From positions 1-37,320 of IMG/VR virus record IMGVR_UViG_2534681604_000010: DNA of 37,320 bases. One strand, written 5' to 3'. The translations under genes and the position numbers were made by a program. Position 1 is the first letter of the stretch; the number at the start of each line of letters is the position of its first letter. Below, piece by piece: positions 1 through 37,320 of this stretch. The notes below the pieces were generated by a model. That model was not told the origin of the DNA, searched no databases, and worked only from the letters and a program-made list of their open reading frames with translations. The stretch comes from a virus. Its lineage: Duplodnaviria > Heunggongvirae > Uroviricota > Caudoviricetes.

Positions 1-390
1 TTAGCTATTACGTTTTCGTTCTCGTTTTTGTCGCAGATCGAATAAGCTACTGATAAACAAGAAACATAATGCGCCAAGAGCACACCAGAATACCGCACTC
101 AGCAACCACGCCAGCTCTTGCCATAAAGACCTGTGAGTGGTGAAGAAAAGCCGTAACAATAGCATGCAGCAGGGAGCTGCCATCATCGCTCCCAGCAACG
201 GGTTAATTACCGCCCGACGGTTAGAGCAAAAACTGGCAACCGCGCCCGGTAAAATGAAGAACAAAAGTCCAAGTTCAGGATGCCCGGCGGCCCGAAACGC
301 GCCTTTCATCTGCGTGGCAAGGAAAAGACACACAACGATAAACAGTACGAAACAGCAAATGGCCCCTGCCCAACTTCGTTTACGTTTCAC
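1..390 (-). CDS. ybjM: Small inner-membrane protein, YbjM-like (host gene)
   Basis: Complete 129-aa ORF, hydrophobic with several predicted TM segments; divergent from the ybjL-like gene as in enterobacterial chromosomes. Assignment from memory of synteny. Confidence 0.5.
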   Translation of the reverse strand: MKRKRSWAGAICCFVLFIVVCLFLATQMKGAFRAAGHPELGLLFFILPGAVASFCSNRRAVINPLLGAMMAAPCCMLLLRLFFTTHRSLWQELAWLLSAVFWCALGALCFLFISSLFDLRQKRERKRNS

Positions 391-658
391 TTGTTCCTCC
401 TGATACTGTCTCTATCGAACACGCTTTTCGCCTGTAGTGCTCAGTGTGATAAAGCTGTTCAGCATTCCATGCTTAAATACGTCAACACATTTCTTATAGC
501 CGTTGATACGTAATGATATTAAACTAGCTGAATATATAGCAGTGTTGCTTTTAGTGGGTGCGGTACAGGGCCGGTATCACCCTTAATTGGTACGCAAAAC
601 ATTAGCCTAAATTACCATTTCTTTCAACAGCTTACTCGTAAACAAGAAGTTAGTCTCC

Positions 659-2344
659 GTGAATATAAACGTCGCAGAATTGTTAAACGGGAATTACATC
701 CTGTTATTATTTGTGGTCCTGGCGCTCGGACTTTGCCTCGGAAAATTGCGTCTTGGTTCCATCCAACTCGGTAATTCCATTGGCGTTTTAGTCGTCTCCC
801 TGTTATTAGGGCAGCAGCATTTCAGTATTAACACTGAAGCACTTAATCTTGGCTTTATGCTGTTTATTTTTTGTGTTGGGGTGGAAGCCGGACCAAACTT
901 TTTTTCTATTTTTTTTCGCGACGGGAAAAACTACCTGATGCTGGCTCTGGTAATGGTCGGTAGCGCGCTGCTGATCGCCCTGGGCCTGGGTAAGCTGTTT
1001 GGCTGGGATATCGGCCTGACGGCAGGTATGCTGGCAGGCTCAATGACGTCAACGCCGGTGCTGGTAGGTGCCGGAGACACATTACGTCATTTCGGGATCA
1101 GTGGTACAGAACTCTCCTCCGCACTGGATAACCTAAGTCTCGGGTATGCCTTAACTTACTTAATTGGTTTGGTGAGTCTGATTGTCGGTGCGCGTTATCT
1201 GCCGAAGCTGCAACACCAGGATTTACAGACCAGCGCCCAACAAATAGCCCGTGAACGCGGCCTCGATACCGACGCCACGCGTAAAGTGTATCTACCCGTT
1301 ATTCGTGCTTACCGCGTGGGACCCGAACTGGTCGCGTGGACTGATGGTAAAAATCTTCGTGAACTGGGGATTTATCGTCAGACGGGATGCTATATCGAAC
1401 GTATTCGTCGTAACGGAATTTTAGCAAACCCGGACGGCGATGCTGTTTTACAAATGGGCGATGAGATTGCACTTGTCGGCTATCCAGATGCTCACGCCCG
1501 GCTTGATCCCAGCTTCCGAAATGGTAAAGAGGTATTCGATCGCGATCTACTCGACATGCGTATCGTTACCGAAGAAGTGGTGGTAAAAAACCACAACGCC
1601 GTTGGTAAACGCCTGGCACAACTGAAACTTACCGATCACGGCTGCTTCCTGAATCGGGTAATTCGCAGCCAGATTGAAATGCCAATCGATGACAACGTTG
1701 TACTCAACAAAGGCGATGTTTTACAGGTGAGCGGAGATGCTCGCCGTGTAAAAACCATTGCTGACCGCATCGGCTTTATCTCGATTCACAGCCAGGTCAC
1801 CGACCTTCTGGCCTTCTGCGCCTTCTTTATCATTGGTCTGATGATCGGGATGATTACCTTCCAGTTCAGTTCATTCAGTTTTGGCATGGGTAATGCCGCC
1901 GGTCTTTTATTCGCCGGGATTATGCTTGGCTTTATGCGTGCAAACCACCCTACTTTCGGCTACATACCGCAAGGTGCGTTAAGTATGGTGAAAGAGTTTG
2001 GCCTGATGGTGTTTATGGCTGGCGTCGGTTTAAGTGCGGGTAGTGGGATCAATAACGGGCTTGGAGCTATTGGCGGCCAAATGTTGGTGGCCGGGCTTAT
2101 TGTTAGTCTGGTACCTGTGGTGATCTGCTTCCTGTTTGGTGCGTATGTGTTGCGAATGAATCGCGCGTTACTGTTTGGCGCGATGATGGGCGCACGTACC
2201 TGCGCACCTGCAATGGAAATTATCAGCGATACCGCGCGTAGCAATATCCCTGCGCTGGGTTACGCAGGCACCTATGCCATCGCCAATGTTCTTTTAACGT
2301 TGGCAGGGACAATCATTGTTATGGTGTGGCCAGGACTCGGATAA
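659..2344 (+). CDS. ybjL: Putative transporter of the AspT/YidE/YbjL family (host gene)
   Basis: 561-aa ORF with GTG start; N- and C-terminal polytopic membrane domains flanking a central soluble region; sequence recalled as E. coli YbjL-like. Confidence 0.8.
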
Positions 2345-2456
2345 AACTGAAGTTGCCCTGAAAAGAAAATTTTTTGCGTAATGCGCAGAACTTTTCCTCA
2401 AGGCGTCAGTCTTAATTAGTGCCACTGCTTTTCTTTGATGTCCCCAATTTGTGGAG

Positions 2457-2499
2457 CCCATCAACCCCGCCGTTTTGGTTCAAGGTTGATGGGTTTTTT
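2457..2499 (+). terminator. Rho-independent terminator (plus-strand sense)
   Basis: Inverted repeat CCCATCAACC / GGTTGATGGG (2457..2466 and 2484..2493) followed by TTTTTT at 2494..2499. Confidence 0.5.
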
Positions 2500-2579
2500 G
2501 TTGCCTGAAATTTAAGCTGTTTAAAATCATGATGTTAGAAACACTGTTTTTTAACGATGGCGACAAAATGGCGGCAGCG

Positions 2580-2798
2580 TCAAAGAGAGAGCGCCACCTG
2601 TCCTGATTTCATTGGATGCGGCTGAACCGGATTTGACTCTTTTGGCGTTGCAATCGAACGAACAAAAGTTTCATGGGTAACAAAAGTATGGCTGCAGTTA
2701 ATGTTCTGGCACTGGTTGTAACGCTCTTTGGTCAATGAAGATACCTGAAAACTGCTGCGAGTATGGGCGGCACTTCCACACAGTGGGCAAATCATCAT
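2580..2798 (-). CDS. ogr: Ogr/Delta-family zinc-finger late transcription activator (P2 Ogr / 186 B)
   Basis: 72 aa from the internal Met: MMICPLCGSAAHTRSS...KERYNQCQNINCSHTF, carrying the CxxC...CxxxxC motif typical of Ogr; located just past gene D as in P2. Confidence 0.85.
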   Translation of the reverse strand: MMICPLCGSAAHTRSSFQVSSLTKERYNQCQNINCSHTFVTHETFVRSIATPKESNPVQPHPMKSGQVALSL

Positions 2799-2888
2799 TT
2801 TTCGAGTTCTCCCCATTTTTGCTAAATTCACAATAATGATACCGCATTATTCCATTTTGCAAACTTAAAAGTTCTCCATTGCGAAGAA

Positions 2889-3989
2889 TCATTCCATTTC
2901 GAAATCATCAATCCTCACTTCAAGCTCCAGACTGGTTGTAAAACCGTTATCGGGGCTGACGGTATGCGTCAGAGTCGTAATGGTCCATTCCGCATCATCT
3001 ATCGGCTGTTTAAAGCCACTGACTTTCACTGGCATTTCCGTGTAGAGATCTGCCCGACCTTCTGCCAGTTGTAGCGAGAATGACGCAACGCCGCGTTGCA
3101 GGCGTTCCCACTGCATTTTCGCCGCCCGTTCGGCGTTGCTCCGGTTGGCATAGGTGCGATTAAGTACCAGCACGTTTTCATCTGTACCCACCAGGTAATC
3201 GCCCTGCTTCGCTTCCGGCTCTTTCTTCTGCTTCTTAGTCCTGCGCTTACGCTTCACCGTGGTGCTTTCATTCTTCGCGGGTTCGCGGGTATGCAACCAG
3301 CTGGCAATTACGCCCGTGTAGGCTCCGCGATCTGCCAGGGTAAAGCGGTGACTGTCGCCGTCCTTACGTGTGATAGTGATAACCGGTAGTGGTTTACCGC
3401 TGGCGCTTTTACCCTGTCCCTGCCGGATGAATAACAGATTGCCATTTTTCACCGACGCAATAGCACCGTACTGGCGCGCCAGCCGCATCAGAAAACTGCC
3501 GTCACTCTCATTGGTCTGGTCTATATGTTCCACGGGTTTATCTGACAGGTCTTTACCCAATGCCATCTTCAGTTTGTGCCGCACAGCTATTTCCTTCACC
3601 ACTTCCCCGACGGTGGTCTTGTGCCACGACTTTTCACGGCGGGTATTCAGCGTTTCACGAAAATCAGCACTTCGCGCCCGGATAGTCAGGCGGTCCGGTG
3701 CGCCAGTGTGTTCAATCTCGTCCACCGTGAATGCCCCTTTCGGGAAAAGCGGCTGCCCCTTCCAGCCCAGCGCCAGCGTAATAACCGCACCACGGCGCGG
3801 CAGCACGATTTTTCCGTCGGCGTCGTCCAGCTCCAGATCAAGCTGGTCCGCTTCAAAGCCCCGATTGTCCGTCAGCGTCAAACTCATCAGGCGGTTATCC
3901 AGCACAGTGGTGATATCCCTGCCCTCAATACTGATGCTGAATGCGGGAGTTTTGTTGCCTTTGTTAAGCAGTTCAGAGCTGAAATTCAT
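2889..3989 (-). CDS. D: Tail protein gpD (late control gene D)
   Basis: 366-aa ORF; position at the end of the tail operon, overlapping the U stop; P2 gpD-like sequence. Confidence 0.85.
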   Translation of the reverse strand: MNFSSELLNKGNKTPAFSISIEGRDITTVLDNRLMSLTLTDNRGFEADQLDLELDDADGKIVLPRRGAVITLALGWKGQPLFPKGAFTVDEIEHTGAPDRLTIRARSADFRETLNTRREKSWHKTTVGEVVKEIAVRHKLKMALGKDLSDKPVEHIDQTNESDGSFLMRLARQYGAIASVKNGNLLFIRQGQGKSASGKPLPVITITRKDGDSHRFTLADRGAYTGVIASWLHTREPAKNESTTVKRKRRTKKQKKEPEAKQGDYLVGTDENVLVLNRTYANRSNAERAAKMQWERLQRGVASFSLQLAEGRADLYTEMPVKVSGFKQPIDDAEWTITTLTHTVSPDNGFTTSLELEVRIDDFEME

Positions 3990-4471
3990 GACAGCAGCCC
4001 TCCCACCGTTTTACTGATATCGCTTAAGGCAGACGTTGCTGTGTCCTGCAGATTATTCAGTTGCGCACTGAGATCACCGAATATATCGGACAGGGATTCA
4101 TCCACCCGTTTGAGCGACAGGGTGAACTCAATCCGGCGCGGCATACCGTCGCGGAAAAACTCCGTTTTAGTCTGATTCAGTCCCTCAATCACATACATGC
4201 CATAAATCGTGCCACTGCCTTCAATCAGGGGCCATGCTTTCCCCTGTTCTGCCATCTGCTCCAGTGCCAGCAACGACAGCCTGCCACCTGTTATCTCCGG
4301 CATAAGAACACCGGAAAGCGTCAGCATGTCGTTGTCCGGTCCCAGAAACTGCGTGGACGGACGTCGGTTTACCCGGCTGTTTGCCGCATGTCGCCAGCTG
4401 CGTTGATACTGCAGCTCCTGATACGGCACGGTGCGCAGCATAAACACGTACAATCCCAGCACCATCATCAT
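3986..4471 (-). CDS. U: Tail protein gpU
   Basis: 161 aa; ATGA-type 4-nt overlaps with both T and D; P2 synteny. Confidence 0.85.
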   Translation of the reverse strand: MMMVLGLYVFMLRTVPYQELQYQRSWRHAANSRVNRRPSTQFLGPDNDMLTLSGVLMPEITGGRLSLLALEQMAEQGKAWPLIEGSGTIYGMYVIEGLNQTKTEFFRDGMPRRIEFTLSLKRVDESLSDIFGDLSAQLNNLQDTATSALSDISKTVGGLLS

Positions 4472-7400
4472 GCGTCGTATCCCCCCTGATCGCTGTAGTT
4501 ACTCCTGGCTTTTGCCTTCAGCCTGCGTTCACGTTCATCAAGCTGGCGGGCCACCTCCCGCGCAATATCCTGCGCACTTTGTCCTGGCTGTGTCTGGATG
4601 ATGATCTGCGTCGGTGCTTCAATCCGGTAAATGGGCGGCACAGTAGCTGCACGACTCACCATCGCTTCACCGCCTTTTGCGGGAAGCGCCAAAGGATGCA
4701 ACGGTGGAAGCTCTGCTGGCGCGGCAGCAACACCCATCATTCCGGCGACAACGGCAGCCAGTGCAGCTGTATTTCTCCGGCTGGTCACGTTTGCCGGGCC
4801 GTTAACAATTTCCGGCCCGTTTTCACCGACGATGCCAAACTGCCCGCGCGGGATATAGCCGCCGCTGTCATACATCCCCGCAAAGCCATATCCCCATGAC
4901 GGAAAATCACCCGATGGCATCATCACTTTACCGTCTGCATTCACCGTCGCAGGTTGCTGACGCGTCACGCTTTCCGGCAGTTTCGCCTTTGCAGCCTCTT
5001 TACTGACAATGCCGAGTTTCTCCAGCAACCAGGAAACGCCGGATTTCAGGGAGTCCAGCGGATGCATGACCATATTCAGCCCTTCTGCCAGTGCCTCCCC
5101 GAATCGTCGCCCCATTGCCGCTGCGCTCTGCAGTTCGGCAGAGGTCGACTTAACGGGCGTCAGCAGATCAGTAAACCAGCCCCACAGCGCCTGCACTTTG
5201 TCGCCAATCCACTGGAACACGGGCTTAAGCGGTTCGAACGCTGCACTGATGGGACCTGCCGCCGCTTTGAATCCTTCCACCACGCCACCGAGAAATGCGG
5301 TGATGGGTTGCCAGTATTTCCAGACAACCAGCGCCACGCCCGCCAGTGCAGTAACCACAAGACCTATCGGACTGAGCAGAGCACCTAACAGACCAGATAT
5401 GGCATACAGGGCAACGCGCAGCATCGCCAGTGGACCAGATGCCAGTACTCGCAGCACCGTGCCTGCGGCGGCCAGTCCACCGCGCAGTACCGCCAGAGGA
5501 TTCATAAACATCACAGCAACAGCACATAAACCGGATAATCCAGACCGCAAAAGTGCAACCGGCGCACCTGCTACAGTTTTCAGGACATTTCCCGTCAGTG
5601 ATGCCGTGCGGCGCAAAGACGACAACGGCGCAGTAAGTAAACCTGCGGCGTTGCCCGATGAAGCAAGCCCGCGTCGCAGCAGTGCCAGTGGCGCGCCAGC
5701 CAGCCAGGACAACGCGCTGCTGGTTCGAGTTACTGCTGCCGTAACGGAAGATAACGTTTTGATACCCAACACAGAGAATCCCAGACGGATCACTGCCAGC
5801 GGCCCCAGCACTGCAGCCAGCGCCACCGCTAAGGTGCCGAGGCCGACGGTAACCGCAGCCACAACAGCCGATGCTTTCATCAGTGTGCCTGTCAGTTCCG
5901 GGTTAGCTTCCACCCAGCGACGCAACGCCCCCGTGACGCTTTTCACCGTGTACAGAATATCCATCAGCGGCTGGCGCAGCGTTTCGCCCAGGCTGCTGAA
6001 GGTGTTCTGCGCTCCGGTTTTGACCAGCAACCACTGCGCAGAAAGTGAATCCTTGTTAATGTCGGATTCTTTCTGCATGGAGCCGAGCGCATCATTGCCC
6101 GCTGTCAGTTTTAACTGACGCTGCAGTTCCGGCAGGTTGTTTGCCAGTTTCGCCGCGTCATCGCCAAACTCTTTACCAAACAACATAGTCATGGCAGACA
6201 GGCGCTTGTCCTGCGGCAGCGCGTTTACCTTCTCCAGCACGCGCTGGATGGTTCCCATCGCATCCTTCGTCATCTGCTTTTCAATCACTTCAGGATTGAG
6301 TTTCAGCAGATTCATCCCTTCAAAGAAACTCTTGCTTTGCATGGTGGCAATGGACAATTCACGCACCATCGCGTTTGCTGCACTGGCTGCAACCTCTGGT
6401 GCAGCGCCCAGTGTCAGGAAGGTGGAACCCAGCGCCGCCGCTTTACGATAATCCAGACGGTCAGCCACACCGCCCAGACGTTGCATCACATCAATGATGT
6501 CTGCCCCTTTCGACATGGCGTTATCATCCAGATAGTTCAGCGCATCACCGAGCTGTTCAATATTGCGGGTGGGGATTTTGTAGAGCTGGGCGATTTTCCC
6601 CAGACTTTCTGACAATTCATCCGCTGGCAGCTCAAAGGCTGTTGCCGCCTTTGCTGCCGTACTGGCGAAGGCCAGCAGGTCACGTTTCTGATCTTCCCAG
6701 CTGTCGTCAGGGTTTGCGACGTTCATGCGCGCACCACCTTCAACCAGTGCAGCGAAGTCCACCGCACCGTTTTCCATCGGCAACTGTTCGCTGGCAGCCT
6801 TGATGGCATCCTGCATTTCATAAAAACGTGCAGTGCGGTTGCCATTATCGTCACGCAGACCATTGACCTGCTTTGCCACACCTTTCATGGCATCTTCCAT
6901 GCTGGTATAGCTTTTTACTGCCGCCATCACTGGCGCACCCATTGCCAGCCCTGCAGCCGTGGTGGTGGCTCCGGCACCTGCAATACGATCACGCACCTCC
7001 AGCGAACGGGCATAACTGGCACGCGCTGCATTCATCCTGCGCTGAGCTTCCCCCAGTCGCTTCAGCCGCGCCTCCTGTTTCGAAAGTTCCTGGTTATAAC
7101 GTGATGTTTCACGGGCTAAACGGGCAGTTGCTCCCGCATCGTCTTTCGCAGAAATTCCCGCCCGGTACAGTTCAGCACGCACAAGCGCCGTCTGCTGCTG
7201 CAGCTTTTTCTGGCGTTCTTCCAGGCGCTGAACAGCCAGCCGTTGACGGCCCAGAGCAACAACCTGACGTTGCGAAGGCGGCCCCATCGCTCCCAGTTCC
7301 TGACTGAGCAAATTTGCACGCTGGCGGGCATAGTTCAGCCTGTCGCCTAATTTCTGATTTTCTGCCTGCAGCTTTCGGAAGCTGTCCAGACTGCTCCCGG

Positions 7401-7545
7401 CCTGATCAAGCTGCTTTATTGCATCGCGGGATTTTTTGACAGCAGCAGCCAGTTCTCTTGAACTAGCCTGCGCAGATCGAAATGGGCGGGTGAGCTTGTC
7501 AACCGCATTAAGAATGACCTGCAGACGCAGGTTGTTATCACTCAT
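4468..7545 (-). CDS. T: Tail tape measure protein gpT
   Basis: 1025-aa ORF, Ala/Leu-rich with coiled-coil N-terminus and glycine-rich C-terminal region; sits between E/E' and U. Confidence 0.9.
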   Translation of the reverse strand: MSDNNLRLQVILNAVDKLTRPFRSAQASSRELAAAVKKSRDAIKQLDQAGSSLDSFRKLQAENQKLGDRLNYARQRANLLSQELGAMGPPSQRQVVALGRQRLAVQRLEERQKKLQQQTALVRAELYRAGISAKDDAGATARLARETSRYNQELSKQEARLKRLGEAQRRMNAARASYARSLEVRDRIAGAGATTTAAGLAMGAPVMAAVKSYTSMEDAMKGVAKQVNGLRDDNGNRTARFYEMQDAIKAASEQLPMENGAVDFAALVEGGARMNVANPDDSWEDQKRDLLAFASTAAKAATAFELPADELSESLGKIAQLYKIPTRNIEQLGDALNYLDDNAMSKGADIIDVMQRLGGVADRLDYRKAAALGSTFLTLGAAPEVAASAANAMVRELSIATMQSKSFFEGMNLLKLNPEVIEKQMTKDAMGTIQRVLEKVNALPQDKRLSAMTMLFGKEFGDDAAKLANNLPELQRQLKLTAGNDALGSMQKESDINKDSLSAQWLLVKTGAQNTFSSLGETLRQPLMDILYTVKSVTGALRRWVEANPELTGTLMKASAVVAAVTVGLGTLAVALAAVLGPLAVIRLGFSVLGIKTLSSVTAAVTRTSSALSWLAGAPLALLRRGLASSGNAAGLLTAPLSSLRRTASLTGNVLKTVAGAPVALLRSGLSGLCAVAVMFMNPLAVLRGGLAAAGTVLRVLASGPLAMLRVALYAISGLLGALLSPIGLVVTALAGVALVVWKYWQPITAFLGGVVEGFKAAAGPISAAFEPLKPVFQWIGDKVQALWGWFTDLLTPVKSTSAELQSAAAMGRRFGEALAEGLNMVMHPLDSLKSGVSWLLEKLGIVSKEAAKAKLPESVTRQQPATVNADGKVMMPSGDFPSWGYGFAGMYDSGGYIPRGQFGIVGENGPEIVNGPANVTSRRNTAALAAVVAGMMGVAAAPAELPPLHPLALPAKGGEAMVSRAATVPPIYRIEAPTQIIIQTQPGQSAQDIAREVARQLDERERRLKAKARSNYSDQGGYDA

Positions 7546-7974
7546 CGTTGGCCCCGCTTCTCTGAATCGCTTTATACCGCCATTCCAGCACTTCGGTCAG
7601 CGGCATAACGTCAGTAACGGATGGCGGCCAGTGAAAAATGGTGGCGATATCTGCCACCAGATCGTCAACCGTCAGGCTGTCGGTAAACCGGCAAGCACCG
7701 ACTTCTTCAACAAAAAAGTGACAACCTCAACCGACATGGCAGTGAGATCTGCCGGGTCCATCTCTGCAATTTCCTGTGCAGTCAGTGCCGGACTGGAGAT
7801 GCGGGGGATCACGGTCATCATCGCGTTTACATCCATATCCATAATGGCCTGCAGGCGTGTACCGCGCAGCGCACCGGACTGCGGTTTACGCAGCACAATT
7901 TCGGTGATTTCTGTTTTACCGCGCTTGATGGGGGTATCCAGTTGAATGGTCTTTTCAGTCTGCTTATCGCTCAT
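7538..7974 (-). CDS. E+E': gpE+E' tail assembly chaperone made by programmed -1 frameshift at T_TTT_TTG (7711..7717)
   Basis: Hand translation of the -1 frame after the slip site stays open for 59 codons (FFVEEVGACRFTDSLTVDDLVADIATIFHWPPSVTDVMPLTEVLEWRYKAIQRSGANDE) and stops at TGA 7538..7540, overlapping the T start at 7545. The frameshift itself is established for P2 E/E'. Confidence 0.65.
7672..7974 (-). CDS. E: Tail assembly chaperone gpE (zero-frame product)
   Basis: 100-aa ORF between FII and T; contains slippery heptamer T_TTT_TTG near its 3' end. Confidence 0.8.
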   Translation of the reverse strand: MSDKQTEKTIQLDTPIKRGKTEITEIVLRKPQSGALRGTRLQAIMDMDVNAMMTVIPRISSPALTAQEIAEMDPADLTAMSVEVVTFLLKKSVLAGLPTA

Positions 7975-8028
7975 TTTGCTGTCCTGTCAATTGGGTTCTG
8001 GCGCGGTATCCCGCGCCGTTCAGATATA

Positions 8029-8544
8029 TCAGAGGCCGAGGGCGTTGCGGTGCGCTTCCATCAGGTCCACACCGTCCACAATTTCCACCATGTTGATAAG
8101 GTCCACTTCATAGAGCACCTCACCATTGATGGTCAGCTTCGCGTAGCTGTTGGTACTGGTCACTTTGGTGGTGTTGCTTTCGCCCGTCTTCCACTCGCCG
8201 GAATCCACTTCTTTGTGACGTCCACGCACGACAAGCTCCACGGCCTGCACTTCCCCGGTATCGTCACGCTGAATAGAGCCGGTAAAGCGCAGCTGGATGC
8301 CATCCACCGTGGCTTTACCCATCTGTTTAAACAGCAGCAATTCAGTACCACCAATGGAAAATTCTGTGTCCAGCGCACTGTCATCAAGCCCCAGATCCAC
8401 ATCCACCGCACCCGGCATTCCGCCGCCGCGATACTTCTCATATTTGCGGGTAAATTTCGGCAGCGTCAGCGACTCAACGATCCCCTGCCAGTTGTTCCCG
8501 TCGTTAAACAGGTTCAGGTGTTTTAATTTGCGTGGTAAAGCCAT
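8029..8544 (-). CDS. FII: Tail tube protein gpFII
   Basis: 171 aa; immediately downstream of the sheath gene; P2 FII-like. Confidence 0.9.
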   Translation of the reverse strand: MALPRKLKHLNLFNDGNNWQGIVESLTLPKFTRKYEKYRGGGMPGAVDVDLGLDDSALDTEFSIGGTELLLFKQMGKATVDGIQLRFTGSIQRDDTGEVQAVELVVRGRHKEVDSGEWKTGESNTTKVTSTNSYAKLTINGEVLYEVDLINMVEIVDGVDLMEAHRNALGL

Positions 8545-8553
8545 GTTGTCCCC

Positions 8554-9726
8554 TTACGCGCTGACCTGGCTGGCGAAATTCACCAGGTACTGATCGGTGA
8601 TGCGCTGACGCAGCATCAGGTTTTCAAGTGGCGGCACTGGCGTGTAGTCGTAGTCGATGGTGAGTTTTCCGGCTTTCAGCGTGTCTTTGTCGTTCACCAA
8701 CTCATCCAGCCAGCAATCACCACCAATGAGATAGCCCTGACTGACCAGGCTGCGCATTTTGGCGCGGATACCTTCGATAATGTCGCGGGCCAGCGACGGG
8801 TTAAGCGGTTTATCCACCGCCCACATGTGTGCTTCTGCCATCGTGTCCATCAGCACCTGCGCCGTGCGGGTGTAGTTTTCGAAGGCAAAGAGCGGGTCAT
8901 CACTCAGGCAGCGGGAACCCCAGAAGCGGAAACCGTCTTTACGCACAAGCGTGGTGACGTCGTTCTGGTTCAGCAGACCTGCATCGGTTGCCGGGTCCTG
9001 CAGATCCCAGAACACATCTGCAGAAATTCCGGTGACACCGTTCACGCCCACGTTGGACAGGCTTTTGTGCCATCCGGTCTGCTCGTCAATTTTGGCGCGC
9101 AGACCAAGCGCACGGGCGGTGGCATATGCCGTTGCTTCGGCATTCAGCACCGTGTCCCAGCCAGTAAAGTCAGGCCAGATCAGCATCCCTTCGCGCTGGC
9201 TGAAGTTTTCGCGGTAAGTGATCGCCTCCTGCACTGTCTTGCAGCCATACGCTGACAGGTAAGCAAATCCACGCAGGCTTTGCGCCACGCTCAGCAACTC
9301 AGTAGCTACCGCCTTGGTGTCGTGGCCTGGCACGCCGAGAATGCGCGGTTTAACGCCGAGCTGTGACTGGGCAGATAACAGGGCTTTCATACCTGTTTTT
9401 TTACCTTCAGCAGTCACTGCGCCGATGATATTGGTCGTGGTTTCGTCTTCCGTTTCACCCTGCGGCACACGCACAACAATGGTCACGGGTTTTGCCTGGT
9501 CAGCGATGGCATCCAGCGAACGGGCCAGAGTACCTGACTCACCCGCTTTACCGCTGGCAGTCAGCACATCAGTGATCAGCACGGGTTTATTAAGAGGAAA
9601 CATTTTTGCATCGGCATCATCGCCCGTACAGACCATACCCACGATGGCGGTGCTCACCGTGGTAATAGATCGGGTGCCTTCGTTGACTTCAACAACGCGC
9701 ACCCCGTGGTGGTAATCCTGAGCCAT
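8554..9726 (-). CDS. FI: Contractile tail sheath protein gpFI
   Basis: 390 aa; strong RBS CAGGAGG upstream; P2 FI-like. Confidence 0.9.
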
Positions 9727-9868
9727 AGTGGCGAACCTCCTGATTGGATTAGGCTTCGCCCTATGTTGAAGTGATTGTGCCTGACAAACAGCTAAGCGCA
9801 GTTGTGTCGTTATTCACACAAAATAACGGTATTTGTCTGCTTGCAGGGATAATCAACATAATGCTGAT

Positions 9869-10441
9869 TCAGGGGGATTCATTGATCTTATTTGCCGGAA
9901 ATTTTCTATAAATGGTAGAAACGCCTACATCAAAAATCAGTGCAATACGCTGTATTGATTCTCCGGCCTCGAGTAAACGCCCAATCTGTGCCCACTGTTC
10001 GGTGGTCAACTTAGGACGGCGTCCACCTACTCTGCCTTTGGCACGAGCTGCAGCCAGCCCTGCCCTGGTACGTTCAACTATCAGTTCGCGTTCCATTTCA
10101 GCCAGGGCACCCATGACATGAAAAAAGAAACGGCCCATTGGGGTACTGGTATCAATACTGTCAGTCAGGCTTCTGAAATTCACACCACGCTGGCGCAACT
10201 CTTCTATCAGCGTAACAAGATGCCGCATACTGCGCCCCAACCTGTCCAGCTTCCAGACAACCAGCGTGTCTCCTGCCGATAGTGTCCTGAGCAGTTTTTT
10301 CAACCCTAGTCTGTCGGACTTAGTGCCACTGATTTTATCCTCAAAAATCCGCTCACATCCCGCGCAGTTCAGTGCATTACGTTGCAAATCGGTGTTCTGG
10401 TCATTTGTTGACACGCGTACATAGCCAGTAAGCATGATCAT
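9869..10441 (-). CDS. Serine recombinase, DNA invertase of the Hin/Gin/Pin/Cin family
   Basis: N-terminus GYVRVSTNDQNTDLQRNAL with catalytic Ser motif, central VVWKLDRLGRS, C-terminal HTH; very close to e14 Pin / Mu Gin as recalled. The true start may be the second Met at 10435. Confidence 0.9.
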   Translation of the reverse strand: MIMLTGYVRVSTNDQNTDLQRNALNCAGCERIFEDKISGTKSDRLGLKKLLRTLSAGDTLVVWKLDRLGRSMRHLVTLIEELRQRGVNFRSLTDSIDTSTPMGRFFFHVMGALAEMERELIVERTRAGLAAARAKGRVGGRRPKLTTEQWAQIGRLLEAGESIQRIALIFDVGVSTIYRKFPANKINESP

Positions 10442-10491
10442 CTCCTAGAATAAAAATCGGGGATGATGCCAGTTAGTCGTAATCGCTGCAT

Positions 10492-10517
10492 TTTCTTAAA
10501 TGTTGTTTGGGAGAGGA
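10492..10517 (+). other. Degenerate hix-like crossover site (relic) about 50 bp upstream of the invertase gene
   Basis: TTTTCTTAAATGTTGTTTGGGAGAGG resembles the site at 12409..12434 (outer half-site, TT core, inner GGTTTGGGAGAA) but has a 1-bp deletion in the inner half-site. Confidence 0.35.
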
Positions 10518-10713
10518 GGCGAAACTCGACGCTGCACACAGTGTATTTTTTTATAGATCTTGGGCTATATTCCCATTAATAGGCTGTAATAAGTTAAGAG
10601 TGCAATGGGAGCGTTGGAAGGGAGATATAACAAGCACTACGTATAATTGTGATTTCACGTTTCCTATGTCATTTCATGAACTTGTTTCGGCGTATATTCA
10701 AGCGCAGGTGTAA
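10507..10713 (+). pseudogene. Orphan promoterless tail-fibre C-terminal cassette (probable remnant)
   Basis: ORF opens with TTG GGA GAG (L-G-E) inside the relic crossover site, in the same register as the alternative fibre tip at 12426; only 68 aa and no Tfa gene follows. Confidence 0.3.
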
Positions 10714-11016
10714 TGGCATCTAATTATGATTATGTATTATCTTATAGAATTTTAAGAAAAGCTGTTTCAATCATCTAACTAACGAAACCCGTTGTTAATG
10801 CTCAGTTTTTTCCTTGTCGATATGCTGCTTTGTAGCTGACGTATGTTTACTTGGCTTGTAATATGTTTCTAATTAAACCCTGTAGAGATCTTGATCATTA
10901 CTCAGGAAAGAATAATAAGCGGTTAGTTAAAATTCCCGCTAAGGCTGCACTTTAAAATGACAACTTTAGCGGAGGATAAATTGTACTTACATGTGTAAAT
11001 TTTAGGCATTAATTGT

Positions 11017-11439
11017 TTAAACTTTAGTCTCTGGTGAAGAGTCTTTTTTGAAGCTATCATCCTCCTTCTTCCCAAACATGTAACCTAGAGATAACGTAAT
11101 AATTGGGGTGAAAACAGCCCAAGAATCTTTAACTATATTTAAAGCTGACTGTCCCCCATTACTGAAGACATCAATCACTAATAATGCTGCAACAATACAG
11201 GAATAAATAGTCAGTGAATACGTTATTACATGCCAAACAACACTGTTTTTAGCATCATCACCTTTACCTATTTTATCGGGAATGCTTTCCTCGCTTTTAT
11301 TTCTCACTCTTACTGGAATATCACCATCCTGATAATCACCTTTGGTTGATTTTTTGCTTCTTGACGAACTACCTGAGATAGAAAAAGAGCCACCCGCCTG
11401 CTCATACTGTTCATACTGTTCATACTGTTCATCAGACAT
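11017..11439 (-). CDS. Hypothetical membrane protein: acidic EQY-repeat N-terminus, two predicted TM helices
   Basis: 140-aa ORF in AT-rich DNA; MSDEQYEQYEQYEQ then hydrophobic stretches ITYSLTIYSCIVAALLVIDVF and AVFTPIITLSLGYMFG; no similarity to P2 core genes that I recognise. Confidence 0.5.
   Translation of the reverse strand: MSDEQYEQYEQYEQAGGSFSISGSSSRSKKSTKGDYQDGDIPVRVRNKSEESIPDKIGKGDDAKNSVVWHVITYSLTIYSCIVAALLVIDVFSNGGQSALNIVKDSWAVFTPIITLSLGYMFGKKEDDSFKKDSSPETKV
11401..11431. repeat. In-frame 9-bp tandem repeat (TCATACTGT, about 3.3 copies) encoding the EQY repeats
   Basis: Read directly from the sequence; unit is a multiple of 3 so copy-number change keeps the frame. Confidence 0.8.
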
Positions 11440-11442
11440 AAG

Positions 11443-11880
11443 TCATTCCCCATCCGCATCCAGAACTTCTTCTTTTGTAGCTATATTTACCGTCAACAGA
11501 ATAGCATCATTATTTTCAGATAATGATTGGGTGGCAAAGAATAAATAATAGTTAAAAGTTTTCTTTTCACCGTTATTTGGTTCTAGGGTTTGTTTAAAAA
11601 ATCTTGTCCGAGTACCATCGTTAACACCTGCATCAACATGGAAAAAATTGATAAGATTAATATTTAACCCATCTTTAATCGTAGTTTTTACTCGAGGGAC
11701 AACCTCACCTTTTTCGTCTTCTTTTTTATCAACATCAAACTTAAGTCTTAATTTAAAATCGCCATAAAATTCAACTTCAGGGTTAGCAGCAAGAACCACC
11801 AATGTTTGAGAAAATACGACATCCATCCCCGATATTTTAGTTTTAATTTGCTTTTTCATTTGCACGCTCTTTTTTTGCAT
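11443..11880 (-). CDS. Hypothetical soluble protein (Lys/Asp/Glu-rich), middle gene of the AT-rich cassette
   Basis: 145-aa ORF ending 3 nt before the next gene; no family recognised. Start may be an internal Met. Confidence 0.5.
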   Translation of the reverse strand: MQKKSVQMKKQIKTKISGMDVVFSQTLVVLAANPEVEFYGDFKLRLKFDVDKKEDEKGEVVPRVKTTIKDGLNINLINFFHVDAGVNDGTRTRFFKQTLEPNNGEKKTFNYYLFFATQSLSENNDAILLTVNIATKEEVLDADGE

Positions 11881-12136
11881 TCAGATTACTATGATCTGGG
11901 TTATCATTTAACTTATTCAACGAAGGGCTATTCATACAGATATAATAAGTAATAAATATAATTATTATTACAATAAAGCCAGACTTACACATGATTCTAT
12001 ACATAAACTTCCCTATATCTTTAAATACTGATGTGTCGATAAGGGAAGGGACGCGCCATAGGAATCGACCAAAGGCAAAAAGGAATAATGTAACCATTAC
12101 TCCACTTGCTATATATATATAAATTTTGATATCCAT
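11843..12136 (-). CDS. Hypothetical small membrane protein (two predicted TM helices), first gene of the AT-rich cassette
   Basis: 97-aa ORF with hydrophobic segments IYIYIASGVMVTLFLFAFGRFLW and GFIVIIIIFITYYICM; overlaps the next gene by 38 nt. Confidence 0.4.
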   Translation of the reverse strand: MDIKIYIYIASGVMVTLFLFAFGRFLWRVPSLIDTSVFKDIGKFMYRIMCKSGFIVIIIIFITYYICMNSPSLNKLNDNPDHSNLNAKKERANEKAN

Positions 12137-12408
12137 AAAAACCTTAAATTAGTTTTTCTATCCATCGCTTAATAAAAAAGGTTGAAATGATAAACTCTTC
12201 ATCTATTGACGCACTATTTAATATCATATTTTATAGAATATGTCGAGTATAGTTTTAACTTGGATTCGATATAACCACAGAACCATCGCCAACACCTAAA
12301 GATGTCGTCCATCCTTTGACGACTAAAACTTAACACTCAATATGAATGGTTGTTTTATATACAGCCGCACCGTTCGTAGCGCATTGGAAACGTAAGGTAA
12401 ACGCATTA

Positions 12409-12434
12409 CTCTCTTTAAGGTTGGTTTGGGAGAA
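12409..12434. other. 26-bp hix/gix-like crossover site, invertase-proximal end of the invertible tail-fibre segment
   Basis: CTCTCTTTAAGG-TT-GGTTTGGGAGAA; the inner half-site plus core is a perfect 14-bp inverted repeat of 14295..14308. Confidence 0.6.
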
Positions 12435-12773
12435 GCGGCTAAAAGGAATGTAGGGACAGGGGCGAATCAGATACCTGATATGGGTAGCTTCACGCTTTCT
12501 GTTTCAGGTACTGGATATCAAAAATTACCATCAGGTTTTATTCTTCAGTGGGGCTCAATCGGCGCACCAGGCATTGCACAGGATGTAGTAACCCATTTCC
12601 CGATTGCATTTCCAAACAGATGTCTGCGTGTTTTGGTCTCACAAGACTACACACCAGATAGCGGGGCTGTTGGTTATATTGCCTGTGCAGGTTTTAGTCC
12701 CGACCCGGTTAAATTTATATCCAGAGCCAGTACTCCTGGCCTCGGCGCTTCATTTTTAGCGTTAGGCTGTTAA
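12426..12773 (+). CDS. Alternative tail-fibre C-terminal segment (silent in this orientation)
   Basis: The frame is open from 12396 and has no ATG of its own; it begins inside the crossover site with codons G-L-G-E, identical to the codons at the crossover site within H, so inversion would fuse it in frame to the H constant region. Confidence 0.65.
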
Positions 12774-12794
12774 TTTAGCTATATGGAGTGAAAA

Positions 12795-13235
12795 ATGAAT
12801 TACATATATTCCGCGACTACAAACTCTTTCTATCCGCTGGAGATGAAAGAGGATTACACTCAAGCTGACTCATGGCCAGATGATGCTGTTGAAGTTGATG
12901 AGCAGGTGTATATTGAGTTTTCCGGATTACCGCCGAAAGGAAAAATCCGTATCGCTGGAGAAAATGGTTTTCCTGCATGGTCTGAAATTCCACCACCAAC
13001 ACATGAGGAACAGATTGCTGCAGCCGAACTGGAAAAGCAGCAATTGATTAATCAGGCCAACGATTATATGAACAGTAAACAATGGCCTGGTAAAGCGGCT
13101 ATTGGTCGTCTGAAAGGTGACGAACTGGCGCAATATAATTTGTGGCTGGATTACCTGGACGCACTGGAACTGGTCGATACTTCCGGTGCGCCAGATATTG
13201 AATGGCCTACGCCTCCGGCAGTTCAGGCCAGATGA
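12795..13235 (+). CDS. Tail fibre assembly protein, alternative copy (Tfa', U'-like)
   Basis: 146 aa; C-terminus ...LWLDYLDALELVDTSGAPDIEWPTPP parallels the C-terminus of the active Tfa; convergent with it, 29-bp overlap. Confidence 0.8.
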   Translation: MNYIYSATTNSFYPLEMKEDYTQADSWPDDAVEVDEQVYIEFSGLPPKGKIRIAGENGFPAWSEIPPPTHEEQIAAAELEKQQLINQANDYMNSKQWPGKAAIGRLKGDELAQYNLWLDYLDALELVDTSGAPDIEWPTPPAVQAR

Positions 13236-13809
13236 CATCCGGCGCGGTGCTGGTATCTGTTGCCGTCACCGCGTCAATGTAATCCAGCACAGCGTTAAGT
13301 CGGGTTGTTTCTGCCTGCGTCAGTTTACGTCCGGCCTGCAATTTCAGTTGAATCAGACTAATGGAAGCCATTGCAGTATCAATCAGTGACTGACGCTGTG
13401 CTTCTGCCGCGCCTACTGCGGCGCTATGCTGTGCCACAGTATCTGTTACCCATTTCTCACCATCCCATTCATCGTATGGCGTTAACGGGGCGATAGTGGT
13501 TGTATTTTCAGGATAATCACCCGGAGCTGTGATTTCTTTCGATTCTCCTGTTTCGGTGCTATAGATGATTTCACCGCGATGGTCTGGCACATATTCCCAT
13601 GAGTTTAAATCTGCCGAACGGCAGATTGCATAACCAGCCTTATGTGTGCCAGGGGAATCTAAACAGGAACATGCCGGAATGCCGACACCAACGGCAAGAT
13701 ATTCATTTGAAGTGGAAATATATTCCCGTGTTTCACCATCATAGTTATAAACGGTAACATCCCCTGCCTTTGTTGCAATGAGCTCACTATTTAATATTGC
13801 TTTATGCAT
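13207..13809 (-). CDS. G: Tail fibre assembly protein (gpG-like Tfa), currently expressed orientation
   Basis: 200 aa immediately downstream of H; conserved Tfa C-terminal motif ...LDYIDAVTATDTSTAPDVIWPELPEA. Confidence 0.85.
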   Translation of the reverse strand: MHKAILNSELIATKAGDVTVYNYDGETREYISTSNEYLAVGVGIPACSCLDSPGTHKAGYAICRSADLNSWEYVPDHRGEIIYSTETGESKEITAPGDYPENTTTIAPLTPYDEWDGEKWVTDTVAQHSAAVGAAEAQRQSLIDTAMASISLIQLKLQAGRKLTQAETTRLNAVLDYIDAVTATDTSTAPDVIWPELPEA

Positions 13810-15356
13810 CAGGCTGCCCTCACGATATAGTTAAATGCAATATTACGCGGACGCGTTTCTGAGGCTGCGGCACCTAAACCAGCCACTGATTGTTTATATG
13901 TTTTAAAGGTTCCATAATCCGGTGCTGGTAATCCGGCATCGTTTGTGTTTCCTCTTTTGATAATGTCAGTGCCACTATTTACCCAGCTTTCATCAAAATA
14001 GAAATTAATCGTTGCATCAGTCACAATCGTGGATCTTGACGGTAATCCATGAGCATGATCCTCCGTTGCATACCCCTGAATACTTAAAATAGAGCGACCT
14101 GTATCAATCCCCCGCCCGTCATCCCAGCCACGAATAAACTCACCACGTAAATCAGGCAATTTATTTGTCGGGTAAACTTTTGCCAGTTCCGGGTATTCTT
14201 CAGCAGAAAAAGCTGCACCATTGCATTTCAGCCAGCCTGTTGGCGGAGTGGCTGAAGGCCACGGAACAGGGACACCAACAGGTAATGCAGAGCCTTCTCC
14301 CAAACCAAGGTATGTGAGAAGACCAGCTACATCCTTTCCACTCAAATTAGTCAGCGTATTGTCCAGCGGTTGTTTACCTGCCAGCGCATTAAGCATTGTC
14401 GTGGCAAAGTTCGGATCATTCCCCAGCGCCGCCGCCAGTTCGTTCAATGTATCCAGTGCCGCAGGTGCAGAACCCACCATTCCTGCAATCGCCGATTTCA
14501 CAAAAGCCGTAGTGGCAATCTGTGTATTGTTGACCGACTGTGCCGCAGTAGGTGCTGTTGGCGTTCCGGTAAGTGCCGGACTCGACAGCGGCGCTTTCAG
14601 TGCCAGCGCATTATTAATAGTGGTACTGAATTTCGGGTCATTGTTAATGGCTGCGGCAATTTCTTTCAGTGTGTCCAGCATGGCTGGCGCACCGTTAATC
14701 AGAGCAGTAATAGCGGCCTGAACAAACTCTGTGGTCGCAATCCGAGTGGTGTTATTTCCTGCTGCAGGCGTCGGCGCTTTTGGTTCTCCGGTAAATGTCG
14801 GATTATGTTTCTGCGCATACTGGGTATGAGGATCTTGTGCGGCAATGTGGTTTCTCATCTGGTCATCCACATACAGCTTTAATTCCAGGACTTTATCATC
14901 CACGTATTTACGGGTTGCCAGCACTACAGCAGGGTCGATTTTCAGGATGATATTGTCCGTGCTGCTGGTAATCAGCACCATGCGCACGGTCTGGGTACGC
15001 CCGCTGCCTTCAGCCAGTTGCGGCTTATAGCTTTCCGGGCAGTTTCCCACGGCAATCAATGCCCCGGACTCATCAAACAGGCCCACTTCACGTATCCACC
15101 AACCGCCCTCGTTTTCAGGGATCACCTGTTCAGCAATAATCTGGCTACTGTTCTGCGGGTCGATATAAAGCATATTCAGCGCAGCCCGGCGTTTCTCATT
15201 TACCAGTGCCGTCTGCTTTGCGTCCGGCGTTGGCAATACTCCGCCGCCATCGCCCACCGCCATATGGGTAATTTTTAGCGGCACACCGAGCGCGGCGGCG
15301 CTGGCAAGTTTCGCCGCGCCAATATCCGTCAGCAGGGTATAAAATTTTGTGCTCAT
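13809..15356 (-). CDS. H: Tail fibre protein gpH (constant N-terminal part plus variable C-terminal part in current orientation)
   Basis: 515 aa; N-terminus MSTKFYTLLTDIGAAKLA... recalled as P2 H-like; contains a crossover site at 14295..14320. Confidence 0.9.
   Translation of the reverse strand: MSTKFYTLLTDIGAAKLASAAALGVPLKITHMAVGDGGGVLPTPDAKQTALVNEKRRAALNMLYIDPQNSSQIIAEQVIPENEGGWWIREVGLFDESGALIAVGNCPESYKPQLAEGSGRTQTVRMVLITSSTDNIILKIDPAVVLATRKYVDDKVLELKLYVDDQMRNHIAAQDPHTQYAQKHNPTFTGEPKAPTPAAGNNTTRIATTEFVQAAITALINGAPAMLDTLKEIAAAINNDPKFSTTINNALALKAPLSSPALTGTPTAPTAAQSVNNTQIATTAFVKSAIAGMVGSAPAALDTLNELAAALGNDPNFATTMLNALAGKQPLDNTLTNLSGKDVAGLLTYLGLGEGSALPVGVPVPWPSATPPTGWLKCNGAAFSAEEYPELAKVYPTNKLPDLRGEFIRGWDDGRGIDTGRSILSIQGYATEDHAHGLPSRSTIVTDATINFYFDESWVNSGTDIIKRGNTNDAGLPAPDYGTFKTYKQSVAGLGAAASETRPRNIAFNYIVRAA
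14295..14320. other. 26-bp hix/gix-like crossover site inside gene H (constant/variable junction)
   Basis: TTCTCCCAAACC-AA-GGTATGTGAGAA; on the H coding strand it encodes ...LLTYL-GLGE... Confidence 0.6.
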
Positions 15357-15958
15357 GGATTCACTCTCATTGTGTCAATAACATGGACCGCCCCGCCTTC
15401 ATGCGCGGTGCCGCCAGAAATAATTGTTTCGTTGATATACGGATAGATCGTGATTTCTTCGCCAAGATAGCTGGCGGCCCCCACCCAATGCGGACCGCTG
15501 GTCTGCAGATTGATGGACATGCCGATCATGTGACGGCTACATGGTTTGGCATCGCTTATCAGCCGCTCAAGTTCCAGATAGGTATCTTCAGTGATGCCCT
15601 GGTCCTGCACGCCGATATCCAGGCGAAACGTGCCCGGTGTTTCTCCGGTCTGCCACCACTCAATAATGCGGATCAGAAAGCCGAACGGCTCCACCACCCG
15701 CCGCACGGCACTGGTGGTCCCTTTATGCTGATGAATATAAAAAGCATCCTTCACCACCTGGCGCTTGACGCTTTCTGTCCAGCCCTCGTCCCAGCGATCC
15801 ACAGAGAACGCCCAGGCGAGGTAAGGCAGGAAACTGACCGGACAGGTTGCCGGATTCCACAAGTCACGCAGCGGCACTTGCAGATCAGAAATCCCGCTGC
15901 AGGTTTGCGCCAGTCGGCGCTCCAGTGGTGTTGAACCCGGAGGCAGCAGACTATTCAT
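15353..15958 (-). CDS. I: Baseplate protein gpI
   Basis: 201 aa; P2 synteny between J and H. Confidence 0.8.
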   Translation of the reverse strand: MNSLLPPGSTPLERRLAQTCSGISDLQVPLRDLWNPATCPVSFLPYLAWAFSVDRWDEGWTESVKRQVVKDAFYIHQHKGTTSAVRRVVEPFGFLIRIIEWWQTGETPGTFRLDIGVQDQGITEDTYLELERLISDAKPCSRHMIGMSINLQTSGPHWVGAASYLGEEITIYPYINETIISGGTAHEGGAVHVIDTMRVNP

Positions 15959-16859
15959 CCGTTCCTCCGTTGGTTACGCTCCACTGCGTACATGATGCCG
16001 CCTGTGTTTTGTTCAGAACCACATCCGCCAGCGGAGAAGCCAGTTCCACACGTTGAACACCCTCAACATGCAGCGCGGCAAAAATAGCACTACGGCGAAT
16101 ATCCCGACCGAGCCGCGTCTGACTGGCGATGTACCTCTGCAGGCTGACTTTTGCCGCTGCCATTACCGGCTCTGCTTCCGGTCCCGGATAAAGAAAAATG
16201 GTGGCTTCCACACGGTACGGGATGATTTCTGCGCTGCGAACCGTAAGACGGTCAGCCACCGGGCGGACGTTCTCACTGTTCAGAGCTTTTTCCACCATGT
16301 CCAGCAGGTCTTTTTCTGCAGTTCCATCGCCTTCGCGGCTAAGGACAGTCAGCACCACCTCTGCAGGTGCCGGGCTGGTTGCACTGGCATCCGCCACCCG
16401 GCCGTCGGCGCTTCGGGCATGAAATTCATAAGCTGCAGTTGGCCCCGCAACTGAAAGCCCTTCAAAGGCTGCAGGCACACGCAGGCGTAACGCTTCATCG
16501 CTTTCCATCACAGCTGCAACGGGTGGCACAGCGTCATTATCAGCAGGCGTCACCGTCAGGCGTTTCACGTTGTAGTTGGCAGCGAGCTGGTCAAGATCGC
16601 TGCCCATCGCGTAAGCCACCATCACAGCCTGCGCGGCTTCGTTAATGCGTTGGCGCAGAAGCAACTCACGGTAAGCGTTCTCCTGCAGCAATTTGGTGAC
16701 GGGTTCAGATTCCAGTTCCAGCGTGCGGATCACTGCTTCCTGCTCATCTTTCGGATGAAGCGCCACAAATTCGGCCTTGCGTTCGGCAAGCAGCGTCTCA
16801 AAGTCCGGCACATCCACAATCTGCGGCGCAGGCAACTGCGAAAGGTCAATCACTGCCAT
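15951..16859 (-). CDS. J: Baseplate protein gpJ
   Basis: Start chosen at the internal Met (MAVIDLSQLP...) giving 302 aa and a 14-nt overlap with W; the ORF-track start at 16898 is likely an upstream extension. Confidence 0.8.
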   Translation of the reverse strand: MAVIDLSQLPAPQIVDVPDFETLLAERKAEFVALHPKDEQEAVIRTLELESEPVTKLLQENAYRELLLRQRINEAAQAVMVAYAMGSDLDQLAANYNVKRLTVTPADNDAVPPVAAVMESDEALRLRVPAAFEGLSVAGPTAAYEFHARSADGRVADASATSPAPAEVVLTVLSREGDGTAEKDLLDMVEKALNSENVRPVADRLTVRSAEIIPYRVEATIFLYPGPEAEPVMAAAKVSLQRYIASQTRLGRDIRRSAIFAALHVEGVQRVELASPLADVVLNKTQAASCTQWSVTNGGTDE

Positions 16860-17205
16860 TCTCTGCTCCTGTTGATACGGAAAGGGAAACAGGCACACCG
16901 TTATTACGCCGCCCGGTCAGCTCCACCACCATAGAACCGTCAAAGTTGCTGTTGATGGTGATGGAATCAAGCGTCAGCCGTGGCTCCCAGCGACTCAGCG
17001 CCACATACACTGCCGACATGACCTGCAGGCGTAATGCCGGATTTTGTGGCTGGTCTATCAGTGCCGACAGCAGGGAACCATATTCCCGACGGGCAATGCG
17101 GCTACCCTGTGGCGTCAGCAGAATGTCCCGCACCGACTGGCGCAGATGGTCAATATCAGTAATGACTTTGCCGCTGGTATTGTTCATCCCGCTATAAAGC
17201 GTCAT
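16846..17205 (-). CDS. W: Baseplate wedge protein gpW (GPW/gp25 family)
   Basis: 119 aa; 4-nt overlap with V; P2 synteny. Confidence 0.8.
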   Translation of the reverse strand: MTLYSGMNNTSGKVITDIDHLRQSVRDILLTPQGSRIARREYGSLLSALIDQPQNPALRLQVMSAVYVALSRWEPRLTLDSITINSNFDGSMVVELTGRRNNGVPVSLSVSTGAENGSD

Positions 17206-17780
17206 ACCGGGCCTCCGGTTGTATCGCCGCCTTTCAGGACGCCAGTATGCTGATGCGCATCAACCACGATCCCGTTAGAACTCATCGCTCCGCCGCCCTG
17301 GGTAACGCCACCATTGATCACCACTTCGCTGTTAATGCGCGTGCGGTCAGCCTCCAGTACAAACTCACTGGTTTTCATGGTGATGTTGTCAGCGGCCTCA
17401 ATGACCATTGATTTGATGCCCCTGACATACCAGCGCCCGGTGGCGGGTTCGTATTCAAACCAGCCACCGTCAGGATGTTCTGTCACGCAGGCGTCCGCCG
17501 ACGTCGACGGTGGCGCGAACTGATTCGAATAGATGGCGGGTAACGCAAAGGCGGTTTCCAGATTGCCGCCCAGACTCAGCAGCACCACCTGCTCACCTTC
17601 CGATGGTCGCCACCATGTGCGGGCATTCCCGGCACGCAGCGTCAGCCAGCTGATCCAGTTGGTTTCAAGCTCGCCCGTTTTCACCCGGCAAAGCCAGTTT
17701 TCCCTGTCCACTTCGGTGACTACCCCAGTGCGGATCAGGTTGGTGATAAGGCGCATGATTTCGGTTAATTGTGCGTTCAT
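17202..17780 (-). CDS. V: Baseplate spike / assembly protein gpV
   Basis: 192 aa; P2 synteny. Confidence 0.8.
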   Translation of the reverse strand: MNAQLTEIMRLITNLIRTGVVTEVDRENWLCRVKTGELETNWISWLTLRAGNARTWWRPSEGEQVVLLSLGGNLETAFALPAIYSNQFAPPSTSADACVTEHPDGGWFEYEPATGRWYVRGIKSMVIEAADNITMKTSEFVLEADRTRINSEVVINGGVTQGGGAMSSNGIVVDAHQHTGVLKGGDTTGGPV

Positions 17781-17848
17781 AGGGAAAGGTTGCCATCAGG
17801 GGAAGAAAGGCGGCAGTGCTGCAACTTGTATCAGTGCTGATACAAAGA

Positions 17849-18295
17849 TCACTCCGCCAGCCATTGCAGAATCATGTCGCGGGTCATTGCCTCAACATCA
17901 TCATTTACACCCAGCAGGCGGCGCTCTGCGTAACGGACCTCCGGTCCTTTGCGACTGACGCGATCACGCAGGCCGTAATGGTGAACACGGGCAATACGCT
18001 GCACCTTGCCTTCAAACTGTACGCTGGCAGAGTCGGCGCTGGCGGCAGTTTTCAGGTATTTTGTGGTGCGCAGCTTTGCAAACATCTGACGTTTGATGCG
18101 GCCTTTTTTACTGCGTGCTGTTACCCGTCGCGGTTCATAGCTGCTGCCGTCAGGGTTGCGCTGCATCCTGATGTTCTGCTGCTGTGTCCGGCGCAGTTCC
18201 TGCGCCAGCTGGCGCATCATGCGACTTCTGGCGGCTGGCTCCAGATTCGCCAGCAAGGCACTCAGCCAGTCGTCCACTTTCTGCAGTTCAGCCAC
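17849..18295 (-). CDS. S: Tail completion protein gpS
   Basis: 148 aa; overlaps the R stop; P2 synteny. Confidence 0.8.
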   Translation of the reverse strand: MAELQKVDDWLSALLANLEPAARSRMMRQLAQELRRTQQQNIRMQRNPDGSSYEPRRVTARSKKGRIKRQMFAKLRTTKYLKTAASADSASVQFEGKVQRIARVHHYGLRDRVSRKGPEVRYAERRLLGVNDDVEAMTRDMILQWLAE

Positions 18296-18740
18296 GTTTC
18301 ACCGTCCACATTTCTTCAGGTTCATCGGGTTCTGCTACAGCTTCAACGCTCGACACACTGCCGTCAGTGCTGACCAGCACACGCTCCGTCAGTTGCAGGT
18401 TAAGGCTGATATCACAGACATCGTTGCGCAGAATATCCACCTCAAAGGTGAATAGTTTTTCCCGTAACGCCGGATTATTGATGGCATCGGGCTGGTTATC
18501 CCGCAGCCACAGCAAAACCGGGGCCATCAGCAGATTCTGGTCCCCGCTGAAATCCTCAATCACCGCGTTCAGGGTGTAACGGTACTCCCATGACATGGAG
18601 CCGGCCCCCGTGGCAACCAGCGAACCGTTATCCACAAACAGATGCAGTTTGTCCGGGTTATTGCGGACATAAGGCACCGCTTTATTGAGGGCGTGGCGCA
18701 GGGATTGTGGTTTGTTCACTGTTTCGCTCCTGACACGCAA
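18288..18740 (-). CDS. R: Tail completion protein gpR
   Basis: 150 aa; P2 synteny downstream of the lysis genes. Confidence 0.8.
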   Translation of the reverse strand: MRVRSETVNKPQSLRHALNKAVPYVRNNPDKLHLFVDNGSLVATGAGSMSWEYRYTLNAVIEDFSGDQNLLMAPVLLWLRDNQPDAINNPALREKLFTFEVDILRNDVCDISLNLQLTERVLVSTDGSVSSVEAVAEPDEPEEMWTVKRG

Positions 18741-18972
18741 TAATCATGTCCACTTTGTCTGCACAGACCGCCCAGGCGGCCTCCGTTTCATCCAGCAACG
18801 CGTTCAGATCACCGTTAGTGCGCGGCGCTGCCTGATCCAGCCGACACGGCGTCACTCGCGGACAACCACTGACGGTAAGCTGCACCTCCGGTGAGCGTCG
18901 GACGTTCCCGCAGCCGGATAATGTCAGCAGGCAAAGGAGTATCAGCCCAGCGGCGTAAATCCTCGTTCTCAC
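18682..18972 (-). CDS. lysC: LysC, outer-membrane lipoprotein spanin (o-spanin, Rz1-like), starting inside lysB in another frame
   Basis: Signal peptide with lipobox LTLSG|C; Pro-rich C-terminus; begins within lysB and extends past its stop, as described for P2 lysB/lysC. Confidence 0.6.
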   Translation of the reverse strand: MRTRIYAAGLILLCLLTLSGCGNVRRSPEVQLTVSGCPRVTPCRLDQAAPRTNGDLNALLDETEAAWAVCADKVDMIIACQERNSEQTTIPAPRPQ

Positions 18973-19243
18973 GTTTCAGTTCCTCTATCCGGTGTTGTCG
19001 TTGTCTCAGCAGCGCGCTGGTCTGTTCTGCTTCGGCATAGAGCCGCGCCTGCTCCCGGTTATTGGTTTCAGTCAGAATGGACAGGCTGATAAGCTGGCTG
19101 TTGCTCTTTGCCAGTGCCTGGCTTTTGCTCTGCAGCTCGTCTGCCTGCGTGCTGATGGTCTGGCTGGCATCAGCCAGCCGCCACGTCTGCCAGCCCAGCG
19201 CCGCCAGTAATAACGCCAGCATAACCAGCAGCAACCGGTTCAT
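18815..19243 (-). CDS. lysB: LysB, inner-membrane spanin (i-spanin, Rz-like)
   Basis: N-terminal TM helix (LLLVMLALLLAALGW) followed by coiled-coil-like charged region. Confidence 0.75.
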   Translation of the reverse strand: MNRLLLVMLALLLAALGWQTWRLADASQTISTQADELQSKSQALAKSNSQLISLSILTETNNREQARLYAEAEQTSALLRQRQHRIEELKRENEDLRRWADTPLPADIIRLRERPTLTGGAAYRQWLSASDAVSAGSGSAAH

Positions 19244-19617
19244 GCTGCTACCTGTTGCGCCATCTGATTACGGGTGATCCAGAAGGCAATAACGGTCAGT
19301 AGATAAAAGACCAGGGTAATAGCCCACCCCGTCCAGGCGAGACTTACGACAATCAGCAATCGCATCACCCAGCTGATAAATACGTTTTCTTTTCGGGTAA
19401 TGGTCTTCAGCAAAGATGCCCTCAACTCCTGCCAGAGCGGGCCATTCTTAATTAACGCAGCCAGTGCTACCGGAATTACCGCCCATGTCAGTAAACAGGC
19501 TACCCAAACGCCGGACGCTGCCAGTACCGGAAAAATCCCCTGCGGATACACCATTGCGGCGATTAACAGCGCCATCCATAACATCAGAAACAGCCCGCTG
19601 ATTAATTTCTTTTTCAT
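19240..19617 (-). CDS. lysA: LysA-like membrane protein (lysis timing)
   Basis: Three to four predicted TM helices; start placed at MKKKLIS...; the ORF track extends to 19689, which would overlap K. Confidence 0.6.
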   Translation of the reverse strand: MKKKLISGLFLMLWMALLIAAMVYPQGIFPVLAASGVWVACLLTWAVIPVALAALIKNGPLWQELRASLLKTITRKENVFISWVMRLLIVVSLAWTGWAITLVFYLLTVIAFWITRNQMAQQVAA

Positions 19618-19618
19618 T

Positions 19619-20131
19619 TCAGTTTGCTCCCTGTAAACACCAGGCCATCTCCCGCGCACGGCGGTTATCCAGCCCCTGATTAAACACACCTTTCACATAA
19701 ACCCAGCGCGGCAACTGTCGGCACGCATCCGCCCAGCGCCGCTGATTGAGTAATTTCACCAGCGTGGAACTGCAGGCATTGCCCGTTCCCACGTTGAAGG
19801 CAAACGACACCGCAGCGTCATATACCTTCTGCGGCGGCTGTTGTTTCACACACCTTTCCAGCGCTCGCTCCACACGCAGCACGTTGGAAATCAGTCCTTC
19901 TGCTGCCTGTCGTTCCGTAATGGTTTTGCCGGGAATGACGCCTGACGTGTTACCAATGCCGTCGGTCCAGACGCCCGCGCTGCACTGATACGGCTGCAGA
20001 CGACAGCCTTCGTAATCGGCAATCAGTTTCAGCCCCTCCACGGAGGTGTGAAGCTGCTGAAACCCCGGCAGCGTGGCAGCAATAGCCAGCACGGCCCCGA
20101 CAAGGCAGCGTTTAACGATTGATGGATTCAT
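19619..20131 (-). CDS. K: Endolysin, lysozyme family with N-terminal signal-anchor-release (SAR) domain (gpK position)
   Basis: EGCRLQPYQCSAGVWTDGIGNT catalytic region recalled as P1 Lyz / phage 21 R-like; weakly hydrophobic Gly/Ala-rich N-terminus. Confidence 0.8.
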   Translation of the reverse strand: MNPSIVKRCLVGAVLAIAATLPGFQQLHTSVEGLKLIADYEGCRLQPYQCSAGVWTDGIGNTSGVIPGKTITERQAAEGLISNVLRVERALERCVKQQPPQKVYDAAVSFAFNVGTGNACSSTLVKLLNQRRWADACRQLPRWVYVKGVFNQGLDNRRAREMAWCLQGAN

Positions 20132-20327
20132 AGTCCTCCCGCGAGATCTGCCCGTCGCGCAGAAGCTGGTAGGCTTTGTGTTTGTAGTACCAGTTGATAG
20201 CCAGCATCAGCACACCAATCATCAGGCCGCCCAGCGTTGAGGCATCCTTGATGGACAAATCGCCCAGCCAGGCCAGCACAACGGCGATGCAGTACGTGAT
20301 AAAGGCGCTGATTCGCTCAAGCGTCAT
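20112..20327 (-). CDS. Y: Holin (gpY position), likely a pinholin given the SAR endolysin
   Basis: 71 aa, two predicted TM helices, charged C-terminus; sits between X and K. Confidence 0.7.
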   Translation of the reverse strand: MTLERISAFITYCIAVVLAWLGDLSIKDASTLGGLMIGVLMLAINWYYKHKAYQLLRDGQISREDYESINR

Positions 20328-20330
20328 AAT

Positions 20331-20534
20331 TCAGTCCCATAGCTGGACGGTCTGCACGGTGGTGGTGGTCGGAATGTCCGGCAGCTCCACCTGCAGCCCG
20401 TGAGGTAAAAAGGGGCCATATTCGGCAAGCCCCGGATTTGCCTTCAGTACCTGCTCCGTGACACCCTGCGTGCGCCCGTAATGACGCCAGCAAAGCGCGT
20501 CCACCGTGTCATACTGATGCGCACGCACTTTCAT
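20331..20534 (-). CDS. X: Tail protein gpX
   Basis: 67 aa; P2 X position between L and the holin. Confidence 0.75.
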   Translation of the reverse strand: MKVRAHQYDTVDALCWRHYGRTQGVTEQVLKANPGLAEYGPFLPHGLQVELPDIPTTTTVQTVQLWD

Positions 20535-20998
20535 CAGATAAGCTCCACTGTGCAGTGCGGCGCATCCTGCACCCGGCTGATGGCCCAGCGGGCGTCACGC
20601 CACAAATCACCGCTGGATTCCGCCAGTTCCTCGCCTCGCTTCACACCGGATGCCGTGGCGTCATAGTCCTGGTATCGTTCGTTGAGCATGGCGCGTGCCC
20701 AGCAGTAAACCGCGTTGAAATAGTGCTGAATGCGCTCACTTTTGCCGTCCAGCTGTTCCGCCGGAACCTCAGCCAGCGACACATACCCCAGCATCTGCTG
20801 ACGTCTGCGAAACTCATACAGCTCTGCGTTGACCTCCGAAATTGCCGACAGCGCAACCTGCTTTAAACGCGGCTGCGTCACCGTGCCGTCAGTGCGCATG
20901 ACACTGCGAAACTCCGACAGGTCCACATCAGGCCAGAACGGCGTATTTCTGATGATTTCCGCCTGTTCCGGTGCCTGTTCTGGCGCAACAAACTTCAT
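20534..20998 (-). CDS. L: Head completion / stabilisation protein gpL
   Basis: Start chosen at the internal Met with RBS AGGAGAAA; the ORF track extends to 21061. Confidence 0.75.
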   Translation of the reverse strand: MKFVAPEQAPEQAEIIRNTPFWPDVDLSEFRSVMRTDGTVTQPRLKQVALSAISEVNAELYEFRRRQQMLGYVSLAEVPAEQLDGKSERIQHYFNAVYCWARAMLNERYQDYDATASGVKRGEELAESSGDLWRDARWAISRVQDAPHCTVELI

Positions 20999-21093
20999 GC
21001 TGCTTTCTCCTGAAATAGAGGGCGGTGGACGGGGTTTTGATGTGGCAGTGCCTTTCGCCACCCCGTGCCGCCCGTGCGCGGGGGCACGTTCTG

Positions 21094-21744
21094 TCAGCGG
21101 CTGTCATTGCGCAGTCTGCGCTCCAGCTGCTGTTTGTCTTTTTTCACGCCACAGCGGGGATCAAGCTGTAACGCATGGTTGAGATGATTAAGGGCGGAAG
21201 CCGGATTGCTTTCACTCAGGACAGCGCCAATCGCTTTATGCAGACGCGCCCGTGACTGGTCCGGCATATCCAGACCGTCTGTCAGCTCCAGCGTCTGCAA
21301 CAACAGATCGGCATCAAAGCCGGTGGCGGCAAGCATTGCGCTCTGCGCGGCGTCTGCCATTTCCTCTGCCAGCACGGTCTGCACGTTGCGGTTACCCAGC
21401 GGCATCACCCAGCCATGACGCAGGGCATGACGCCCGATCTCCAGCGCCCCGGCATAATCTCCGGCATCAATGCGCCACAGCATCACGTACATCAGCACGT
21501 CATCCTGTTGAGCGCCTCCGGCAGCCAGGACACCCTCTGCCCAGGCGGCGTACTTCGGCAGCAGCTCCACCTTGATTTCCGCTTTTTTGACCGTGGACTG
21601 AACGCCCTTGAGACGGCGGCGGTCTTCCGCCAGTTGCAGCAGCATCAGGTCATAGCCCGATGCGTGGCGAACACTGCCGCCCTCGCGGGCGGCCTGTTCA
21701 GCCTGAACGCGCAGGCGATGCTGCCGTGCGGGACTCAGGCTCAT
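21094..21744 (-). CDS. M: Terminase small (endonuclease) subunit gpM
   Basis: 216 aa; P2 synteny downstream of N. Confidence 0.8.
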   Translation of the reverse strand: MSLSPARQHRLRVQAEQAAREGGSVRHASGYDLMLLQLAEDRRRLKGVQSTVKKAEIKVELLPKYAAWAEGVLAAGGAQQDDVLMYVMLWRIDAGDYAGALEIGRHALRHGWVMPLGNRNVQTVLAEEMADAAQSAMLAATGFDADLLLQTLELTDGLDMPDQSRARLHKAIGAVLSESNPASALNHLNHALQLDPRCGVKKDKQQLERRLRNDSR

Positions 21745-21747
21745 GGA

Positions 21748-22806
21748 TTACGCTCCGGTTTCGGCTGCGGCGGCGCTGAAATCACCAATCTGGATGTTTT
21801 CCACCAGTGCGGCGCAGCGGTAGTCCTCAACCACATAGGCTTCATTAACGGATTCAAAGTTTTCAATCCGGTCACGTTTCGGGTTGTCGATAACTGAACG
21901 GCGGCGGGTGTCTTCCTGCCAGTAGATGGACAGGTTATCCAGACGGGTGATCAGCAGCGCATTCGGCGGGAAGAACGGCGCACGCACGGCCTGCAGGCCA
22001 CCCATGCGTTTCTGGCTGATGATCATATCGGCAGCCAGTTTTTCACTGTTTTCCTGCTCTTTGTTGACCAGCGGGAAATACTTGTCAGACAACAGTTCAC
22101 GACCGCAAATCACCACCAGATCGTCATCGTCCTGGTAAACCACGTCGATAAGCTCATTGACGGCATCCATCACCACAGCGTCCAGGTTGGCATATTCGCC
22201 ACCTTTCCCGACTTTCACCGCACCCGGAGTGGTTTCACCGCCCGTGGTGGTGCTGCCCATGACGTGATCCGGTGCATCCTCACGGATTTTCTGCAGCCAG
22301 CCTTTGTTCACATCCTGCAGCAGCGGGTTTTCGCTACGGTTGGAGGTTTTCGCACGCTTCACGCCGTTAAAGCCGATCATGATGCGGTCCAGTGCCTGAC
22401 GTTTCACGATGGCGTCACGGATGCGCACCTGGAAATCCTGAAACTTCGCCCACAGATCCAGCTTCGCGTAGGTCAGCACCGTGTCAAAGTTGGTCTGCTC
22501 GCATTTATATTCCACATCGACCATCAGGGTCGGATCGACGGGTTCACGCTCTTTCGCGGTGGTGTCAGTGGTTCCGGCAATGGTGCTGCCAACACCCAGC
22601 CCCAGCAGCTGACCGGACTGCTCAGTCACTGGCGTGACGTTAATCAGCGTCAGGAAAGCGGCGGACTGCTGGATCTGGTCCTCCAGCGTCTGCTGCACAG
22701 ACGGCTCCACAGTGAATTTGCTGGACAGTTCTTCAACTGCCACACCGTTCAGACGCGCCAGCTGCTGCAGGTAAGCGTTAAAAGCAAAGCGGGTATTCTT
22801 CTTCAT
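21748..22806 (-). CDS. N: Major capsid protein gpN
   Basis: 352 aa; P2 synteny; N-like sequence. Confidence 0.9.
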   Translation of the reverse strand: MKKNTRFAFNAYLQQLARLNGVAVEELSSKFTVEPSVQQTLEDQIQQSAAFLTLINVTPVTEQSGQLLGLGVGSTIAGTTDTTAKEREPVDPTLMVDVEYKCEQTNFDTVLTYAKLDLWAKFQDFQVRIRDAIVKRQALDRIMIGFNGVKRAKTSNRSENPLLQDVNKGWLQKIREDAPDHVMGSTTTGGETTPGAVKVGKGGEYANLDAVVMDAVNELIDVVYQDDDDLVVICGRELLSDKYFPLVNKEQENSEKLAADMIISQKRMGGLQAVRAPFFPPNALLITRLDNLSIYWQEDTRRRSVIDNPKRDRIENFESVNEAYVVEDYRCAALVENIQIGDFSAAAAETGA

Positions 22807-22822
22807 CGGGTTTTGTGCTCCA

Positions 22823-23656
22823 TCAGCAATTGGTCAGAGTGTCAGCGGGGGCGTTACCGCCTGTTGCACGCTGGCGGTAGTCCTGGCGGCTGTCTTCTTG
22901 ACTCAGCTTGTCCACCAGTTCGTTAAAGGCGGTCTGCTGTGCCTGCAGGGCAGTCTCCAGCTCAGACAGGCGTTCTTCCTGCTCAGACAGGGATTTTTCG
23001 GTGCGTGCGCTCAGGTTTTGCTGCTCAGTGGCGACCAGCTCCACGGCCTTATGCACATCAGAGAACCGGGCGTCATCGGACTGATCTTTTTTGGTAAACA
23101 GCGCCGTGACACGGGCAAACAGGGACGGTTTGTCATCCTGGATTTCTTCCAGTTCGATCACCGTTTCCTCTGCAGCGGTAAAGAGATTGGCAGGATTCTG
23201 CTTGCGGTTTGCCAGTGGGTTATGGGCTGCACTGGCGCTGAATGTCAGCATTTCAGTGCCCAGACTGGCAGGGTCATCAGTGGCAGCCAGGCCGACCAGG
23301 TAGGCTTTGCCCGTATCAGCGAACTTCGGGCTGACTTCCATAGAGGTGAATAATTTCTGGCCTTTTTTCACCAGCTCCACCAGGGACTCCGTTGGCTCAA
23401 CGTCGGCATACAGCGCCATCTTGCCTGCCAGCGGACCTTCCGTGATTTCTTCAGCAAACAGCGCCGTCACCTTGCCGTAGCGGTTAAAGGTGCTGTCCGG
23501 CAGATAAGACTTGATGTGCTCAAGGTTAATCAGCGCGGTATACACCGCCGGGTTATAGCTGGCTGCCATCTGTTCCAGCCATTCACGCTGGATTTCGCGT
23601 CCGTCGGTGGTGGCACCTTCCACCCCGATGCGAAAACGCTTTGCTTTCACTGTCAT
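22823..23656 (-). CDS. O: Capsid scaffolding protein gpO
   Basis: 277 aa; acidic coiled-coil C-terminal half; divergent from P. Confidence 0.85.
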   Translation of the reverse strand: MTVKAKRFRIGVEGATTDGREIQREWLEQMAASYNPAVYTALINLEHIKSYLPDSTFNRYGKVTALFAEEITEGPLAGKMALYADVEPTESLVELVKKGQKLFTSMEVSPKFADTGKAYLVGLAATDDPASLGTEMLTFSASAAHNPLANRKQNPANLFTAAEETVIELEEIQDDKPSLFARVTALFTKKDQSDDARFSDVHKAVELVATEQQNLSARTEKSLSEQEERLSELETALQAQQTAFNELVDKLSQEDSRQDYRQRATGGNAPADTLTNC

Positions 23657-23734
23657 GAGCCGTGCTCCGTTAGAAAAAACTTACTGGAGCCTTATGGTTG
23701 CGGTGATAGGGGCAGTGAAACAATGCGCGGTATT

Positions 23735-23752
23735 TGTACCGACAACCACACA
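23735..23752. promoter_or_regulatory. TGT-N12-ACA dyad, candidate Ogr-dependent late promoter element in the O/P divergent intergenic region
   Basis: TGTACCGACAACCACACA read from the sequence; the motif type is established for P2 late promoters, but it is short and would occur by chance elsewhere. Confidence 0.35.
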
Positions 23753-23798
23753 AACCGCAGGCGGGGAAAGCCTTCATTCAAGGTTGTAGGTTTGTGCC

Positions 23799-25565
23799 AT
23801 GAACACCACACTGACACCCGCAGATCTCGATCCCCGTCGGCAGGCCATGCTGCTGTACTTTCAGGGATACCGCGTAGCCCGCATTGCTGAAATGCTGGGC
23901 GAGAAAGTTGCAACCGTTCACAGCTGGAAAAAACGCGACAAGTGGAGTGACTATGGGCCGCTGGATCAGATGCAGCTCACCACCGCCGCACGCTACTGCC
24001 AGCTCATCATGAAGGAGCACAAAGAAGGGAAAGATTTCAAAGAGATTGACCTGCTGGCGCGCCAGTCGGAGCGCCACGCGCGGATCGGCAAGTTTAACAA
24101 TGGCGGCAACGAAGCCGACTTAAACCCTAACGTCGCCAACCGCAATAAAGGCCCACGCCGTCAGCCGGAAAAGAATGTTTTCACCGATGAGCAGATTGAG
24201 AAGCTGGAAGAAATCTTCCATTCCTCCATGTTCAACTACCAGCGCCACTGGTGGGAAGCCGGAAAAACCAACCGCATCCGCAACCTGCTGAAGTCTCGCC
24301 AGATCGGCGCGACCTTCTATTTTGCCCGTGAAGCCCTGATTGACGCCCTGCTTACCGGACGTAACCAGATTTTCCTTTCTGCCAGTAAGGCTCAGGCCCA
24401 CGTCTTTAAACAATACATCATCGACTTCGCCAAAGAAGTCGAGGTGGAGCTAAAAGGCGATCCGATGGTGCTTCCTAACGGAGCCACGCTTTACTTCCTC
24501 GGCACCAATGCCCGCACGGCCCAGAGTTATCACGGCAACCTGTATCTGGATGAATATTTCTGGATACCGAAATTCCAGGAGCTGCGCAAAGTGGCTTCCG
24601 GGATGGCTATTCACAAGAAATGGCGACAAACCTATTTTTCCACGCCATCCAGCCTGACCCACAGTGCTTATCCGTTCTGGTCCGGTGCGCTGTTCAACCG
24701 TGGACGCAACAAAGCTGACAAGGTGGACATCGACCTGTCCCACAGCAATCTGGCCCCCGGCCTACTGTGCGCAGACGGGCAATACCGCCAGATAGTCACC
24801 GTGGAAGATGCGGTGCGCGGCGGCTGTAACCTGTTCGACCTCGACCAGCTGCGCATGGAGTACAGCCCGGACGAATACCAGAACCTGCTGATGTGCGAGT
24901 TCGTGGACGATCTCGCGTCCGTGTTCCCGCTCAGCGAACTGCAGGCGTGCATGGTGGACAGCTGGGAAGTCTGGACCGACTTTCATGCACTGGCCCTGCG
25001 CCCGTTTGGCTGGCGCGAAGTGTGGATCGGTTATGACCCGGCAAAAGGTACGCAGAACGGCGACAGTGCCGGATGCGTGGTGGTGGCTCCGCCAGCCGTG
25101 CCGGGTGGTAAGTTCCGCATTCTTGAGCGTCACCAGTGGCGCGGGATGGACTTCCGCGCCCAGGCTGACGCCATCAAAAAACTGACCGAACAGTATAACG
25201 TGACCTATATCGGTATCGACTCGACCGGCGTCGGTCACGGGGTTTACGAGAACGTGAAAGCGTTCTTTCCTGCCGTCCGAGAGTTTGTCTACAACCCCAA
25301 CGTTAAAAATGCCCTGGTACTCAAGGCCTACGACATTATCAGTCACCGCCGTCTGGAGTTTGACGCCGGACACACCGACATAGCGCAGTCCTTTATGGCA
25401 ATCCGTCGCGCCACCACCGCCAGTGGCAACCGCCCGACCTATGAAGCCAGCCGCAGCGAAGAAGCCAGCCACGCCGATCTGGCCTGGGCAACGATGCACG
25501 CACTGTTTAACGAACCGCTGCAGGGCGAATCCGCCAATACCAGCAATATTGTGGAGATTTTTTGA
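23799..25565 (+). CDS. P: Terminase large (ATPase) subunit gpP
   Basis: 588 aa; P2 P-like; divergent from O. Confidence 0.9.
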   Translation: MNTTLTPADLDPRRQAMLLYFQGYRVARIAEMLGEKVATVHSWKKRDKWSDYGPLDQMQLTTAARYCQLIMKEHKEGKDFKEIDLLARQSERHARIGKFNNGGNEADLNPNVANRNKGPRRQPEKNVFTDEQIEKLEEIFHSSMFNYQRHWWEAGKTNRIRNLLKSRQIGATFYFAREALIDALLTGRNQIFLSASKAQAHVFKQYIIDFAKEVEVELKGDPMVLPNGATLYFLGTNARTAQSYHGNLYLDEYFWIPKFQELRKVASGMAIHKKWRQTYFSTPSSLTHSAYPFWSGALFNRGRNKADKVDIDLSHSNLAPGLLCADGQYRQIVTVEDAVRGGCNLFDLDQLRMEYSPDEYQNLLMCEFVDDLASVFPLSELQACMVDSWEVWTDFHALALRPFGWREVWIGYDPAKGTQNGDSAGCVVVAPPAVPGGKFRILERHQWRGMDFRAQADAIKKLTEQYNVTYIGIDSTGVGHGVYENVKAFFPAVREFVYNPNVKNALVLKAYDIISHRRLEFDAGHTDIAQSFMAIRRATTASGNRPTYEASRSEEASHADLAWATMHALFNEPLQGESANTSNIVEIF

Positions 25566-26593
25566 TGGGAAAGAGTAAGAAAAACCGCGCTGTGTCGACG
25601 AACCAGATTCAGCATAAAAGCCAGACTTCAGCCGAAGCATTCAGCTTTGGCGATCCCGTTCCTGTTCTGGACCGCCGCGAACTGCTGGACTATGTGGAAT
25701 GCGTACAGACAGATCGCTGGTATGAGCCGCCAGTGAGTTTTGACGGACTGGCGCGAACCTTCCGCGCTGCCGTGCATCACAGTTCACCAATTGCGGTGAA
25801 ATGCAACATTCTGACCAGTACCTACATCCCTCACCCGCTTCTCAGCCAGCAGGCTTTTTCACGTTTTGTGCAGGACTATCTGGTATTTGGTAACGCTTAC
25901 CTGGAGAAACGCACGAACCGGTTCGGTGAAGTTATCGCCCTTGAGCCTGCTCTGGCAAAATACACCCGACGTGGGTTAGACCTGGATACCTACTGGTTTG
26001 TGCAATACGGTATGACAACCCAGCCGTATCAGTTCACGAAAGGCAGCATTTTTCATCTGATGGAACCAGATATCAACCAGGAGATCTACGGCCTGCCCGG
26101 TTATCTTTCTGCCATTCCGTCAGCCCTGCTCAACGAGTCCGCCACGCTGTTCCGCCGTAAGTATTACATCAACGGCAGCCATGCAGGCTTCATCATGTAC
26201 ATGACCGACGCCGCGCAGAACCAGGAAGATGTAAACAATCTCCGTAACGCGATGAAAAGCGCCAAAGGTCCAGGCAACTTCCGCAACCTGTTTATGTACT
26301 CGCCTAACGGCAAAAAAGACGGGCTTCAGATTATTCCTCTGTCAGAAGTCGCGGCAAAGGATGAATTTTTGAATATCAAGAACGTGAGCCGGGATGACAT
26401 GATGGCTGCGCACCGCGTGCCGCCGCAAATGATGGGGATTATGCCTAATAATGTTGGAGGGTTTGGGGATGTGGAGAAGGCGAGTAATGTTTTTGTAAGA
26501 AATGAACTAACATCATTGCAAAAAAGATTTGAAGAATTGAATATATGGTTAGGTAAAACTGTTATCAGTTTTGACGCCTACAAACTTGAATAA
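25562..26593 (+). CDS. Q: Portal protein gpQ
   Basis: 343 aa; ATGA overlap with P; P2 Q-like. Confidence 0.9.
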   Translation: MMGKSKKNRAVSTNQIQHKSQTSAEAFSFGDPVPVLDRRELLDYVECVQTDRWYEPPVSFDGLARTFRAAVHHSSPIAVKCNILTSTYIPHPLLSQQAFSRFVQDYLVFGNAYLEKRTNRFGEVIALEPALAKYTRRGLDLDTYWFVQYGMTTQPYQFTKGSIFHLMEPDINQEIYGLPGYLSAIPSALLNESATLFRRKYYINGSHAGFIMYMTDAAQNQEDVNNLRNAMKSAKGPGNFRNLFMYSPNGKKDGLQIIPLSEVAAKDEFLNIKNVSRDDMMAAHRVPPQMMGIMPNNVGGFGDVEKASNVFVRNELTSLQKRFEELNIWLGKTVISFDAYKLE

Positions 26594-26600
26594 TTATTTG

Positions 26601-26620
26601 AAAGGTGCCCTGGCACCTTT
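26601..26620. terminator. Hairpin between convergent Q and the accessory membrane-protein gene (likely bidirectional terminator)
   Basis: AAAGGTGC-CCTG-GCACCTTT perfect 8-bp stem, flanked by T-rich sequence. Confidence 0.45.
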
Positions 26621-27305
26621 ATCTATTGCACCTTGGATTAAACTTCCCTTCCACATAATTTACAACCTCAACAAATTCGCTACCATTTACCTCTCTAAAG
26701 CTAAAAACCCCTTTGCCATCTACGCATTTCTTTAAAACAAAATTTCCGTTATATTCTCCAACTACTATTTTTCCATCCAAGGTTTTCCATAGAACAGATG
26801 CAAACTGATTATGATAATTAATCCCTCCAAGAAAACTAGTAACTGACATAAAGAAAACCGTTAATATGGCATATACGAAATCTATATTAATCAAATCACC
26901 ACTTCGTTCAAATGTTTTGCACAACGACATTACCACCAACCATGAACAAATACCAAAAAGACCACCATTAAGATAGTTAACTAAGTCTTTTTCCCCCCTC
27001 TTAAAACTTAAAAAAACTGAAAATATTGTTATGGCAATAAAAATCCAAAGAACATACTTAATTTTATTAAGTTTAATCGCACCATCATTCAAAATAAAAT
27101 TAAAAACACCTATAATAATACTACCAAAATAGAAAAAAAGCTTTAAAGAAATATTCGCAACACTCGTTAAATCTAATGATATAAGTATTGCTGGATAACC
27201 AAAATAAACGGCCTCACCAAGTTTAAAAAAATATGCCAATATAAATAGCAACACCGTCAGTATTGTTACCAATGGAAAATCAAAGTTATTATTAAATTTA
27301 ACCAT
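26619..27305 (-). CDS. Hypothetical polytopic membrane protein (four to five predicted TM helices plus about 70-aa C-terminal soluble domain)
   Basis: 228-aa ORF in strongly AT-rich DNA between Q and cos; no family recognised. Confidence 0.55.
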   Translation of the reverse strand: MVKFNNNFDFPLVTILTVLLFILAYFFKLGEAVYFGYPAILISLDLTSVANISLKLFFYFGSIIIGVFNFILNDGAIKLNKIKYVLWIFIAITIFSVFLSFKRGEKDLVNYLNGGLFGICSWLVVMSLCKTFERSGDLINIDFVYAILTVFFMSVTSFLGGINYHNQFASVLWKTLDGKIVVGEYNGNFVLKKCVDGKGVFSFREVNGSEFVEVVNYVEGKFNPRCNR

Positions 27306-27360
27306 ACATTACAAGATTCCATTTTATTTTAATAGCGCCCACTTACGCAGACGCCCCATA

Positions 27361-27651
27361 TTATTCTTTAATAAGAGTACCCCAATCTACATCAGATTCT
27401 GCAACTACAATATTAATTGAACATTGTATGCACTCCTCACTTATTCTCGTATAAGTGAAATATCTAGTTTTAACAATACCACTAAACGAAGACCGACTAT
27501 TGTCATTACATATAGAGACAAAATCACCTACATTGGGAAGTAGAAGAAAAGGATTTTCTTCTGACGAACAGCCTACTATATCTCCGTCATCAATTGGTCT
27601 TGTGGACCCTTTAGGCAAGTATTGGTAATCATAGCTATATATCGTCTTCAT
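27361..27651 (-). CDS. Hypothetical small protein, upstream partner of the membrane protein
   Basis: 96-aa ORF, same strand, 55 bp upstream of 26619..27305; AT-rich. Confidence 0.45.
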   Translation of the reverse strand: MKTIYSYDYQYLPKGSTRPIDDGDIVGCSSEENPFLLLPNVGDFVSICNDNSRSSFSGIVKTRYFTYTRISEECIQCSINIVVAESDVDWGTLIKE

Positions 27652-27737
27652 AACCTATCATTTTCCATATCTAAAACTTCATAGAGGGACTAAATATCCT
27701 TCGCATTTTACATTTAGTCAATATTTTTCAATTCAAT

Positions 27738-27756
27738 CTGTTATGTCATCCCGCGC
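27738..27756. other. Candidate cos cohesive-end site
   Basis: Minus-strand GGCGTGGCGGGGATACGAG; the first 13 nt match the P2/186 cos end as I recall it (GGCG[A/T]GGCGGGGA); surrounded by GC-rich short repeats. Confidence 0.45.
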
Positions 27757-27936
27757 GCTCGTATCCCCGCCACGCCTGCCCGCTTTATGTAGCGGTTTTC
27801 ATGCGCCTGCATGACATAAGCAAAATCCCGCCACTCCTGGCGGGCCTCAGCTAAAACGATCCTCAAACGATCATGCGGATTCATGCGGCATAGACATGCA
27901 CAATCTCCAAAGCGGGCATCGAGACTTTTTGGAAAC

Positions 27937-28548
27937 CTACGTAACCACAGTTAATGTGTGCATCCTGTCTCGAATTGCATCACACGTCTCATCAAAAAGC
28001 TTGGTGATGGTTGTATGGTTCAACTCCGCCTCTTTCCAATAATTTTGCCCGTCAAATTCTGGATCGCTATGCTTAAACGATATTGACTCTGAAAGGCATT
28101 CCTTCCGGAAACGGTCCAAGATTATATAAACCTCTGGTGAGATGAACGGTTTGTTAGATTCAACACTTGTAACAAAAGTGTTAAATGCATCAGAAAAAAC
28201 TTTCAACCTTCTAAATTTTCTCTCTTCAAATGGTTCGTTGGGGTCAACATGATCCAGCGCAGGCCTCAGCTTAAGCACGCTTTCTCTGGTTTCAAACATC
28301 GAATTCCAAATGAGACTATATGCTGATAACTCCTTATCAAAATACGCTTTCGTTACATAAACAGAATTGTCTAACTTAGCCTTTATTCTTTCATTAGTTG
28401 CACTCAGTTGTGATTGAAATTCAGCAATATCTTTGTTTAGCCGCGACTTATATCTTTCTAAATAAACTTTCCCGATCCAAACAAATATGCCAGATGCAAC
28501 AAAAGACACCCCACCCAACGAAGCCAGAACTTTAAAGACTAAATCCAT
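27937..28548 (-). CDS. Hypothetical membrane-anchored protein (N-terminal TM helix, soluble C-terminal domain)
   Basis: 203-aa ORF; AT-rich; located between gene A and cos, the tin/old accessory position of P2. Confidence 0.55.
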   Translation of the reverse strand: MDLVFKVLASLGGVSFVASGIFVWIGKVYLERYKSRLNKDIAEFQSQLSATNERIKAKLDNSVYVTKAYFDKELSAYSLIWNSMFETRESVLKLRPALDHVDPNEPFEERKFRRLKVFSDAFNTFVTSVESNKPFISPEVYIILDRFRKECLSESISFKHSDPEFDGQNYWKEAELNHTTITKLFDETCDAIRDRMHTLTVVT

Positions 28549-28596
28549 TGCGCCCCCACCTGCAAAAATAGTATTCCATTATAAGCTAATACATTT

Positions 28597-28857
28597 TTAA
28601 TCAAACAGGGGATAATTCGCGTCAACCTCATCACTTCTCTGCTCTACCCTAGTGACTTCCATCAAAAACCCCAGGCCGTCATATAGCGAAACGGGGAATT
28701 CCAGCTCAAGCCAGAAGCAGTCTTCATAGATGCGGCCCAACCAAAAACCTCCGCCACACTCCTTTGGGCGTTGAAAGAAGACCCAGTCGCCAAGGGTTAA
28801 ACGTTCCAGCACCTAGCCCCGATAAATAATCTGGTGATTACTGTCTTTTTTACCCAT
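28597..28857 (-). pseudogene. Small ORF interrupted by an in-frame TAG (ATG 28857 ... TAG 28813..28815 ... resumes 28812)
   Basis: RBS GAGG upstream of ATG 28857; 14 codons, amber stop, then 71 further codons in the same frame. Confidence 0.35.
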
Positions 28858-28930
28858 GGCTAACGCCTCGCTACTCTCGTTGTTCAACCTTGCTGACGTC
28901 AGATTCAAGTTCTTACATCAGGAACGTTCC

Positions 28931-29164
28931 TTAGTGCAGCCAGCTGTCGTCTTCCCAAACCTGTTGCATAATTTCCATCACCCGCTTTTTGTCTTCATCA
29001 AGCTTTAAGCCACTCAGCTCAACGCCGTTTGCCGACCCTTTACGGATGCGGATAGCGGTCTTGGGATAGATGGGTTGCAGGTTGCGGTAAAGCTCGGACT
29101 CCAGAGCGTCCAGGGTAGACTGGCTAATCTTCTGCTCTTTATCGATCATTATTTCAATGCGCAT
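28931..29164 (-). CDS. DinI-family protein
   Basis: MRIEIMIDKEQKISQSTLDALESELYRNLQ...KKRVMEIMQQVWEDDSWLH resembles E. coli DinI (about 80 aa) as recalled; internal Met chosen as the start. Confidence 0.75.
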   Translation of the reverse strand: MRIEIMIDKEQKISQSTLDALESELYRNLQPIYPKTAIRIRKGSANGVELSGLKLDEDKKRVMEIMQQVWEDDSWLH

Positions 29165-29174
29165 AAAAGTCACC

Positions 29175-29363
29175 TCAGCTGATGACATCCATTGAGCGGT
29201 TGTATTCGTGGCTTCTGATTTTTGCCATGAGTTCATCAGTCAATTCAGAAACCCACTGCAGGGCCAGCCCCTTCTCTTCATCACTACACTCACTAGCCGC
29301 TACAAGCTTAAGAAAAAAATCAATGCGCTGGAGCTTCAAAGACTCCAAAAAATAGTCCTGCAT
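29175..29363 (-). CDS. Small acidic protein, first gene of the LexA-box operon
   Basis: 62 aa from the internal Met with strong RBS AGGAGG; sits between the LexA box and the DinI-like gene. Confidence 0.45.
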   Translation of the reverse strand: MQDYFLESLKLQRIDFFLKLVAASECSDEEKGLALQWVSELTDELMAKIRSHEYNRSMDVIS

Positions 29364-29404
29364 CTTTCCTCCTATGACACCGCAAACAATACTGTATAGA
29401 TAAC

Positions 29405-29424
29405 CACTGTTTATATTTACAGTA
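29405..29424. promoter_or_regulatory. LexA operator (SOS box) CACTGTTTATATTTACAGTA with adjacent half-site-like TACTGTATAG
   Basis: Canonical CTGT-N8-ACAG palindrome read from the sequence, upstream of the small-ORF/DinI-like gene pair. Confidence 0.65.
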
Positions 29425-29516
29425 TATGATAATCTTACTGATGTAAAACGTTTTTTTACGTTCATCAGCCTGATATGCCTGGTATTATTAAGAGCACGAA
29501 TTGTTAACCCGCGTAA

Positions 29517-31931
29517 TTAATACAGGTTCCGCCACTTATCATCTTCCTGCAAACGCTGGTTCCGATAGAAGACACGCAGGCCTGCTCCTGACGGAATACT
29601 GCCGCCGCGAAGGAGTAAATCGACCTCTTTCTCGCTGCCATCAAATCCTCTGGACTTCAGTTCATAGACGAGCTGCTGTCGTTGATGGTCTGTAATTCGC
29701 TGTTTGTAGTCTCTACGCCGTTTCGGTTTCACCAGGCGTAACCTTGCAGCCAGTTCCCGGCGCTCTTTTTTGTTCATACTGTGCAGGTAATCGTGCAACT
29801 CCTTGTCATCCATGTGGGTAATGTCCGTTCTGGTATCCCCATCAGCTGATTTGTCTTTCCCTTGTTGGTTCAAATTTTCAGCAAGGGGACAGTTATTGCC
29901 ACGAGTCCAAGGGGCGCAAGCGCCCTGGTCGGCTGCCGCCTCCTGAACGTCAACGGCCTTACGAACCATTTTCCACTTCACTGCATGAGTGCAGATCTTG
30001 CCCTCTGCAATGGGTGACCAGATGCCATAAATACGAATACCGTGATCACCATAGGCGGTCGGCTCTTCGTTGATTTCATAAGCGGTTCTGATCAAGTGAT
30101 ATTTGCGGGGAACCAACACGCCGCCCTGCTTCATAATGTAGGTGGCAAAACAGCCAGCATCAGCAGCAGCCAGAATGGCATCAAGACGCGGATCATCCAG
30201 TACCGGCGCACCTGCTTTTTTGTCACCCTGCTGCCTTGCCGCCTGACCAGCCAGCAATCGCAGTTCACGGTAAGCCTGACGCCCCGGAATGCCAAAGAAG
30301 CGGAATTGCTGAACACGATGCAGAGACGCCCAGGCATTAACGTATTCAGCGTTATCACGCAGGGATTTACCCGTTTCCTTGCTGATCTCGCCAGCCAGAC
30401 CACGCCCGTCAATGTTCTTACTGATGTATTTCGCGATGTAGCTTGTCGGCGTTCCTTTGCGCGGGTTAATCAGCTCAGACTTAAAGCGTGGCCCCGTGTT
30501 ATTGCCCAGTTCCTCGCGGTCTTCACGGATGGCAAACTTACGCAGTAATGCAGTGATGGCGCGGCGGTCTTTTTTACGCATGAAGCACATGAGATGCCAG
30601 TGCACAGTACCGTCATGATGCGGCTCAGCCACCCGCACGCCATACCACCGCAATCCGGCTTTGTGCATCGCCTTACGAAATGCAGCAAACATGCCGACCA
30701 GATAATCACTGCTTTGTCTTACCGTCGCATTTGTCCAGGTCGGGTTTGGTCTGCCGTTATTGAGCGTGGAATGGAAACGTGACGGACAGGTGATGGTGTA
30801 GAAAACGGCGCAGTCACCGCGCATTTCCGCGATAAGCTCCAGACCTTTAACGCAGGCCATCATCTCATTGCGGCGATGTGCCGGGTTGCTGCTGCTGGCG
30901 TTTACCACATCTTCCATATCCAGCGTGTCTCCGTCTTCGTTCACCAGTTCATGAGAACGGAAAAACTCCAGCGACTTGCGGCGCTGCTCACGTTTATGCG
31001 TCACTGCTTCATAGCTGACATAGGGAGATGCTTTTTTGCTGACCAGACAGACAGCACGCAACTGCTCTTCCCGCCATTCGCAACGCATCTTCCACAATTT
31101 TCGATACCACCAGTCGGCGCAAAGCATACGTGCCAGCGAACCCGGTATGAGTTCATAGGGCACAGGTTTGCGGCGGTTTCTTTTCCGACGAAGTTTCTCA
31201 AACGCAGGCGGGATAACATCCAGACGCAGGGTTTCCGCAGCCACCTTTTCCCATGTCTTGCGGATTTCTTCTGGCTTAACGTCATCGGTGGCGTACAAAT
31301 CACCACAAGCGGCCTCAAGACACATGCTCATATGCGCTGCTACCAGGGTGGACAGGCGTTTCACCTGATCCTGGCTCATTTCAGGCAGGATCAGCAGCCC
31401 CTCCAGCCCTTGATGGCTTGCCATAAAACGGAAAGAAACAGATAGCTGACTGTCACGTACACAATCCAGTCGCTCCAGACATGGCTTAATCGTCTCACGC
31501 AAATAGCGGGAATAAGCCTTTGGCCTGCCCAGGCTGCTGAAGTATTCGATACGTTGCATCAGCGGCTTGCTGATATGAGAAGGCTGGGCGCTGACATCTG
31601 CCAGAATGACCATGTCCGGGTTAAAACGCTGCTGCTCATGCGCCAGCTTTGCCCGGCTAATGAGCTTATCCTGCTCCATTTCGCGCTGGACAGGATCACG
31701 GGATTCATTAAAGAAATAACGCTCCCAGACCTGCTCACTCAGTGCCTCGCGGCGCAGTTGTTCCTGCTCGTTATCGGCAGCGTACAGAGTGATCAGGTTT
31801 GAAAGTGCAGACTCCGGCGCAACTTCCGCCGGATCCAGATAAGGGTTAATGGCCTTTTTCGGGCCGTTCCATGAAAATGCTGCGGCAGCCTCGTTAAAGC
31901 CGCTAGAGTTGCTCATATCGTCATGACTCAT
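29517..31931 (-). CDS. A: Replication initiation protein gpA (rolling-circle HUH endonuclease family)
   Basis: 804 aa; contains a GTVHWH motif; P2/186 A position. Confidence 0.85.
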
Positions 31932-32785
31932 ACACGCACCTCGTACACAGCAGAACTATCCACGCCACGCGAAGGATCAAATCCCATCCAGCAGCGCGAC
32001 CCGGAAACAGCAATGATTTCTGTTGCAGATTTACTCTCGCCAGCTGACACGCCGATGCTGCGTTTTGCCTTGATGTAGTGGTGAGTGAAATTGCGATACA
32101 GCGAACGGATCAGGGATGTGTCACTGTTAGAAACAATGACCGGATGACCTTCTGATGATCGATATTCAAGAACGGATGCCAGGTGATACTGGTCATCTTC
32201 AGTGAAGCCGTCAGTGTGATAACCGGAAAACGTGCCGTCATACGGCGGATCGCAATACACCACATCCCCCGCCTTCAACATCGCCAGCGTTTCATCAAAG
32301 CTGGCGCAGATAAACGTTGCCCGCTGGGCTTTTTCTGCAAATGCGCGAATTTCTTTTTCAGGGAAATACGGATTTTTATAATTACCGTAGGGAATGTTGA
32401 AATGCCCGCTCTTGTTATAGCGACATAACCCACGGTAACCATGACGATTGAGATACAGGAAATATATCGCTTTCATGAAATCAGTAATTTCAGTTGAGTA
32501 ATTAAACTCCTGCCTTATGTTGTAATAAGCTAGGTCACTGTTTGCTTCCTCAAACAAAGTTCTGGTCCGCGATATAAACGCCTCGCAATCAGCGGCAATC
32601 TTTTTATAGAGGTTGATTAAATCAGGATTAATATCCGCAACCAGATAGCTGGGGTAATCCGTCTCCATCATCACAGCACAGGAACCCGCGAAAGGTTCAA
32701 CCAGTCGCGGGCCAGCAGGTAGGTATTTTTTCAGTTCGGACATAATTGCGGTTTTATTTCCCGCCCATTTCAGGATGGTGCTCAT
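31928..32785 (-). CDS. DNA adenine methyltransferase (Dam-like, N6-adenine)
   Basis: FAGSCAV (AdoMet-binding FxGxG) and DPPY catalytic motif; start at [11 protein letters not shown] with RBS GGAGGTG and ATGA overlap with the upstream gene. Confidence 0.8.
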
Positions 32786-33009
32786 ACAGCACCTCCGTTG
32801 TAATGTTTGCCTTTCAGCTCTGCGATTTCCTGACAGGTAATGCAAAGCTGCACTCCAGGAATGGCACGGCGGCGTGCTGGCGGAATTGGTGCTTCACATT
32901 CAATGCAAAGCACGCGAGACACGCCCGGTGTTTTGGCACGGGCAGCACGGATATGGCGCTGGCGTTCTTCTTCAACGCGCTGCTGTACGAGATCCATTGC
33001 ATCAGCCAT
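32782..33009 (-). CDS. TraR/DksA-family C4 zinc-finger protein
   Basis: 75 aa; CIECEAPIP...CITCQ four-cysteine motif. Confidence 0.65.
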   Translation of the reverse strand: MADAMDLVQQRVEEERQRHIRAARAKTPGVSRVLCIECEAPIPPARRRAIPGVQLCITCQEIAELKGKHYNGGAV

Positions 33010-33248
33010 TAGTGGATCTCCTGCGCTTCGTTCTGGATTGCTTCAGCGGTCACACGCAGCAGTTCTGCTGCTTCGACGTGGTTTAGCTGGCGGGATGTGA
33101 TATGACACGCCAGGCTATCAAGGCGGGCAGCCATTGCCTCAGCCCTTGCCCGACGTTCTTCAAGTCGGGCCTCTGTCAGTAAAAGATTAAGACCTGCATC
33201 ATCCGGTCCGGTTTTAGTCGTGAGGGTTTCAATATTACGCATAATCAA
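33009..33248 (-). CDS. Hypothetical early-region protein
   Basis: 79-aa ORF co-oriented with the early operon. Confidence 0.45.
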   Translation of the reverse strand: MIMRNIETLTTKTGPDDAGLNLLLTEARLEERRARAEAMAARLDSLACHITSRQLNHVEAAELLRVTAEAIQNEAQEIH

Positions 33249-33309
33249 TTCTCCTGAATTTAGATAAAGGGATGCCCGGCGGGTTTACGCCATGAATTTT
33301 ATTTATTGG

Positions 33310-33651
33310 TTAATTCGGCATGGTTAGCCGTCTGGGAAATAAGCTCACCACTGCACGAAAATGATTCATTGCTTTAATCAACTCCCGCTTTTCGTCAGTG
33401 GTCAGCTCATTAATGCTGATGCTATGACGTTCAGCTGGAATTTTTGCCATAAAGAATATGGCAGCCAGTGCTCGTTTATTTTGTTCGTTATTGATATCCC
33501 GTGGATCACGCATATCTTTAATAAACCGCTCAAGCTCTGACTCAATATTCAGGCCAAATACTTTCGCCCTTAACTCCGCAATGTGATTAAGTCCATTCAG
33601 GCGTTCACCGGGGCTTAATGGAACAGTCGCCGCAGCGCCATTAATTGCCAT
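33310..33651 (-). CDS. Hypothetical early-region protein
   Basis: 113-aa ORF with RBS GGGGA upstream. Confidence 0.5.
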   Translation of the reverse strand: MAINGAAATVPLSPGERLNGLNHIAELRAKVFGLNIESELERFIKDMRDPRDINNEQNKRALAAIFFMAKIPAERHSISINELTTDEKRELIKAMNHFRAVVSLFPRRLTMPN

Positions 33652-33673
33652 AATTCATATCCCCAAAACGCAA

Positions 33674-33898
33674 CTATCGTTCTTTGTTCTTACGGTAACG
33701 TTCAAGAGGAGATACATTTTTTCGTATCGTTTCTTTAACCTGCTCTCCCCGTAAAAACGTCCCATCCCTTAGCGTGAAAAAGTAACTGCCATCGCCCGAC
33801 AACGACGGATAACAACAGAGCAAATCATCTTCAGGTACTGAATAACTTTCCCCTCTGTAACGAAACTGATAAACCACTTCACTTTCCGCTGCATACAT
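33674..33898 (-). CDS. Hypothetical small protein
   Basis: 74-aa ORF with protein-like composition; partly overlapped in another frame by ORF 33769..34065. Confidence 0.4.
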   Translation of the reverse strand: MYAAESEVVYQFRYRGESYSVPEDDLLCCYPSLSGDGSYFFTLRDGTFLRGEQVKETIRKNVSPLERYRKNKER

Positions 33899-34065
33899 TT
33901 TGACTTTCTCGGTTTCCTCGTGGTCAATTCAGACAGCAATTCATCTTGTGAATGACATGGATGCCAGCGTTTACCATCCTCACCCATGATCCAGCCGTGA
34001 CCGTAGTGCATTGCCGGGCTTTGTTTTACCAGCAGCGATGCAAATGATGGTTCTTTCGTCAGCAT
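33769..34065 (-). CDS. Hypothetical small protein immediately downstream of cII
   Basis: Start at ATG 34065 with RBS GAGGTG; the C-terminal third is in a frame overlapping the next ORF and looks non-protein-like. Confidence 0.3.
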   Translation of the reverse strand: MLTKEPSFASLLVKQSPAMHYGHGWIMGEDGKRWHPCHSQDELLSELTTRKPRKSKCMQRKVKWFISFVTEGKVIQYLKMICSVVIRRCRAMAVTFSR

Positions 34066-34072
34066 AAGCACC

Positions 34073-34591
34073 TCACAGCAAACCGAATGAAGCACCGAGG
34101 CCAGTTACGGTATCAACTGCACTCGCCATCGCAGGGTTAGCCTGTAAACGGGCCTGCAATGAAACAGCAGCCAGTGCCATCAGTCGTGTTACAGAGTTAA
34201 TGCTGCTGATGGCATCACGACGACCTGCACTGGTTTTTACATCGCCAGATACCGCACCTGCAGCAACACGCCCGATCTCTGCGGTTGCACTCATGACGTA
34301 ATGTGGCAGTTTCTCTTTTGCCACCTCATTAATCGGTACACATGGCAGACAATGAATCTGTGCCAGAAAACCGTCTACCAGCGTTGAATCTTCAGTCAGA
34401 TCGGTAAGCAGCCAGATTTCTGGTGCGGTTAATAAATGAGGTTGAGCTGGGTTCAGCTTGTTCCGCAGAATCTGCACATTCATGCCTGCACGTTCTGCCA
34501 GTTGCACCAGGTTGTGGCGCAGTGCGAATGCACGACAGGCTTCATCAAAATGTGGATGTTTGGAAACTTGGTAATCAAACATGGTTTTCAA
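34073..34591 (-). CDS. cII: CII-like lysogeny establishment activator (phage 186 type)
   Basis: [20 protein letters not shown]...[24 protein letters not shown]... resembles 186 CII as recalled. Confidence 0.8.
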
Positions 34592-34646
34592 CTCCGAACT
34601 TATCGCAAAATCGAACTCAGCGTCTTATTGTGAAAATAGACGTCTA

Positions 34647-34850
34647 TTAAGCAGACAAAGCATCAACAGTCAGAGCAGCCAGGTTAATCATTACCTTTTC
34701 ACGTTTTTTGTCTTTACGAAGACGATGACGAGGTAGTCGGCCATCAGCCAACATGTCGTTAATCGTATCAATAGAAAGGCCAGTCAGTTCGCTATAACGT
34801 TCGATTGTGACATGTGGTGTATTCAGAGTAATTGAAATGTTAGGTGTCAT
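34647..34850 (-). CDS. apl: Apl/Cox-like small DNA-binding protein (excisionase / lytic-promoter regulator)
   Basis: 67 aa; first gene of the lytic operon, divergent from cI, as in 186. Confidence 0.6.
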
Positions 34851-34995
34851 AAGGCAACATTCCTTCTAGATATGGCTTGTGGCGAGCCGTTGTTTGTCGT
34901 GATTAGTAGTGAAGGCTCCAAAAGAACACTTCTGGTTCAACTTTAAGATCGCTTTTGGAATCTGTCAACGAATTTTGGATTTCTTTGGAGGACTT

Positions 34996-35565
34996 GTGGA
35001 TTTCAATAGCGGCGGTAAGAAAGCCATAGAACGTTTAGTTGAAGCATATGGGTTCGGTACCCGTCAGGCTCTCTGTGATCATTTAGGTGTTTCTAAGAGC
35101 ACCATGGCAACGCGCTATATGCGTGATATTTTTCCAGCAGATTGGGTAATCCAGTGCGCCCTTGAAACGGGCACCTCGCTTAATTGGCTAACAACAGGGC
35201 ATGGTTCAAAGCAAGCATCAGCAAATACAAATACTATAGAAGTAGAAAAATATTTATTGTCTGATGGAGCATTGCAGAAAGACGGTTTTTATATTTTTGA
35301 TAAGGGATTTCTACCCTCTACGTTTAAAAAACCTTTTGTCATCACAGATAACAATTCTGAATTTATTTGTGATAAAGAATTTGATGATATACGTGATGGT
35401 AAATGGGTAATAAGTATTGATGGCGAAATAACGATCCGTGACATTACTCGTTTACCCGGTGGAAGAATCTTCGTCGAGGGTGGAAACAGAGCCTTCGAAT
35501 GCAAGATAGAAGACATTGAAATAATTGGTAAAATTATAAGTTTAACAGTCAAGTATGTTAAATAG
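34996..35565 (+). CDS. cI: CI-like immunity repressor (phage 186 type)
   Basis: ...ERLVEAYGFGTRQALCDHLGVSKSTMATRY...CALETGTSLNWLTTGHG... resembles 186 CI as recalled; GTG start at 34996 after GGAGG gives about 190 aa; the ORF track starts at 34909. Confidence 0.75.
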   Translation: MDFNSGGKKAIERLVEAYGFGTRQALCDHLGVSKSTMATRYMRDIFPADWVIQCALETGTSLNWLTTGHGSKQASANTNTIEVEKYLLSDGALQKDGFYIFDKGFLPSTFKKPFVITDNNSEFICDKEFDDIRDGKWVISIDGEITIRDITRLPGGRIFVEGGNRAFECKIEDIEIIGKIISLTVKYVK

Positions 35566-35580
35566 TACCGGGAGGAAACT

Positions 35581-35772
35581 ATGCTTGGTAAGGTATTTTT
35601 TGTGGTTTTGTCATGTTCTTTGTTATTAAACCCACTAACTACCTATGCTAGAAATTATCCCTGCTCAGGGAAAAAGGGAGGTGTTTCTCACTGTACCTCA
35701 GATGGCAAATTCGTTTGCAATGATGGAACTATTAGTAAATCCAAAAAAATCTGTACTAAAAACTCACGATAA
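35581..35772 (+). CDS. Small secreted cysteine-rich protein (signal peptide plus about 40-aa mature part with 4 Cys)
   Basis: RBS GGGAGGA before the ATG; hydrophobic N-terminus [23 protein letters not shown]; sits between cI and int. Confidence 0.5.
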
Positions 35773-35960
35773 CTTTTGCTTTTATATCTGCGTCTAAAAT
35801 AAAAATGAGCCGCATGTTAACCGCAAAAGTTACATGCTCACATAGCAAAAAGAATAGCCAACTTCATTATGGCTTCAGTGAGATGTATGGTCGTAGGATT
35901 TCATACATTGACACTGGTTATACATACAGTAAAAATGCTCTCTACTGGAGGGCATTTTTT

Positions 35961-36992
35961 ATGGCAGTACGAAAACTCACCACAGGGAAATGGCTTTGCG
36001 AATGTTACCCCGCCGGAAGAAGTGGGCGTCGTGTGCGTAAACAATTCGCCACCAAAGGCGAAGCTCTGGCTTTTGAGCGTCACACGATGGAAGAAACCGA
36101 ATCAAAGCCCTGGCTGGGCGAATCAGTGGATCGTCGAACCCTGAAAGACGTGGTTGAGCTATGGTTCAAATTACATGGTAAATCTCTGACTGCTGGGCAG
36201 CATGTCTATGACAAATTGCTGCTGATGGTTGACGCTCTAGGCAATCCTCTTGCAACCAATCTCACCTCTAAAATGTTTGCCCACTATCGAGATAAACGCC
36301 TGACAGGTGAGATCTACTTCAGCGAGAAATGGAAGAAAGGAGCCAGCCCGGTCACCATTAACCTGGAGCAAAGCTATCTAAGTAGTGTTTTTAGCGAACT
36401 ATCCCGCCTGGGCGAATGGTCGTATCCAAACCCACTGGAGAACATGCGAAAATTCACCATCGCAGAAAAAGAGATGGCATGGCTTACCCATGAGCAGATT
36501 GTTGAATTGCTGGCTGATTGCAAACGTCAGGACCCAATTCTGGCACTGGTAGTTAAGATATGCTTAAGCACAGGCGCACGTTGGCGTGAAGCCGTAAATC
36601 TTACCCGCTCACAGGTGACCAAATACCGAATTACCTTTGTAAGAACGAAGGGGAAGAAAAACAGAAGCATCCCTATCAGTAAAGAGCTTTACGAAGAGAT
36701 CATGGCGCTTGATGGGTTCAATTTCTTTACAGACTGCTATTTTCAATTTTTATCCGTGATGGAAAAAACGTCTATCGTGCTCCCTCGCGGTCAACTGACA
36801 CACGTTCTGCGCCATACGTTTGCGGCGCACTTCATGATGTCGGGTGGAAATATCCTGGCCTTACAAAAAATTCTCGGGCATCACGATATAAAAATGACTA
36901 TGCGTTACGCACATCTGGCACCGGATCACCTGGAAACTGCATTACGGTTTAATCCGCTGGCAACACTACCAACATCAATAGCAAGTTTTTGA
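35961..36992 (+). CDS. int: Tyrosine integrase (phage integrase family)
   Basis: C-terminal catalytic region ...HVLRHTFAAHFMMSGGNILALQKILGHHDIKMTMRYAHL (R...HxxR...Y); internal Met used as the start (343 aa). Confidence 0.9.
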   Translation: MAVRKLTTGKWLCECYPAGRSGRRVRKQFATKGEALAFERHTMEETESKPWLGESVDRRTLKDVVELWFKLHGKSLTAGQHVYDKLLLMVDALGNPLATNLTSKMFAHYRDKRLTGEIYFSEKWKKGASPVTINLEQSYLSSVFSELSRLGEWSYPNPLENMRKFTIAEKEMAWLTHEQIVELLADCKRQDPILALVVKICLSTGARWREAVNLTRSQVTKYRITFVRTKGKKNRSIPISKELYEEIMALDGFNFFTDCYFQFLSVMEKTSIVLPRGQLTHVLRHTFAAHFMMSGGNILALQKILGHHDIKMTMRYAHLAPDHLETALRFNPLATLPTSIASF

Positions 36993-37050
36993 AAATGCGT
37001 ATTTTGCCCTGTTGAGCTAATATTCTTTTTTTTCACATGGAGCACTATCA

Positions 37051-37320
37051 ATGAATAAGTTTCAGCATCAGGGAGCGGAATTGCGCAACAGAGCCAAAGA
37101 ATTGGCTTTATCCGTACTTAAAACTCACCCAGATGCCCAAAAAAACGGCAACGGCGTTAAGCAAGCTGAGGTATTTCGTCTAAGCGGCCTCGATTGGGGA
37201 GAAAAACGGAAAGCAACAAGTTCGAACCAACAATATTGGGTTGTTGCACTATTGCGTGAACTAGAAGAGGAGGGGTTAGTCGAACAGATTGAAGATAGAG
37301 GCCCCTGGCGTTTAAGGTAA
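37051..37320 (+). CDS. Hypothetical 89-aa protein just outside the integrase-side junction
   Basis: Complete ORF with RBS GGAG; charged, possibly a small helix-turn-helix protein; not recognised. Confidence 0.35.
   Translation: MNKFQHQGAELRNRAKELALSVLKTHPDAQKNGNGVKQAEVFRLSGLDWGEKRKATSSNQQYWVVALLRELEEEGLVEQIEDRGPWRLR

Follow-up and report, generated by a model that had tools for sequence, protein, structure and literature searches.

A predicted SOS induction module with a split tum operon in a Fels-2/186-type prophage

Prophage and gene context

The window analyzed here is a 37,320-nucleotide stretch of a Caudoviricetes record in IMG/VR (IMGVR_UViG_2534681604_000010, positions 1 to 37,320). 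Within it lies a complete-looking prophage of the P2/186 family, which is of the Fels-2/186 type (Peduoviridae); among phage records, that of Escherichia phage Cartapus comes closest (97.5% identity over 28500-29600). The early operon runs on the minus strand from CII through Fil to gpA, and the switch region of the CI repressor also holds CII (CP76) and Fil. The genes studied (Table 1) follow gene A, between gpA and the head genes, and phage 186 carries its SOS operon, p95-tum-orf97, in the equivalent position. The parallel with 186 drawn in the original prediction held, both in the placement of the operon after gene A, like p95-tum, and in the presence of a 186-type CI, CII, and Fil.

Table 1. 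Features of the predicted SOS operon and of the surrounding prophage (window positions)
Feature	Position	Strand	Remark
cos-like sequence GGCGTGGCGGGGA	about 27776-27764	-	Seen by eye
Terminator-like hairpin CCCGCCAGGAGTGGCGGG then ATTTTGCTT	27827..27844	-	Just before cos-like sequence
Second cargo ORF, 203 aa (phrog_26391)	27937..28548	-	Function unassigned
First cargo ORF (phrog_2100)	28597..28857	-	In-frame TAG at 28815-28813
dinI/tumB-like gene, 77 aa	28931..29164	-	Pfam DinI PF06183, 2e-24
tumA-like gene, 62-aa predicted antirepressor (phrog_698)	29175..29363	-	Homology to N-terminal half of Tum
Shine-Dalgarno AGGAGG	29368..29373	-	4 nt before ATG of 62-aa ORF
SOS box 2	29390..29409	no strand	Core 29392-29407, CTGTATAGATAACCAC; degenerate inner half-site
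SOS (LexA) box 1, CACTGTTTATATTTACAGTA	29405..29424	no strand	17/20 match to consensus TACTGTATATATATACAGTA
Putative -10 hexamer TACTGT	29419..29424	-	Upstream/outer half of SOS box 1
Putative -35 hexamer TTTACA of SOS promoter	29442..29447	-	Aligns with 186 p95 -35 TTCACA
gpA replication endonuclease	31931-29517	-	End of early operon
CII	34591-34073	-	Pfam Phage_CP76, 3.4e-42
186-type CI immunity repressor, presumed antirepressor target	34909..35565	+	Phage_CI_repr 3.3e-31, Phage_CI_C 4.7e-29
ORF in integrase position	35805-36992	+	Assigned by position

The layout of gpA, LexA box, ORF of ~60 aa, 77-aa DinI homologue, cargo, and cos is shared with Fels-2 (STM2728/STM2727 [STM2726.1]) and PSP3 (tumA-tumB). 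Fels-2 STM2728 and the 62-aa protein share 96.8% identity, and the annotation of the DinI gene behind STM2728 notes its similarity to PSP3 TumB; the cargo genes further downstream and the CI allele of Fels-2 differ from those of the window. In the PSP3 record, tumA is described as "similar to 5' end 186 tum; UV induction of prophage" and tumB as "similar to dinI and 3' end of 186 tum," and PSP3 TumA belongs to another subfamily (phrog_1993, versus phrog_698 in the window). Tum itself has the appearance of an antirepressor fused to DinI (Lemire et al. 2011, PMC3121763), tum is split by a stop codon in Fels-2 and PSP3 (PMC3121763), and the upstream gene of PSP3 encodes an antirepressor according to a personal communication in Bunny et al. 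2002, as cited in PMC3121763. The reading of the operon as a split tum is already known for these near-identical orthologues (Fels-2, PSP3).

Operator and promoter

The CTGT-N8-ACAG box of the original prediction is present as CTGTTTATATTTACAG at exactly 29407-29422. The 16-mer pattern by itself is weak, non-significant evidence, because chance alone would give 0.47 matches per window, and at least one turns up in 39 of 100 shuffles. The extended 20-mer, scored against the E. coli LexA consensus, is the sole such site in the 37 kb, and none of 100 shuffles yields one. In an alignment of 11 phages (the window, Cartapus, Fels-2, SopEphi, ST437-OXA245phi4.1, 500465-1, 186, PSP3, ESSI-2, ESSI2_ev129, and a Yersinia phage), TACTGT-N8-ACAGT is unchanged while the flanks diverge in the region upstream of the small gene, and the aligned site of 186 is the annotated LexA operator of p95. 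Such conservation across phages is stronger evidence for a LexA box than any count within the window. A LexA box also precedes the start codon by 35 to 45 nt in three distant metagenomic members of the small-protein family (one of the boxes with a single core mismatch).

The promoter is probably p95-like and overlapped by the LexA box. TTTACA is conserved in the Fels-2 group, and TACTGT is identical to the annotated -10 of 186 p95 both in sequence and in its placement relative to the LexA box; the spacer is 17 nt here versus 18 nt in p95 (TTCACA-18 nt-TACTGT). In 186, p95 is repressed by LexA, and like the predicted promoter of the window it follows gene A and has its -10 inside the LexA box. 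A generic promoter scan reported no sigma-70 site at the SOS promoter, because the -10 has only three of six consensus matches, exactly as in the annotated p95. Just upstream of, and overlapping, the -35 is an imperfect inverted repeat (CTGATGAACG-TAAAAAAA-CGTTTTACATCAG, 29438-29468, minus strand) whose conservation extends to Cartapus, Fels-2, and 500465-1; weak termination of the gpA transcript may be its role, comparable to the palindromes reported before Gifsy LexA boxes.

The adjacent half-site of the original prediction proved to be part of something larger, the second box (CTGTATAGATAACCAC) of a double overlapping SOS operator, the core of which shares one base with that of box 1 (29392-29407 and 29407-29422). 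In the six phages that have box 2 (the window, Cartapus, Fels-2, SopEphi, ST437-OXA245phi4.1, and 500465-1), its half-sites (outer ACAG, inner GTGG) are invariant and the N8 spacer varies, the pattern expected of a protein-binding site. Box 2 is absent from the other aligned phages (186, PSP3, ESSI-2, ESSI2_ev129, and the Yersinia phage), so that 186 and PSP3 have one LexA box where the window and Fels-2 have two. A 40-nt query over both boxes retrieved small bacteriocin plasmids, with matches directly upstream of the pesticin (pPCP1) and colicin Y genes, and the three sequences align base for base over both boxes (window, ACTGTAAATATAAACAGTGGTTATCTATACAGTATT; pesticin, ACTGTACATAAAAACAGTGGTTTTATGTACAGTATT; colicin Y, ACTGTACATAAAACCAGTGGTTATGTATACAGTATT). 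The colicin and pesticin operators likewise consist of two 16-bp LexA boxes that share one base and have degenerate inner half-sites, but a bacteriocin gene lies downstream of them, whereas the gene in the window is an unrelated, predicted prophage antirepressor. Judged from these alignments, the Fels-2 subgroup, and only that subgroup, appears to have a colicin-type double overlapping SOS operator. Colicin double boxes bind two LexA dimers cooperatively, which gives tight, late induction and prevents untimely expression (PMC2994835); a double operator could make induction tighter or later at the promoter predicted here as well.

For the orthologous operon of Fels-2, induction by DNA damage is on record: in a microarray study of Salmonella TA100 carrying Fels-2, all three genes of STM2726-STM2727-STM2728 rose significantly (2.6- to 14.8-fold) after treatment with the mutagen MX, an induction comparable with that of umuDC (PMC2225428). 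That the box in the window is a chance or decayed match, with a promoter not regulated by LexA in this prophage, is extremely unlikely given this induction, the outcome of the 20-mer shuffles, the invariance of the box in 11 phages with diverging flanks, and the alignment of the second box with colicin and pesticin operators, even though the frequency of the bare pattern and the empty promoter scan would both be expected under such a reading.

The DinI-like gene

The DinI-family gene noted in the original prediction is present downstream of the small gene, and the DinI domain covers the whole protein (residues 14-76 on positions 1-63 of the 63-position PF06183 profile). The protein also matches phrog_189 (1.6e-30) and shares 43% identity with the C-terminal half of 186 Tum (residues 71-145). 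Against the NCBIfam equivalog for E. coli DinI it scores 53.7 bits (2e-14), below the cutoff of 111, and it is therefore a paralogue and not the host DinI. Proteins of the DinI family bind RecA filaments and modulate their coprotease activity, and the same is presumed here from family membership.

In ESSI-2, ESSI2_ev129, and three metagenomic P2-like loci, dinI is missing, yet each has the small gene directly behind gpA and a LexA box. The constant partner of the LexA box is thus the small protein, not DinI, and the dinI-less loci fit a small protein that is the essential antirepressor and a DinI that is an accessory.

The 62-aa protein

The small ORF is the first gene behind the LexA-box promoter between gene A and cos. 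Its ribosome-binding site is strong, as originally described, and GGAGG is conserved in all aligned phages. Relative to SopEphi, the ORF has 8 differences at first, 2 at second, and 21 at third codon positions; of the codon changes, 20 are synonymous and 6 nonsynonymous, which indicates that the 62-aa frame is translated and under purifying selection. A lack of translation, which would have counted against the original prediction, is thereby contradicted. A longer ORF-finder call at this place (96 aa, 29465-29175) was rejected as an upstream extension that runs through the promoter. The database search gave 484 relatives at an E value of ≤0.01; among the 120 matches listed, most are 62 aa long with the same start methionine, and the longer calls (87 to 96 aa) are again upstream extensions through the promoter.

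The original prediction of a short Tum-like antirepressor called for comparison with 186 Tum and its short homologues. No similarity between the 62-aa protein and 186 Tum was found by BLASTP, and profile methods were therefore needed. A Smith-Waterman alignment scored 57 (shuffles, 21-25 ± 4; 0 of 2,000 reached 57) and placed residues 6-41 on Tum residues 6-41. The family retrieved by an exhaustive profile search comprises 87 cluster representatives (about 60 to 70 aa), and its distant members approach the Tum N terminus (ERIELIARL versus ERVEMIARL). With hhalign, this family matched stand-alone Tum N-modules at 96.9% probability (E value, 1.5e-10; columns 1-46 on 1-46). The PHROG matches were reciprocal and in register: the N-terminal half of 186 Tum matched PHROG 698, that of the window protein, at 6.7e-6, and the window protein matched PHROG 1993, the PSP3 TumA family, at 0.002. 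Both queries matched a "tum protein" of a Yersinia phage at the same locus. Identity to the 186 and PSP3 N-modules is only about 20 to 22%. By these comparisons, the 62-aa protein is distantly homologous to the N-terminal half of 186 Tum, the antirepressor part, and to PSP3 TumA, and at the level of sequence the Tum-like reading stood.

In 186, one 146-aa protein, Tum, combines an N-module that is related by homology to the 62-aa protein with a C-module that is so related to the DinI-like protein, whereas in the window they are split by a stop codon and have separate ribosome-binding sites. Internal starts in 186 tum give truncated DinI-only products that are annotated as modulators. A downstream accessory gene is cotranscribed in 186, and the repressor of the window, like that of 186, is a 186-type CI. 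Tum is an anti-CI factor that sequesters CI once the LexA-regulated p95 is derepressed (PMC7708051). The small proteins GfoA/GftA of Gifsy and AntC of N15 are likewise encoded in prophage operons under LexA repression that include a dinI homologue; by binding, they inactivate a noncleavable repressor, and they can act in trans on further prophages (PMC3121763). The Gifsy and N15 operons differ from that of the window in that dinI is first (reversed order), the phages are lambdoid, and the repressor is of another family.

The 62-aa protein belongs to a family of its own with conserved residues, including a nearly invariant cysteine in the turn of a predicted hairpin. An AlphaFold2 model built from a diverse alignment is a confident two-helix hairpin (pLDDT, 88; helices 2-23 and 28-61). 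A structural search of the PDB with the model returned generic helical hairpins only, none at an E value of ≤0.001, and a sequence search of solved structures gave no match, nor did Pfam, NCBIfam, or PADLOC. The protein is labeled "hypothetical protein" by PGAP and "unknown function" in PHROGs (phrog_698).

These properties bear on a reading in which the module mainly benefits the host, or competition among prophages, instead of serving induction, with DinI as the payload that damps RecA coprotease, the SOS response, and the induction of coresident lambdoid prophages, and with the small ORF as a leader or coupling peptide. DinI-family genes do occur in LexA-controlled operons of many prophages, nonpolar dinI deletions are without effect on Gifsy induction (PMC3121763), and the DinI-only products of 186 would be in keeping with such a role. 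A leader or coupling peptide would hardly show the strong amino acid selection seen in the codon changes, form its own family, or persist where dinI is absent, and we consider this reading very unlikely. A hairpin (29186-29169) that covers both the Shine-Dalgarno sequence of dinI and the end of the small ORF, stop codon included, was tried as a coupling or attenuator element and rejected; it folds no better than shuffles (z = -1.15; 27/200) and is not conserved in SopEphi or ST437phi4.1, which again speaks against the small ORF as a coupling peptide.

Some distant members of the TumA family (P0265, P0275, P0276, P0281, P0295, P0301, P0303, P0307, and P0311) carry a conserved tail, K-N/S-P-Q-x-G-G-...-G-x-L/F-Q, that the window protein does not have. 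The TumA copy of Escherichia phage 500465-1 (1201-1389) has a short out-of-frame patch between normal flanks (EERGWLCSGV versus EEKGLALQWV), which suggests compensating indels or sequencing errors.

Downstream genes and cos

The original prediction also held that the downstream accessory genes could be cotranscribed with the operon, and this remains plausible. A terminator scan and folding found no terminator between dinI and the next ORF (z = -1.06), and in Fels-2 STM2726 rose together with STM2727 and STM2728. Going downstream from the promoter, and leaving aside the rejected hairpin, no terminator-like site comes before the hairpin at 27844-27827, which is the probable end of the SOS transcript as far as can be read from the sequence. 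The layout p95-tum-t95a-orf97-t95b-cos of 186 parallels that of the window. Directly after the dinI stop codon are two perfect 10-bp palindromes, GGAACGTTCC and CTGACGTCAG (28921-28930 and 28893-28902), for which no significant RNA structure was found.

Codon 15 of the first cargo ORF is TAG here versus CAG (Q) in the intact 86-aa gene of Cartapus, so that the ORF would be either a pseudogene or restarted at the following GTG, giving 71 aa. The cargo ORFs have no significant matches in Pfam, NCBIfam, or PADLOC, the 203-aa ORF included.

The linear record of phage Cartapus ends near the cos-like sequence. A longer stretch around it (GGCGTGGCGGGGATACGAG, about 27758-27780, minus strand) presumably resembles the start of the 186/P2 cohesive-end sequence; a search with the 19-mer of P2 cos, allowing up to 3 mismatches, gave no match. 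The cos-like sequence lies inside a called 47-aa ORF (27741-27884; phrog_28685, truncated match, 1-45 of 72), which would span cos and so may not be a real gene.

Two ORFs of 96 aa (phrog_12676) and 228 aa (phrog_35408) separate the cos region from the portal gene (26619-27651, minus strand), in a region that looks like a P2-type cargo/defense hotspot. Neither has matches in PADLOC, Pfam, or NCBIfam, and they are candidates for an uncharacterized defense pair. E. coli strain H1 is 99.9% identical over 27752-29520 and has retron St85 just beyond the common 203-aa ORF.

Induction and the CI repressor

The locus is very probably the SOS induction module of a Fels-2/186-type prophage, composed of a LexA-repressed TumA-like antirepressor and DinI; the binding of LexA and CI and the transcriptional read-through are what we infer. 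In an undamaged cell, LexA would sit on the double operator over the -10 and the start region and keep both genes silent. DNA damage would activate RecA, LexA would cleave itself, and the operon would be transcribed. The first product, the two-helix TumA-like protein of 62 residues, would then bind the 186-type CI stoichiometrically and block its binding to the operator, and with CI neutralized, the lytic promoter would fire and the prophage would be induced. DinI/TumB would not be needed for antirepression and probably modulates the activity of RecA filaments and the time course of the SOS response. Transcription would probably continue into the two cargo ORFs and stop at the hairpin just before cos.

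The cognate repressor carries the Pfam domains of 186 CI and appears from them to be of the noncleaving 186 type; its match to Peptidase_S24 (0.0091) is below the cutoff. The CI ORF as listed has a GTG start and 218 aa, and its true start codon is uncertain because there is no ATG nearby and similarity to other CIs begins near residue 30.

An SOS-controlled operon in which the 62-aa protein is not an antirepressor is unlikely. The protein would then work with DinI or regulate it, or would be a moron directed at the host, and induction would go by another route, such as RecA-stimulated inactivation of CI. For this reading speak the remoteness of the similarity to Tum, the faint Peptidase_S24-like signal of CI (E value, 0.0091), and the occurrence of a nearly invariant TumA beside very different CIs. 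The S24 signal is, however, below the Pfam cutoff, and the domain is the Phage_CI_C of 186 CI, which Tum inactivates. The presence of the small gene without dinI in several P2-like phages implies that it is not a mere accessory of DinI, its homology is in register with the half of Tum to which the DinI domain is joined at the C-terminal side, and PSP3 tumA is annotated for UV induction.

The combination of TumA and CI was followed further. Phages with a TumA 85 to 100% identical to that of the window have CIs only 38 to 57% identical overall, which one would not expect of a protein that binds specifically, unless its target surface is the conserved N-domain. The N-terminal helix-turn-helix (HTH) domain of CI is 60 to 83% identical within the group and 37 to 51% identical to 186 and PSP3, while the C-terminal domain is 23 to 55% identical within the group and 24 to 33% between groups. 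Across 131 phage records, the identity of the CI N-domain to that of the window was 70 to 83% with a phrog_698 TumA (85 to 100% identical to that of the window), 58 to 69% with an ESSI-type TumA (41 to 49% identical), about 50% with the PSP3 and Yersinia types, and 35 to 43% with the fused Tum of the 186 type. The type of TumA tracks the N-terminal HTH domain of CI and not the C-terminal domain. This suggests that TumA may recognize the DNA-binding domain of CI and might also act on heteroimmune relatives; alternatively, the covariation could stem from how closely the phages are related in general. One N-terminal HTH domain is present in the CI of the window, Cartapus, 813R9, and 186, and two in tandem in that of Klebsiella phage Kp4860-7 and PSP3.

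Tentatively, and with more doubt than confidence, we propose that one almost invariant TumA (at least 96% identical) serves a set of heteroimmune P2-like prophages by binding the N-terminal HTH domain, the only part that their CI repressors have in common, and that the double operator raises the damage threshold. If true, SOS induction would cross-react between coresident Fels-2-type prophages, any CI with that N-domain would be inducible in trans, and the damage threshold of the Fels-2 subgroup would be higher than that set by the single box of 186 and PSP3.

As a discovery the operon is of little value, as the split tum of Fels-2 and PSP3 and its control by LexA are already in the literature; what the double operator and the connection of TumA type with the N-domain of CI add to this is small and can be tested. 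The practical value is in annotation of a common, poorly labeled gene: the name "TumA-like antirepressor" would mark such prophages as SOS inducible through an antirepressor and would flag the cargo genes behind it as probably damage inducible. The small gene with its operator is present in 1,100 of 5,426 complete E. coli genomes (about 20%), labeled hypothetical in all of them, and the gene also occurs in many Klebsiella and Salmonella prophages.

What the first reader, a model, noticed from the sequence alone, without database searches (positions are those of the whole stretch)
35581..35772. Small secreted cysteine-rich protein between the cI repressor and integrase
A 63-aa ORF with a good RBS, a probable Sec signal peptide and a roughly 40-aa mature part with four cysteines sits in the lysogeny module where it would be expressed from the prophage. 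It may be a periplasmic peptide affecting host-cell properties or excluding other phages.
Basis: inference. Interest (0 to 1): 0.5.

Follow-up and report, generated by a model that had tools for sequence, protein, structure and literature searches.

The report
Prophage-borne YdcA-family small secreted protein
The ORF is a real gene for a small exported, disulfide-locked, lysine-rich protein of the catalogued YdcA family, whose function is unknown, and it is carried as cargo directly behind the repressor gene of a 186-like E. coli prophage.

Summary
ORF 35581-35772 has a GGGAGG Shine-Dalgarno 5 nt upstream and encodes a 23-residue Sec-type signal peptide plus a 40-residue mature part with four invariant cysteines (net charge +7).

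It is not new as an entity. It passes NCBIfam NF007463 (115.8 bits, cut-off 93), belongs to Pfam PF27300 "YdcA" and PHROG 6000, and RefSeq calls identical copies "YdcA family protein". About 590 of 5,426 complete E. coli genomes carry it, including BL21(DE3).

What this work adds:
- Phage 186 has cI and int abutting. This prophage lineage has a cargo slot there, holding YdcA alone, YdcA plus a KAP NTPase (PADLOC candidate PDC-S20), or the NTPase alone.
- Haemophilus phages HP2 and S2 have an unannotated homologue right after cI.
- The mature peptide is 74-94% conserved where CI is 37-65% identical.
- The domain resembles the lobes of Legionella T4SS protein Dis2.
- The domain is repeatedly fused or adjacent to secreted nucleases.

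Function remains untested. My best guess is a periplasmic binding module, possibly for DNA, acting as a lysogenic-conversion or exclusion factor. The interest is modest.

The parts
34996..35565 (+). cI repressor gene. The probable start is GTG 34996, with GGAGG at 34987-34991. The mechanical ORF starts at 34909.
   Evidence: Pfam Phage_CI_repr 3.3e-31 and Phage_CI_C 4.7e-29. RefSeq annotates 570-nt CI genes in the BL21 and JA0266 relatives.
35570..35575 (+). Shine-Dalgarno GGGAGG of the YdcA-like gene, 5 nt before the ATG
   Evidence: Read directly from the sequence. It is conserved in BL21 and reads TGGAGG in JA0266.
35581..35649 (+). Signal peptide, codons 1-23 ([23 protein letters not shown]), with predicted signal peptidase I cleavage after A23
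   Evidence: Hydropathy and the -3/-1 residues. Family-wide signal-peptide statistics. This segment is only 17-38% identical between relatives whose mature part is 91-94% identical.
35650..35769 (+). Mature YdcA domain, 40 aa, 4.3 kDa, pI 9.7, four cysteines, motif [12 protein letters not shown]-x5[15 protein letters not shown]. The stop codon is at 35770-35772.
   Evidence: NF007463 115.8 bits against cut-off 93. Invariant columns. AF2 pLDDT 86-92 over this part.
35773..35872 (+). Non-coding 3' tail of the cargo cassette. It is present with this cassette and absent where the cargo differs.
   Evidence: Alignment with BL21 and junction comparison. Folding is not exceptional, z -1.3. No Rfam match.
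35873..35960 (+). Conserved int leader, retained whatever cargo precedes it. It contains promoter-like TTGACA-17-AAAAAT (35908-35936) and a 13-bp hairpin (35931-35959) with a U-run that sequesters the int Shine-Dalgarno GGAGGG.
   Evidence: Junction comparison of window, BL21, TUM3755 and JA0266. Hairpin folds at -17.5 kcal/mol, z -5.2, 0 of 200 shuffles as good. Promoter scan.
35961..36992 (+). Tyrosine integrase gene
   Evidence: Pfam Int_N 2.4e-32 and Phage_integrase 6.4e-22. PHROG 1 integrase 2.5e-74.

Best explanation
Shown or strongly supported: 35581-35772 is a genuine gene for a 63-aa precursor of the YdcA family. It has a Sec signal peptide (residues 1-23) followed by a 40-aa, lysine-rich (net +7) mini-domain with four invariant cysteines, presumably two disulfides. 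It is a cargo cassette inserted directly behind cI in the lysogenic operon of a P2/186-like prophage integrated between ybjL and rcdA.

Inferred: it is co-transcribed with cI. Only 15 nt separate the two genes, the ORF has its own Shine-Dalgarno, and no terminator lies between them. Most read-through then stops at the strong hairpin in front of int. Every lysogen should therefore make the peptide and export it to the periplasm.

Inferred, weaker: the mature domain is a non-enzymatic binding module for a highly conserved extracytoplasmic ligand. My best guess is DNA or another polyanion. In the prophage it would act as a lysogenic-conversion factor that interferes with incoming foreign DNA, in an exclusion-like manner.

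Approximate probabilities:
- Family identity and export: 0.9.
- Expressed with cI in lysogens: 0.75.
- Acts by binding rather than catalysis: 0.7.
- Ligand is nucleic acid: 0.3.
- Net role is anti-phage or anti-DNA entry: 0.3-0.35.
For: Identity:
- NF007463 scores above its cut-off, and PHROG 6000 matches.
- Homologues and neighbours carry precomputed Pfam PF27300 'YdcA'.
- The protein is 57% identical to E. coli K-12 YdcA, E 1e-19.

Coding and export:
- 11 synonymous against 1 non-synonymous change versus BL21.
- Signal-peptide statistics across the family.

Cargo slot:
- Phage 186 has cI and int abutting.
- Relatives carry YdcA alone, YdcA plus KAP NTPase, or the NTPase alone in front of the same int leader.
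- The NTPase is PADLOC candidate PDC-S20, E 1e-173.
- HP2 and S2 have the homologue overlapping the cI stop, followed by a Sie-like secreted protein and int.
- K139 has the periplasmic exclusion protein Glo in the same slot.
- Rousset et al. 2022 describe a cI-int defence hotspot in K139-like Vibrio prophages.

Conserved ligand:
- The mature domain is 91-94% identical in Klebsiella and Yersinia prophages and 74% in HP2.
- In the same comparisons CI is 37-65% identical and the signal peptide 17-38%.

Nucleic-acid link:
- Among 149 family representatives the domain is fused behind a signal peptide to Endonuclease_NS (3), SNase (1) and PLD-type nuclease (1), with one further Endonuclease_NS fusion elsewhere.
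- It overlaps a secreted SNase gene in a Legionella genome.
- It precedes a GIY-YIG nuclease gene in a plasmid T6SS cluster.

Hairpin before int.
Against: - No experiment or expression data were available, and pL was not located in the window.
- Nuclease fusions fit an envelope-anchoring role as well as DNA binding.
- Dis2 is a structural T4SS subunit near the outer membrane that contacts proteins (DotK, DotC, DotD), not DNA.
- A VasL (T6SS) fusion also points to envelope machines.
- Injected phage DNA is normally shielded while it crosses the periplasm.
- Such extreme conservation is unusual for arms-race genes.
- In Moraxella and Acinetobacter phages the gene sits in the late region, not the lysogeny module.
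- The chromosomal K-12 paralogue shows that the family is not phage-specific. Its only reported phenotype is sensitivity to 3-hydroxypropionate.
Confidence: 0.4

Rival explanations
1. Envelope-architecture or stress factor. The mini-domain docks onto conserved envelope components near the outer membrane (proteins, peptidoglycan or lipid head groups), as Dis2 does in the Dot/Icm core complex. The prophage copy then improves host envelope fitness, for example acid or organic-acid tolerance, rather than blocking phages.
For: - Dis2 resemblance: Foldseek top hit with probability 0.82 and 37% identity, profile E 2.2e-4, hhalign 85%, and PF27300 precomputed on a Dis2-like protein.
- Dis2 lies next to the outer membrane and contacts DotK, DotC and DotD.
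- There is a VasL fusion and a copy inside a T6SS cluster.
- Deleting K-12 ydcA sensitises cells to 3-hydroxypropionate, and ydcA is reported to be induced at acid pH.
- The very high conservation of the mature domain fits a conserved host target.
Against: - Dis2 is dispensable and its role is unknown.
- The window contains no T4SS or T6SS.
- Fusions to three unrelated nuclease folds need a separate explanation, such as anchoring.
- The other cargo seen in the same slot is defence or exclusion related.
Confidence: 0.25
2. Partner or modulator of a periplasmic nuclease. The free peptide recruits, activates or inhibits a host periplasmic nuclease such as Endonuclease I. This would mimic in trans what the fused versions do in cis.
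For: - Fusions to Endonuclease_NS, SNase and PLD nucleases.
- Overlapping YdcA and SNase genes in Legionella.
- A GIY-YIG nuclease neighbour.
Against: No nuclease gene lies next to the ORF in the window or in any of the prophage loci examined. Most family members are stand-alone.
Confidence: 0.1
3. Secreted cationic antimicrobial peptide or bacteriocin-like toxin aimed at competitors.
For: The mature peptide is small, strongly cationic (pI 9.7) and should form two disulfides. This superficially resembles defensin-type peptides.
Against: - A Sec signal alone delivers only to the periplasm in Gram-negative bacteria.
- No immunity, export or processing genes lie nearby.
- The same domain is a module inside larger periplasmic proteins and resembles the lobes of a structural T4SS subunit.
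- A housekeeping chromosomal copy exists in K-12.
Confidence: 0.04
4. Hitch-hiking or untranslated ORF that matters only as spacer DNA or RNA between cI and int.
For: The slot tolerates different contents and can be empty, as in phage 186.
Against: - Strong purifying selection on the reading frame, 11 synonymous to 1 non-synonymous change.
- 74-94% amino-acid conservation of the mature domain across genera while the flanking genes diverge.
- A conserved Shine-Dalgarno.
Confidence: 0.03

Closest known systems
YdcA family (Pfam PF27300 'YdcA'; NCBIfam NF007463/PRK10040.1-2; PHROG 6000; E. coli K-12 YdcA b1419)
   Same: - Same architecture: signal peptide plus one roughly 35-aa four-cysteine domain with the motif PCSG-K-GG-[VI]-S-H-C...F-[VI]-C-N-D-G-x-x-S-x-S-K-x-x-C.
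- Scores above the curated cut-off.
- 57% identical to K-12 YdcA.
- RefSeq already labels identical copies 'YdcA family protein'.
   Different: - It is the prophage-borne subtype. It scores 115.8 bits on NF007463 but only 68.5 on NF007462, whose cut-off is 118.
- It sits in a lysogenic operon, not next to rydC and cybB.
- The family itself has no established function.
Unannotated 60-aa ORF of Haemophilus phages HP2 and S2 (NC_003315.1, complement 2486-2668)
   Same: Same position immediately after cI in a P2-family lysogenic operon. The mature domain is 74% identical and it has its own signal peptide.
   Different: Its start overlaps the cI stop (TAATG). It is followed by a 254-aa secreted Sie-like protein before int. 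It is not annotated in the record.
Dis2 (Lpg0823), outer-membrane-cap subunit of the Legionella pneumophila Dot/Icm T4SS (PDB 7MUC/7MUD)
   Same: Each Dis2 lobe carries the motif C-S-K-M-GG-I-x-x-C...VCN[ND]G-x-x-S. It is the Foldseek top hit at 37% identity, with profile E 2.2e-4 and hhalign probability 85%. A Dis2-like protein carries precomputed PF27300. Both are exported and rich in disulfides.
   Different: - Dis2 has two tandem lobes and five disulfides, and is built into a T4SS. The window protein has one lobe, four cysteines and no T4SS nearby.
- With the signal peptide removed the sequence match is only E 0.018, no better than LDL-receptor repeats.
- The Legionella literature calls Dis2 Legionella-specific.
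Glo of Vibrio cholerae phage K139
   Same: Glo is encoded between cI and int of a P2-family phage and is annotated as periplasmic and involved in phage exclusion. It is a positional and possibly functional analogue.
   Different: There is no sequence similarity, BLASTP E 0.16. Glo is 137 aa and of a different type. The primary paper (Nesper et al. 1999) could not be read.
YdcA-domain fusions to secreted nucleases (e.g. P0110 SNase; P0170 and P0191 Endonuclease_NS; P0172 PLD-type)
   Same: The same N-terminal signal peptide and YdcA domain.
   Different: These carry a linker and a catalytic nuclease domain. The window protein is the bare domain.

Membership tests
YdcA family (PF27300 / NF007463) | Score above the curated HMM cut-off | tested here: met
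   NF007463 scores 115.8 bits against a cut-off of 93, covering profile positions 1-58 of 58. PF27300 is precomputed on the 98%-identical cluster representative. The local Pfam copy lacks this model.
YdcA family (PF27300 / NF007463) | Conserved four-cysteine motif PCSG-K-GG...FxCxDGxxSxSKxxC | tested here: met
   All invariant columns are present in the window protein.
YdcA family (PF27300 / NF007463) | N-terminal Sec signal peptide directly preceding the domain | tested here: met
   Hydropathy and the T-Y-A cleavage site, plus family statistics. This was judged from sequence features only, without SignalP or any experiment.
Dis2-type T4SS outer-membrane-cap subunit | Two tandem lobes pinned by five disulfides | tested here: not met
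   The window protein has a single lobe and four cysteines in its mature part.
Dis2-type T4SS outer-membrane-cap subunit | Lobe-level sequence and structure similarity | tested here: inconclusive
Dis2-type T4SS outer-membrane-cap subunit | Encoded with, or assembled into, a Dot/Icm-type T4SS | tested here: not met
   Every window gene that could be assigned is a P2/186-type phage gene or the flanking host gene, and no T4SS gene was found. The cargo ORFs between portal and gpA remain unassigned.
Prophage superinfection-exclusion proteins of the cI-int slot (K139 Glo type) | Encoded between cI and int in the lysogenic operon | tested here: met
   compared with K139.
Prophage superinfection-exclusion proteins of the cI-int slot (K139 Glo type) | Sequence homology to Glo | tested here: not met
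   BLASTP E 0.16 and 23% identity over 30 aa.
Prophage superinfection-exclusion proteins of the cI-int slot (K139 Glo type) | Reduces plating of superinfecting phage | not testable with these tools
   This needs efficiency-of-plating assays with and without the gene.
Known or candidate anti-phage defence systems (PADLOC-DB 2.0) | Match to a defence-protein model | tested here: not met
   The ORF has no match, while the KAP NTPase that shares the slot in relatives matches PDC-S20 at E 1e-173.
Bacterial lipoproteins (Cor/Llp-type exclusion lipoproteins) | Lipobox with the cysteine at a suitable distance from the N-terminus, conserved in relatives | tested here: not met
   VLS-C12 formally resembles a lipobox. 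However, C12 lies inside the hydrophobic core, only 7 hydrophobic residues after K4, and it is not conserved across the family. Conservation starts after A23.

The most novel reading that the evidence does not exclude
YdcA mini-domains are a widespread periplasmic nucleic-acid-binding or nuclease-recruiting module. Temperate phages from Enterobacterales to Pasteurellales would express it from the repressor operon as a new, periplasm-acting barrier to incoming DNA (phage, plasmid or transforming DNA). The same module would have been duplicated to build Dis2 of the Dot/Icm secretion machine, so Dis2 would not be 'Legionella-specific'.
Probability: 0.12. Interest if true: 0.7.

Novelty: already known. 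Interest (0 to 1): 0.33.

Why it matters
The gene itself is catalogued, so the finding is ordinary as an entity. Its value is that it gives an orphan y-gene family concrete, testable leads:
- It has a fixed place behind cI in many lysogens, including the laboratory strain BL21(DE3).
- Its mature peptide is far more conserved than the phage's own repressor and integrase.
- It is probably related to a solved structure, Dis2.
- It recurs with secreted nucleases of unrelated folds.

If the peptide blocks DNA entry from the periplasm, it would be a new kind of prophage-encoded exclusion factor and would assign a function to E. coli YdcA. If it does not, it remains one more small lysogenic-conversion gene of unknown role.

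Tried and rejected
- **Local Pfam scan of the ORF:** only a sub-threshold chance hit, because the local copy lacks PF27300.
- **Rfam on 34000-37320:** no match, so the cassette tail and int leader are not a known RNA family. The cassette tail does not fold unusually, z -1.3.
- **PADLOC:** no match for the ORF.
- **Homology to K139 Glo:** rejected.
- **Lipoprotein reading of VLS-C12:** rejected, because of the cysteine's position and lack of conservation.
- **Recalled resemblance to DUF3761:** I remembered a possible circularly permuted motif, but hmmscan at E<=1 gave no support, so I dropped it.
- **Similarity to LDL-receptor class A and Pin-II inhibitor repeats:** treated as cysteine-rich noise.
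- **Literature:** searches for YdcA, 'YdcA family', PF27300 and the BL21 accession found no functional study. They gave only a 3-hydroxypropionate sensitivity phenotype and predictions of periplasmic location.
- **Nesper et al. 1999 on Glo:** not held in the library.
- **UniRef name 'Conjugal transfer protein' for the cluster:** I found nothing to support it. The Acinetobacter plasmid copy is not next to transfer genes.

Full report
**1. The observation**

The ORF is at exactly the stated coordinates, 35581..35772 on the + strand, and encodes 63 aa. GGGAGG lies at 35570-35575, 5 nt before the ATG. The ORF starts 15 nt after the stop of the upstream gene and ends 188 nt before the next gene.

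- Upstream is a 186-type CI repressor (Pfam Phage_CI_repr and Phage_CI_C). Its probable start is GTG 34996.
- Downstream is a tyrosine integrase (35961-36992).
- An Apl/Cox-like gene and a CII (Phage_CP76) gene diverge on the other strand.

The window as a whole is a complete P2/186-like prophage with gpD, tape measure, terminase, portal, gpA and a Dam methylase. It lies next to a host ybjL-like permease gene at 659-2344. In relatives rcdA follows the integrase end.

**2. Is it a real gene?**

Yes.
- It scores 115.8 bits on NCBIfam NF007463 (cut-off 93) and E 1.9e-34 on PHROG 6000.
- Its homologues carry the precomputed Pfam family PF27300, named YdcA. The local Pfam copy lacks that model, which explains the empty Pfam result.
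- It is 57% identical to E. coli K-12 YdcA (b1419), E 1e-19.
- A profile search of 1.84 billion cluster representatives finds 452 members at E<=1e-3.
- Against the BL21(DE3) allele (93.9% DNA identity) there are 11 synonymous codon changes and one conservative change (R24K). Eleven of the twelve differences are at third positions.
- RefSeq already annotates identical copies as 'YdcA family protein' or 'hypothetical protein'. The 395-bp cassette is present at >=80% coverage in 590 of 5,426 complete E. coli genomes.

**3. Anatomy of the protein**

The N-terminus has K4, the hydrophobic core [12 protein letters not shown] and the sequence T-Y-A before R24. In alignments the first 20-25 residues vary freely, and conservation begins right after an almost invariant alanine.

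Across 185 family members:
- 97% have a strongly hydrophobic N-terminal stretch.
- 90% have K/R in the n-region.
- In 156 of 179 members an Ala lies 3-5 residues before the conserved Pro, mostly with A, S, V, T or G at -3.

I therefore accept a signal peptidase I site after A23. No dedicated predictor and no experiment was available.

C12 with the preceding VLS looks like a lipobox, but it lies inside the hydrophobic core and is not conserved, so I reject the lipoprotein reading.

The mature part is 40 aa, 4.3 kDa and pI 9.7, with 9 K/R against 2 D/E and four invariant cysteines. AlphaFold2 with 44 sequences gives pLDDT 86-92 for this part and a small beta-hairpin core.

**4. Genomic setting: a cargo slot behind cI**

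In phage 186 cI and int abut with no room between them. In this prophage lineage the interval varies:
- YdcA alone in the window, in BL21(DE3) and in Yersinia.
- YdcA plus a 443-aa KAP P-loop NTPase in E. coli JA0266 and others, and in Klebsiella.
- The NTPase alone in TUM3755.

The NTPase matches the PADLOC defence candidate PDC-S20 at E 1e-173.

About 88 nt in front of int stay the same whatever precedes them. They contain a promoter-like TTGACA-17-AAAAAT and a 13-bp hairpin at 35931-35959. The hairpin folds at -17.5 kcal/mol with z -5.2, and none of 200 shuffles folds as well. It ends in a U-run and pairs with the int Shine-Dalgarno GGAGGG.

I infer that transcripts from the lysogenic promoter cover cI and the YdcA gene and largely stop, or are translationally silenced, before int. 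Neither transcription nor the position of pL was established here.

**5. The same arrangement far away**

tblastn against phage genomes finds the domain in Haemophilus phages HP2 and S2. There an unannotated 60-aa ORF begins on the last base of the cI stop codon. A 254-aa secreted protein and int follow it. That 254-aa protein hits a PHROG annotated 'superinfection exclusion Sie-like'.

Vibrio phage K139 carries orf2 and glo between cI and int, and the record annotates Glo as a periplasmic protein involved in phage exclusion. Rousset et al. 2022 describe a cI-int defence hotspot in K139-like Vibrio prophages. Glo is not homologous to the window protein.

Elsewhere the YdcA gene sits in other typical 'moron' (accessory cargo gene) positions:
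- Before the tape-measure gene in Moraxella and Acinetobacter phages.
- Next to ogr and gpD at the end of a Proteus P2-like prophage.
- After the tail-fibre invertase at the end of another E. coli prophage.

Chromosomal and plasmid copies also exist.

**6. Constraint**

| Relative | CI identity | Int identity | Signal peptide identity | Mature domain identity |
|---|---|---|---|---|
| E. coli L010 | 65% | 96% | 29% | 94% |
| Klebsiella | 65% | 91% | 17% | 91% |
| Yersinia | 37% | 49% | 38% | 91% |
| HP2 | 38% | 51% | 21% | 74% |

The mature peptide is more constrained than the phage's own lysogeny proteins. This argues for a conserved host or universal ligand rather than a fast-evolving phage target.

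**7. Leads on what the domain does**

(a) Resemblance to Dis2.
- The only structural neighbour is chain AN of PDB 7MUC/7MUD: Foldseek E 0.37, probability 0.82, 37% identity.
- The family profile hits the same chain by sequence at E 2.2e-4.
- With the signal peptide removed the hit drops to E 0.018, level with LDL-receptor repeats.
- hhalign against a Dis2-like protein gives 85% probability, and that protein carries precomputed PF27300.
- Later work found Dis2 dispensable and called it Legionella-specific.
- I regard homology of the lobes as probable, not proven.

(b) Association with nucleases.
- Among 149 family representatives, eleven Pfam-domain matches other than YdcA were found. Six are nuclease-family matches from three unrelated folds, in five proteins: Endonuclease_NS x3, SNase x1 and PLD-type x1, with one of the Endonuclease_NS proteins also matching Endonuclea_NS_2.
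- The remaining matches are VasL, DUF4124, PBCV basic adaptor and TerY_C. A further Endonuclease_NS fusion appears.
- In a Legionella genome the YdcA gene overlaps the start of a secreted SNase gene.
- In a Citrobacter plasmid a YdcA-domain gene sits in a T6SS cluster next to a GIY-YIG nuclease gene.

These associations fit either a DNA- or polyanion-binding module, or a module that anchors periplasmic proteins to the envelope.

**8. Interpretation**

Shown: a genuine, selected, Sec-type exported four-cysteine protein of the YdcA family, inserted as cargo behind cI.

Inferred: it is co-expressed with CI and resides in the periplasm with two disulfides.

Guess: it acts by binding, most likely DNA or another polyanion, and serves the lysogen by interfering with incoming DNA. 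Support comes from the company it keeps in the slot and from the nuclease fusions.

The main rival is an envelope-architecture or stress role modelled on Dis2 and on the K-12 ydcA phenotype, which is sensitivity to 3-hydroxypropionate with reported acid induction. A role as nuclease partner, as antimicrobial peptide or as a mere passenger is less likely.

**9. Novelty and score**

The entity is already catalogued and named, so it is not a discovery.

The modest new value lies in four points:
- The slot analysis.
- The unannotated HP2/S2 gene.
- The probable Dis2 relationship, which contradicts the 'Legionella-specific' label.
- The nuclease associations.

Interest is about 0.33.

Noticed in passing
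window 35873-35960 (hairpin 35931-35959; promoter-like 35908-35936): The int leader is conserved in all relatives examined, whatever cargo precedes it. It holds a 13-bp A/U-flanked hairpin (-17.5 kcal/mol, z -5.2) that ends in a U-run one base before the int ATG and pairs with the int Shine-Dalgarno. A TTGACA-17-AAAAAT promoter-like site lies just upstream, and a transcript from it would start inside the 5' arm and so escape the hairpin. This looks like a device to keep int silent in lysogens. Phage 186 has nothing comparable, because its cI and int abut.
   Followed up: partly
   Followed up: partly
L006 1653-2984; L007 3212-4543; L010-L015 4198-5529: The alternative or additional cargo of the same cI-int slot is a 443-aa KAP-family P-loop NTPase matching PADLOC defence candidate PDC-S20 (E 1e-173). 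It also matches PifA and QatA more weakly. The TUM3755-type allele is in only 15 complete E. coli genomes.
   Followed up: partly
window 26619-27305, 27361-27651, 27937-28548 (all - strand): Three ORFs (228, 96 and 203 aa) lie between the portal gene and gpA, which is the main P2 defence hotspot described in the literature. They have no Pfam or PADLOC match and hit only PHROGs of unknown function (35408, 12676, 26391). They may be an uncharacterised cargo or defence module.
   Followed up: partly
window 37051-37320 (+): An 89-aa ORF lies between int and the prophage end, with only faint winged-helix-like hits. TUM3755 has a gene of the same length (89 aa) annotated at this position, and BL21(DE3) has a different 110-aa gene there. 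The int-att interval has been reported as a minor P2 defence hotspot.
   Followed up: no
L026 4001-4751 (Legionella sp. 27cVA30) and L023 4926-6727 (Citrobacter plasmid NZ_CP053574.1): YdcA-domain genes occur directly beside nuclease genes. In Legionella one overlaps a secreted SNase gene. In the Citrobacter plasmid one sits inside a T6SS cluster (after tssE) and is followed by a GIY-YIG nuclease gene, with a VasL-domain gene nearby.
   Followed up: partly
P0056, P0058, P0060, P0062, P0100, P0122 (family members 101-153 aa; P0056 is from Herbaspirillum, the sources of the others are not known): These longer family members add a second cysteine-rich C-terminal module (C-x-C...C-[TA]-G-P-R-G-G-x-Y-C...G-x-x-x-Y). 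It weakly matches the Pfam 'PBCV-specific basic adaptor domain', another small basic domain of unknown role.
   Followed up: no
window 31928-32845 (-) and 28931-29236 (-): The prophage carries a D12-class N6-adenine DNA methyltransferase next to gpA and a DinI-like gene. These are common accessory genes of this phage group.
   Followed up: no
cluster of P0001: UniRef names this protein cluster 'Conjugal transfer protein'. I found nothing to support the name. It may be a propagated annotation, or a distant echo of the Dis2/T4SS relationship.
   Followed up: partly
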